From Bdellovibrionota bacterium (GTDB taxonomy: Bacteria; Bdellovibrionota_C; UBA2361; OMII01): a stretch of DNA of 47,039 nucleotides. Each line of letters starts with the position of its first letter. Positions within the stretch are counted from its first letter, which is position 1. Of the stretch, positions 1 through 47,039 are shown piece by piece. Position numbers and translations under genes: made by a program. Below the pieces are notes generated by a model, which was not told the DNA's origin, made no database searches, and was given only the letters and a program-made list of their open reading frames with translations. The stretch covers positions 1 through 47,039 of the forward strand of contig JBIJBE010000027.1 in the NCBI GenBank assembly GCA_044345405.1, in the 5' to 3' direction.

Positions 1-2
1 CC

Positions 3-137
3 TTCAGGCAGAGCCTCGACCCTCCTCGAGAGAGTTATCGAAAAGCTAAGGAGGGGCTCCGTGTCGAGTGGCCCCCGGGGACCTTTACTCCTTGGTTTCC
101 TCCTGGATTTACTTTTCCTTTGCCCGTTACCACGTAA
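3..137 (+). mobile_element. 3' end of a CDS cut by the window edge; possible C-terminus of a Y1/RAYT-like (IS200-family HUH) transposase
   Basis: Frame +3 reads FRQSLDPPRESYRKAKEGLRVEWPPGTFTPWFPPGFTFPLPVTT* (TAA 135-137). The YR.A...V.(W/F)PPGTF.PW.P tail resembles, from memory, C-termini of long RAYT-like transposases. No catalytic motifs are visible. Confidence 0.4.
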
Positions 138-360
138 CGGAGGACACCATCATGTCCATTCTCCTACCTTAGTAGAAACGCCCGTCAAAACTTCACCTTA
201 CACTGCGCCCCTGGTCGCGGCATGTGGCTAGGGCTGCTTCAGAAAGCCCTCTTTAACAGAGCCAAATAGTCGTGCCGCGGAGAATATCTCCCAAGTGCTT
301 ATGTGTCTCAGTCCTGGAGACCACGATTCGAGCAAAAGTAGAGTGTTCCAGTGAATGGGG

Positions 361-471
361 GGATACCTCTATCCAGGCGCTCCGGTCGCACCGAAAGCTC
401 TGGACGTAGGACGTTCGCTTGTCGCCGAACTCCTGTTCACCTTCGCATTAGTGTATGTCGTCTTAAACGTA
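361..471 (+). pseudogene. Internal fragment of an aquaporin (MIP) gene
   Basis: [37 protein letters not shown] aligns with [37 protein letters not shown] of the intact aquaporin at 23785-24414, with many synonymous differences. Both NPA motifs are missing. Confidence 0.8.
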
Positions 472-506
472 ATGATTACGAATTTTTTCATGCCTGAAAC
501 GAAGAT
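470..506 (-). pseudogene. Truncated start of the next integron cassette (MKKFVII..., signal-peptide-like)
   Basis: ATG at 491 lies 15 nt after the attC core GTT (509-507). The frame runs into the antisense strand of the aquaporin fragment after about 7 codons. Confidence 0.45.
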
Positions 507-557
507 AACCTTTAAGTGTGCCGCAGCGAAGCAGTCGGCACCACATTCTTGTTAGCT
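503..557 (-). mobile_element. Integron attC recombination site (55 bp)
   Basis: The minus strand reads AGCTAAC-AAGAATGTG-GTGCCG-ACTGCTTCGCTG-CGGCAC-ACTTAAAG-GTTATCT: inverse core TAAC, imperfect central palindrome, core GTTA. The stop codon of the upstream gene lies inside the inverse core. Confidence 0.8.
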
Positions 558-1430
558 TTCTCCGCTGATTAACTGTACGTTTTCGAAGTTGCCCTTTGCT
601 ATATCCGCTTCATGGATCCAATAAAATAGCCGTCGCCCAAGCAGTCTCTTTAAAGGTGAGTCCTGAGGCTGATGCGCGTCAAACGGATCGAACAGGGCGA
701 GTATTCTCCAACCGCCGCTTCGCTCCTTGTGCTCATCGGGCACCCGTTGATTCGATGGTAACCCTCTAAATCTCCTTTCGCATTCCTCCTTTGCAAACTC
801 ATCTCCTCCTCCGATATCGGAAAGCAAACCACCAAGGAATCGACTGTGTTGATAAATCAAGCCACTGTTGATATCTGTATCGAGTTCATACTCAAAATCT
901 TCAAACGTGTACTTCTCATCATCGGATAAGGGCAGTTTTTGAAACCAAGCCGAGTCTTGTCTTGGGGCGACCCAGTCCTCATTACGCAATATCTGCATGC
1001 GCATTGCTACTGGTACGTCCATAGCTGGCAACATGTCGTGAAGAGGGAGTTCCTGCATATCGTTCGTGGTTGCAGTGAATAAGACCTTTGCCTTCTCGAC
1101 ATAATCTTTCTTCGTTTCGAAGCAGGCAAAAAAACTAAGGAGGCCCTCTACTGGAAAGGACCTCCATGACCCTGTTCCTGAGATTTCTGTCAGATTGATT
1201 TGAGCGATAAATACGTAGGGGGAACCATCGGCCTCTTCTGGCCAGCGGGCTCCTGTTGGCGCATCGGGATAGCCGCCAAACTTTGAGCAGGCTGTGGGAC
1301 AAGGCAGTTCCTGGTTCGGAATCAACGGAAAAGATGTGCCGATGGAACGCATCATCGGCTCAATCGCCTGGATGACATTCTCAGAGACGCCAAATTCTCT
1401 CGCCTTGCTCAAATAATCTTCTTTTTGCAT
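552..1430 (-). CDS. DUF1963 / YwqG-family protein carried as an integron gene cassette
   Basis: Motifs SKFGGYPDAP..WP...PYVFIAQINL.E, GLLSFF and FYWIHEADI..GNFENV. Start placed at ATG 1430, about 20 nt after the GTTAGCT core site. Visibly more AT-rich than flanking genes. Confidence 0.8.
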   Translation of the reverse strand: MQKEDYLSKAREFGVSENVIQAIEPMMRSIGTSFPLIPNQELPCPTACSKFGGYPDAPTGARWPEEADGSPYVFIAQINLTEISGTGSWRSFPVEGLLSFFACFETKKDYVEKAKVLFTATTNDMQELPLHDMLPAMDVPVAMRMQILRNEDWVAPRQDSAWFQKLPLSDDEKYTFEDFEYELDTDINSGLIYQHSRFLGGLLSDIGGGDEFAKEECERRFRGLPSNQRVPDEHKERSGGWRILALFDPFDAHQPQDSPLKRLLGRRLFYWIHEADIAKGNFENVQLISGES

Positions 1431-1444
1431 TTGGACGCGCTCAA

Positions 1445-1474
1445 GAAAGCTAACATAGCATTGTGCCGATCCGC
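1445..1474 (-). mobile_element. attI-like site / 5' cassette boundary
   Basis: The minus strand reads GCGGATCGGCACAATGCTAT-GTTAGCTTTC. GTTAGCTTTC is the exact 10-nt complement of GAAAGCTAAC at the cassette end (551-560). No complete attC hairpin precedes this GTT. Confidence 0.55.
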
Positions 1475-1598
1475 CCATCTAAGACGTTCGACCCACCTCT
1501 ACTAAGGTATCACCCCACTGTCTCCCGCCTCAACGTATAAGATTGGTCAGCGATATCAGCAGATAAGAGGCAAAGACCACCCGACCGAGCACCTGTGT

Positions 1599-1653
1599 AT
1601 CTACACCAAGTAGGTGTAGATGTGCCGATCCGCACAACTACGATCCGTTATGC
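1599..1653. repeat. Overlapping palindromes containing a 13-bp direct repeat of the attI-like site
   Basis: TGTGCCGATCCGC occurs at 1462-1474 and 1621-1633. Hairpin ATCTACACC-aagta-GGTGTAGAT at 1599-1621. GTTATGC at 1647-1653. Confidence 0.6.
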
Positions 1654-1666
1654 TGTGATTGCACTG

Positions 1667-3151
1667 TTATGCGAAGCGCCAGCTCGAACCCGCCTTTGAA
1701 TCGAGGACTTCTACTCCTCGCGCCGCGAGGTCTTTTCGGATCTCATCCGACCGCGCGAAGTTCTTGGCAGCACGCGCCTCGACTCGCTCGGCGAGGAGGT
1801 TCCGCGCCTCTGCTGGGGTACATGGGGAGGTCTTCAAGATGTGCGCGAGAATCTTCAGTCCTTGAGTCTCAATCACATCGAGGCTTTCAAAGAAGATACC
1901 GATGATGGCTCCCAACTCTCGCAGCACGCCCACTCGATGCTCGATCTCTGGGGTCGGTGTACCAGCGACATCGAGCGCCTGCGCTATCTTGGCGCGGAAC
2001 TGCTCTAGAGCTACGAGCGCCTCAGGGGAGTTGAAATCGTTATCCATCGCGGTCTCGAACGCATTCATCACGGCGACGGTCTCCGCGTCGTTCAGCATCG
2101 ATTCACTCACTCGCGCGTTCGGCACGCGAGCGAAGAGTCGATGAAAATCGAGGAGGGAGTTCAGATTGTCACGGAAGAGCTTATCTGAGAGGTCGACCCC
2201 GGAGCGGTAGTGGTGGCGAGCGATCACGAATTTGAGCGGCTCGGTACCATAGGTCTCAAGCGCGTCGATCAGGCGCACGAAGTTATTCAGAGACTTCGAC
2301 ATCTTCTGCCCGTTGATGTTCAACAAGCCTGAGTGCATCCACACGTCACTGAATGAACCGCCGGTATAGGCCTCGGATTGCGCGATCTCGTTCTCGTGGT
2401 GCGGGAACTTAAGATCCAATCCACCACCGTGAATATCGATGTGATCACCCAGGGTCTCGTGAATCATCACCGAGCACTCGATATGCCATCCTGGACGACC
2501 GATTCCCCACGGAGAAGGCTGCGCGAGAGAGGTGCTTTGGTCAGCTTTCCAGAGCGCGAAATCAAGTGGAGATTTTTTTTGTTTGTCGAGCTCCTTGCGG
2601 ACGCTCTCATACAACATCGCTGTGTTTTGATTTGAGAGTTTGCCGTAATCATCCTTCTTCGCGACATCGAAGTAGACGCTTCCGTCGTCCGTCACGTACG
2701 CGAAGCCCTTTTGGATAAGCTGTTGGATGAAGGTGATAATCTCTGGCACACACTCCGTTACCTTAACCAGCCTATCAACCGGAAGAACGTTGAACTTCTT
2801 CATGCAGTCGTAGAACTCATCGGTAAACTGACGGGTCATCACCATCGGGTCGATAGAGAGCTCCTTCTCCTTATTGATGATCTTGTCATCGATATCGGTA
2901 ACGTTCTGCACGAAATTGACGTCGAGACGGCGGTAGGAGAGGTAGCGACGAATCATGTCGAAACGAAACGCCATCAAGCCATGACCCATGTGCGAGTGAT
3001 CCTGCGGGGTGAGTCCACAGACGTACATCTTCACCTTGGGAGACACGGGGCTCTTGTCGATCGGCTCAAAGGCCTTCCTCTCACCACCGAGGGTGTTGTA
3101 GATGGTTATCTTTCGGGCACTGGCGCGGTATTCGTTCTGGCTACGTAACAT
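1667..3151 (-). CDS. cysS: Cysteine--tRNA ligase
   Basis: MYVCG, HMGH (HIGH-like), NVTDIDDKII, DFALWK, GRPGWHIECS, DIHGGGLDLKFPHHENEIAQ, KMSKS and a C-terminal anticodon-binding domain. Confidence 0.96.
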   Translation of the reverse strand: MLRSQNEYRASARKITIYNTLGGERKAFEPIDKSPVSPKVKMYVCGLTPQDHSHMGHGLMAFRFDMIRRYLSYRRLDVNFVQNVTDIDDKIINKEKELSIDPMVMTRQFTDEFYDCMKKFNVLPVDRLVKVTECVPEIITFIQQLIQKGFAYVTDDGSVYFDVAKKDDYGKLSNQNTAMLYESVRKELDKQKKSPLDFALWKADQSTSLAQPSPWGIGRPGWHIECSVMIHETLGDHIDIHGGGLDLKFPHHENEIAQSEAYTGGSFSDVWMHSGLLNINGQKMSKSLNNFVRLIDALETYGTEPLKFVIARHHYRSGVDLSDKLFRDNLNSLLDFHRLFARVPNARVSESMLNDAETVAVMNAFETAMDNDFNSPEALVALEQFRAKIAQALDVAGTPTPEIEHRVGVLRELGAIIGIFFESLDVIETQGLKILAHILKTSPCTPAEARNLLAERVEARAAKNFARSDEIRKDLAARGVEVLDSKAGSSWRFA

Positions 3152-3317
3152 GCAGGGTAACTCGTCTCATATCTGCCCCTTACGGATGAAGGGGGTACGC
3201 CTTTCATCGTACGCTACCTGAGCGATAAATTAAACCCTTGAGAAAGTGACCAAGGGGCTAAAATCAGAGTACAATTCGGCTGGTGCGGAACCCTCTTTGT
3301 AGGGGAAAATCGCTTCC

Positions 3318-4862
3318 ATGCTTACAACCGAGAAGTTTGAACAGGTATGCGATAAGGCGAAGGAGCTCCTAACCTCGCCCCGATTCATCTTGTGGTCCGT
3401 TCCCCTTATCATCGTATGGAGGCTCCTCACCGCATCACCCGCGGACCCCGATCTCTTCGCGCGGGTCGCCATGGGTCGCCTCGCGCTCTCCCTCAACTAT
3501 GTTCCCCTTACGGATCCATTCGCCTTTACACCGACCCTTCCGACCTGGGTGGATCATGAATGGCTCTCAGGTGTCGTCTTTTACCTTACGGCAACGTTAC
3601 TCGGAGACGCGGGACTCATCCTTCTTAAAATACTTCTCGCCTCGACAGCGACACTCTGCGTCATCCTCGCCTCAAGGCGATACACCCCTGAGCTTCCATC
3701 GCGATTCATCTGGATCTCCTTGTGCGTCCTTCACGCGGCCGCCGCGTGGACCAGCACCGTGCGATGTCAGGCCTTCACCTACCTCTTCATTCCGATGCTC
3801 TACTGGGCGATTATCGAATATCGAAAGGAGCGAAACATCTTCGCGCTCGCCCTTACTCCGCTCTTGGCGATCGCGTGGGTTAATATGCACGGCGGATACG
3901 CACTCGGGTGTGTCGTGATAGCAATCCTTATCGGCTCTGAGATCCTAGAGCGACGGTGCTCCCGTGCGCTGCTTCTTATCGCCTTCGGATGGGCACTCGC
4001 GCCTTTGTTTACACCATATGGATGGTGGGGATTCGTAAAGTTCCTCGTTGCCTCACTCGGAATGGAGCGCCCCGGTATCATAGAGTGGTTCCCCCTCTAC
4101 ACGGACGGGGCCTCATTCGCGCTCACGATCCTCTTTTGCGTTCCCCTTATTGCCGGGTTGCTCATAGGAAGAAAGGTCTACGATCTATTCGGCCTCGCGG
4201 CGCTCGTGTTTTCTGGCTACTGCGCCTTTCGACACACCCGATTCCTTCCCTTCTTCATGATCACAGCGGCGATCTTTGGGGCGCCCTATGTTGAGCTCGC
4301 CCTTGAGCGAGCGAGATCAGTTCGACCGCACCTTGCCACTGCGGCGATCCGGTGCGGCGCTCTCGTGTGTGGCGGATGTATCGTGTTAGGGGCGCTTCAT
4401 CTGCTCGTACTCGTGTTCTCGCCGAGCACCTACCGCATGAACTATAAGGACTTTCCGATAGGAGCTGTCGAGTGGCTTCGAGCTCAGCAAACAAAAGGCC
4501 AGCTCTTAGTTGATTTTAATGTGGGGAGCTACGCGTTGTGGCGACTCTATCCGAACATGAAGATCTCAACGGATGGCAGATACGAAGAGTGCTACCCTGA
4601 AACGACCGTTCGGGACAACGCGCTTGCCTTTCGGCCCGACCTTGAGGTCGGACGGGCGGCTCTTGAACGTATCGATCCTACACACATCCTTCTTCCTACG
4701 ACCCACCGAATTCAGAACCCAGAGGCAGCCTTCGGTGATGGATGGCGAGTTGTGTACAGAGACCCGCAAGGGGTGATCCTGGCGCACGGCTCGAGCAGTG
4801 ATACCACGTCAACCACGGAGACAGCACAGGTTCCTCGGGATATGTGGGGGGCGGGGTTTTAG
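3318..4862 (+). CDS. Polytopic membrane protein, probable GT-C fold glycosyltransferase
   Basis: DPDLFARVAMG, DPFAFT...WVDHEWLS, WVNMHGGY, about 11-12 hydrophobic segments and a periplasmic tail with DGRYE. Confidence 0.65.
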   Translation: MLTTEKFEQVCDKAKELLTSPRFILWSVPLIIVWRLLTASPADPDLFARVAMGRLALSLNYVPLTDPFAFTPTLPTWVDHEWLSGVVFYLTATLLGDAGLILLKILLASTATLCVILASRRYTPELPSRFIWISLCVLHAAAAWTSTVRCQAFTYLFIPMLYWAIIEYRKERNIFALALTPLLAIAWVNMHGGYALGCVVIAILIGSEILERRCSRALLLIAFGWALAPLFTPYGWWGFVKFLVASLGMERPGIIEWFPLYTDGASFALTILFCVPLIAGLLIGRKVYDLFGLAALVFSGYCAFRHTRFLPFFMITAAIFGAPYVELALERARSVRPHLATAAIRCGALVCGGCIVLGALHLLVLVFSPSTYRMNYKDFPIGAVEWLRAQQTKGQLLVDFNVGSYALWRLYPNMKISTDGRYEECYPETTVRDNALAFRPDLEVGRAALERIDPTHILLPTTHRIQNPEAAFGDGWRVVYRDPQGVILAHGSSSDTTSTTETAQVPRDMWGAGF

Positions 4863-4921
4863 GGGGCGCAAACGTTTCCTGATAGGGATCGGCCAAGTTC
4901 GTTTCCCATGCGAAATATTTC

Positions 4922-5058
4922 GGCGACCAGGAATGGTCGCCCTCCGTTTGTGCGGGCCGTGACATCGGAGGGCGCGCATTCCTGCGCGCCATGTGTGCGT
5001 TCTGCGATGGTCGTTTGCGATTCGCACTATTCTGGCGACCGGGGACGATAGCCCTCCC
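4922..5058. repeat. REP-like palindrome cluster (three units, including an inverted doublet)
   Basis: GGCGACCAGGAATGGTCGCCCTCC at 4922-4945; reverse unit GGAGGGCGCGCATTCCTGCGCGCC at 4967-4990; GGCGACCGGGGACGATAGCCCTCCC at 5034-5058. Lies between convergent genes. Confidence 0.85.
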
Positions 5059-5092
5059 GTTGTGCCGATCCGTCATGTAAGGCAAATCGCCC

Positions 5093-6946
5093 TTACTTCT
5101 CGTATACCGCAATCCGCTCGTTGAACCCTTTCTCCTTCTCCTCGAGCTCACCGGAGGTCGACTCCCACGATTGGACCATCTTCTCCAACTCGGTTTTTAC
5201 AGAGGCGAGCGCTTGGGCGGCCTGTGAAATGCCAACACCATCACTCTTTGAGGAGAGCTTGGCGAGTTTATCCTGATGCGCGGTCACATCTTGTTCAAGT
5301 TGTCCGATGCGCTTTTCAAGACGGGTAACCTCATCCTTGAGAGGTGTAAGCACTCGCGAGCGCTCTTGCAGAAGCTCGGCCTTCTCACGTTTGAAATCTC
5401 GCTCACTCCCGGATGATGGCTTCGATGATTTGTTCGAAGACTTCTTCGGACCGGTATCTTCCTCTTCCCACCCGATACTATCGAGGAACTCGTCGTATGT
5501 TCCCTCGAATACGAACGGAGCGTCACCTTGGAACACGATAAGTCGGTTCGCGGTGCGGCGAAGCATATCCTCGCTGTGGGTTACGATAATGACAGCGCCT
5601 TCAAATGTCTCAAGCGCGTCGGTCATCGCCATCACGGACTCAACGTCCAAGTGGTTCGTAGGCTCGTCGAGAAGAAGGACGTTACTTGGGGACGCCAAAA
5701 TCTTGCCGAGCAGAACTCGACTTCGCTCTCCTCCGGAGAGGACCGAGATCTTTTTGAGCGCATCGTCACCTTCGAACATCATGCACCCGCAGATCGCTCG
5801 AACCGCCGTGCGGCTCAGCAACTGGTTCACCTGCTGAATCTCATTCTCGATGGTGTTCGAGAGGTTTAAGCGATTGGTGTTCGTCTGCGCGAAGAACGAG
5901 AGCTTTGTGTTCGGACTTACCGCGATCTCACCTGAAAGCGGCTTAAGCTCATCAGCGAGCAATTTAAGGAGGGTCGACTTTCCGCGGCCGTTCTTTCCGA
6001 TTACACCGATACGGTCGTCCTTCTTTAAACTAAAGCTGAGGTCGCTCACTAACGGGTGGGCCGAATTGGGATACCCGAAAGAGATGTTTTTTACCTCAAT
6101 TGGAAACCGTCCTGGGAACGGAGAGTGAACGAACTCGAAATCGAGGGTGGCTTCGCTCGTAAGCTCATCGAGCTTCTCGATCTTGGCGAGCTGCTTCACA
6201 CGAGACTGCACGACGGTCGCCTTACTCGCTTTCGCCTTGAAGCGATTAATAAAGGACTCCATACGCTTAATCTCTTTCTCTCGATTAAGCCGAGTGCGCT
6301 CGTACAACTCTTCATCCTCAGAGATACGACTAAAGAGCTTCTCGGAATCGCCCTGAATCTTGCGGATACCGGAACGATAGATGAGCGCGCTGTGCGTACT
6401 CACCTCATCACAGAAGGAGCGGTCATGGGAGATAACGATAATCTCTCCTTCCCACGTACAGAGGAACCGCTCAAGCCAGCGCATCGACACGATGTCGAGG
6501 TAGTTCGTCGGCTCGTCAAGAAGGAGCATGTTCGGCTCAGAGAGGATCAACTTCGCGAGGTTAATTCGGATCTGAAAACCTCCCGAGAGGGAGGTCGGAG
6601 ATACGAAGAGCTCGTCATCGGTAAAACCGAGTCCGTTGAGAACGATCTGCGCCTTGTACCCTTCAGCTACGGGATCTCCGGTAAGCGCTGAGCACGCCTC
6701 CTCATATACCGTTGGATGGGAGAACGAGAGGTGCTGCTTGAGGTACCCGATTCGGTAACCACGAGGGGTACTGACATCGCCCTTATCTGGTGTCTCCTCC
6801 CCAGCGATGATCTTAAGAAGGGTGGACTTGCCACTTCCGTTACGACCGAAGAGCGCGACGCGCTCTCCCGAGTTGACGGTCAAGGTGGCGCCCGTGAACA
6901 ACTCACGCTCACCGAAATGCTTCTCTAAATTGCTGATCTGTAACAT
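5093..6946 (-). CDS. ABC-F family ATP-binding protein (YheS/Uup-like) with C-terminal coiled coil
   Basis: Two ABC domains (GRNGSGKST/LSGG/LLLDEPTN and GKNGRGKST/LSGGE/LLLDEPTNHLD) and no TM segments. Start set at ATG 6946 (MLQISNL). Confidence 0.92.
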   Translation of the reverse strand: MLQISNLEKHFGERELFTGATLTVNSGERVALFGRNGSGKSTLLKIIAGEETPDKGDVSTPRGYRIGYLKQHLSFSHPTVYEEACSALTGDPVAEGYKAQIVLNGLGFTDDELFVSPTSLSGGFQIRINLAKLILSEPNMLLLDEPTNYLDIVSMRWLERFLCTWEGEIIVISHDRSFCDEVSTHSALIYRSGIRKIQGDSEKLFSRISEDEELYERTRLNREKEIKRMESFINRFKAKASKATVVQSRVKQLAKIEKLDELTSEATLDFEFVHSPFPGRFPIEVKNISFGYPNSAHPLVSDLSFSLKKDDRIGVIGKNGRGKSTLLKLLADELKPLSGEIAVSPNTKLSFFAQTNTNRLNLSNTIENEIQQVNQLLSRTAVRAICGCMMFEGDDALKKISVLSGGERSRVLLGKILASPSNVLLLDEPTNHLDVESVMAMTDALETFEGAVIIVTHSEDMLRRTANRLIVFQGDAPFVFEGTYDEFLDSIGWEEEDTGPKKSSNKSSKPSSGSERDFKREKAELLQERSRVLTPLKDEVTRLEKRIGQLEQDVTAHQDKLAKLSSKSDGVGISQAAQALASVKTELEKMVQSWESTSGELEEKEKGFNERIAVYEK

Positions 6947-7145
6947 GGTGCCGGACCATACCACGTTTTGGAGGGGAGAAGAAAATCCCACCTTTTCTTC
7001 TTTTTGGAGAGTTCTCTCGACATCCGCTCAGCCCCCACTCGCCCCCTCCTCGGAGGCGCTTGTCGCTTTAAAACCGCCTTTTTCTAAAGAGCTTTTGAAG
7101 CCTTACCCCGTCCCTCTCTCCATGCTAGAAAGTCCCCTACCAGCC

Positions 7146-8534
7146 ATGAGCACCTACACACGAGCCCTCCATATCTTTCGAAGAGACCTTCGAGTTCAGG
7201 ACAACACCGCCCTTAACGCCGCCCTCGCCGCTTCTGAGGAGGTTGTAACGTGCTTCATCTTTAACGACGCCCAGGTAGGCGCCCATAAGCACCGATCAAC
7301 GAACGGCCTCTGCTTCATGATTGAGAGCCTTGAGGAATTGGCTGAGGAGATCTCAACACACGGAGGGAAGCTCTTCTTCTTTCATGGCGATCACGCAGCG
7401 GTTGTTGAACAAGCTATCGAAGAGATGAAGATCGACGCGGTGTACTTCAACAAGGACTACACCCCGTTCAGCCGCAAACGGGATGAGGCGATCCAGCAGG
7501 CCTGTGCTCGACACGGAGTGCCCTGTCATCAGTTTTCAGACGCCCTACTGAAAGAGCCCAGCGCGTTCGGCAAAGACGACGGGCGCCCGTACACCGTCTA
7601 CACACCCTTTTTCAAACGAGCCTCGAAGGACCCCGTAGAGGCCACTGCGAAACTCGCCAAGGGAACATTCGCGAAGCCCCGCGCCTCGCTCAAGACAGTA
7701 GCGTGCCGTGATTTTTGGCCCGAGGAATCCGCTCCTGAGCGAGTAAGTAAAGGTGGACGATCTCTCGCGCTCTCGATCCTCAAAGGAATCAAGAGCTACA
7801 TAAACTACGAGGAGGAACGAAACCTTCCCGCACTCAAGGCAACAACGCTCCTCGCGTCACACAATAAATTCGGCACCGTCTCGATCCGAGAGGTTTACCA
7901 CACTATCGCCGACGCATTTGGGGCCGGGCACACCCTTATTCGAGAGCTCTACTGGCGCGATTTCTTCACGCATATCGCGTGGCACTTCCCGCACGTTTTC
8001 GGTCATGCCTTCTATCGCCACTACGACGCTCTGGAATGGAGCAAAGATATGAAGCTCTTTAACGCGTGGTGCGAGGGGCGAACCGGATTCCCCATAGTTG
8101 ACGCAGGCATGAGAGAGCTTGTGACGACCGGCTTTATGCACAATCGTGTACGGATGATCGTAGCCTCTTTCTTGGTGAAAGATCTCCATTTGAGCTGGAG
8201 ATGGGGAGAAGCCTTCTTCGCTCGTCATCTCACCGACTACGATCCAGCGGTCAATAACGGCAGCTGGCAGTGGGCCGCCTCAACGGGATGCGACGCGCAA
8301 CCGTATTTTCGAATCTTTAATCCGTGGCTCCAGCAGAAGCGATTCGATCCCGAGTGCATCTACATCAAGCGTTGGATCCCTGAGCTCAAGAACATGACAC
8401 CCAAGGCGATTCATGTGTTGAACGATCCGGAGAGCGCCCGGCCTGAGCGGTACCCCGCGCCGATCATCGACCACTCGATGCAAAAGATAACCGCCGAGGA
8501 GATGTTCAAGGCGTGTCAGCCAGCTAAGAAGTAG
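7146..8534 (+). CDS. phr: Deoxyribodipyrimidine (CPD) photolyase
   Basis: FRRDLRVQDN, YTVYTPF, RELYWRDF, GRTGFPIVDAGMREL..TGFMHNRVRMIVASFL, WQWAAS, PYFRIFNP. Start set at ATG 7146. Confidence 0.93.
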   Translation: MSTYTRALHIFRRDLRVQDNTALNAALAASEEVVTCFIFNDAQVGAHKHRSTNGLCFMIESLEELAEEISTHGGKLFFFHGDHAAVVEQAIEEMKIDAVYFNKDYTPFSRKRDEAIQQACARHGVPCHQFSDALLKEPSAFGKDDGRPYTVYTPFFKRASKDPVEATAKLAKGTFAKPRASLKTVACRDFWPEESAPERVSKGGRSLALSILKGIKSYINYEEERNLPALKATTLLASHNKFGTVSIREVYHTIADAFGAGHTLIRELYWRDFFTHIAWHFPHVFGHAFYRHYDALEWSKDMKLFNAWCEGRTGFPIVDAGMRELVTTGFMHNRVRMIVASFLVKDLHLSWRWGEAFFARHLTDYDPAVNNGSWQWAASTGCDAQPYFRIFNPWLQQKRFDPECIYIKRWIPELKNMTPKAIHVLNDPESARPERYPAPIIDHSMQKITAEEMFKACQPAKK

Positions 8535-8550
8535 CGCCCCAAAAATTAGT

Positions 8551-10215
8551 TTAGCGCACAACTAAGCTTCGAGAGCGGTTATTGAGGGAATCCCTCACGT
8601 AGCAGCGCTCAGCCCGACGAGGACGCGACACCTTGAACGCGTAGTAGCCATCTTCGTCGCTCTTTGTGCTACGCGCCGAGATGGACTTACAGGTGAGGTA
8701 CATCCGCTTATCAGCGAGAGCTTCCTTAGCAGACGTCTTGATATAGCCATGAATGAGCGTGCGACGACTGTAACGCTTGGTTGAGATCGTTATCTTACGA
8801 GCCTCTCCATTTTCGCCCGGCGCCGCTATCGGCGTCGAAGCTGGCGGGGTCACTCCGCTCTGCGCCGTCACAACCGCGCGATACGCGTTGACGCGGCCGT
8901 TAGCGACAACCTTATCCTGAAGATCCGCTATGGGGTCCGAGGAAATCATGAGTGCGTATTTGAGCGCCGCGTAACCTAGGGTGGGATTCGCTGATTTCAT
9001 GAGGGCGGCGAGACCAGCCACGTACGGAGTTGCCATCGAGGTCCCACTCATAGTGACAAACTGGTCAGCGAGGTAGGTACTGACGATCCCAGCACCCGGC
9101 GCGGCCACATGCACCGAGCCCGCGCCGTAGTTTGAGAATGACGCGAGTTTATCCGAGGAATCGGTGGCGGCAACGGCTACCACATTTTCTAGCGGCGAAT
9201 TAGCCGGATACGTGGGGAATATATCGGTATTATCTGACTCGTTGCCCGACGCGGCGACCACAAGGACCCCCGCGTCCCGCGCGTATTGAATGGCGTTTTC
9301 AAGAACCGTGCTTGAGGAGGGACCACCTAACGAGAGGCTAATGACAGACGCTCCTCGATCGACCGCGTATTGAACGCCCGCGGCCACATCAGCATCGGTC
9401 CCTCCCCCACGGGGTCCCAGGGCTCGAACCGGCAAGATCCCTACCTGCCAATTTATTCCAACTACTCCGGTCCCATTATCGCCGCTCGCTCCCACGATAC
9501 CCGCGCAGTGCGTGCCATGTCCATTTTCGTCAACGGGGTCACCATCTCCGGCGAAGAAATCATAGCCGAAATAATCATCGATATATCCGTTACCATCGTC
9601 ATCGATATTATTGTTAGGGGTCTCTCCCCGGTTGATCGCGATGTTGCTGATCAGATCGCTATGGTTGTAGTAGACACCGGTATCCACGATCGCAACGATG
9701 ACACCTGCCGAGCCAGTCGTAACATCCCAAGCGCTATTGGCCTCCATTCGGGTCAACCCATAGAGCTGAGCAAAGGATGGGTCATTTGGCGTTTTCGATA
9801 TAAAGCGAGTCACGTTCGCCTCGCAGTGAAGCGGCACCCCCCTGTTCGCCTCGAGGATGCGCGCGCATTCGCGCTCAATGTCCGCTGTATCGACCTCGAC
9901 CGGGCCCGCGCTCTCAATCCGTACCTCCGCTTTCGAAGAGACTACCGCTACACGGTCCTGAGCCATGAGATCCCGCACCGCAAGATCAGAGGGAAGTCGA
10001 AGATGAGCCACAGCGTACGCCCCTACAGAGCTCGATTGGCGCGTTGGTTTGTAGGACACAACTATCTCTTTGCCCCGAGTCACTAAGACCCGATCCTGCC
10101 CGATAGCGAACGAGACATTCGTGAGTACCGCGAGCACCACGAACGCCACCCACCCGTAGACGCGAGGGTAGCGGGAACGTTGTACAACGTCACATGGCGT
10201 GAGTGGTGCGGGCAT
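8551..10215 (-). CDS. Secreted S8 (subtilisin-like) serine peptidase
   Basis: Catalytic triad VAIVDTG, HGTHCAG, SGTSMATP; NNIDDDGNGYIDD Ca-binding insert; N-terminal signal and propeptide. Confidence 0.93.
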   Translation of the reverse strand: MPAPLTPCDVVQRSRYPRVYGWVAFVVLAVLTNVSFAIGQDRVLVTRGKEIVVSYKPTRQSSSVGAYAVAHLRLPSDLAVRDLMAQDRVAVVSSKAEVRIESAGPVEVDTADIERECARILEANRGVPLHCEANVTRFISKTPNDPSFAQLYGLTRMEANSAWDVTTGSAGVIVAIVDTGVYYNHSDLISNIAINRGETPNNNIDDDGNGYIDDYFGYDFFAGDGDPVDENGHGTHCAGIVGASGDNGTGVVGINWQVGILPVRALGPRGGGTDADVAAGVQYAVDRGASVISLSLGGPSSSTVLENAIQYARDAGVLVVAASGNESDNTDIFPTYPANSPLENVVAVAATDSSDKLASFSNYGAGSVHVAAPGAGIVSTYLADQFVTMSGTSMATPYVAGLAALMKSANPTLGYAALKYALMISSDPIADLQDKVVANGRVNAYRAVVTAQSGVTPPASTPIAAPGENGEARKITISTKRYSRRTLIHGYIKTSAKEALADKRMYLTCKSISARSTKSDEDGYYAFKVSRPRRAERCYVRDSLNNRSRSLVVR

Positions 10216-10336
10216 GAAGGATATGTCGGCACATTCCTCCAGATTCGTGAGCGAATTCTATCAACGCTAAGTGGCTGTAATACCGAGAGAAATCAGCGCA
10301 ATTCGTACGATTTTCGCCTAGTTCGAGTATGCGGGA

Positions 10337-10831
10337 CTAACGGGCGCCCGGCGCTCGCTTCGGATTCTCTCGCCGCCACGCCATGATCTCAACCGCGGCG
10401 AGCCCCGCCTCGAGCCCCTTATTCTTTTCGTCATCAGCGCATCGCGCCTTCACGTACTCAAGGGTATCGACCGGTATGATCTCATTGATGATAGGGATGT
10501 CGTTCTCAAACATCACCCGTTCGATTCCGCTATTGGCGAGATCTTTGACCATCTCGAAGTGATAGGTGTCGCCCTTGAGGATGACACCGAAGACTATGAT
10601 CGACTCAAGGCTCGGGTCGATTTCAACGAGACGTTTAGCGGCTAAGGGGATTTCAAGGGAACCGGGCACCACGTGCACCTTCGGTTGTGCGCATCCTGCT
10701 TGATCCAAAACGCCGAGACACTTCTTCACCATGGACTCGGTGAACTCTCGATACCACTTGGAGATAATGATTGCGGTGCGAGCACCGTCGACGCGTGGAA
10801 CCTGGGTTGTTGAGTAGGAGGTTTGTGCCAT
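10337..10831 (-). CDS. ribH: 6,7-dimethyl-8-ribityllumazine synthase
   Basis: AIIISKW, VPGSLEIPLAA, GVILKGDTYHFEMV, NKGLEAGLAAVE. Confidence 0.93.
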   Translation of the reverse strand: MAQTSYSTTQVPRVDGARTAIIISKWYREFTESMVKKCLGVLDQAGCAQPKVHVVPGSLEIPLAAKRLVEIDPSLESIIVFGVILKGDTYHFEMVKDLANSGIERVMFENDIPIINEIIPVDTLEYVKARCADDEKNKGLEAGLAAVEIMAWRRENPKRAPGAR

Positions 10832-10937
10832 ACCAAGGGCTCCCTAAATCGAACTCTTGAACAGAGGTGGATTGCTGAAAGAGCAGACGTCATGAACGTT
10901 TCGAACGTCACTCTCGGCGGGCCGCCAACACTTAAAG

Positions 10938-11020
10938 TACCGAAGGAGGGACTTGAACCCCCACACCCTCGCAGGTAGCGGATTTTGAATCCGCCGCGTC
11001 TACCATTCCGCCACTCCGGC
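10938..11020 (-). tRNA. tRNA-Leu (CAA)
   Basis: GCCGGAGTGGCGGAATGGTAGACGCGGCGGATTCAAAATCCGC...GGTTCAAGTCCCTCCTTCGGTA; long variable arm; CCA not encoded. Confidence 0.96.
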
Positions 11021-11163
11021 CCGTGGAAGGAAGGTTGTAGACCGAAATTCATTGCATTTCAAGGGGCTGGAGGGATGAGAGAGGTCGCCGGCGCATGGTG
11101 TTTGAGGGACTAGGTTTTTTGGACCTGGGAGGGAGGGGAGGACGCATAGGAGCGGAGGGAATT

Positions 11164-11244
11164 AATCGACGACGTTGACGTAGCACGGTAACCGTCGACG
11201 AATCACGGGTTACGTTTTATCGTCAATCGTCACCGTCTACGATT
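11164..11244. repeat. Degenerate hexamer-based inverted repeat downstream of plsC
   Basis: Left arm AATCGACGACGTTGACG matches the reverse complement of the right arm (AATCGTAGACGGTGACG) at 14/17; roughly 6-nt CG periodicity. Confidence 0.55.
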
Positions 11245-11279
11245 GAAATTCCCCTGGCCCCACTGGGAAAGACAGTCAC

Positions 11280-12056
11280 CTACGAATCATCCCCCACCGA
11301 ACCCCGAATCCTACCCTCAACCTCCGCAAGCACCTCCTCAGGTGGTCGTCCGTTCGGCTCTACCGGATCAAGAAACTCCATCTCGATCGTGGTTCCAAAA
11401 GGGATGGGAAGAAATTGATACCGCAAGATGCGCCAGTTTCCTCGAATAGCAACCGGTTGAATCAGCGCGGAGGGCATCGCCTTCACAAGGGTTATAAAAC
11501 CACTCGGTCGAAAACTCTTCACCACTCCATCGCGAGCCCGGGTCCCTTCGGGGAAGATAGCCGCCACCTGCTGCGCTCGCTCCTTCGTCTCACCGAACTC
11601 GCTGATCGCTCGCAACGATGCCTTTGCGTCTTTGCGATCGATCAACACCGACCCCAACGTTCGCAGCGCTAGGGAGATGCTCGGAATCCACTTTCCAAGC
11701 TCCTTCTTGGAGATAAAGCCGATCTCACGAGCGCGACACGCCCACATCATCATCGGGATGTCGTACATACTTTGGTGATTGGAAACGAGGATGATCGATC
11801 TCCCGGTGGGCAGATTCGGCTGGCCGATATACGAGAACCGCGCGCCGGCGAGTATGCGGATATTCCACACGATACAGATGTTCATGAGATCGAGCGCCCA
11901 TTTCTGAGCGCCTCGTCCGAACAAGGACGCGGCGAGTTGCACCACGTGAAAGACACAAAGGATGGCGAAGAAAACGACGATGTAGAACGGTGTACAGATC
12001 CAACTGATAACTTTTCCGCACTCTCGCTTCTTGTCCGGACTCATCTGCATAGGCAC
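11280..12056 (-). CDS. plsC: 1-acyl-sn-glycerol-3-phosphate acyltransferase
   Basis: NHQSMYD (HX4D), FISKKEL, IDR, FPEGTR. Start is GTG 12056 overlapping the upstream stop, or ATG 12050. Confidence 0.88.
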   Translation of the reverse strand: MPMQMSPDKKRECGKVISWICTPFYIVVFFAILCVFHVVQLAASLFGRGAQKWALDLMNICIVWNIRILAGARFSYIGQPNLPTGRSIILVSNHQSMYDIPMMMWACRAREIGFISKKELGKWIPSISLALRTLGSVLIDRKDAKASLRAISEFGETKERAQQVAAIFPEGTRARDGVVKSFRPSGFITLVKAMPSALIQPVAIRGNWRILRYQFLPIPFGTTIEMEFLDPVEPNGRPPEEVLAEVEGRIRGSVGDDS

Positions 12057-12607
12057 TACTCCCCACCCTCCATCTTCATCCTTCGCAGCTGCATGTCGAC
12101 CGCATGAATGACCTTGAGCCTGAGACTCTCCGGACTCATACCACCCGGGCGAAGCAGGGGCGACGAGGCAACGTTTTGAAGGATCTCCTCTTTTTGATCC
12201 GCCGGCACATCGGCCATGTGAAGATGGCGAACCCGATCGAGCATACGCGCGAGCGCGACACACGAAATCCATGCAGGAGTCGATGGCGTGCCCTGACGAA
12301 TATCCCTGACGTCAGAGAGAACCTCTTGAGGAATATCAACGTGATCGGGAAGCGCGCTGTACACGGTGGCTCGAAGAACGTGGGGAGTGACCTCATCGCA
12401 CTCCTGGATCACAAGGGAAACGAGTCGCGCGATGCGAGGGTTAAAGGAGACCCCCTCCTCTCGAACGACACCGAGCTCATCATTACCGCCACGATCTGCA
12501 ACCTCGGCGTAATAGTGCGCGAACTCCTCAACGACCTGCCGTCCGTAGAGACGCGTGAGGGAGCCAGCCAACCCGGGACACTCTTTTGTGAGGCGATCCA
12601 ACATCAT
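12056..12607 (-). CDS. Hypothetical protein, possibly a degenerate HD/RelA-SpoT hydrolase-like fold
   Basis: FNPRIARLVSLV..E...TPHVLRATVYSAL and VALARMLDRVRHLH echo HP..VA.IL/AALLHD/KLADRL.N.R motifs, but HD is absent. Confidence 0.6.
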   Translation of the reverse strand: MMLDRLTKECPGLAGSLTRLYGRQVVEEFAHYYAEVADRGGNDELGVVREEGVSFNPRIARLVSLVIQECDEVTPHVLRATVYSALPDHVDIPQEVLSDVRDIRQGTPSTPAWISCVALARMLDRVRHLHMADVPADQKEEILQNVASSPLLRPGGMSPESLRLKVIHAVDMQLRRMKMEGGE

Positions 12608-12801
12608 ACTTTCGCGAAACGAAACGGCATCATAGCGGTGTTATGTCACACTGCTTGGTCCCATAACCAATAATCAAGTGGTTAAGATAGAAACAGGGGC
12701 ATTTTACCCTTATGGTACCTGGTGAATATCCTTCGGGGTCGTTAGTATCAGATAGTCAGCTTGGGCGCGAGTACTCCCCCAGTACGATTGCATGGAGGCA
12801 C

Positions 12802-13710
12802 ATGACTCGGTCGACAACATTCCGCTCACTTCTAACAGCTTTTGTGGCTGGTACCCTTTCGATAGGCTCTATGACTGCACGCGCAGACGACTACATCGCC
12901 CCCCACCTCGTTAAAGTTTCGACTCCTCTCTATAAGGCTCCGACCCAACGATTCAAACCTAAGCTTGGCACCTACGAGTACACGGTAGGATGGCAAGGGA
13001 TCCCAGCCGCTTCATGTACCCTGACGGTGGATGAGCGCGATGGAAAGTACATGATTGAGGCAGCCGCTCGCACGTACAGCGGCGTCGATGTTCTCTACAA
13101 GCTTCGGTACACCGCGACCGGAGTGTTGGACGCGGCGACCCTTCAACCGGAGAGCCTCGTCATCAATCACGATGAGAACGCGCGTCACAAGAACATCGAC
13201 ATGCGATTCGAGGAGTCGGGCAACAAGATCACAGCGGTTCGTAGCAAGGGACCGCAAGATCCCGATAAGAAATTGGTGTCGTTTGATCCAGATAACATGA
13301 CCCTCGATCCGATCGGCGCCGCGTTCCTCGCTCGAGCGCTCCCGTGGGAAGTTGGTCAGAGCAGAGACCTTGATGTGTTCAACGGTAAAAGCCGCTATTT
13401 CATCACCCTCTCCGCCGTTGAGAAGACCTCGATCATGTTCCAAGGGGAGATGCGCAAGGTTATCGTGATAACCCCTCGCGTGAGAAACCTCTCAACCACG
13501 AAGCCTCGCTCCAAACTGCGTGAGGCGTTCATCTACATTACCGATGACGATCAGCACGAGGTACTCAAGATAGTGAGCTCCGTCTTTATCGGGAGCGTTA
13601 CAACCGAGCTGGAGTCCTTCGTGCCGGCGTCAGCCAACCGATCTCCTCTCGTTATAGCGCAAGCGGCTAACTCCGATGAGGCCCGGGCTCAGATGAGGGT
13701 GGCGAACTAA
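12802..13710 (+). CDS. Exported DUF3108-like protein
   Basis: Signal peptide ending ARA; YEYTVGWQGIPAA, TLDPIGAAFLAR, VFNGKSRY, IYITDDDQH.VLKI...FIGSVT.EL. GGAGG RBS before ATG 12802. Confidence 0.7.
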   Translation: MTRSTTFRSLLTAFVAGTLSIGSMTARADDYIAPHLVKVSTPLYKAPTQRFKPKLGTYEYTVGWQGIPAASCTLTVDERDGKYMIEAAARTYSGVDVLYKLRYTATGVLDAATLQPESLVINHDENARHKNIDMRFEESGNKITAVRSKGPQDPDKKLVSFDPDNMTLDPIGAAFLARALPWEVGQSRDLDVFNGKSRYFITLSAVEKTSIMFQGEMRKVIVITPRVRNLSTTKPRSKLREAFIYITDDDQHEVLKIVSSVFIGSVTTELESFVPASANRSPLVIAQAANSDEARAQMRVAN

Positions 13711-13794
13711 CGCCTTCGAAGCTCGGCCTACACCTGGTACCATCTGGACCCTTGTAACCCGCTTCAACAGCGGGTATTCCAATGCCAGGTCGGT

Positions 13795-15297
13795 ATGCAC
13801 AATCCCCTTCCCCCTCTCTGGCGCCCCGCTGATAAAGCTCTTCGCGGCGCCGCGTACATCTTGTTTTTGATTCCGGTAGTCGCCTACATCGTGTGCGCCC
13901 TGCAGCGTCTTGGGTCTCCGATCGAACTTGAGTGGATGGAGGGAGGGTCCCTTCAGATGATGCATCGAGTACTCTCCGGCAAACCGTTGTACGCTCCGCC
14001 ATCAGTGGAGTTCGTCCCTTATACCTACACACCTCTTTATTTCTACCTTTCGGCGCTTGTTAGTTTTGTTGTGGGAGCGGATTTTTTTCCGTTACGACTC
14101 GTGTCGTTCACGGCATCTCTGGCCACCTTCTTTTTTATCTTCGCTATAGTCCGACGAGAAGCGGGAAGTACCCTTGCCGGCGTGGCCGCGGCGGGACTCT
14201 TCGCGGGAAGCTACGCCGTCAACGGAAACTGGTTCGACATCGCTCGGATCGATTCACTCTGCGTCGCGTTCATCTTGAGTGGGATATGGTTCGCGTTTGG
14301 GCGGGGGCGCCCGTTCGAACTCATTGTGGGCGGACTCCTTGTAACTCTCGCCTTCTTCACGAAACAGGTCGCACTGGTTATCGCGGGGCCACTCATCGTC
14401 GCGGTGGTAGCCCGACATGGAGCCCGGGGATTGTTCTTTGCGTTCACAACCCTCCTTGCGATCGGGGTCGGATGTGTGGCGATGGAAGCTCTCCACGAAG
14501 GTTGGTTCATGTTTTACGTAATGGAATCGCCTCGAACGCGGTGGCAGAACAACCTCTCCCTGACCCACCTGGCTCGAGCGACCTTCATAGAATTCGCTCC
14601 TCTCTTCATACTACCACTCGCCGCTGCGACCGTCCCGTTATGGAACCTCGCGACACATCCAACCCGCGCAGGAGTATCATTCCTCATCGCACTCAGCGGT
14701 CTCTTTCTCGCGGCGGCGTGGGGGCGTGTAGAGTCGATCAATTTTCTTAACTCATCGATACCGGCCCATCTCGGAATGGCGCTTCTCTTCGGGTTAGCGC
14801 TTAGTGGAATCTCTTCATCCGTTGGTCGTGTGTTCGTTGTCGGCGCCTTCACGCTTCAGCTGTGCATCTTCACGAGCATGCTCGGCCCCCTCGTCCCGCA
14901 CGAGCGTGAACTCGCCAACTACCGCAGCTACACCGAGCTTGTCACCGCGCTCCCGAAACCCACCTATATTCCAGACCAAGGATACGTAACCACGCTCGGA
15001 AGCGAAGGCTCCTTCGCTCATTCAATCGGCATCATGGATCTCATGATGGGAGGATCTGCCCCAATCGTCGCGAAATTCCGACAAGAGATGGAAAGCGCGT
15101 TGGACGCAAAGAAATTTGGAACGATAGTCTGCGACACCGATCTCTTTCCGCGTTGGTTTAAGGAAGCGCTTGAACGCAACTACGAGGTCGATACTTCCGC
15201 CAACCCCCAGGGAGCCTCAACGCCGGTGCTGGGATTCCAACACCGTCCAGTGATGTATACGCGGCGAGCAGCGAAATCTTTACGCCCTCTTTCTTGA
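13795..15297 (+). CDS. ArnT/PMT-like (GT39/GT83, GT-C) membrane glycosyltransferase
   Basis: ELEWMEG, YTYTPLYFYL, RLVSF, WFDIARIDSL, FFTKQ; multiple TM helices. Confidence 0.75.
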   Translation: MHNPLPPLWRPADKALRGAAYILFLIPVVAYIVCALQRLGSPIELEWMEGGSLQMMHRVLSGKPLYAPPSVEFVPYTYTPLYFYLSALVSFVVGADFFPLRLVSFTASLATFFFIFAIVRREAGSTLAGVAAAGLFAGSYAVNGNWFDIARIDSLCVAFILSGIWFAFGRGRPFELIVGGLLVTLAFFTKQVALVIAGPLIVAVVARHGARGLFFAFTTLLAIGVGCVAMEALHEGWFMFYVMESPRTRWQNNLSLTHLARATFIEFAPLFILPLAAATVPLWNLATHPTRAGVSFLIALSGLFLAAAWGRVESINFLNSSIPAHLGMALLFGLALSGISSSVGRVFVVGAFTLQLCIFTSMLGPLVPHERELANYRSYTELVTALPKPTYIPDQGYVTTLGSEGSFAHSIGIMDLMMGGSAPIVAKFRQEMESALDAKKFGTIVCDTDLFPRWFKEALERNYEVDTSANPQGASTPVLGFQHRPVMYTRRAAKSLRPLS

Positions 15298-15366
15298 GGA
15301 AAAGTGAGAACATAGGTGCGAGCACGTTGCTGAAGCGCCCATGCGCGAGAGCCCCTCCCCTCTTGC

Positions 15367-15474
15367 ACACCGTACTTCCTGTACCGACAGATGCCCACTG
15401 CCGCGAACATATAGGCATTTCGCTAAAGACCGAAGTGGAGGACGGGAACTTGTTGCATGTTCTCTGGAAAGTAG
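15367..15474 (+). repeat. Element X, copy 1 (ends truncated)
   Basis: About 108 bp nearly identical to 16451-16558. Confidence 0.9.
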
Positions 15475-15475
15475 C

Positions 15476-15689
15476 GAAAACTCGCGTCAGTCACGACTTT
15501 CCCGACTTTCCTCTTATGCGATCTTTATCCGATCCTAGTCGGGCAGGTTTAATGCTGGTGACAAGCGACAGGTAACGTCTCAAAGCCGCTTCGCGAGATA
15601 AGGAAAACAGTGAGTCTCATCCCGCAAAGAACGCGGCGCTGAAAAAGCAGGAAATCCATGACTGACACGAGTTTACGACACGAGTTTCC
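15476..15689 (+). mobile_element. MITE/REPIN-like element Y, copy 1, with a duplicated right end
   Basis: Begins AAACTCGCGTCAGTCACGACTTTC and ends CATGACTGACACGAGTTT followed by a second GACACGAGTTTCC. Colinear but diverged relative to 16247-16443. Confidence 0.8.
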
Positions 15690-15731
15690 AACCAGAAAGG
15701 CGATCGATTTGCCAACACATACGCACCTCTA

Positions 15732-16247
15732 ATGATTACCGGAGATTTCGGGATTGACTCAAAGGGTCCCGACAGCAATAAAGCTGGCATGCCATCTTAC
15801 ATAATCGTGTCTCGCAATCTGTCGATGCTTTGGGGAATGCTTTTTTCTACCCTCGTACTTTGGTCAATTTTTATTGTCGCTGCACCGCTAGGCTTACTAT
15901 CGGGCACTGCAGTTTTGTTCGGTATGGCGCCCCTTGTAGGGCTTATCGCAGGTCAGCAGAGTATGTTTGCTGGCGTGTTTGGCTTAGTTAGCCTCGTGCT
16001 AGTTGGGGCAGCTTTTATACTTGCGACTCGAATTTTTCGGGCTCCTTTAATCACCGGCGATGAAATTGCAATCCAAGATGTTCAACGATTGATGATCGGT
16101 CGTTTACTTTCTTGGTGGATAACCATACCAGCAAGTATGTTTGCTTTTCTACTGGCTGCGGCCGGTAACAAACTAATCAGCCTGCCATTCTTGGTCATAA
16201 GTATAGGGGCCCTGTTCCTACTAAAGCCGTCAAGGAAAACATCCTAG
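15732..16247 (+). CDS. Hypothetical membrane protein (AT-richer cargo gene between the Y elements)
   Basis: 171-aa ORF with 4-5 hydrophobic segments. Its stop codon overlaps the first base of the Y2 inverted repeat. Confidence 0.7.
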   Translation: MITGDFGIDSKGPDSNKAGMPSYIIVSRNLSMLWGMLFSTLVLWSIFIVAAPLGLLSGTAVLFGMAPLVGLIAGQQSMFAGVFGLVSLVLVGAAFILATRIFRAPLITGDEIAIQDVQRLMIGRLLSWWITIPASMFAFLLAAAGNKLISLPFLVISIGALFLLKPSRKTS

Positions 16248-16443
16248 GAAACTCGTGTCAGTCACGACTTTCTCGACTTTCCGCTTATGCGATCTTTGTC
16301 CGTTCCTAGTCGGGCAGGTTTCTGGTGGCAAGCGACAGGTAACGTGTCAAGCCAGGTTCGCGAGATGGGGAGAACAATGAGTCTCATCCCGCAAAGAACG
16401 CGGCGCTGAAAAAGCAGGAAAGTCATGACTGACACGAGTTTCC
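16247..16443 (+). mobile_element. MITE/REPIN-like element Y, copy 2 (197 bp, 26-bp terminal inverted repeats)
   Basis: GGAAACTCGTGTCAGTCACGACTTTC ... GAAAGTCATGACTGACACGAGTTTCC, 25/26 complementary. Confidence 0.85.
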
Positions 16444-16445
16444 CG

Positions 16446-16568
16446 CTGGTACACCGTACTTCCTGTACCGACAGATGCCCACTGCCGCGAACATATAGGC
16501 ATTTCGCTAAAGACCGAAGTGGAGGACGGGAACTTGTTGCATGTTCTCTGAAAAGTAGGATGTACCAG
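16446..16568 (+). mobile_element. Element X, copy 2 (123 bp, 16-bp imperfect terminal inverted repeats)
   Basis: CTGGTACACCGTACTT ... AAGTAGGATGTACCAG, 14/16 complementary. A further copy of the left end, GGTACACCGTACTT, is at 17556-17569. Confidence 0.8.
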
Positions 16569-16615
16569 TCGATGCCTGTAGCCGGGCAGGAAATTTGATT
16601 AGCCCATCCGGTGGC

Positions 16616-16859
16616 GCTACCCTCCCGGAATAACATTTGTGGTGGGGGTAGAGGACCTCTGACCCCGTAGCGGCCAAACTCGGGCATCGAGTTGGCCGGT
16701 ACGGGAAAGAGGCATTCTGATAGAGGTTTTGTAGCGATGCGTGCTCGACTGAAGCTATCGTGTCTTGTGGCCCTTGAGGATGCCGTTAAGGCGTCTTGAG
16801 GGGCAACAAGACCCTGGGATGGTCCGCGGAAGGTCCGTGGTTCAGAACTGGGAGGTAGC
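16616..16859 (+). ncRNA. Candidate structured RNA / 5' leader of unknown class
   Basis: Hairpins at 16656-16712, 16762-16812 (mismatches mostly G-U on the + strand) and 16824-16840, enclosed by GCTACCCTCCC (16616-16626) pairing with GGGAGGTAGC (16850-16859). Confidence 0.5.
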
Positions 16860-16876
16860 CAACAGAGGGCTCGCCC

Positions 16877-17407
16877 TTGAACAGTAAGAAGAGCAAGATC
16901 AGCCGAACGACAGCATCATCCGAAAACCGCTCTCGCGCGACTCTCCGGTCGGCCATGCGGCTTTCTGGAGTTGCTAGGGGGAATCTCACCCGGAGTAAAG
17001 AGCCTATACGCTCTGAGCAGGAGGCCAAAGACCGCCTGCGGCGTATTTACGGCTCGCTGGTGAAGCCCAGTGAGCTTTCCATCCTCGATCGCTTCGCGAG
17101 CGAGTGGTGGGCGGCGCATAAGGCTCAGCACGAGGAGGAACAACCGAATCAGGGGCGCGCAAGCGAATCCCCCATATCGGTCGCTGACCTCCAGAACGTG
17201 GCGAAGCTCAAGGAAGAGATCCTTTTCTTCCTTGATAACAGACGACACGACCTGGATGCGTTGTCCGATATCGTTGATCTCGTAAACCTAATCGGCGGCT
17301 TGGAGCGTGCGAAACGCGCTCAGGCGGTGCTGGAACAGCTTATCAACCCCCATGACTTCGCAGACGAGTCTGAGGAGTCTAAGGTTCCGACGGCAGCCGC
17401 AAGCTAA
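16877..17407 (+). CDS. Hypothetical protein with basic N-terminus and helical C-terminus
   Basis: 176-aa ORF with host-like codon usage. Start is uncertain (TTG 16877 or ATG 16955). Confidence 0.65.
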   Translation: MNSKKSKISRTTASSENRSRATLRSAMRLSGVARGNLTRSKEPIRSEQEAKDRLRRIYGSLVKPSELSILDRFASEWWAAHKAQHEEEQPNQGRASESPISVADLQNVAKLKEEILFFLDNRRHDLDALSDIVDLVNLIGGLERAKRAQAVLEQLINPHDFADESEESKVPTAAAS

Positions 17408-17646
17408 GTCGAAACAACCTTCATACTTTTTGTACGGGCTTGCAGAATGCCTCTTCACCCCGTACATCTTCTCCTCTCCCTTGCCTCGATCGTCGAGACG
17501 TATCGCGGCATGTAGGAGTCTGGCTCTGCCAGCTGCCGGCTAAGTACCCTCCTCAGGTACACCGTACTTTTCATGCGAAACATACGGGCCCCTCTATGGG
17601 TCGCAACGAGACGAGACGTTCCCCTCGCGGTCAGATGCCCGGGGCG

Positions 17647-19047
17647 TTACTTACCACCCAACGCGCCAGAGAGTGAGCTCTGCTGCTGTTGAAGACGGGA
17701 CATGAGTCCCTCAAGTCGGGCGTATCGCTCTTTGAGACCATCCGCCATTCGCTGAATCTGCTTCTCCGCGTCTGAGATGCGTCTATTGAGGTCGGTGATG
17801 AGGCTCTTATTGTTGTTAATCGAGATGTCGAGGAGTCCGCTGTACCGCGTATACCTATCGACGGTTCCACCGGTCAGCGCCACACTATCGGCGAAGGTCT
17901 GAATGATACTGTTGACGCTTCCGGGCTCAGAGGAAAGAGCCTGCTGAAGCTTTGTCGTATCGAACTTGATCGTTCCATCTCGCTCAGTCGTTATGCCGAG
18001 GTCGGAGAACACTCGAATGAGGGAGCCGCCGGTCGCGGTTGTCGAGGATATTTGGGCGCGAAGGGCTTGAAGCGCTGAGTCGTCCGTTCTCGTCGCCGCG
18101 AGAGGGGCGAAGATGTTCCTCACCTCAGACCCGGACTCCTCTCTGATCACTTGGTTATTTTCGTTGATGAACTTCACCACGTCGTTGAAGGCGGTGACGA
18201 AGTCCTGCATCTTCGCTGTCGTCGTCGCCGCGTCCTCGGCGATCTTGACGGTGGCCGTGCCAGCTGAAGCGAGGTTGAGCGTCACACCGGGAATAACGTC
18301 AGAGACGGAGTTGGTACTTCGAGTAATGGTACCGATACCGCTAATCGAAAGTGATGCGTTACTCGCCGCTGATTCAGAGTACGCGCTTAGGTTGGTTAAG
18401 GAAGCGCCGAGCGCGGTCCTCGCGATCGTGCCTTTTTCGGTACCCTCGTAGCTACCGGAGATAACCACCTTGTATGATGGACTGGTCTCCGTTCCTATGT
18501 TTACGAGCGAGGCTTCGGCTTTTGTCGCGGCGGCGTTAAAGTCAGACACGAACTGACTGATGGTATAGGATCCATTGGTAACTACAACGCTCACCGTTTC
18601 TTGGTAGGTGCCTGTACCAACCGTAAAGGTAACCGTCCGAGCGACGGTCGATTCCGCTCCGGTTAGCGTGCTCTGAAGTGGGCTCGTGCTCGAGGAGTAC
18701 GTTTGATTGAAGCTGTAGGTATGGTTCTTCGCTAAGTTATTGACGGTCACATCGTAGCTACCGTTTGTAGCGGCGTTGGACGCCGTAGCTCCCACTACCG
18801 ACTCCTTACTACTTGAGCCGGTCTTACTTACACCGCCGCCCGAGAGCGACGTGAACTGCTGCAGAGTGGTGCGTAGGGCGTCGAGCTTTTGTCCTAAGTT
18901 CTCGAGAGCGGTGTTCGTTTCCTCAAGCTCTCCTACCTTGGTCTGATTGGGCGTAACGCGAGCAAGACGCGCCGACGCGATCGAGGAGTCGATGATCGCT
19001 TGAGAGTCGATACCGGACGCGATACCAGAGAAGCTTAGTGCTGCCAT
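17647..19047 (-). CDS. fliD: Flagellar filament cap protein (HAP2)
   Basis: N-terminal SFSGIASGIDSQAIID, GSYDVTVNNLAK, TNSVSDVIPGVTLNL, FVTAFNDVV, SDLGITTERDGTIKFD, and a C-terminal coiled coil ERYARLEGLMSRLQQQQSSL. Confidence 0.92.
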   Translation of the reverse strand: MAALSFSGIASGIDSQAIIDSSIASARLARVTPNQTKVGELEETNTALENLGQKLDALRTTLQQFTSLSGGGVSKTGSSSKESVVGATASNAATNGSYDVTVNNLAKNHTYSFNQTYSSSTSPLQSTLTGAESTVARTVTFTVGTGTYQETVSVVVTNGSYTISQFVSDFNAAATKAEASLVNIGTETSPSYKVVISGSYEGTEKGTIARTALGASLTNLSAYSESAASNASLSISGIGTITRSTNSVSDVIPGVTLNLASAGTATVKIAEDAATTTAKMQDFVTAFNDVVKFINENNQVIREESGSEVRNIFAPLAATRTDDSALQALRAQISSTTATGGSLIRVFSDLGITTERDGTIKFDTTKLQQALSSEPGSVNSIIQTFADSVALTGGTVDRYTRYSGLLDISINNNKSLITDLNRRISDAEKQIQRMADGLKERYARLEGLMSRLQQQQSSLSGALGGK

Positions 19048-19145
19048 GCCGTTCCTCTAAGGAAAACTCCTTCCTGAGCGACCATCCGTGGAACAACACC
19101 CTTACACGCTAGTATGGCGGAAAATCCTGCCGCCTGGGTGCTTAT

Positions 19146-20435
19146 TTACCGCCGTCGTTGGCGGCTTTTTGCCCTTTTTTGAGGGGAAACAACCCCTTGC
19201 AACCAAGAATGCAAGAAGGGATCCAGGTGAGGACAGAGGTCCGAGACCGTGAGGGCTCCCTGCTTGCGCCCTTGCTTGAGGGAATGAGCGATGAGCCGCG
19301 CCAACCCTGGATTGTTGGACCAGACATCAGGGCATACAGACCCATCAAGAGAGACCTGCGAGGCGCCGAGGCCTCTGGCGATGAGGGTGGCGACTATCGA
19401 ATAGACCGCTCTGGGTGAGAGATGCCCTTGAAGGATACGCGCCATTCGAGAGATATGAGTTCCAGGCCCTTGAAGCGCCAACCTCATCGAAGGAACCACC
19501 TCACGTAACGCGCCGGAGTTAACCCAAGCTGTTAGCTTTCGAGCCGTAGGAACCGAGAGCTGCGCGCCCCTCATGATGTTCAGAAACTCCGGTACGGAAA
19601 ACGCGGCGCAAAAGTGATGGAGCGCTCCGAACACGTTCATCGCGTCTCGCTCGTCATCCGAGCTGGCGTTCATCACACACTCCACAAGCGCCATCTCAAG
19701 GGGGGAGCACTCGTCAGCGAAGTCATGCCATTTGTGACGGACGGTATTTTCACGCGCGGAAGATGTCATCCGAGGTGCTTCAGTGGGCCGAGTGGAGCGA
19801 GGCGCCGGGGACGAGCGTTTCTCCTCCAAAAGATCTAATCGACGGGCCGCGCCCTCAAGGGCTTGCGCCAAAGAACGCATCCGCGCACTCGTCATCGACC
19901 GCTTCTTCGCGAGGACGCCGAGATCAAGGGCTAAAAACTGCCGAACAGTGAGGGATTCCTCGAAGGGCGCGCGGGGCGTATCAGCGCCCCAAAAGGTGCC
20001 GAGGGTTAGATCAGCGACACGATCGAGTTCGGGGTGTGCTTTCAGGTGCGCCACCTGATCTCGCAGCTCCAACTCACACTGCACACTATTGAAAGTTGTC
20101 TCACTTGATTCTTCGGCAGGAGCCTCCTCGCTCTCTTCAAAGGCATCGAAGGCTGGATCCGCGGCTTCAGCCACCTCCCCCTCCGCGAGAGCGTGCAGCA
20201 CCGCGATAAGGAGCCGCTCTTGAGCGTCGTCGAGAGTATGGAGGTGAGAGGAGTGCTCATCACCAGCGGCGATGAGCTCTTCAAAGGTCATCTCAGCGAG
20301 GGGACCAAGGGAGGATGCGTCATCTCCGAGCAAGGGGCCAACCTGGATCGATTTTAGAAAGCCAAATCGAGGAGAGGCGGCGAAATCCTTGAGAGCGCTC
20401 TGGAGCTCCGTCCGTTCCTGTTTGTGAGTCGCCAT
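19146..20435 (-). CDS. Hypothetical protein with possible degenerate RNA polymerase alpha-CTD-like repeats
   Basis: 430-codon ORF with an RBS before ATG 20435. LTVRQFLALDLGVLAKKRSMTSARMRSLAQALE resembles the alpha-CTD pattern. Confidence 0.7.
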   Translation of the reverse strand: MATHKQERTELQSALKDFAASPRFGFLKSIQVGPLLGDDASSLGPLAEMTFEELIAAGDEHSSHLHTLDDAQERLLIAVLHALAEGEVAEAADPAFDAFEESEEAPAEESSETTFNSVQCELELRDQVAHLKAHPELDRVADLTLGTFWGADTPRAPFEESLTVRQFLALDLGVLAKKRSMTSARMRSLAQALEGAARRLDLLEEKRSSPAPRSTRPTEAPRMTSSARENTVRHKWHDFADECSPLEMALVECVMNASSDDERDAMNVFGALHHFCAAFSVPEFLNIMRGAQLSVPTARKLTAWVNSGALREVVPSMRLALQGPGTHISRMARILQGHLSPRAVYSIVATLIARGLGASQVSLDGSVCPDVWSNNPGLARLIAHSLKQGRKQGALTVSDLCPHLDPFLHSWLQGVVSPQKRAKSRQRRR

Positions 20436-20581
20436 CCCGATTTCCTCCCCTCTGCCGCGCAAACGCGCACGGCCCCTCGCTTCGTTAGATGCGAGGACGG
20501 AGTTCTAGGAATCGTGGGAGCGGCAGCCTAGAGAACCCCGGTCTCAAGACTTCGTTCGGATAAAAAGGACCTAAGTACCCG

Positions 20582-22855
20582 CTATACCGCCTCTTCTCGC
20601 TCCATCTCGAAGGTGAGCGCCTGGTCCTTCAGGCCAATACGGACAACTCCCCCCTCTTTAAGGGCGCCAAACAGAATCTCATCCGCAAGCTTATTCTTGA
20701 GCTCACGCTGAATGAGTCGCGCCATTGGACGGGCCCCGAAAACTGGATCGAACCCCTTGGAGGCGAACCACTCACACGCCGCGTCTGAGACGTTTAAGGT
20801 AACCTTACGAGTCGTGAGCTGTCCCTCAAGCTCCTTCACGAACTTGTGGACGACCTGCAGGATGACCGCTGGTGGGAGCGGGCTAAAGAATACCGTCTCA
20901 TCGAGTCGGTTTCTAAATTCAGGCTTAAAGAGACTCTTAATCGCGGTTTCTCGGAAGGTATTTTGTTGAGAGCTTCCGAACCCAAGCGACGCGGCCTTCT
21001 CAGAGCCAGCGTTCGTAGTGAAGATCACTACTACATTTCTAAAGTCAGCTTTGCGTCCCTGTGAATCCGTTATCGCCGCGTTGTCCATGATCTGGAGAAA
21101 CACGTTGAAGATATCCGGATGAGCTTTTTCGATCTCGTCGAAGAGAATCACCGAGTATGGATGCTTCTTCACAACATCCACGAGAAGGCCTCCCTCCTCA
21201 TAGCCGACGTAGCCTGGAGGAGCCCCAGTGAACCGAGACACGAGATGCTTGTCGCTGAACTCACTCATATCGAATCGATGGAAGTTCACCCCCATCTCCT
21301 TCGCGAGCGCTTTCGCCATCTCGGTTTTTCCGACACCTGTTGGACCCGCGAAAAGAAAACTTCCGATCGGCTTCGCCTCGCTTTGGAGGCTCGCTCTGCT
21401 CCGCTTGATAGCTCGAGTAACCGCTTCCACCGCGGCGTCCTGGCCGAACACGACTTTTTTAAGATTCTTCTCTAGGTTGCGGAGCAACTTCTCATCCGAG
21501 ACGCTCACACTGGTAATCGGAACACGAGCGATCGACGCGACGACCTTCTCGACCTGGTCCTCAGCTATCGTCTTTTTACGTTTCGTCTTTGGAAGCAGCG
21601 CGTTCGCGGCGCCCGCCTCGTCGATCACATCGATCGCCTTATCAGGCAGGAACCGGTCGTTGATGTACTTCGCTGAGAGATCGGCGGCGGCGCGAAGCGC
21701 CTCTGGTGTAAAGGTCGCTTGATGGAAGCTCTCGAACTTCGACTTGAGCCCCTCTAGGATCTTCACCGTCTCCTCCACCGTTGGCTCGGGGAGATCCACC
21801 GTTGAGAATCTTCTGCTGAGCGCCGAATCCTTCTCGATATTCTTTTTGAAATCAGAGTGGGTTGTGCTTCCCATGCATCGAATTTCGCCGGAAGCCAACG
21901 CCGGCTTCAAGAGGTTCGCGGCATCTAAGGACCCGTTTCCGGTCGCTCCAGCTCCCACAATCGTGTGTATCTCGTCGATAAAAAGGATGGCCTTCGGGCG
22001 ATTCTTCAACTCATCGAGCACGCGCCGAATGCGCTCCTCAAACTCACCCCGGAATTTCGTGCCGGCCACCATCGCTCCCATGTTGAGGAGAAAGACATCG
22101 GCTCCCTCAAGTTGAGGAGGAACATCATCACTCGCGATACGTTGCGCGATCGCGTGGGCCATCGCCGTCTTACCGACACCGGGCTCACCAATAAAGAGTG
22201 GGTTATTCTTCTGGCGGCGACACAAGATCTTAATCGCGCGGTTTATCTCCTCCTCGCGACCGATTACGGGATCAAGTTTGCCGAGGCGCGCCTTCTCGGT
22301 CAGATTCTCGGAAAATTGATCCAGCGCTGAGCGTCCTGGACGCGCCGAGATAGATTCGTCCTCACCTTCCTCTCCCCTATCAGAGAGGATCTCCTCATCA
22401 GAGCTTGAGCTCTTTGAGATACCGTGCGCGATAAAATTGAGGACATCGAGACGGCCGATCCCCTGTTTCGCGAGATAGAACACCGCGTGGGAATCCTCCT
22501 CGGAGAAGAGTGCCACAAGAACCTCAGTTGGCGTAATAACATCCTTCTGCGTCGCTCGAACGTGCATAATAGCGCGCTGCAAAACTCGCTGAACCGCTGG
22601 GGTTTGCGCGGGCTCGACCGCTGGGACCTTTGAGCCTCGAATGGGGATGACCTCAACGTGTTTATCGAAGAAGCTCTCAAGGTCCTTTCGAAGTAGTGAG
22701 AGATCCGCGCCACAGTGATTAAGAATCTCCATGACCTGCTCATCGAACGAGAGGGCGTAAAGAAGGTGCTCCAAACAGAAGAACGCGTGTCGCCGGGATG
22801 ACGCCTCCCTAAACGCGGCTTCTAATGTAAGACCAAGCTCCGTGCTAAACATCAT
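20582..22855 (-). CDS. clpA: ATP-dependent Clp protease ATP-binding subunit ClpA
   Basis: Clp N-domain, two AAA+ modules (GEPGVGKT/FIDEIH and GPTGVGKT/FDEIEKAHPD), GAPPGYVG, LGF ClpP-docking loop; coupled to clpS. Confidence 0.96.
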   Translation of the reverse strand: MMFSTELGLTLEAAFREASSRRHAFFCLEHLLYALSFDEQVMEILNHCGADLSLLRKDLESFFDKHVEVIPIRGSKVPAVEPAQTPAVQRVLQRAIMHVRATQKDVITPTEVLVALFSEEDSHAVFYLAKQGIGRLDVLNFIAHGISKSSSSDEEILSDRGEEGEDESISARPGRSALDQFSENLTEKARLGKLDPVIGREEEINRAIKILCRRQKNNPLFIGEPGVGKTAMAHAIAQRIASDDVPPQLEGADVFLLNMGAMVAGTKFRGEFEERIRRVLDELKNRPKAILFIDEIHTIVGAGATGNGSLDAANLLKPALASGEIRCMGSTTHSDFKKNIEKDSALSRRFSTVDLPEPTVEETVKILEGLKSKFESFHQATFTPEALRAAADLSAKYINDRFLPDKAIDVIDEAGAANALLPKTKRKKTIAEDQVEKVVASIARVPITSVSVSDEKLLRNLEKNLKKVVFGQDAAVEAVTRAIKRSRASLQSEAKPIGSFLFAGPTGVGKTEMAKALAKEMGVNFHRFDMSEFSDKHLVSRFTGAPPGYVGYEEGGLLVDVVKKHPYSVILFDEIEKAHPDIFNVFLQIMDNAAITDSQGRKADFRNVVVIFTTNAGSEKAASLGFGSSQQNTFRETAIKSLFKPEFRNRLDETVFFSPLPPAVILQVVHKFVKELEGQLTTRKVTLNVSDAACEWFASKGFDPVFGARPMARLIQRELKNKLADEILFGALKEGGVVRIGLKDQALTFEMEREEAV

Positions 22856-23166
22856 TCCTCCTCTAACACACAGCGAAGCGGAAACCCCTCGTTCTTTGCT
22901 TGCTGGTGAACGATTTCGATCTTAGCCTCCGCAATCTGTTTCGTGAAGATTCCCGCGACACCCCTACCAGACTTATGAACGTGCAACATGATCTGTACCG
23001 CCTCAGAGGGGCTCTTCATGAAAACCGTTTCAAGGATGTGAACCACGAACTCCATCGATGTGAAATCGTCGTTGAGAATAACAACTTTGTAGAGCTTGGG
23101 TGCCTTCGTGCGCACGTCCTCAGCGACGGCGGTATCTGATGCATGATCTGTACGGGGCTTAGCCAT
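22852..23166 (-). CDS. clpS: Clp protease adaptor ClpS
   Basis: YKVVILNDDFTSMEFVV, IMLHVHKSGRGVAG, FPLRC. Confidence 0.96.
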   Translation of the reverse strand: MAKPRTDHASDTAVAEDVRTKAPKLYKVVILNDDFTSMEFVVHILETVFMKSPSEAVQIMLHVHKSGRGVAGIFTKQIAEAKIEIVHQQAKNEGFPLRCVLEEE

Positions 23167-23438
23167 TGAATCGAGAAATGTAAGTTAGAGGCCTATCTCT
23201 AGTGTCGACAGATTTGATATCGCGCACAACCGAAAACACTCCTCTTATCGAGGGGAACAGAGGCCTTATCTCTTCTCACCGAGGTTCTCCGGTATCTTGG
23301 AGACCCAAGCCCTTGGTAGGAGGCCTGCGAGTCCCGGCTCAGGCTATAGGACCGTCCGAAAATCAAACAATGACACCGTTTTGGGCGTAGGGGTGCCAAG
23401 GCGTAACCCCCGGTGATTGCGGCAGATATGCGGGAACC

Positions 23439-23609
23439 CACGTGAACGTGCTCGTGCTCGTGAACGTGAACGTGAACGTCTACGACAACGGAGGCCGATG
23501 ACCACGCTTAGGTGAAATGCGGCGGCTCTGCTTTAGCGTATTTGTCCAAATTCAGCGTTTTGGGGGAAAGCGGTACGTTCACGTTTACGCGCATGTGCAC
23601 GTTCACGTG
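23439..23609. repeat. Inverted hexamer arrays (CGTGAA/CGTGCT)n ... (TTCACG)n enclosing an ~80-bp spacer
   Basis: About eight hexamers at 23441-23488; mirror arm at 23571-23609; outer 13 bp CACGTGAACGTGC/GCACGTTCACGTG are perfectly complementary. Confidence 0.85.
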
Positions 23610-23679
23610 CGGACCAAGAAGTAACTGCTCACGGGGCGTCCGAATCATAGCAGGTAGACGAATAGTTCAGCTTGGTTAA

Positions 23680-24414
<735 letters not shown>

Positions 24415-24436
24415 GCTCGCTGCAAACGCTGATTAG

Positions 24437-24484
24437 CTCACGGCGGCCGTCCCTCCTCACGGAGGGGGCCGCCGTGAGAGTTTT
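24437..24484 (+). terminator. Probable intrinsic terminator after the aquaporin gene
   Basis: CTCACGGCGGCC ... GGCCGCCGTGAG 12-bp stem followed by AGTTTT. Confidence 0.65.
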
Positions 24485-24611
24485 AGCCAACTGTCTCCGG
24501 TCCAAACCCACCGAGACAACACAAACAGGTTGTAGTAAGTACTAAGCTTTTATCGTCGGCGTATGACCAGGCGCTTATCGTCCCCGCCGAATTTCCCATG
24601 AGGAGCTTACG

Positions 24612-25244
24612 ATGGTTATCAAACGGTTCCCCCCAGTTGAGAGCGCGGATGAGCATGGGCTCATCGCGATCGGGGGAGACCTGCAGCCTGAGTCCGTCAT
24701 CCTCGCCTACCAAAGTGGGATTTTTCCGTGGCCTCTAGATGAGGACTCTCTCGCCTGGTTCGCGCCGCCCGAACGTGCCGTCATATTCCTCGATGAGTTC
24801 CATATATCACGGCGACTGCGGCGTACCATCTCGCGAGATATCTTCACAACCAAGCGGGATGGTGATTTTGGCAAGGTGATCCTTCGATGCGCGGAGCTGG
24901 AAAATCGGGGGGATCAGGAAGGCACCTGGATAACCCACGAGATAATCAACGCCTACACGAAGCTGCACACCATGGGTTATACCCATTCATTCGAGAGTTA
25001 TCACGAAGGCGAGCTCGTTGGGGGATTGTACGGGATTCAGATCGGGAGATTCTTCGCGGCTGAATCGAGTTTCTTTAGGATGCCCGATGCCTCAAAGGTC
25101 GCGATGTGCGCGATGGTTGAGTATCTCCGAAGTCAGAATATCTCGTGGTTTGATTGTCAGGTTCTGACTCCGTTCTCGGAGGGTTTTGGAGCCCGCGAGA
25201 TCTCACGTAGTGACTACATGAGACTTCTCGCGAGCGTCCTATAA
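24612..25244 (+). CDS. aat: Leucyl/phenylalanyl-tRNA--protein transferase
   Basis: GLIAIGGDL, AYQSGIFPW, GTWIT, HSFE...LVGGLYG...FAAES.F...DASKVA, DCQV. Confidence 0.95.
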   Translation: MVIKRFPPVESADEHGLIAIGGDLQPESVILAYQSGIFPWPLDEDSLAWFAPPERAVIFLDEFHISRRLRRTISRDIFTTKRDGDFGKVILRCAELENRGDQEGTWITHEIINAYTKLHTMGYTHSFESYHEGELVGGLYGIQIGRFFAAESSFFRMPDASKVAMCAMVEYLRSQNISWFDCQVLTPFSEGFGAREISRSDYMRLLASVL

Positions 25245-25260
25245 AACCGGACAACGGAAA

Positions 25261-25683
25261 TTACTGAACTCCACCCCATTCCTTCGTTGAGAGGTAGGTC
25301 CTCACCAAATCGAGGAGCTCTCCGGTCTGATAGGGCTTCGTAAAAGCCGGTATCGGTTGTAGAAAGCTTCGCACCTTCGCGAGGTCACTATCCATCAAGG
25401 CTGTAAGCGCCACGACGGGAGTTTCGGGGTAGACCCACGAGAGCTCATGCGCTGTCTTCACTCCGACCTCAAAGGAGGTCTTGAATTCTTCAGCTTTGGG
25501 ACCGCGTATGAAGGGCATATGCAGGTCACACATTATGAGGTCAGGTGGCTCTATTGAACGTAAGAGTCTAAAGGCGGAGTCCGGACAATCTGACTCGAAA
25601 ACTTCGAGCCCTTCGCGTTCAAGGATACAGCGAACTGAATCGAGGTAATCTTGATTATCATCAATGAGTAGTACTGTTTTCAT
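25261..25683 (-). CDS. Single-domain response regulator (CheY-like receiver)
   Basis: VLLIDD, PDLIMCDLHMP, VVALTA, TKP; extended loop after the phospho-acceptor Asp. Confidence 0.88.
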   Translation of the reverse strand: MKTVLLIDDNQDYLDSVRCILEREGLEVFESDCPDSAFRLLRSIEPPDLIMCDLHMPFIRGPKAEEFKTSFEVGVKTAHELSWVYPETPVVALTALMDSDLAKVRSFLQPIPAFTKPYQTGELLDLVRTYLSTKEWGGVQ

Positions 25684-25899
25684 GGCGTCCTTGCCTTGGG
25701 GAGCTCAACAACGCCCCTCGTTAGAGTGGTTATTCCTTGCCACTTCGACCGCAACTGCCACCGCTACTACTGCCGGTAGTATATAGTTCGGCAGGGTCAT
25801 TTCTTTTCTTAAGGGGAAAACAAGAGCTTTGAAATTCAACGAGTTAATGGGCTCGCTGTACGTCCTACAGCAGATATTTTTTGTCATAATGAAAACGGT

Positions 25900-26190
25900 G
25901 ACTTCAACCTCCAAACACGCAAAGACCGGCGGCGGTTTGGCCTACTCTGGGGTCCTAGTCCAAACTGACGTGCCATCTCTGAGCCGTGAAGGTCGAAGGA
26001 AAAGCTCTACTGAGTTCCTCTCCTATCTTCTCCGCGCGCTTCTTTCCGTGAGAGATAACAAACCTACACATCCACTCGGTGTAGCTCTTGTCAGTAGCTT
26101 ACCCACGATGTCGGAGTCGAATTCGCTTCCTTACGAGGTCTGGAAAGTAGGACGGCGTTTCGGGCAGTGCCTTGCCCGATGTATCGACGA
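25900..26190 (-). pseudogene. Degraded N-terminal domain of an integron-type integrase (IntI-like)
   Basis: The minus strand reads YFPDLVRKRIRLRHRG*ATDKSYTEWMCRFVISHGKR and, after a frameshift, AEKIGEELSRAF..TAQRWHVS. This matches the IntI pattern LLDQVR..IRLRHYS.RTE..Y..WI.RFI.FHGKRHP.EMG..E..AFL.HLA..R.VS. In-frame TAA at 26101-26099. Confidence 0.75.
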
Positions 26191-26395
26191 CGACTGGGGC
26201 TAATTTCGTGCGCTAGAACCCCGAATCCAGCGATCTACCCTATGGTGTTTACCACTGTGATATAGCCTTGCCGCGAGGAAGCCGTGTCAATCGCATTGAA
26301 GACCTTTAGACGAATTGCAACCAAAAGCCCCGGCTCTCACGAGGAACGCACCGAATTGGCTTGCGGTTGTCGGTTCCGGCAAGTACTCATAGCCC

Positions 26396-27703
26396 ATGCT
26401 CAGTCGATGGCGCAAATTACCTGTGGTCTTGGTTGACCTACTCCTCTTGTTCGCGTTCCTCTGGTTCTTCCGAATAGACCTAGTGGCTCTCGGCACTGTC
26501 GGAGTAGGAGTTCTTGGGGTTGATAGTGACCAATACCTGTCCTACGTGGGCACTCTCCTAAATCGGCACATCTCTTACGATTCCCCGGTGAGTGAATTTA
26601 CCGAGGCAACCTTAACTCGAACGCCTGGCTATCCTCTGTTTTTAGTTCCGGTAGTCCTTGCGAGCGATATACTTGGTTCGTTCAATCAGTGGCTGGTCAT
26701 CTCGCACGCGGCAGCGTGGTGCTTCGCCGCGATAGTTTTTACTCGAACCGTTGGTCGTGCGCTGGGAGAACGAGCAAGTTTCTTAGTATTCCTTCTTGCC
26801 TGCCTTGTGGTGCGGCCTTTTGCGTTTCAGCTGATGTCAGATTGGCTGGCGGTTATGGTTGCCGCGATAACGTGTTGCCTTTTTTGGTTATTCATTCGAA
26901 CAAAAAAGTCTCTCTGGCTTCTCCTTTCCATATTTTCCGCGTCATGCGCCGTGCTGATACGGCCTGATTACCTCGTTTTGGTCGCTCTAGTGCTCGTAGG
27001 GGCGGTTGTCGTCGCCTGGCGCTCTCCCGCTGCCCAGAGAGGCACGATGCTCTGGGCAGGGCTTGGGGTCATACCTAGTTTAGCTCCTCTCGCTTTTTTG
27101 CTGATAACAAATTGGGAGCGGCACAAACAACTGACTTTGATTCCGCGAGAGGGCCACGTGTACGAGCTTGTTTCCGTTCTCGGGCCCGAGCCTCGCCTAG
27201 ACCTCAGCTTACCCGGAAGGGCGCTCCTTGAGGCTCGTCAAGGACTGCCCAAACAAGCGACAAACCGTGAGATTCTGGAAACGATCACCTTAGAGCCACA
27301 CGCTCTTAACGCCGTGGCCCTAGGAAATTTGGCGCTGATGGAAAGCGCGCATACACGTAGTCATATTTCGTGGATTGAAGCCAACGCCACGCTCGCTGAA
27401 ATCTCCGCGATCTACATACGAACGTATCCCTGGCGATATATCTTCGCGGTCCTCTGTGGAATATCCTCGTTGGTATGGGGACTCCCGGCGTATATAGCGA
27501 TCTGGAGAAGTTACGCGATTAACCCGGGAGGCCTGCCCGCATTTGGCATACTCACGGCATCTTTCCAGGTACTTCACGTGTGCGGTGTCGCGACGGTCCA
27601 TATAATGCACGCGCGGTATTATTTACCGGGGGCCTGCCTCCTTTTGTTAGGCGCTCTTGTCTGCGTCTTTTCCATGATCGGGCCGAGCAAAGAAAATGAG
27701 TAG
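26396..27703 (+). CDS. Polytopic membrane protein, probable GT-C glycosyltransferase
   Basis: DSDQY, RTPGYPLFL, LMSD, VLIRP, HARYYLP; many TM segments. Confidence 0.7.
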   Translation: MLSRWRKLPVVLVDLLLLFAFLWFFRIDLVALGTVGVGVLGVDSDQYLSYVGTLLNRHISYDSPVSEFTEATLTRTPGYPLFLVPVVLASDILGSFNQWLVISHAAAWCFAAIVFTRTVGRALGERASFLVFLLACLVVRPFAFQLMSDWLAVMVAAITCCLFWLFIRTKKSLWLLLSIFSASCAVLIRPDYLVLVALVLVGAVVVAWRSPAAQRGTMLWAGLGVIPSLAPLAFLLITNWERHKQLTLIPREGHVYELVSVLGPEPRLDLSLPGRALLEARQGLPKQATNREILETITLEPHALNAVALGNLALMESAHTRSHISWIEANATLAEISAIYIRTYPWRYIFAVLCGISSLVWGLPAYIAIWRSYAINPGGLPAFGILTASFQVLHVCGVATVHIMHARYYLPGACLLLLGALVCVFSMIGPSKENE

Positions 27704-27884
27704 CGTGGCCCGTCCCTTCTATCCCCGAGCTTGATTCCCAACACCGGCCAACGCCGACGCGCGTGTATAATGGATAGGCAACCAGCTGGCTTTTTCGTAA
27801 GCAGCTGATCCGCTGCAACTGGTCGAATCACGAACTCTCCACAATGACTAAGTGAGGCGTGGAAAGCGTTATCAATAGCCGCAC

Positions 27885-28187
27885 TAGCTGGGCCCATGCT
27901 CTCTCGAATCGCGTCGAACACCACCTTAGACTGTTCGTCTTAGCGTCCTTCCCGCGACTCCAGTTTTTTAGCCAAAGTCCGGAGATTCACAATCAGTTTT
28001 CGTAGTCGGACAAAAGTTCGCGTAATTTCAACAGGAGCTTGAATCGCTCTATGGCCATTAAGAACGCCAGAGAGAACGGCGACCCCGGCTCAGAGAACAC
28101 AAAAGGGGGCGTTCGACCCTTTTGCCCGCGACTTGAGTAGATGAGCCCTTCAATACCTCGTACGTGGGTTGGCTCAGAATGAGGCAT
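27885..28187 (-). pseudogene. ORF6N-domain DNA-binding protein pseudogene
   Basis: MPHSEPTHVRGIEGLIYSSRGQK [deletion] GRTPPFVFSEPG [frameshift] VAVLSGVLNGHRAIQAPVEITRTFVRLRKLIVNLRTLAKKLESREGR*DEQSKVVFDAIRE matches the IRGQKV...PYAFTEQGVAMLSSVLNS.RAI.VNI.IMRAFVRLR...KYD.QFKVVFDAIR pattern. TAA at 27942-27940. Confidence 0.85.
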
Positions 28188-28379
28188 CAAGGTTCCCTCG
28201 AACGCATGTATCCAAGAAGGTAGAGATACGCTTCCTGGATACGCAACAAAGACGAGGAGGATATGGGGCAAACGTTCTCGATGATTTACCTATCGGAGAT
28301 CGGTGGCGCGCTGGTCTCGTAAACGTTATCCGGTCTCGAGTAAAAGCGGCGGGTTCAATACCCGAGGACACTCCGCCCG

Positions 28380-28838
28380 TTAGAACTGCTGCTCGAGTCG
28401 CTTGAAATCGTCGTACTTAGGATCTCTTGTCTCCCAGTACGTCGTAGCGCCAGATTTATAGGAGAGGTCCATCGTCTTAATTCGAAGCGCTTTAAGAAGC
28501 ATCGCCATCGGAACGAATCCGATCGTCCATGTGAGCGACATGATCACAAATGTCATCACGAGAGACATGTAGTGAGCGAGCTTCATCCACCCCTTCCACA
28601 GAGGATGCAGAGCCCGCGGAGCGCGATAGCCAAGGATACCGATGATAATTCCGCCGATAGCCCACGCGAGAGACGTTGGCGTTACACCGAAACGGTACGT
28701 TTTGTAAGACGCGATGCCGGTAAAGATAATAGCGAAGAGAACCGCGAACTCGCGAACGTGCGTGCGAACGGACTTACCGAGCCAGTCGGTGTCGAGTACG
28801 TCAACCACGCGATCCCCATTAGCGACGGAAAGGCTCAC
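28380..28838 (-). CDS. SxtJ-family membrane protein
   Basis: VREFAVLF, P.ALHPLWKGWMKLA, TYWETR, EQQF C-terminus; follows the carbamoyltransferase. GTG 28838 has a GAGGAG RBS. Confidence 0.8.
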   Translation of the reverse strand: MSLSVANGDRVVDVLDTDWLGKSVRTHVREFAVLFAIIFTGIASYKTYRFGVTPTSLAWAIGGIIIGILGYRAPRALHPLWKGWMKLAHYMSLVMTFVIMSLTWTIGFVPMAMLLKALRIKTMDLSYKSGATTYWETRDPKYDDFKRLEQQF

Positions 28839-28849
28839 TACCGACTCCT

Positions 28850-30667
28850 CTAATCCAGTTCGAACTTCGTTAGCCAATCCTCTCGCTCGTGCCATTTTGG
28901 TTGTTCCTCTTTCAACATCACGACATTGCCAACGATAAGCGCGTCCATGTCAGTTCGCATGAAGCACGCGTAGGCGTCAGCCGGCGTGCACACTATAGGC
29001 TCTCCTCGGACGTTAAAGCTAGTATTGACCAAAACGGAGCACCCCGTCCTTTCCTTAAATGCTGACAATAACTTGTAGAATCGAGGATGCGCCCCGCTCT
29101 CTACGGTCTGAATTCGAGCTGAATAATCGACATGCGTAATAGCCGGAAGGTCTGATTTCGCCACATTCAATTTCGCGATACCAAAGAGCTTCTCCTGTTC
29201 AGCGGTCATCGGGACTCGCCGCTCCTCTCGAACCGGGGCCACCAGGAGCATGTACGGAGAATCGTAATCAAGCTCGAAGTACTTGGCGACGTCCTCACGC
29301 AACACAGCGGGAGCGAAGGGCCGGAATGATTCTCGAAACTTAATCTTGAGATTCATAGTGGCCTGCATGTTTTTGGATCGGGGATCACCGATAATGCTTC
29401 GATTTCCTAACGCGCGTGGACCGAACTCCATACGTCCCTGGAACCAACCGACCACCTTCTCGTTCGCGAGGATGTCAGCGGTAACGCTCGGCAACTCCTC
29501 GTTAGAGACGCGACGATACACGGCGCCAAACTGCGCGAGCTGCGAGACCGTCTCGTCATCGGAGAACTCTGGCCCAAGAAGGGACTGGCTCTGAGAATCT
29601 GTCCTCTCATTCGTGACACGAGGCTTATCGAGGTAGCCATACCACGTACAGAGAGCGGCGCCGAGCGCTCCGCCAGCGTCACCCGCCGCGGGCTGAATCC
29701 AGATATTTTTGAACGGTCCATTACGGAGAAGCTTTCCGTTTCCGACGCAGTTGAGCGCGACGCCCCCCGCCATGCAGAGGTTCTCTAATCCGGTCTCCTT
29801 ATGGAGGAACACCGCTTGACGCAACATGCACTCCTCAACGACCACCTGGATAGAGGCGGCGAGATCCATCTCACGTTGCGTAAGTGGACTCTCTGGCTTA
29901 CGACGTGGCCCGTCAAAGAGCGCGTTGAAGCCGTCGTTTGTCATGCTCAACCCTTGCATGTAGTTAAAGTACTTAAGGTTGAGATGGTAGGAGCCGTCTT
30001 CTTTGAGATCGATAAGGTTGTCGTAGATCTTTTGAACGTACTTCGGCTCTCCGTACGGCGCGAGCCCCATCACCTTATACTCACCGGAGTTCACCTTGAA
30101 TCCGGTGAAGTAGGTGAACGCGGAGTAGAGCAATCCGATCGAGTGCGGAAACTTTATCTCTCGAATAATCTTGAACTCGTTCCCCTCTCCTACACCGAGA
30201 CTGTTCGTCGTCCACTCACCAACGCCATCGATCGTAAGGATCGCGGCGTTTTGATATGGAGAAGGATAGAAAGCTGACCCTGCGTGGCTTTGATGGTGTT
30301 CCGTGAAGAGGACCTCGCCTTTATAGCCAAGCTCGCTCTTAATCGTGTCAGGGATCCATAGCTTGTGCTTGAGCCACATCGGCAGGGCGCGAGCGTACGA
30401 GGTGAATCCCTGCGGAGCGGTCGTGAGGTATGTTTCAAGGAGGCGCTCGAACTTTAAGAGGGGCTTATCGTAGAACGCTACGTAGTCGACGTCGTCGATC
30501 GTGAGACCTTGAGACTTGAGGCAGTACTCAGCGGCGTGCTTAGGGAATTCAGGGTCGTGTTTCTTACGAGTAAACCTCTCCTCCTGAGCGGCGGCTACGA
30601 TCTTTCCATCGGTGACGAGGCACGCGGCGCTGTCGTGGTAGAACGCTGAGATTCCAAGGATGTTCAT
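28850..30667 (-). CDS. Carbamoyltransferase (NodU/CmcH family)
   Basis: MNILGISAFYHDSAACL, AAQEERFTRKKHD, EHHQSHA, DGVGEW, EYKVMGLAPYG, GGVALNC, EFGPRALGNRS, RESFRPFAP, NTSFNVRGEPIV. Confidence 0.95.
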   Translation of the reverse strand: MNILGISAFYHDSAACLVTDGKIVAAAQEERFTRKKHDPEFPKHAAEYCLKSQGLTIDDVDYVAFYDKPLLKFERLLETYLTTAPQGFTSYARALPMWLKHKLWIPDTIKSELGYKGEVLFTEHHQSHAGSAFYPSPYQNAAILTIDGVGEWTTNSLGVGEGNEFKIIREIKFPHSIGLLYSAFTYFTGFKVNSGEYKVMGLAPYGEPKYVQKIYDNLIDLKEDGSYHLNLKYFNYMQGLSMTNDGFNALFDGPRRKPESPLTQREMDLAASIQVVVEECMLRQAVFLHKETGLENLCMAGGVALNCVGNGKLLRNGPFKNIWIQPAAGDAGGALGAALCTWYGYLDKPRVTNERTDSQSQSLLGPEFSDDETVSQLAQFGAVYRRVSNEELPSVTADILANEKVVGWFQGRMEFGPRALGNRSIIGDPRSKNMQATMNLKIKFRESFRPFAPAVLREDVAKYFELDYDSPYMLLVAPVREERRVPMTAEQEKLFGIAKLNVAKSDLPAITHVDYSARIQTVESGAHPRFYKLLSAFKERTGCSVLVNTSFNVRGEPIVCTPADAYACFMRTDMDALIVGNVVMLKEEQPKWHEREDWLTKFELD

Positions 30668-30815
30668 AGAGCCTCTCGGTGAAAGTGGAGGAAAACAACC
30701 ATATACTACGTCAAGTTAGGTACTGTCGAGACAACTCCCCTCCCTGCCATGGGGGACTCATCAAAGATTACCTCCTCCCTTGCCTTTTTGAGGGGGATCC
30801 TTCTGAATAGCCTGC

Positions 30816-31619
30816 ATGAACGACACCCGACGCTCAACGATCTCCGCCTTTATCGTCTGCTGCAACGAAGAGCGCCAGATCCGTCGGTGCCTCGAGAGCG
30901 TGGCATGGTGCGACGAAATTATCATCGTCGACTCAGGCTCGAGCGATAAAACGCTCGATATCTGTAGGGAATTCACCAACAAGATCACCCATAAAGACTG
31001 GCAGGGGTACGTTAAACAGAAGCGCTTCGCGCTTGAACAGTGTTCGGGGGACTGGGTGTTAAACGTGGACGCCGATGAAGAGGTCTCTACCGAGCTGAAG
31101 GACGAGATCCTTTCTATCCTCGCAGACGACCGAAAAGGGCTCCGACCGAATGTAAATGGGTACCTCCTCAACAGAGTGGTATTCTTTCTAGAAAGGTGGT
31201 GGCGCAAAGGGGGATGGCACCCTGAATATCGGCTCCGGCTGTGTCGCCGATCGGCGACCACCTGGGGCGGCGAGGATCCGCATGAAAAGGCATCTGTAAC
31301 GGGCACGACGGCCCGATGTAAAGCAGAGCTCCATCACTACTCGTTTACCGACCTTACCGACTACATGCGACGGATGAACACCCTCTCATCGAACGCCACC
31401 CACACACTGCTGAATCGTGGGGTACGAGCATCATTCATCGCGATCACCCTTCGGCCACTAGCCCGATTCTTTAAGTTTTACGTAACCCGCAAAGGCTATC
31501 GAGAGGGAACCGCCGGTTTCATCGTAGCCGTGATTGAGGCGATCTCGGTGTTTCTCAAGTACGCCAAGGTCTGGGAAGCGCTCAAGGTGCGGGCGGATGA
31601 CCCGCGGGATATGAAGTAA
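30816..31619 (+). CDS. Glycosyltransferase family 2 (WaaE/KdtX-like)
   Basis: NEERQIRRCLESV, IVDSGSSDKT, WVLNVDADE, GGWHPE...PHE, GYREG..GF. Confidence 0.9.
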   Translation: MNDTRRSTISAFIVCCNEERQIRRCLESVAWCDEIIIVDSGSSDKTLDICREFTNKITHKDWQGYVKQKRFALEQCSGDWVLNVDADEEVSTELKDEILSILADDRKGLRPNVNGYLLNRVVFFLERWWRKGGWHPEYRLRLCRRSATTWGGEDPHEKASVTGTTARCKAELHHYSFTDLTDYMRRMNTLSSNATHTLLNRGVRASFIAITLRPLARFFKFYVTRKGYREGTAGFIVAVIEAISVFLKYAKVWEALKVRADDPRDMK

Positions 31620-31720
31620 TCGCTCTCAATCCGAATAAGAGGCCTAATTCTTGCCTATTTCCACACGCCTGAATTCGCGGCGCCCAGCAACTTATTGAGG
31701 AATTCCCCGAACAACCGTGC

Positions 31721-31960
31721 ATGAAATATGTCTACATCCTCAGCAGCAAGCGCGATCCATCCAAGAGATATTTCGGTGTAACCAGCGATTTAAAGCGCCG
31801 GTTAAACGAACACAATCATGGCAACTGCACCTACACATCTCAGTTCGGCCCTTGGAGCCTTGAGACATATCTCGCGTTCAGCACCGAAAGTAAGGCATGG
31901 CAGTTCGAGAAATACCTCAAGACGCGCTCTGGACAGGCGTTTTCTCGAAAAAGGCTGTAG
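31721..31960 (+). CDS. Small GIY-YIG nuclease family protein
   Basis: YVYILSS...YFGVTSDLKRRLNEHN.G...YT...PW.L....F.....A..FEKYLKT.SG..F. Confidence 0.9.
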   Translation: MKYVYILSSKRDPSKRYFGVTSDLKRRLNEHNHGNCTYTSQFGPWSLETYLAFSTESKAWQFEKYLKTRSGQAFSRKRL

Positions 31961-32174
31961 ACCAGCCCCCCTACGCCTTAGGCTACGGGGGACACACTTC
32001 GCCCTGAATATCGTTTGAGACGCGCACGAGTGGCTTGCCACACGAAGCCCCGGAGGGGCGAAACAGACCAGCCCCCCTACGCCTTAGGCTACGGGGGACA
32101 CACTTCGCCCTGAATTTTGTTTGATATTCGCACGAGTGGCTTGCCACACGAAGCCCCGGAGGGGCGAAGTGTGG
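31959..32174 (+). repeat. Tandem duplication (2 x 106 bp) of a double-hairpin unit between the GIY-YIG gene and tRNA-Ala
   Basis: Copies start at 31959 and 32065. Each carries CCCCCCTACGCCTTAGGCTACGGGGGA and CCACACGAAGCCCCGGAGGGGCGAA(GTGTGG); differences are confined to the central spacer. Confidence 0.95.
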
Positions 32175-32244
32175 ACCTAAGCGGGGTCGAACCGCTGACC
32201 TCTACACTGCCAGTGTAGCGCTCTACCAACTGAGCTATAGGCCC
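32172..32244 (-). tRNA. tRNA-Ala (GGC)
   Basis: GGGCCTATAGCTCAGTTGGTAGAGCGCTACACTGGCAGTGTAGAGGTCAGCGGTTCGACCCCGCTTAGGTCCA; G3:U70 identity pair; CCA not encoded. Confidence 0.96.
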
Positions 32245-32372
32245 GTAAGGAACCGCGGCGCCTGGAGACGCCGCGGCAATGGCGAGGAGGTTAATTGAAT
32301 CCGATAAAGGTGTCAAAATAATGAGTTTCGATTTGATACTTTTCGGGACATTCGATAACGTAAGGCCGGTGT

Positions 32373-32449
32373 CGGGCAGTGGCGCAGACCGGTAGCGCAC
32401 TCCCTTGGGGTGGGAGAGGTCGGAGGTTCAAATCCTCTCTGCCCGACCA
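32373..32449 (+). tRNA. tRNA-Pro (GGG)
   Basis: CGGGCAGTGGCGCAGACCGGTAGCGCACTCCCTTGGGGTGGGAGAGGTCGGAGGTTCAAATCCTCTCTGCCCGACCA. Confidence 0.96.
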
Positions 32450-32998
32450 TTCATTTCATTTCCCGTCATTTCCCGAAAGCTCCAGTCTTGATTGCAGTCC
32501 TTCTTTATCCGCGCTCCCTTCATCCTGCTGCGTCTTTATCCTGCTGGGTCTTCATCGAACGTAGGATCCCTCTTTGCCTCCTCGTCCTGATGTTCTTCCG
32601 GAGCGTAGAGAAGTAATTAGACCTTCGCGAAACCGATGCCCGTTACTTCAGCGTTGAGCTCGCCACACGCCAGTCTACGAAAAACCTCTACGCAGCCCGA
32701 GATCGGACCAGCAATCGGGCGCTCCAAAACCGACAGATCAGGTCTCTACCGACACCTTGAATCCTATCGGCGGATCTATATCCGAGATAGCGAAGGCCAC
32801 GCAAAGTGGCCCCTTTTTCTAGAAATCGATCAACTCGATCAATCGCTCCGTTTTTAGGGGCAAATCTTCCGACTCTTTGATTGACTAGCCTCTGTCGGAC
32901 GGGTATCAATAACCGACTACCAGAGCTGACCTCGCCCTTGTACTCAATCGTGAGAAACAGGGGAAAATCGGGGCCTGACGCTCACTAGGTTCGGAAGG

Positions 32999-34849
32999 AT
33001 GACGCAAGGGATCAACGCAATTCCCGGCAAAAATCCAGGCGATTCAACGCCGCAATTCTCATTCTCCTTCGCTGACGTCGAATGCATCTCAGGTGATTAC
33101 TTTCGTCAGCACGTGCTGAGGGAGCAATCGTCACAAGAGAAGGGTCGTAACGCGACCCCCTACAAAGAGTGGATCGAATCACTCCCTCAACATCTCAGCA
33201 AGACGGGGCAACGGATCATCGATTCGTGGTGGTCCTTCGACCTCCTTGGTGAGGTGTACAACTGTGGCGCCGCTCACACCAAGCTATTCGGACCTGACGT
33301 TGACCATACGCGGAGAGATCACTGCATCCACGCGGCGTATGTCGCTCGTCAGGTGGCCGAGCGCGCGCTCATCAACCTCTCCGAGCATGAGAAAACGGTG
33401 CTTGAGCTCGTCATGCTCCTCCATGATCCGCATCGACTCGGCTCCCATGCGTTGGATCGAGTTATTGCCTCCATTCCGGGCGCGCCACACATTGAGGCCT
33501 GGGGATGGGGAGAGGACTTCCATGAATACCATGGCGCTCAGGAGGTGTACCGAGACCCGAATCTCAAGAAGATCCTCGGTGTTTATTGGGCCGATGTCCT
33601 CGCCGTGCTCTCCTACCTCGACATCCGTCCCCTTGACGATCCGGGCCGCGTGAAGGATTTCGGGCCAACTCCGCCTGTTGTACCTCAAGGACATCCACCG
33701 CTCCTACCTAAGGAGCGTATAAATCTACTCTACAAGCTTAAAGACGAGATCGACCGGATGTCGTACCTTGAACTGGACTTTAAGCGCTCCGGCTTCGAGC
33801 CGTCTCTGATCTCCGGACTGATGCAGTGCATTGAAGATTACCAAGAGCACTTCGTTACCGCCGGGAACCACCTCGCTATCCTTCTTCCGCAACGCAAACT
33901 TGAAACACCGAGAAGCGCTCACGAGTCATATCCATTCGATCCTTGGATCGGCGCCCGCCAACTCCATAGAGAGAACATAGCAACGCACCCGACCGCGTGC
34001 CTCGTCGACGCGGTGCTTCGTGAGTCACTCGCCGCTACCGTTCAGAACCACTTCAAGGGAGCGATGAACACCGCGGGTTGCTACAAATTCGTAAGAAATA
34101 TCGCGCTCAAAGGAGAGTACAACAAGCTCTTCGGCACCTCCGTTCTTGAACTTCTGACAGCGCCTCGCGCCGGACAGGCGACCCTCGGCCTTGAGGACCT
34201 CTACGCGCCTCTCGCGACACTCACAGCTGACGACCTCGCCGAATCAACCGGTCGACACCTACTCGGCTCGAAGGTGAGCACCTCGCAGAGCGCTCAATTG
34301 TGTGGATTCCCTCGCGCGGACATGACCCGACTTGAGTACGACCTTCGCGCGCACCTTCGAAGCAAGGGACTCGACCACCGTGTGTTTGTCATCCTCTCAA
34401 ACGACTTTGAAAAGATCCTCAAATTCACGGTTGTCGAAGGCCCCGAACATCTCAAGAAGGAGCAGTTCCTTAACAGCCTCGCGCAGCACGAAGACGCGTC
34501 GTCGACGAAGCCCCTGGACGTCGTGCGCTTCGCTGTTCGCACCTCCTCCAAGAGCCAAAAGCTGATTCTCGCGATGAAAGCGTTGGATGACTCAGGGAAC
34601 TGCCGCAACCTGGCGCCCATTCAGGAGGAGATGCAAGCGTTCTTCACAAGCCGCGGCCTCCTCAAGGACACGACAGCTCTCAAAGAACATTACAATCCTC
34701 GCGCCTTCTGCGAACCCCTTAACCCGGAGATCTTCCGAGACGATGTCCAGAAGCGCATGACCGATTTCACGCCGGCATGGATAGAGCGCGGCGGATGCGG
34801 GCTTAACCTTAAAGAGCCCGGTCAAATCATGTTCGACAACAAAATATAG
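32999..34849 (+). CDS. Divergent HD-domain phosphohydrolase (SAMHD1/dNTP triphosphohydrolase-like)
   Basis: HTRRDH, LLHD...SH, HE, DEIDRMSYLELD and R......TH motifs occur in canonical order. Confidence 0.7.
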   Translation: MTQGINAIPGKNPGDSTPQFSFSFADVECISGDYFRQHVLREQSSQEKGRNATPYKEWIESLPQHLSKTGQRIIDSWWSFDLLGEVYNCGAAHTKLFGPDVDHTRRDHCIHAAYVARQVAERALINLSEHEKTVLELVMLLHDPHRLGSHALDRVIASIPGAPHIEAWGWGEDFHEYHGAQEVYRDPNLKKILGVYWADVLAVLSYLDIRPLDDPGRVKDFGPTPPVVPQGHPPLLPKERINLLYKLKDEIDRMSYLELDFKRSGFEPSLISGLMQCIEDYQEHFVTAGNHLAILLPQRKLETPRSAHESYPFDPWIGARQLHRENIATHPTACLVDAVLRESLAATVQNHFKGAMNTAGCYKFVRNIALKGEYNKLFGTSVLELLTAPRAGQATLGLEDLYAPLATLTADDLAESTGRHLLGSKVSTSQSAQLCGFPRADMTRLEYDLRAHLRSKGLDHRVFVILSNDFEKILKFTVVEGPEHLKKEQFLNSLAQHEDASSTKPLDVVRFAVRTSSKSQKLILAMKALDDSGNCRNLAPIQEEMQAFFTSRGLLKDTTALKEHYNPRAFCEPLNPEIFRDDVQKRMTDFTPAWIERGGCGLNLKEPGQIMFDNKI

Positions 34850-34969
34850 CGCGCTAGCAACCCGAACGCGTCTTTCTCCTTTGCCCCTTCACCAAAGTGC
34901 CCCGTATACTGAAACCACGTGTACGAAAGTTATAGCGGTCGGTCTCTTGAGACCCCGGCGGGTCAGCAC

Positions 34970-36418
34970 ATGAAACCAACTCTTCTCACCATGGGCGTTA
35001 TGACCGGCAACTCGCTTGACGCGGTTGACGTTGTCATCACCAAACTCTCGCCGGATGGCGGCATTCATGACGCTCAACACTATGCGGGAGCGTTTCCAAC
35101 GGATCTCGCTGACAACATTAGAGCGTTTCGAGAGATATTACGATCATGCGAAGGCGATGTCGCTCGCGCCGAGAGGCAACTCTCCATTCCCCTCTCAGAG
35201 ATCCACAATCGCTACGTAAAGGCGGTCGGCGAGGCGTGCCTCGCCACGATCGTCTCCGCCCGAACGGCAAAGACGATCGATCGCGACGCGACCCCTGACC
35301 TTGTGGGTTTTCACGGGCAAACGTGCGCGCACCTCCCGCCCTCGATCGCTCGCCCGAAAAGCCTCACTCCTTACACGGTCCAATTAGGCGACGGCCAAGC
35401 CCTCGCGAACATCCTGGATATACCTGTCGCGTATGATTTCCGCTCCGATGACATCATGAACGGCGGTGAAGGCGCCCCACTTGCTCCGGTGCACCACCTC
35501 CACCTCGCTCGCCACACGAAAGCTCAAGGAGCGTTTCCGATCGCGTTTATTAACGGTGGCAACACTGGGAACGTCAGTATCATCACCAATCAGATCGGGA
35601 AGAAGGATCCATCCGTGTTCGGCTGGGACACAGGGCCGTTCAACCACTTCCCCGATCTCCTGGCGCGGCGAGAAGCGGGAATCTCGCACGACAACAACGG
35701 AGAGATTGGGCTTGCGGGGACGGTGAATGAATCTTTGCTGCGACTCCTGTTCGAACGGAGCGCGGTCACAAGCGACGGAAATAATTTTATTACGCAAACA
35801 CCACCTCGCTCATCAGATCCTCAATGGTATCGAGAGATCCCCGAGCTTTTGGGGACCGCGCCAGTCGACGGAAAGGTACTTTCTCTCGCGGATCGGATGC
35901 GCACCGCTGAATACTTCTCAGCGTATATCGCGATGTACTCACTCTCATTTATTCCATCTGACTGCGAATTTCCTCTCTACTTCGGGCTGTGCGGAGGGGG
36001 ATGGAAAAACCCCGTGGTGACAAACCATTTTCGCTCCCTCATGCGAACGTCTGCGGGACAGGTCATCTTGAAGGAGCATGAGCGCGCCTACGGGGAGATT
36101 ATCTCTCGACTCAGGAAACGGAAGCCAACCGTTGAGTCAACGAGCGCCTTCGGATTTGACCCCAACTCAATGGAGGCACGAATCTTCGCTGACGCGGCGG
36201 CGAAGCTCGTGTGGGGAGAGCCGTTCAGCCAACCATCCGTTACGGGCGTATCCAAACCCACTGTGTGTGGCAGGCTTCGATTCCCAGCTTCCAAGGATCC
36301 GAAGAGCTTTCTCGTTGGACGATCGTTGGCGGATAGAGGCTCTCTTGTGGACCTTCAATCAACGAAGGGTTTTCGGGACGCGCGTTTTGGACGGGCGATT
36401 GCGGGGTGGAAGGGGTAA
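34970..36418 (+). CDS. anmK: Anhydro-N-acetylmuramic acid kinase
   Basis: GVMTGNSLDAVD, GFHGQT, TVQLGDG, DFRSDD..GGEGAPLAP, DTGPFN, CGGG..N, MEA..FA. Confidence 0.9.
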   Translation: MKPTLLTMGVMTGNSLDAVDVVITKLSPDGGIHDAQHYAGAFPTDLADNIRAFREILRSCEGDVARAERQLSIPLSEIHNRYVKAVGEACLATIVSARTAKTIDRDATPDLVGFHGQTCAHLPPSIARPKSLTPYTVQLGDGQALANILDIPVAYDFRSDDIMNGGEGAPLAPVHHLHLARHTKAQGAFPIAFINGGNTGNVSIITNQIGKKDPSVFGWDTGPFNHFPDLLARREAGISHDNNGEIGLAGTVNESLLRLLFERSAVTSDGNNFITQTPPRSSDPQWYREIPELLGTAPVDGKVLSLADRMRTAEYFSAYIAMYSLSFIPSDCEFPLYFGLCGGGWKNPVVTNHFRSLMRTSAGQVILKEHERAYGEIISRLRKRKPTVESTSAFGFDPNSMEARIFADAAAKLVWGEPFSQPSVTGVSKPTVCGRLRFPASKDPKSFLVGRSLADRGSLVDLQSTKGFRDARFGRAIAGWKG

Positions 36419-36424
36419 AACCCC

Positions 36425-37081
36425 TTACGAACCCGCATACTCCTCAAGAAGTCCAGGAGGAGGCATATCACCATCGCCGACGACAGTGGGTTGCGCGGCT
36501 TGAAGCCGTTCAAGCTCTCGTTGCTTATCCGCTATCTCCTGCTGGAGTCGCTCAACCTTTCCCTCGTTTGCCACAGGCGCGACAGCTCCGGGCGCGATCA
36601 CTTCAGGCTTATCGGGGCTCGTTTCATCCGCAAAGGTTTCGAGCGGCATACTCGGGAGCGAGTCAGCGGAATGTGAGGCGGGAGCGGGTGATTGAGGAGG
36701 GTTCGACGCATCATTCGACGGAGTCGGCGTTAGGGTTGGTTCGGGGGCGGACTCACCCATCAAGAGGTTCGGAACCTTCCCCTGCCCGGACTGCGGCGCG
36801 GTACCGTAGGCGTTCGAGTTGGCGACAAGTTCAACTGGGATAACGATGCGATCGCCGACCTTCAACGGGCGCTGCGCGATCTCCCGGTTGTAGCGCAGGA
36901 CGATCTCCTGTGAGAGGGTCGTACCGGTGTACCACGTGAGAAGTTTTGGGAAACTCTCTTCAGGAGAACGCACCACGTGTACGAAGAAGGATCCCTCCTC
37001 CACCGGGGTCGGAGGATCGACGTACCTTTGGATACACCCTCCAAGACAAAGTATGACCAGATACGCCAGTGTCCGCTTCAC
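36425..37081 (-). CDS. Lipoprotein with LysM-like domain, Pro/Ser linker and coiled coil
   Basis: Lipobox LGGC; HVVR..ES...L..WYTG....I..YN......LKVGDRIVIP. Confidence 0.75.
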   Translation of the reverse strand: MKRTLAYLVILCLGGCIQRYVDPPTPVEEGSFFVHVVRSPEESFPKLLTWYTGTTLSQEIVLRYNREIAQRPLKVGDRIVIPVELVANSNAYGTAPQSGQGKVPNLLMGESAPEPTLTPTPSNDASNPPQSPAPASHSADSLPSMPLETFADETSPDKPEVIAPGAVAPVANEGKVERLQQEIADKQRELERLQAAQPTVVGDGDMPPPGLLEEYAGS

Positions 37082-37221
37082 AGTCCCCCATGCGAGGCGA
37101 CCATCGCTCGCCCCTCGCTGGAGATATCGGCGATTATGCGCGGGAAGTTAATCAGGATTTCGCTCGCGAAAAGCCCCATCAGAGCAGAGGCTTACGAGCA
37201 TGAGAGAACTCACTACAGGCC

Positions 37222-37569
37222 CTACTGAACCTTTTTGACCGAGATCACCTCTTCGGTGAACGTAGGTTTGAGGTGTTGCTCAACTTTGAGTTCAACGGAG
37301 TCCCCTGCCTTGATCCCATCCAACGAAAGCCCCTCTTTAAGGTAGAACGGCATCGTCATAGCCATCATACCAACGATTGCGCCTGTGTCGTCACGGTAGT
37401 CAGGGATAGGTTGGTGCTTCACCAACATCTCGTTCTTCGCGAGTCCATCACCGGGCATCCCTTTGATGATCCCCTTAACGATGAAGAAGTACGCGGTATC
37501 GGCGAAGGCGGATGTTGAGACCGCGCACGCGGCAACAATCGCAAAAAAGATAGATCTCATAGTTCTCAT
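37222..37569 (-). CDS. CusF-like periplasmic copper-binding protein
   Basis: Signal peptide (AFA-D); VKHQPIP...GMMAMTMPF...LDGIKAGDSV. Confidence 0.8.
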   Translation of the reverse strand: MRTMRSIFFAIVAACAVSTSAFADTAYFFIVKGIIKGMPGDGLAKNEMLVKHQPIPDYRDDTGAIVGMMAMTMPFYLKEGLSLDGIKAGDSVELKVEQHLKPTFTEEVISVKKVQ

Positions 37570-37573
37570 TCTT

Positions 37574-38005
37574 TTACTCAGCGCCCCCACGAAGATCCCA
37601 TACCCTCATCGCCACGATTACTGTCAAAAGTGTCGTCATCGGAATCCCGAGCGCGATGAGAACAAACATGGTCACATCGATTCGATACTTGATGCTCTGA
37701 ATGCTCATGAACATGAGGCTAGAAAACAACCCCGCACTTGCGAGAATGGTGAGCGCGATGATGATCGACTTTCGGGCCCAGAGGTAGAGCGCGGTAACGA
37801 ATGCGGCGAAACCAACGGAGATCTGCCCAATCATCGGAATTACAAAGAAGGTCGTGAAGAGGAACGGCGCCATAAGGGTGGCGACCAACATGGTGATGAC
37901 AACCTCTTTAACAGTCACAGGGGGTGGCGGCTTGCGCAGGCTCGGCGCGTGAAACTTCTCAAAATCTTCGATGCGAATGCGGTCCACTACCTGAGCCTGT
38001 GACAT
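37574..38005 (-). CDS. Hypothetical membrane protein (about 4 TM)
   Basis: Hydrophobic 143-aa ORF with a GGGGA RBS, co-oriented with the CusF-like gene. Confidence 0.75.
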   Translation of the reverse strand: MSQAQVVDRIRIEDFEKFHAPSLRKPPPPVTVKEVVITMLVATLMAPFLFTTFFVIPMIGQISVGFAAFVTALYLWARKSIIIALTILASAGLFSSLMFMSIQSIKYRIDVTMFVLIALGIPMTTLLTVIVAMRVWDLRGGAE

Positions 38006-38107
38006 AGTCGTCCCCTAAAGAGTAACGTCGGTAGTCTACTGCAGTCTGGGGTAGAGCTCAATAAACACACCCGGCCCCGGGCGACTCTTTCGCCGAGGCC
38101 TTATATA

Positions 38108-39430
38108 TCACGCTGATTCTGTTGGCTCTTCCGTCGGCAGAACCTTCACGAGCACCGTATCTACGCTCCCTCGGGAGGTCTTGAGCACCCGGTACGAGTA
38201 GGTTCCATCCTCACAACTCTCCCCCACCTCAGGGATCCCACTGAAGAGGATATTGAGAAAGCCGGCTACCGTTGAGTACTCAGGTGACTCGGGAAGCTGT
38301 ACCGGAAGGTACGCGTTCACATCCAAGATCGAGGCGTGCGCGTTGACGATAAAATCTCCCTCTTTGCGCTTCTCAACGACGGGGCGCTCATCATCGTACT
38401 CATCCTGAATCTCTCCGACGAGCTCCTCAACGATATCCTCCAGTGTGATCAAGCCGGAGGCCACACCGAATTCATCTACCACAATCGCCATGTGGCTCCG
38501 CTTGTTTTGAAGCTCACGTAAGAGAGAACCGATCTTCTTCGTCTCGGGAACAAAGAGCGCGGGACGCATGATCTGCGAGACATCGATCGGCTGTTTGTCG
38601 AGTACCCGACGCAGGAGTTCCTTTTCATGCAGGATTCCAACCACGTTATCCTTAGTGCCTGAGTATACCGGCACTCGCGAGTACCCCTCCCGTGAGATAA
38701 GGGTCAACGCCTCATCCACCGGCGTCGCGATATCGATCGCGGCCATCTGCGGGCGTGGGACCATAACTTGGCGAACGACACGCTCATCGAACTTAAAGAC
38801 CTTCTCGATTAACTCGTGCTCGGTCTTTTGAATCGCCCCCTCTTCACCACTCTGCGCGCTCTCGGCGAGAAGAAGTCGGAGCTCCTCCTCGGTGTGCGTA
38901 TCCTCTTCAGACTGAACCTTGATCCCGAGCGGTGTGAGGATGAGCCAGGTCAGTCCGTTAATCACCCATACAAGGGGCGCCGTCGCCACCGCGAAAAACT
39001 TGAGCGGAATTGCGCAGACATAGGTCAGCTCTTGCGGATAGTAGATCGCCGCGTACTTCGGCACCGCCTCACCGAACACAAGGTGAAGAACGGTGATGAG
39101 AATAAATCCAACCGGGACAGCGATCTTATGAGCGAGCGCTTCAGAGAGCGGAAGTCCTATCGCGCCGGCTCCTTGAACGAGGAACTCGGCCACGACCGGC
39201 TCACCGACCCAACCGAGCGCGAGACTCGCGAGGGTGATTCCGATCTGAGCGGCAGAGAGATACTTGTCGAGCTTGTCGAGCATTCCCTGCGAAATCTTAG
39301 CGACCTTGCTGCCAGCAGCTACATCCGCTTCAACAGCGGAGTAACGGACCTTAATGATCGCGAACTCAGCGGCAACGAAGAAGGCGTTGAGAGCGATGAG
39401 AATAACTATGAGGACGACGCCGAGGAACAT
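38108..39430 (-). CDS. HlyC/CorC (CNNM-CBS-CorC) family Mg2+/Co2+ transporter
   Basis: NAFFVAAEFA, QIGITLASLALGW.GEP, GEAVPK, VMVPR, YSRVPVY, HMAIVVDEFG..GLITLEDIVEELVGEIQDEYD. Confidence 0.93.
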   Translation of the reverse strand: MFLGVVLIVILIALNAFFVAAEFAIIKVRYSAVEADVAAGSKVAKISQGMLDKLDKYLSAAQIGITLASLALGWVGEPVVAEFLVQGAGAIGLPLSEALAHKIAVPVGFILITVLHLVFGEAVPKYAAIYYPQELTYVCAIPLKFFAVATAPLVWVINGLTWLILTPLGIKVQSEEDTHTEEELRLLLAESAQSGEEGAIQKTEHELIEKVFKFDERVVRQVMVPRPQMAAIDIATPVDEALTLISREGYSRVPVYSGTKDNVVGILHEKELLRRVLDKQPIDVSQIMRPALFVPETKKIGSLLRELQNKRSHMAIVVDEFGVASGLITLEDIVEELVGEIQDEYDDERPVVEKRKEGDFIVNAHASILDVNAYLPVQLPESPEYSTVAGFLNILFSGIPEVGESCEDGTYSYRVLKTSRGSVDTVLVKVLPTEEPTESA

Positions 39431-39577
39431 ATTGTTCGCTAACTATATAGTATTTGGAATTTCTTTCTACTGGGGGATTCTAAGCCACTAACATCGTTCG
39501 GATTTAGGGCTATTCCTGTCGCATTTGGGTTCTAACAGGATGGTGATTGTGTCGGTGTGGCGGAAAGTCTGAAGAGA

Positions 39578-39693
39578 GGGAGGGCGACCGTCCTCCCTCG
39601 GCGTTGCTCGGGACAGGTCGGTCGCCGAAGGGTTACGCATCGCAAACGATCTTTACCTCACGCAACGCGGCGGTCAGGAATGACCGCCCTCCC
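39578..39693. repeat. REP inverted doublet with a 24-nt hairpin inserted in the left REP loop
   Basis: GGGAGGGCGACC-GTCC[39594-39617]TC-GGTCGCC, then a 42-nt spacer, then GGCGGTCAGGAATGACCGCCCTCCC (39669-39693). Confidence 0.85.
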
Positions 39694-39729
39694 GGGCACC
39701 GGGTCGGTACACCTTGTATTTTCGGTCCC

Positions 39730-40740
39730 CTACCCTATCCCCAACAACTCCCCAACCTCTTGCAACGCGATGAGCTGCTCACGCCAATATCGTTCGGAGC
39801 CGTAATCAACAAAGATCTGCTTGAAGGCGGGGTCTTCGTACCGCTTCGCGATCCAGGTGGTAAAGTGAATCATTCGTAGTGCTCGCAGCGGTTCAATGAG
39901 ACGCATCGAGCTATGGTCGAACGTCCGCATCATCTCGTAGCCCTCAAGGATAGTCCGGCGCTGTCGTTGCGCGGTTTCATCTCGCCCCGGTGTAAGGAGC
40001 CAGAGGTCTTGGACGCACGGCCCCTCGACGCTGTCGTCAAAATCGACGATGTAGCATCCCTTCGCGTGCCAGAGGATATTTCCGATGTGGCAGTCGCCGT
40101 GAATTCGCTGGGAACGAGTTTCTTTAAACCAGGGCTCACTCGCGCGAATAATGCGCTCAGCGACGCCGAGATAGTGCCCCTCAACGGAAGGGGGAAGAAG
40201 TTTGTTATCCTTCAGGTAGGCGAGGTTCGCGTGACCGTAGGTGTCAGTGGTCAACTTCATGCGGTGACGAAACGAACCGCTTGCGCCGACGTTGTGCAAA
40301 CGAGCAAGGAGGCGTCCGATCTGCATAAGCTCCGAATCCGACATCTCATCGAGAATTCGTCCACCAACCTTTGGGAAGATAGCGTAGAAGATGCCGGTAT
40401 CAGCGACCTCACCGAGGGTTCCACCATCTGGAAACTCAAGGGGAACCACAACTGGAATCTCTACGGCGGCGCACTCTTTGAGAAATTGATGCTCCTCGTG
40501 GATCTGCTCCTTGGTCCACCGACCTGGTCGATAAAATTTAATAACGCGATAGGCGTCCCATCTCCCTGCCCCCGGCTCAAGATCGATATCGAGCTCAACT
40601 TCGTACACACGGTTCTCAAGGCTGTTGAGGGCGAGAACTCTCCCAGTGCAACGGACCCCGAGGGACTCTACAGCCTCAAGCACCTTCTCGGGCGTGAGTT
40701 GAAAGAAGAATTGAGTGGCGGAGGGGGTGGGAGTCGTCAT
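39730..40740 (-). CDS. srkA: Stress response Ser/Thr kinase (YihE/RdoA)
   Basis: LALNSLENRVY, KFYRPGRW...I.EEH.F, RIHGDCHIGNILW, VDFDD..GPCVQDLW, LIEPLRALRMIH..WIAKR..DPAF. Confidence 0.93.
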   Translation of the reverse strand: MTTPTPSATQFFFQLTPEKVLEAVESLGVRCTGRVLALNSLENRVYEVELDIDLEPGAGRWDAYRVIKFYRPGRWTKEQIHEEHQFLKECAAVEIPVVVPLEFPDGGTLGEVADTGIFYAIFPKVGGRILDEMSDSELMQIGRLLARLHNVGASGSFRHRMKLTTDTYGHANLAYLKDNKLLPPSVEGHYLGVAERIIRASEPWFKETRSQRIHGDCHIGNILWHAKGCYIVDFDDSVEGPCVQDLWLLTPGRDETAQRQRRTILEGYEMMRTFDHSSMRLIEPLRALRMIHFTTWIAKRYEDPAFKQIFVDYGSERYWREQLIALQEVGELLGIG

Positions 40741-41047
40741 GCTCAGAAGAGTAGCTCTAAGCTCATGGGAACACAAAGGACAGGCGCTCGAGGGCAGGCC
40801 TGCTCGCGCTCGGTGGTAGATGCGACATACAAAGGGTGATTTCCACCGCAAGGGACACAAAGGCTAGGGCGGTTTCGCTTCACTCAATGCCCGTACGGAG
40901 GTGCCAATCGAGTAGTATGACGGATTTTAAGCCTATAAACCCCTGAATCGCCGTCCCGGAACCTCAACTTTTTCGGGTAATTTCTGGGGCCTACCGCATC
41001 CTAACAGCAGGACTTTTATATGTGTCGACCCTACCCGCGAGGTTTTC

Positions 41048-41929
41048 ATGAGTCATAACGCTGACGAAACAAACAATCTTCTTGGTGCTCTCGTGCAGCA
41101 CGCCGCGATGCTCCAAGGCCAGATGGCTGAGATGCAGCGCAAGCTCGATGTCGCCACGGAAACTATCCGTTCAAACGCTGACCGTTTTAATAGACTTGAG
41201 CAGGACATCTTCATGCTTGAGGATCCCTCCTCTATCGTGCGCAAGCCGAGTCCGTATCGACTGACGACCGGACATCCGGTGGCGGTTCATAGCGATGACC
41301 ACAAATTTCCTCTCGGCACCGCGCAGGATAACACACGCTATCCTCGCTTCATCGCAAAGTGCGAAGAGGTTTTAGGCGGACCGATCAACGCGCTCGACCT
41401 TGGCTGCGCTGGGGGAGGATTGGTGCTGGACTTCCTGAGCAAAGGACACGAGGCGATGGGTCTCGAGGGAAGCGATCATCCGAAAAAGAATCAACTCTTT
41501 CAGTGGAAATGGCTCAAGGATCGTTTACACACCTGTGATATCACGAAGCCGTTTCACATCACCACGTCCAGTGGCACACACGCTCGCTTTGATGTGGTTA
41601 GCATGTGGGAGGTTCTTGAGCACATCGAGGAGAAAGATCTCCCTCAGCTTTTCAGAAACGTTAAGACCCACCTGAGCAGTCGTGGAATCTTCTGCGCCTC
41701 AGTGGCAACCTTCGAATGCAGCGACCCGACAACCGGCGCGGTGTGGCACAAGACTGTTAAGCCTCGCGCGTGGTGGCACGAGCAGCTTACGAAAGCGGGA
41801 CTCGAACCCGTAGAGACGCTCTTTACCGTGCGCGACTTTCCTCGCGGATCAGGAAATGGGCCGCAGGATTGGGACGAGTTGAGGAATCCGGAGATGGGGT
41901 TCCATATCGTTGCTATTCACAAGGCCTAA
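41048..41929 (+). CDS. Class I SAM-dependent methyltransferase with N-terminal coiled coil
   Basis: LDLGCAGGG, GLEGS, CDITKPF, FDVVSMWEVLEHI. Confidence 0.85.
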   Translation: MSHNADETNNLLGALVQHAAMLQGQMAEMQRKLDVATETIRSNADRFNRLEQDIFMLEDPSSIVRKPSPYRLTTGHPVAVHSDDHKFPLGTAQDNTRYPRFIAKCEEVLGGPINALDLGCAGGGLVLDFLSKGHEAMGLEGSDHPKKNQLFQWKWLKDRLHTCDITKPFHITTSSGTHARFDVVSMWEVLEHIEEKDLPQLFRNVKTHLSSRGIFCASVATFECSDPTTGAVWHKTVKPRAWWHEQLTKAGLEPVETLFTVRDFPRGSGNGPQDWDELRNPEMGFHIVAIHKA

Positions 41930-41935
41930 GGGCGG

Positions 41936-43423
41936 TTATTTGTTGCAGAGGTCCAGACACGCCTTCATATACTGCCCCTGGTAGGCGGAGTTTTGAGCCA
42001 CACAACTCTTGAGCTCCTGATTCGCGCTGCTCTGCCATTGAAATGCTTTAGTGCAGCATTCAGCGCATCCCCGACTGAACCAGTTATTAAGGCGCCCCTG
42101 CGTGTTACAAAAGGCACCTTGAGACTTGGCGACAAAGCTCGTCCTTTCGGCGCAGGTAGCACCCTGCTGCGGCACTTTTATGGTTTGCGTGCCTATAAGA
42201 AGGTCCTCCATAGAGCCACCGGTCATTGCCGACCCGGCCACATTTCCGGCGCCATAGCCCACGATGGGCGCTAATCCGATTAACGCGGCAGGCGCAGCAG
42301 CTCCAGTGACGACCGCTCCCGCACCGGCATACCCAGTTGCGCTTATGGCCATCCCCGCGCCCCCGACCAACATATAGGTTCCGCTCGCTGCCTGCGCGCC
42401 CGTGACGATTGTCTGGCCGGTCATCTGGCCAGGGGAAGACATCCCTCCACTCGATCCAATAAGAAGCATGGAGGACCCAGCACCATAGAGCTGCTCCGCT
42501 CCAAGCAACATGGGCCCTAACGCATCAACTACCGCGTACCAATTAGGATTCAACGGACGCGGACCAACGATGGCCCCCGTAGGCTTACTACCTATAGGCT
42601 TCGGCTTCGGCTTCGGTGGGTTCTTCATTATGTCTTCATACACCGACCAGTTATCCACAAAGGTCTGGATGATCTGACAATTAGGACATCGCGGTCGGGG
42701 ACGAGGCTTGCCCGAGGGGAAGATCTGCACGGCGGGCGCCGGCTCGCATTGGCGTCCATTTTTCCAAGCATCGAAATCGAGAAGGGTTTCGGCGCAATGA
42801 GCGTTATTGCAGGTCGCTTCCAAGTTAGCCTTGAAGTTCGGGTCCAGCTTTTCCAACATCTCAACGTACTGCTTGAGAGGGCCAGGTAACGCTAGGCCGC
42901 TCGACGGATCGCGTTTATACCTACACATGCCGAGAATGGTTTGTCGCCACTGACACGCGCGCCCTTCCGGCACCTCCAAATCGCACATAGGAATCCCCGT
43001 AGCGTATCCTCCCTGGCCATCGACCGGGCGAGAACCCGGCTCGAGAATATCCAGTCGGTATACGCCATTCCCCGTAAAGGTGATCGCGCAGTTATTCTTC
43101 TTACAATACTCCACTAACTGCGACATGTACGTCGCAATCTCCTCCTGGGTCGCGCAATTCTTAATTATTTCAATTCGATCTTTTTCAGGCAGGCTGTAAA
43201 TAAAATGCGGAATATAGCACCGAAGCGGATCAGGCACTCCCAGGTTCGTGTACACGTGCCCGTTACCAACGATGATCATCGGCACGATCCCCTGAGGAGG
43301 ACGTGGCAGATTCCCTGGCTTTACCTCATCAGCGAACGTCGAGAGAGAGCTCGAAAGCGATACGGCACATACGAAGAAGTAGATCCGGGCAATCGTTCGG
43401 AACAATCTGAGTGTGTCTTGCAT
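41936..43423 (-). CDS. Secreted Cys-rich modular protein; candidate deaminase-domain toxin
   Basis: Signal peptide (STFA-DE), HCAE at 42799-42788, PRCPNC with CPNC at 42688-42677, PKPKPKP linker, long Gly/Ala hydrophobic stretch and a Cys-rich C-terminus. Confidence 0.65.
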   Translation of the reverse strand: MQDTLRLFRTIARIYFFVCAVSLSSSLSTFADEVKPGNLPRPPQGIVPMIIVGNGHVYTNLGVPDPLRCYIPHFIYSLPEKDRIEIIKNCATQEEIATYMSQLVEYCKKNNCAITFTGNGVYRLDILEPGSRPVDGQGGYATGIPMCDLEVPEGRACQWRQTILGMCRYKRDPSSGLALPGPLKQYVEMLEKLDPNFKANLEATCNNAHCAETLLDFDAWKNGRQCEPAPAVQIFPSGKPRPRPRCPNCQIIQTFVDNWSVYEDIMKNPPKPKPKPIGSKPTGAIVGPRPLNPNWYAVVDALGPMLLGAEQLYGAGSSMLLIGSSGGMSSPGQMTGQTIVTGAQAASGTYMLVGGAGMAISATGYAGAGAVVTGAAAPAALIGLAPIVGYGAGNVAGSAMTGGSMEDLLIGTQTIKVPQQGATCAERTSFVAKSQGAFCNTQGRLNNWFSRGCAECCTKAFQWQSSANQELKSCVAQNSAYQGQYMKACLDLCNK

Positions 43424-43519
43424 ATCCGTCTCCCGCAGAGGGGTTCGGCATACCTGTAAGTTCGGTTTAGTATTCGCCGCTACAGGAAACACAAGAAACT
43501 CGTGGGGGAATCCCGGGAT

Positions 43520-43728
43520 GGCGACCAGTAGGAGTTTCCTCTACCTCCATTTCAAATCTGGAAGCGACCAGGAATGTCCGCCCTCCCGAGGCGCGATCTT
43601 GAGATCTGGGAGGACGGTCAGCTCGTCCCTCGTAGCGTAGCGAAGTGGGATACTGACCGCCGCGTTGCGTAAGGCGAAATACAGGTGCCTCGCGCGATAT
43701 CTCGGCGACCAGGCATGGTGGCCCTCCC
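43520..43728. repeat. REP cluster, including an inverted doublet with a ~30-nt hairpin inserted in one REP loop
   Basis: Units at 43520 (partial), 43563-43587, 43608-43661 (reverse, interrupted at 43621-43650) and 43704-43728; 42-nt spacer between the last two. Confidence 0.85.
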
Positions 43729-43732
43729 TACG

Positions 43733-44641
43733 CTACGCGTTTACTTTCGGTGTGTAGGTGACCTTCAGCCACATCGAAGATGAATCATCACCGATTGAGA
43801 TCTCTCCCCGGAACCCCTCGTTGGCCTGGATCTGTTCGATAACGCCGCCAAGGGAACCGGGCTCTTTTACTCGGAGTGCTCGGTTAAGAAAATTTTTAGC
43901 TCGTGAGAACTGCACAACGGACTTCACCCACTTCAGCCCTCCCGTTGCGAGAGGTGGTGCAACGAGCATGGCAGCCCCATAGCCGACCACAACTCCTAGG
44001 GCCGCAGCCGCCTCTCCAAAGGTGGCAAGGAGCAAATGATGCGTCGCCTGTCCCACCGCTATCGCGGTTGTGAAAAAACTGATCAGAAAACCAACAACTT
44101 GGCATGTCAGCTTCCATGCACTGGAAAAAATCGCACTCTCCGGCTGCGGAACCGTTCCGTGCTTCAGGTCATAGAAGTCGTAGAACACAGTGACCGATCC
44201 ATCAGGAGATCTCTCGAAGCTCGCGCTGTCTTCCCTTCTATCGAACAACTTGCGGAGGTCTTTCTCCATTTTACCCACAAGCTCAATCATGTCGTCCACC
44301 GCTGCCCTGGAGGCGCGCGGTGAAAGTCCGAATTTAGCCCGATCACTTGCTTGCCGAGCCTCCTCAGCGAGGTTCTCTTGATGTTTCCTATCCAATGTCT
44401 CGGCTAGGGGGCTACGGGAGGGACGTGAAGAAACGGTGGCGGTTGCAGTAGCAGAAGGTGCCGATTGCTCTTGCCCGACTGGAGCAGCACTCAAATCAGC
44501 ACGAACGCTCGCGCCGCTGAGCTCCTCAGATGGCCTACGGGGGAACTGAGTGTCCACTCCTCTCGCCACCGTCGCTCCATCCCCTCCGACGGCCTGTCTG
44601 CCCTTATCCTGATTGCTTGGCCCAGTTCCCTCTATGATCAT
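43733..44641 (-). CDS. Hypothetical protein: disordered N-terminus, coiled coil, bilobed hydrophobic segment
   Basis: ORF with a GGGGA RBS before ATG 44641; two adjacent TM helices. Confidence 0.7.
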   Translation of the reverse strand: MIIEGTGPSNQDKGRQAVGGDGATVARGVDTQFPRRPSEELSGASVRADLSAAPVGQEQSAPSATATATVSSRPSRSPLAETLDRKHQENLAEEARQASDRAKFGLSPRASRAAVDDMIELVGKMEKDLRKLFDRREDSASFERSPDGSVTVFYDFYDLKHGTVPQPESAIFSSAWKLTCQVVGFLISFFTTAIAVGQATHHLLLATFGEAAAALGVVVGYGAAMLVAPPLATGGLKWVKSVVQFSRAKNFLNRALRVKEPGSLGGVIEQIQANEGFRGEISIGDDSSSMWLKVTYTPKVNA

Positions 44642-44780
44642 ATCCCCCGTACAATGTGGCACACCAACGTGTGTTTCCAAGTCCGACCAGAGGGTACGAG
44701 ATTCCTCGGCGCTAGTTGCGCGATCCGCAACAATTGTCGCGTTTTTCTACTTTAAGTGGAACTTAGGGCCATGCGCCCCC

Positions 44781-45758
44781 CTACCTCACCCGCCGATACC
44801 CCAGCACCACGAGAAGGATAAACACCGGCCCACCAACGATCGCGGTGAAGACTCCGGCGGGAACCTCGAATGGTGGACGCACGATCCTTCCGAGGAGATC
44901 GCAGATTACGACGAGGATAGATCCTAAGAGGAATGAGAGTGGCACGACGACCTTGTGCCGAAGCCCAACTAACAAACGTGCACAGGCAGGGACCACGATG
45001 CCAACAAAGCCGATCACTCCACACTGCGCCACCACCCATCCAACGATGAGGGAGGAGAGGATGAAGGTGGTGTAGTACAACGGCGATACGGCCACCCCTT
45101 TGGTCGACGCGACGTCGTCACCGAAGAGTACGAGATCGAGCTCTCGGTGTTGCTTTAGAACGTAGATAAGGAACGCCGCGACTAACACCGAACCAACAGC
45201 GAGATCCATAGTGCTCACCGCGGGAATCCCACCCATCATCCACCGTGTCACACGAAAAAGCTGCGAGTAGTCGCTGATGTATTGAAGCATCGTTAAGATA
45301 CTGGAGCAGAGAAAACTGAACACGACTCCAACCAGTAAGAGTGAGTCCCCTGCCCCATCGCCGAGACGTCGGCTGATCGTCATGATGAACATGATACTCG
45401 CGAGCGCGCCGAGCATAGCGCTGGAAGCGACACCAAGTGGGCTCGACACCGCCATAAGTGAAAGTGACGCACCGAGCGCGGCTCCGGAGGAGACCCCTAA
45501 GGTAAAGGGGCTCGCTAAGGGATTACGGAAAAGGGTTTGGTACACCGCGCCAACGCTCGCGAGCGCACCACCTACGAGCACCGCGAAGAGCACGCGAGGC
45601 ACGCGCAGCTCAAGGATAACCAGGCGGGCGTCGGGCGAGGTGAAGAGATCGGCGAAGGGAACGCGCGACGCTCCGTACATCACGGCGAGGAGACACGTTA
45701 TCGCTAAGGCGAGGGCGCTTGCAAAGAACCAGAGGGATGTTCGTCGTTCAGTGTTCAT
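44781..45758 (-). CDS. Iron-chelate/cobalamin ABC transporter permease (FecCD/BtuC family)
   Basis: LRVPRV, QTLFRNPLASPFTLGVSSGA, GVIGFVGIVVP, EVPAGVFTAIVGGPVF. Confidence 0.93.
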   Translation of the reverse strand: MNTERRTSLWFFASALALAITCLLAVMYGASRVPFADLFTSPDARLVILELRVPRVLFAVLVGGALASVGAVYQTLFRNPLASPFTLGVSSGAALGASLSLMAVSSPLGVASSAMLGALASIMFIMTISRRLGDGAGDSLLLVGVVFSFLCSSILTMLQYISDYSQLFRVTRWMMGGIPAVSTMDLAVGSVLVAAFLIYVLKQHRELDLVLFGDDVASTKGVAVSPLYYTTFILSSLIVGWVVAQCGVIGFVGIVVPACARLLVGLRHKVVVPLSFLLGSILVVICDLLGRIVRPPFEVPAGVFTAIVGGPVFILLVVLGYRRVR

Positions 45759-45760
45759 GC

Positions 45761-46492
45761 CTATCCCGGAATGATAATCGATTCACCGGTACTCGGATGG
45801 GCTACCTTCGTGAAGGGGCATCCGTAGACCTCTTTCAGCATTGCGGGCAGTGCCTCGTCGGTCACCGAGCCATCCCACACGATCGCTCCCTGGCGCATCA
45901 TCACGATACGCTCAGCGAGACGAGTAGCGAGCGCCATGTCGTGCGTGACGAGAAGGTAGGAGATGCTCTTTTCACTATGATACCGCTGCAAGATCCGCTC
46001 AACCTCACTCCGTCCGGTCGGATCAAGGTGCGCTGTTGGCTCATCGAGGAGCACGAGCTTGGCTCGTTGGGCGATGGCCCCGACGAGAACGACCCGCTGC
46101 AACTCGCCGCCACTGAGGTCACAGAGGTGACGGTCAAGAAGTCCCGTAACCGTCAGGTCGAGATCACTTAGATCCCCAAGCTCACTAAGCTCAAGGAACT
46201 CCCGAACCGTAAAGCGGGGAACGAAGGGTAAGCGCTGCAACACCAAGCTTACGAGGCGCGAACGCTCCCGTGGTGAGAGAACCTTAATTTCTCGGCCCTC
46301 AATTTTTACCGATCCGGAGTACCGGGAATGGAGTCCCGCGATTACCTTGAGAAGGGAGCTCTTTCCGGCGCCGTTGGCGCCCACGAGCGCGACCTTTTCG
46401 CCATGCGAAATGGTAAGGTTGATATCACGGAGCAACGCGCGTCCACCAACGTTGAACGATACATCCTTAAGAGTGAGCAAGGGCTGCGTCAT
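45761..46492 (-). CDS. ABC transporter ATP-binding subunit (FecE/BtuD family)
   Basis: GANGAGKS, LSGGELQRV, LLDEPTAHLD, VTHD. Confidence 0.93.
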   Translation of the reverse strand: MTQPLLTLKDVSFNVGGRALLRDINLTISHGEKVALVGANGAGKSSLLKVIAGLHSRYSGSVKIEGREIKVLSPRERSRLVSLVLQRLPFVPRFTVREFLELSELGDLSDLDLTVTGLLDRHLCDLSGGELQRVVLVGAIAQRAKLVLLDEPTAHLDPTGRSEVERILQRYHSEKSISYLLVTHDMALATRLAERIVMMRQGAIVWDGSVTDEALPAMLKEVYGCPFTKVAHPSTGESIIIPG

Positions 46493-47039
46493 GACCGCTC
46501 CCGTTGTTCAAGAAGGTCGGCAAGCTTTTCCGCCAGATCGATATATCTTGGACCTGGAATACTCGCGAAGTCATCCGAGAGGGTAAAGATGCGAGAGTTC
46601 TTCACTGCGGGAACTTTTGGAAATCGATTCCACACCGCGGAGGGAGCCCCGTGAAGCGCGGGGTCATCAACATTGACGATTTCAACGATCGCCTCAGGCG
46701 CGAGCGCCATGAACCCCTCAGCAGAGAGCATCGGAACAGCGACGGTGGGGTCGGTATTAACGTTCTTCATTCCCAACAGTTCGATGACGCCGGTGTAGAA
46801 TCCATCCTTTCCTGAGACGTAGATCCCTGAGAGGGACTCTCCCTCATGCATGCGCCCCACGACAACGAGGGTTCTGTAGGATGGCGCGTTCACTCGCCTC
46901 GCGCGGAGCGCGCGCTCTCGCTCCTCTAAGGTGGCGAGCTTGTCACGGGCTCGTGATCCAACACCACACAGCTCACCGACCATCGCGATGCTTCGCTTTA
47001 TCCCTTCGACGGTTGTGTGGTCCACTTCGCTGGTCGAAA
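46489..47039 (-). CDS. Periplasmic substrate-binding protein (BtuF/helical-backbone type), 5'-truncated by the window
   Basis: LSAEG..ALAPEAIV, W......VPAVKNSRI, IPGPR; the frame is open to the window edge. Confidence 0.85.
   Translation of the reverse strand, partial: STSEVDHTTVEGIKRSIAMVGELCGVGSRARDKLATLEERERALRARRVNAPSYRTLVVVGRMHEGESLSGIYVSGKDGFYTGVIELLGMKNVNTDPTVAVPMLSAEGFMALAPEAIVEIVNVDDPALHGAPSAVWNRFPKVPAVKNSRIFTLSDDFASIPGPRYIDLAEKLADLLEQRERS

Follow-up and report, generated by a model that had tools for sequence, protein, structure and literature searches.

The locus raises the question of what two complementary segments, one in the leader and one in the trailer of the same small gene, do for that gene. 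The gene (hereafter gene B) lies on the forward strand at positions 16877–17407 of the window, i.e. the whole 47,039-nucleotide stretch of DNA that was analysed, and has 176 codons when read from a TTG start common to a related genome (G017, below); gene callers start it at the ATG at codon 27, which gives 150 aa. We confirm from the sequence that the 13-mer AAGAGGCATTCTG (16707–16719, hereafter X) is the exact reverse complement of CAGAATGCCTCTT (17443–17455, hereafter X'), as an earlier note on this DNA had stated. The seven-nucleotide extension that it described is also borne out (GTACGGG at 16699–16705 against CCCGTAC at 17459–17465), with an internal loop between the two pairings formed by A on the leader side and CAC on the trailer side. 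The leader arm (16699–16719, + strand) reads GTACGGG, A and then X, and the trailer arm (17443–17465, + strand) reads X', CAC and then CCCGTAC; together they form a 20-of-23 inverted repeat around a 723-bp segment.

The 13-mer occurs only at these two sites in the whole 3,588,130-base (3.59-Mb) assembly, and allowing one mismatch adds three further genome sites, none of which is adjoined by GTACGGG. Complementarity was measured by alignment score (RNAduplex on the entire leader and trailer gave a meaningless long structure). The local inverted-repeat score of the 252-nt leader against the 153-nt trailer is 30, a value reached by 3 of 3000 equally spaced segment pairs of the genome and by 1 of 2000 mononucleotide shuffles of this leader and trailer. 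With ∼40 genes per window, the repeat is only moderately significant at a single locus. It is the homologous loci, rather than the statistics of this genome alone, that make the complementarity convincing.

Intact homologous loci are present in two other species of the genus (G017 and G018, compared here with this genome, G000), and a fourth copy (G001) is decayed. The gene B protein shares 71% identity with that of G000 in G017 and 34% in G018. Conservation and compensatory change around homologues had been proposed as a check, and complementarity is indeed found at equivalent positions in all three intact loci, with scores of 25 in G017 (reached by 7 of 2000 shuffles) and 26 in G018 (2 of 2000). 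G017 keeps both complementary segments; its sole difference from G000 within the pairing, T17455 to C, leaves an uncompensated A–C mismatch at the duplex end. G018 has the same layout and the same positions, yet a different complementary sequence: by hand alignment, 12 of the 13 positions of X differ between G000 and G018, and the partner is altered to match. Around the variable X, the scaffold is constant between lineages, i.e. GTACGG stems, CTTG before X' and either CAC (G000, G017 and G001) or TA (G018) after it. The seventh pair of the trailer stem is G–C in G000 and G017, A–T in G001 and T–A in G018; the decayed G001 copy has lost X and retains the trailer hairpin with this compensated stem. 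As judged from these substitutions, the two homologous loci show that the complementarity is under selection. Because only three loci are intact and two of them are close relatives, the covariation amounts to one independent contrast, and a matched DNA inverted repeat, held so by a protein or a recombinase, would covary alike.

Folding and conservation identify the leader as a structured RNA of ∼245 nt (16630–16876, + strand) that belongs to no Rfam family: leader and trailer have no match at the gathering score, there are no matches at E ≤ 5 in 15200–17700, and the only gathering-level matches in the window are three tRNAs. The minimum free energy (MFE) of the G000 leader is −122.9 kcal/mol (z −5.58, with none of 200 shuffles equally stable), its G018 counterpart has a z of −7.09, and a helix plan is common to the three loci. 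In all three, the sense fold is more stable than the antisense fold by 18–32 kcal/mol (MFE −119.4 versus −89.8 for the G000 leader). Between G000 and G017, identity is 86% in the leader, 82% in the coding sequence and 70% in clpA; the leader evolves more slowly than the silent sites of gene B (pS 0.40, dS 0.57), and comparison of the loci shows it, as far as substitutions tell, to be under purifying selection.

Two parts of this leader are of particular relevance. Hairpin H1 (approximately 16664–16705, + strand) is closed by CCCGTA/TACGGG within a larger helix, and its 3' arm is the GTACGGG of the leader arm; the three intact loci have one and the same closing stem, and the inner helix is altered in G018 and still pairs. 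The domain P2-H3-H4 (16748–16864, + strand) consists of a junction helix around a 23-bp hairpin and a second hairpin. With filters off, a covariance model of this domain (R1, 41 pairs) aligns from end to end with the corresponding domain of G018 (27.2 bits, E 6.5e-8 in 1.1 kb); with default filters, it misses that domain. G018 keeps 38 of the 41 pairs, and 15 of the 41 are changed on both sides relative to G000 and are still paired, versus 1–3 compensated pairs in controls with slid partners. Eight of the 41 pairs in G000 are G–U, and the junction helix differs between G000 and G017 by wobble-type changes only. On the G001 remnant, R1 finds nothing convincing (top match 9.8 bits). A conserved leader peptide was considered and rejected: the 20-codon frame at 16738–16800 has mostly replacements in G017 and no equivalent stop in G018, and no small conserved open reading frame was found in the leader, the frames differing between G000 and G018. 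A role of X as a Shine–Dalgarno mimic was likewise rejected, as X of G018 has no such letters.

The trailer hairpin (17431–17466, + strand) has an 8-bp stem (TGTACGGG/CCCGTACA) and a 20-nt loop, and the fold places the 13-mer inside this loop, in agreement with the loop display that had been described. It is 92% identical to that of G017 and has the stem GUACGG/CCGUAC in common with H1. As neither G000 nor G017 has a U tract here, the hairpin is at most a candidate terminator. A dispersed REP-like hairpin family was rejected: GTACGG...CCGTAC hairpins number six in the genome, versus 7–8 for three control words, and the loop 13-mer is unique. Both partners are unpaired in the local folds, X in a junction or internal loop and X' in the hairpin loop. 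Partition functions of modelled full transcripts, which are unreliable for pairings across 700–900 nt, predict pairing of X with the trailer at probabilities of ∼0.7 in G000, 0.9–1.0 in G017 and 0.74–0.99 in G018. In G000, X (positions 78–90 of the 784 examined) is the sole leader segment predicted to pair with the last 50 nt of the modelled transcript at a probability of at least 0.5; the minimum-energy fold contains no cross pairs, which appear in the ensemble only.

A putative promoter, TTGATT and TACCCT separated by a 17-nt spacer (16595–16623, + strand), precedes the leader. The sole upstream block common to G000, G017 and G018 is TTGATTAG followed by 15 nt and TACNCT, with a variable spacer; a consensus scan does not call this promoter, because just 7 of 12 positions match. 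Support from an RNA library consists of three short contigs of depth 2–6, without strand or ends, for which contaminating DNA is conceivable. One contig joins the leader to the coding sequence (16821–17090), and another runs from the stop codon to 64 nt beyond the hairpin (17380–17530) and could derive from the opposite strand. Within 16400–17700, the RNA-library contigs leave gaps and DNA contigs nowhere span the whole interval, and contigs from DNA run X17 have breaks at 16757/16806 and 17430/17435; these gaps and breaks carry no weight in either direction.

The protein offers few clues. Family members have 136–252 residues, and gene B has a dN/dS of 0.41 versus G017. The product of 176 aa is hydrophilic and predicted to be soluble and helical, with 28 K + R and 27 D + E residues; its earlier description as basic holds for the N-terminal half (pI 10.9) and fails for the C-terminal half (pI 4.5), the whole protein having a pI of 8.2. 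The structure prediction that had been called for (AlphaFold2, mean pLDDT 84.2) yields two three-helix bundles. Pfam and PHROG assign gene B to no family (Pfam none at E ≤ 0.1), Foldseek against the PDB gives no significant match for the model (top E 0.95), and the ESM Atlas gave no usable match. The top VIA-align Z of 6.2 is in the range usual for helical bundles and names no fold; the N-domain has scattered matches (Z 5.4–5.9) to helical domains of TnpB, Cas12f and Fanzor, which are within the helical-bundle background. Gene B belongs to an orphan family that accounts for about a dozen clusters in a set of 1.8 billion representatives.

We put at about one half the probability that the gene B mRNA of this uncultivated lake bacterium carries a 5'/3'-UTR interaction within one molecule, as in hbs or icaR. 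Two results favour a reading at the RNA level, namely the strand-specific conserved structure of the leader and the pairing predicted by whole-transcript folding at all three loci; the mRNA is probably closed on itself, given that the match is preserved in a distant relative whose letters differ. We infer that gene B's own promoter would give rise to an mRNA of ∼850 nt, which would carry the folded 245-nt leader and end in, or bear, the hairpin past the stop codon, so that both parts would be on one transcript. In the cell, the 13-nt single-stranded X, directly 3' of H1, would pair with X' in the trailer loop, and the 3' arm of H1 (GUACGGG) could then swap its partner for the 3' arm of the trailer hairpin (CCCGUAC), which would add seven more pairs. 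The resulting 7 + 13-bp duplex, with its small internal loop, would give the mRNA a closed, circular form. The analogous cases of hbs, icaR and hok lead us to guess that this pairing may set mRNA lifetime or translation, either (i) by hiding or creating a ribonuclease site (RNase III would suit a 20-bp duplex) or (ii) by reshaping the leader once the 3' end is made. The start codon is ∼160 nt downstream of the pairing site, so an influence on translation would need to be indirect. More speculatively, the common stem of H1 and the trailer hairpin may allow the two-domain protein to bind the pair of them and so feed back on its own mRNA. A bolder scheme, which we consider a long shot, is that of a self-contained, horizontally moving RNA–protein module, in which the protein would recognize the two same-stem hairpins, X and X' would be a lineage-specific 'address' joining the RNA ends and the closed particle would be the functional entity; it might serve as an addiction or defence switch, or as an intermediate when the module spreads to palindromic sites, in loose resemblance to a bridge RNA that reads the end of its own element.

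The whole block, from promoter through leader and gene to trailer hairpin, exists as one copy in G000 and is accessory. It sits in different contexts in the three genomes, is missing at this site from the nearest relatives, and at 0.9 kb is the only DNA common to G000 and G017 at the locus, being 82–92% identical between species whose clpA genes are only 70% identical. The G000 copy lies between the arms of an outer inverted repeat (16540–16566 and 17556–17583, no strand assigned, score 27); the left arm is part of a local repeat (D1) and its membership of the module is uncertain. The G017 copy has an unrelated outer inverted repeat (∼70 nt, score 46) and the G018 copy has none (score 16). Downstream of the G017 copy lies a gene that only G017 has (1 of 35 genomes), and no empty site is findable there. 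Searches for further relatives covered several collections. Protein patterns on JGI metagenome contigs returned 83 pattern stretches and no relatives; a scan with the arm pattern returned two stretches, both due to chance and with dissimilar flanks; four scans of viral contigs returned no relatives; tblastn against phage and plasmid sequences gave no match; and a scan of genome contigs returned one locus, of the G017 kind. The pattern CCCGTAGC..GGTACGG has eight matches in 124 genomes of the phylum, versus nine for the reversed control; three of the eight are the known loci, and the other five, when read, are unrelated.

Several other explanations have to be weighed against a contact within one mRNA. 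The 3' hairpin might be freed, or separately transcribed, as a small stable RNA whose loop pairs in trans with new gene B leaders, a feedback in which X and X' would be the specificity determinant as in antisense-controlled plasmid or toxin–antitoxin systems. Complementarity, covariation and loop display would be the same, X varies by lineage on a constant scaffold as specificity loops do, and the hairpin persists in the decayed G001 from which X is lost. We nevertheless regard a trans-acting RNA as possible but unlikely: neither a promoter nor a processing site that could yield a separate RNA was found, a partner in cis, 750 nt along one and the same RNA, is greatly favoured by concentration, and the G001 hairpin may just not have decayed yet. 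The arms could also act as DNA, either as inverted binding sites, the alternative offered in the earlier note, at which the gene B protein or some other factor would bind, or as sites where a site-specific recombinase crosses over and inverts the gene with respect to its promoter; inversion would turn gene B off, because the left arm separates the putative promoter from the gene. An inverted repeat of this quality flanking 723 bp, the mobile or accessory nature of the module and the predicted three-helix bundle of each domain, a frequent shape among DNA binders, are all in keeping with this, and covariation is equally expected when one protein reads both sites. Yet the three intact assemblies have one and the same orientation, the run X17 DNA contigs contain no strand-changing joint (though contigs drop rare forms), there is no recombinase among the 17 window proteins scanned with Pfam (8.5–30.7 kb of the window), and the sites, at about +70 and past the stop codon, are not at operator positions. 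As the motif is found nowhere else in the genome, there is no regulon; DNA binding is unsupported, since the protein has no significant fold match, and the surrounding leader is clearly strand-specific. The DNA alternative is disfavoured on these grounds, and we give it little credence.

The distribution of the block suggests a further explanation, that the arms are repeats at or near the ends of a small mobile element, or form the stem by which a gene-in-hairpin cassette of the 23S rRNA intervening sequence (23S-IVS) type is processed, and serve movement or excision rather than gene control. The spread, the high identity and the different contexts of the block would fit, as would the location of two of the three copies between mutually unrelated outer inverted repeats. 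The left arm, however, is not terminal, because it lies 108 nt inside the block conserved with G017; G000 contains just one copy of the element, genes for a transposase, a reverse transcriptase or a recombinase were not found, the protein falls outside PF05635, the G018 copy lacks an outer inverted repeat, and no empty site with joined flanks was found. An insertion sequence or MITE with terminal inverted repeats was rejected for the same reasons (internal left arm, single copy, no transposase family), and an origin of the arms in movement or excision is quite improbable. The repeat might, lastly, be functionless, a leftover of local duplication in closely related copies. By our own arithmetic, an inverted 13-mer repeat within 800 nt is expected by chance ∼0.5 times per 47-kb window, and G000 and G017 are so close that sequence in common proves little. 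But a different complementary sequence at the same two positions in G018, the compensated hairpin stem of G018 and G001, and a leader more conserved than silent sites make absence of function the most improbable of these explanations.

We compared the favoured reading, a 5'/3'-UTR interaction within the gene B mRNA, with known systems. Only a few bacterial mRNAs are known to have interacting ends, all discovered experimentally, with hbs, icaR and hok-type toxins among them; in hok, the fbi/tac pairing is behind the 3'-end-dependent fold. In the short B. subtilis hbs mRNA, which codes for a small protein, a highly structured 5' UTR is reported to pair over ∼14 bp with the 3' UTR, and this pairing modulates a ribonuclease cut in the leader (Braun, Durand and Condon 2017, PMC5737220). 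Gene B would share with hbs the long-range pairing of a structured 5' UTR with a 3' UTR. It differs in that gene, leader and organism are unrelated, the 3' partner is shown in a hairpin loop, the contact is extendable by strand exchange between same-stem hairpins, and the module is accessory and horizontally spread. For icaR of S. aureus, a 3' UTR is reported that pairs with the 5' UTR of its own mRNA at the Shine–Dalgarno region, in a duplex that is an RNase III substrate (Ruiz de los Mozos et al. 2013, PMC3868564). The 7 + 13-bp duplex of gene B would likewise be long enough for such a substrate, whereas its target is far upstream of the start codon.

The earlier note had likened the locus to 5'–3' fold-back control in type I toxin mRNAs. 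The core idea of a fold-back agrees with the complementarity at all three loci and the covariation in G018; the likeness to type I toxins does not hold, because the product is a hydrophilic, predicted soluble helical protein of 136–252 residues and not a short hydrophobic peptide. In hok/sok and aapA1/IsoA1, the full-length mRNA is held in one 3'-end-dependent fold, the modules are small, self-contained and horizontally spread with long structured leaders, as in gene B, and the toxins are hydrophobic peptides under 50–60 aa, in contrast to gene B (PMC5416894). A further difference is that the pairing in gene B is not at the extreme 5' end, and no antisense RNA gene was identified.

Long-distance pairing around a functional unit also occurs in the processing stems of rRNA operons and in ORF-bearing 23S rRNA intervening sequences, and some such units enclose a gene for a small helical-bundle protein. 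By contrast, the gene B module is outside rRNA and has its own promoter-like element, and its inner arms are 20 nt rather than long stems. It also differs from the 23S-IVS cassette in that outer arms are present in two of three copies only and the protein is not a PF05635 four-helix bundle, an identity rejected by the lack of a Pfam match and by the model of two three-helix bundles. In the IS110 family, the bridge RNA is a structured non-coding RNA 5' of the gene, with a loop complementary to the element end that covaries between elements. Gene B likewise has a structured RNA 5' of the gene and covarying complementarity to its own end, a likeness that serves as a lead only; it has no DEDD/serine recombinase, and in its small, entirely helical protein no catalytic domain was detected.

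In brief, gene B is a candidate case of an mRNA end-to-end interaction backed by comparative evidence alone, in which the partner sequences have been exchanged together in a distant homologue and the two-hairpin, same-stem scaffold has been kept. The analysis also yields an uncatalogued structured leader RNA of ∼245 nt and an orphan protein family. As a unit of <1 kb with a promoter-like element, it would provide a compact model for how 3'-end formation may feed back on a leader, and its spread between species and its position between inverted repeats raise the question of how the module moves.

The leader and trailer of gene B are complementary across the open reading frame: AAGAGGCATTCTG (16707-16719) is the exact reverse complement of CAGAATGCCTCTT (17443-17455), and the match is extended by GTACGGG (16699-16705) and CCCGTAC (17459-17465) past a small internal loop (A in the leader, CAC in the trailer). 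The window sequence agrees here with the earlier note, and folding also upholds its proposal that the trailer copy is displayed in a hairpin loop (i.e. TGTACGGG...CCCGTACA, 17431-17466, + strand, with an 8-bp stem and a 20-nt loop holding the trailer 13-mer). The leader 13-mer (hereafter X) lies directly 3' of a predicted + strand hairpin, H1 (∼16664-16705), closed by CCCGTA/TACGGG. Within the 3,588,130-base assembly, the 13-mer is found at these two sites only; three further sites appear when one mismatch is allowed, none adjoining GTACGGG. When the 252-nt leader is aligned locally with the reverse-complemented trailer (153 nt), the score is 30, which is reached by 3/3000 equally spaced segment pairs of the same genome and by 1/2000 shuffles. 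We calculate that a 13-mer inverted repeat without extension, its arms no more than 800 nt apart, would arise by chance ∼0.5 times in a 47-kb window; it is therefore the extension and, above all, comparative data that carry the case.

Among 124 species genomes of the phylum, the gene B family is present in the window's genome (G000), in G017 and G018 and, as a fragment, in G001; all four belong to one genus (35 genomes). The G017 homologue (71% protein identity, 235 aa) has a duplicated N-terminal module. According to blastn and tblastx, G017 and the window share block 16591-17473 only and their flanks are unrelated; identity is 86% in the leader (294 columns), 82% in the coding part (400 columns) and 92% in the trailer hairpin region (51 columns). 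Both complementary arms are present in G017, and their sole difference, T17455 to C, is uncompensated and leaves a 12-bp core. The G018 homologue is only 34% identical (136 aa), and its locus has the same layout although blastn detects no similarity: TTGATTAG-N15-TACACT precedes a hairpin with a CCCGTA/TACGGG closing stem, GATGAAACACACA comes immediately after this hairpin, and 3' of the stop codon lies the hairpin GTACGGTT-cttgtggtgtttcatcta-AACCGTAC, with a loop complementary to GATGAAACACACA. Aligned by hand position by position, X differs between G000 and G018 at 12 of its 13 positions and its partner has changed in step. The conservation and compensatory change that the earlier note proposed to look for around homologs are thus found, on a comparative basis of three intact loci and one independent contrast. 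Leader–trailer scores are 26 in G018 (reached by 2/2000 shuffles) and 25 in G017 (7/2000). A decayed copy in G001 (locus L015, contig C35, 1400-1660, minus strand), adjoining an alanine racemase gene, has the 5' arm of H1 (CCCCGTAGC) fused, without a gap, to the final 58 codons of a gene resembling that of family protein P0003, with an intact trailer hairpin (GTACGGA-ttggcagagtgactctccac-TCCGTAC) 3' of the remnant. The seventh trailer-stem pair reads G-C, G-C, A-T and T-A over the four trailers and, judged from these sequences, the stem itself covaries. Downstream of its stop codon and ahead of the trailer hairpin, the G018 locus (L003) also contains a strong 13-bp hairpin (1936-1975) without counterpart in G000 or G017.

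The modelled transcripts, of 845, 1026 and 749 nt, run from just past the conserved TACNCT to 8 nt beyond the trailer hairpin. Their partition functions give X a probability of pairing with the trailer of ∼0.7 in G000, 0.9-1.0 in G017 and 0.74-0.99 in G018, with 0, 19 and 16 cross pairs, respectively, in the minimum-energy folds. In G000, the 784 upstream positions contain a single segment, 78-90 (16707-16719), that pairs with the final 50 nt at a probability of 0.5 or more. Leader–trailer pairing is predicted alike in the three loci, such long-range predictions being weak evidence.

The leader itself appears to be a structured, strand-specific RNA. Region 16625-16885 (261 nt) has a minimum free energy of -122.9 kcal/mol (z -5.58; 0/200 shuffles as stable), and the G018 leader fold has a z of -7.09. 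Folded separately, all three leaders share one layout: H1 and X, then a junction helix (P2) that surrounds a 23-bp hairpin (H3) and another hairpin (H4), and last the ribosome-binding region. From the G000 and G017 sequences we built a covariance model of P2-H3-H4 (R1; 117 positions, 41 pairs); with filters off, and only then, it matches the corresponding G018 domain from end to end (27.2 bits; E 6.5e-8 for a 1.1-kb search). In the model-fitted alignment, which is biased towards the model's structure, G018 keeps 38 of the 41 pairs; relative to G000, pairing survives a change on both sides in 15 pairs and a change on one side in 6, a further 17 pairs are the same, and the remaining 3 are lost. 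Sliding the 3' partners by 1-3 columns as a control reduces compensated pairs to 1-3 and paired positions to 13-22. The G000 domain contains eight G-U pairs, and the three P2 changes between G000 and G017 are all of wobble type (U-A to U-G, A-U to G-U and U-G to C-G). In 3/3 loci the sense fold is 18-32 kcal/mol more stable than the antisense fold (-119.4 vs -89.8, -113.8 vs -81.3 and -104.9 vs -86.9), and the G000 and G017 leaders diverge by 14% vs 40% at silent sites of the adjoining gene (pS 0.40). Rfam has no family matching the leader, and for that reason alone we call it undescribed.

Gene B (16877-17407, + strand) comprises 176 codons from a TTG start that, like the preceding RBS-like AGAGGG, is also present in the G017 homologue; gene callers start at the ATG of codon 27, giving 150 aa (P0001). 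Compared with G017, its dN/dS is 0.41 and its dS 0.57, so it is protein-coding. It matches no Pfam family at E<=0.1, and none of the 14 family members scanned matches a PHROG family. A word-indexed search of 5.8 billion proteins matched two clusters; HMMER, run as a full profile search against 1.84 billion representatives, matched 17 proteins at E<=0.001, four of which are long TPR proteins matching through a repeated helix pair. In family members (134-252 residues), an N-terminal module (G-V-x-x-G-N-L...EWW), doubled in some, is connected through a basic linker to a C-terminal module (...LGGL.RA...). The AlphaFold2 model (14-sequence alignment; mean pLDDT 84.2, pTM 0.47) predicts one three-helix bundle at residues 26-88 and another at 102-156, with a linker between them. 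No solved structure matches it above background (best Foldseek E 0.95), and the best VIA-align Z of 6.2 is in a range that the tool reports as common for helical bundles. The basic protein of the earlier note is basic in its N-terminal half (pI 10.9) and acidic in its C-terminal half (pI 4.5; whole protein 8.2).

The module (i.e. putative promoter, leader, gene B and trailer hairpin) is single-copy in G000. It is flanked there by a membrane ORF, which has local repeats, and a convergent fliD, in G017 by a periplasmic-binding-protein gene and an orphan gene, and in G018 by lon and a secreted protein. Because the PMT_2 glycosyltransferase gene and fliD are only ∼100 nt apart in G010 (FliD 83% identical), the 2.35 kb between them at 15298-17646 is extra in G000; G044 (FliD 91%) has 4.7 kb of unrelated DNA in its place, so the fliD 3' flank is a variable spot in the genus. 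G000 and G017 share 70% DNA identity in clpA vs 82-92% in the module, which we read as horizontal transfer. The module is accessory and probably spreads between species.

Two local repeat units in permuted order (15358-15674 and 16249-16558) flank the 171-codon membrane ORF (15732-16247). D1 is 117 nt long (97% identity between copies); D3+D2 is ∼195 nt long (90-93%), its 52-nt ends (16247-16298 and 16392-16443) being inverted relative to each other, and D3/D2 fragments also occur on contigs C21, C40 and C18. By appearance, these units are small MITE-like elements of an accessory islet. GGTACACCGTACTT, the start of D1 (16448-16461), recurs 3' of the module (17556-17569); it occurs three times in the genome, twice in the window, and 15364-15377 lies within an 84% copy (15359-15377). 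At 17556-17587 the copy also folds into a small hairpin with CCGTA/TACGG as its closing stem, the letters found in the stems of the module hairpins. Two further ORFs are without a Pfam family: 19146-20462 (- strand, 438 codons), immediately upstream of fliD and in the same orientation, and 26396-27703 (+ strand, 435 codons).

The promoter is inferred solely from conservation of TTGATTAG-N15-TACNCT in 3/3 loci, and a consensus scan did not call it. The organism was found in lake-water metagenomes (17 DNA runs with at least half of the sampled words), and small parts of its genome in three metatranscriptome runs, each with one contig over the region: 16821-17090 (leader into gene B), 17380-17530 (gene B end, trailer hairpin and 64 nt further) and, in run X20, 16414-16574 (upstream repeat); at depth 2-6, without strand or ends, these may derive from contaminating DNA. 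The X20 contig joins 16574 back to 16414 with four extra letters, which suggests a rearranged or tandem D1 form in another population.

Several explanations other than pairing within one mRNA have to be weighed. A 3'-derived RNA acting in trans through the trailer segment is unlikely. That the arms act as DNA-level sites or for inversion is improbable: fold stability, covariation, strand bias and slow leader divergence favour a + strand RNA over double-stranded DNA sites. DNA contigs of run X17, which can miss rare forms, contain no strand-changing joint. We give even less credence to arms that serve mobility. An imperfect inverted repeat of ∼70 nt (score 46) brackets the entire G017 module in a gene-in-a-hairpin layout (locus L007, contig C50, reverse-complement coordinates 5147-5213 and 6372-6439); this outer arm is not repeated elsewhere in G017 and is not a multi-copy element. 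The G000 module lies between 28-nt arms that belong to the local repeat (score 27), G018 has a 21-nt direct repeat only, and searches of phage, plasmid and viral-contig collections gave no relatives.

The best-supported reading, with a probability of about one half, is that the 5' and 3' UTRs of a single mRNA interact at long range. The closest parallel is hbs, with a structured leader and a 14-bp 5'/3'-UTR interaction (PMC5737220), followed by icaR, in which UTR pairing produces an RNase III substrate (PMC3868564). The suggested likeness to type I toxin mRNAs (PMC5416894) fails on the nature of the gene B product. Pairing of the gene B leader and trailer might control mRNA lifetime, or leader conformation after the 3' end is made, and the gene B protein may bind H1 and the trailer hairpin, which share a stem.
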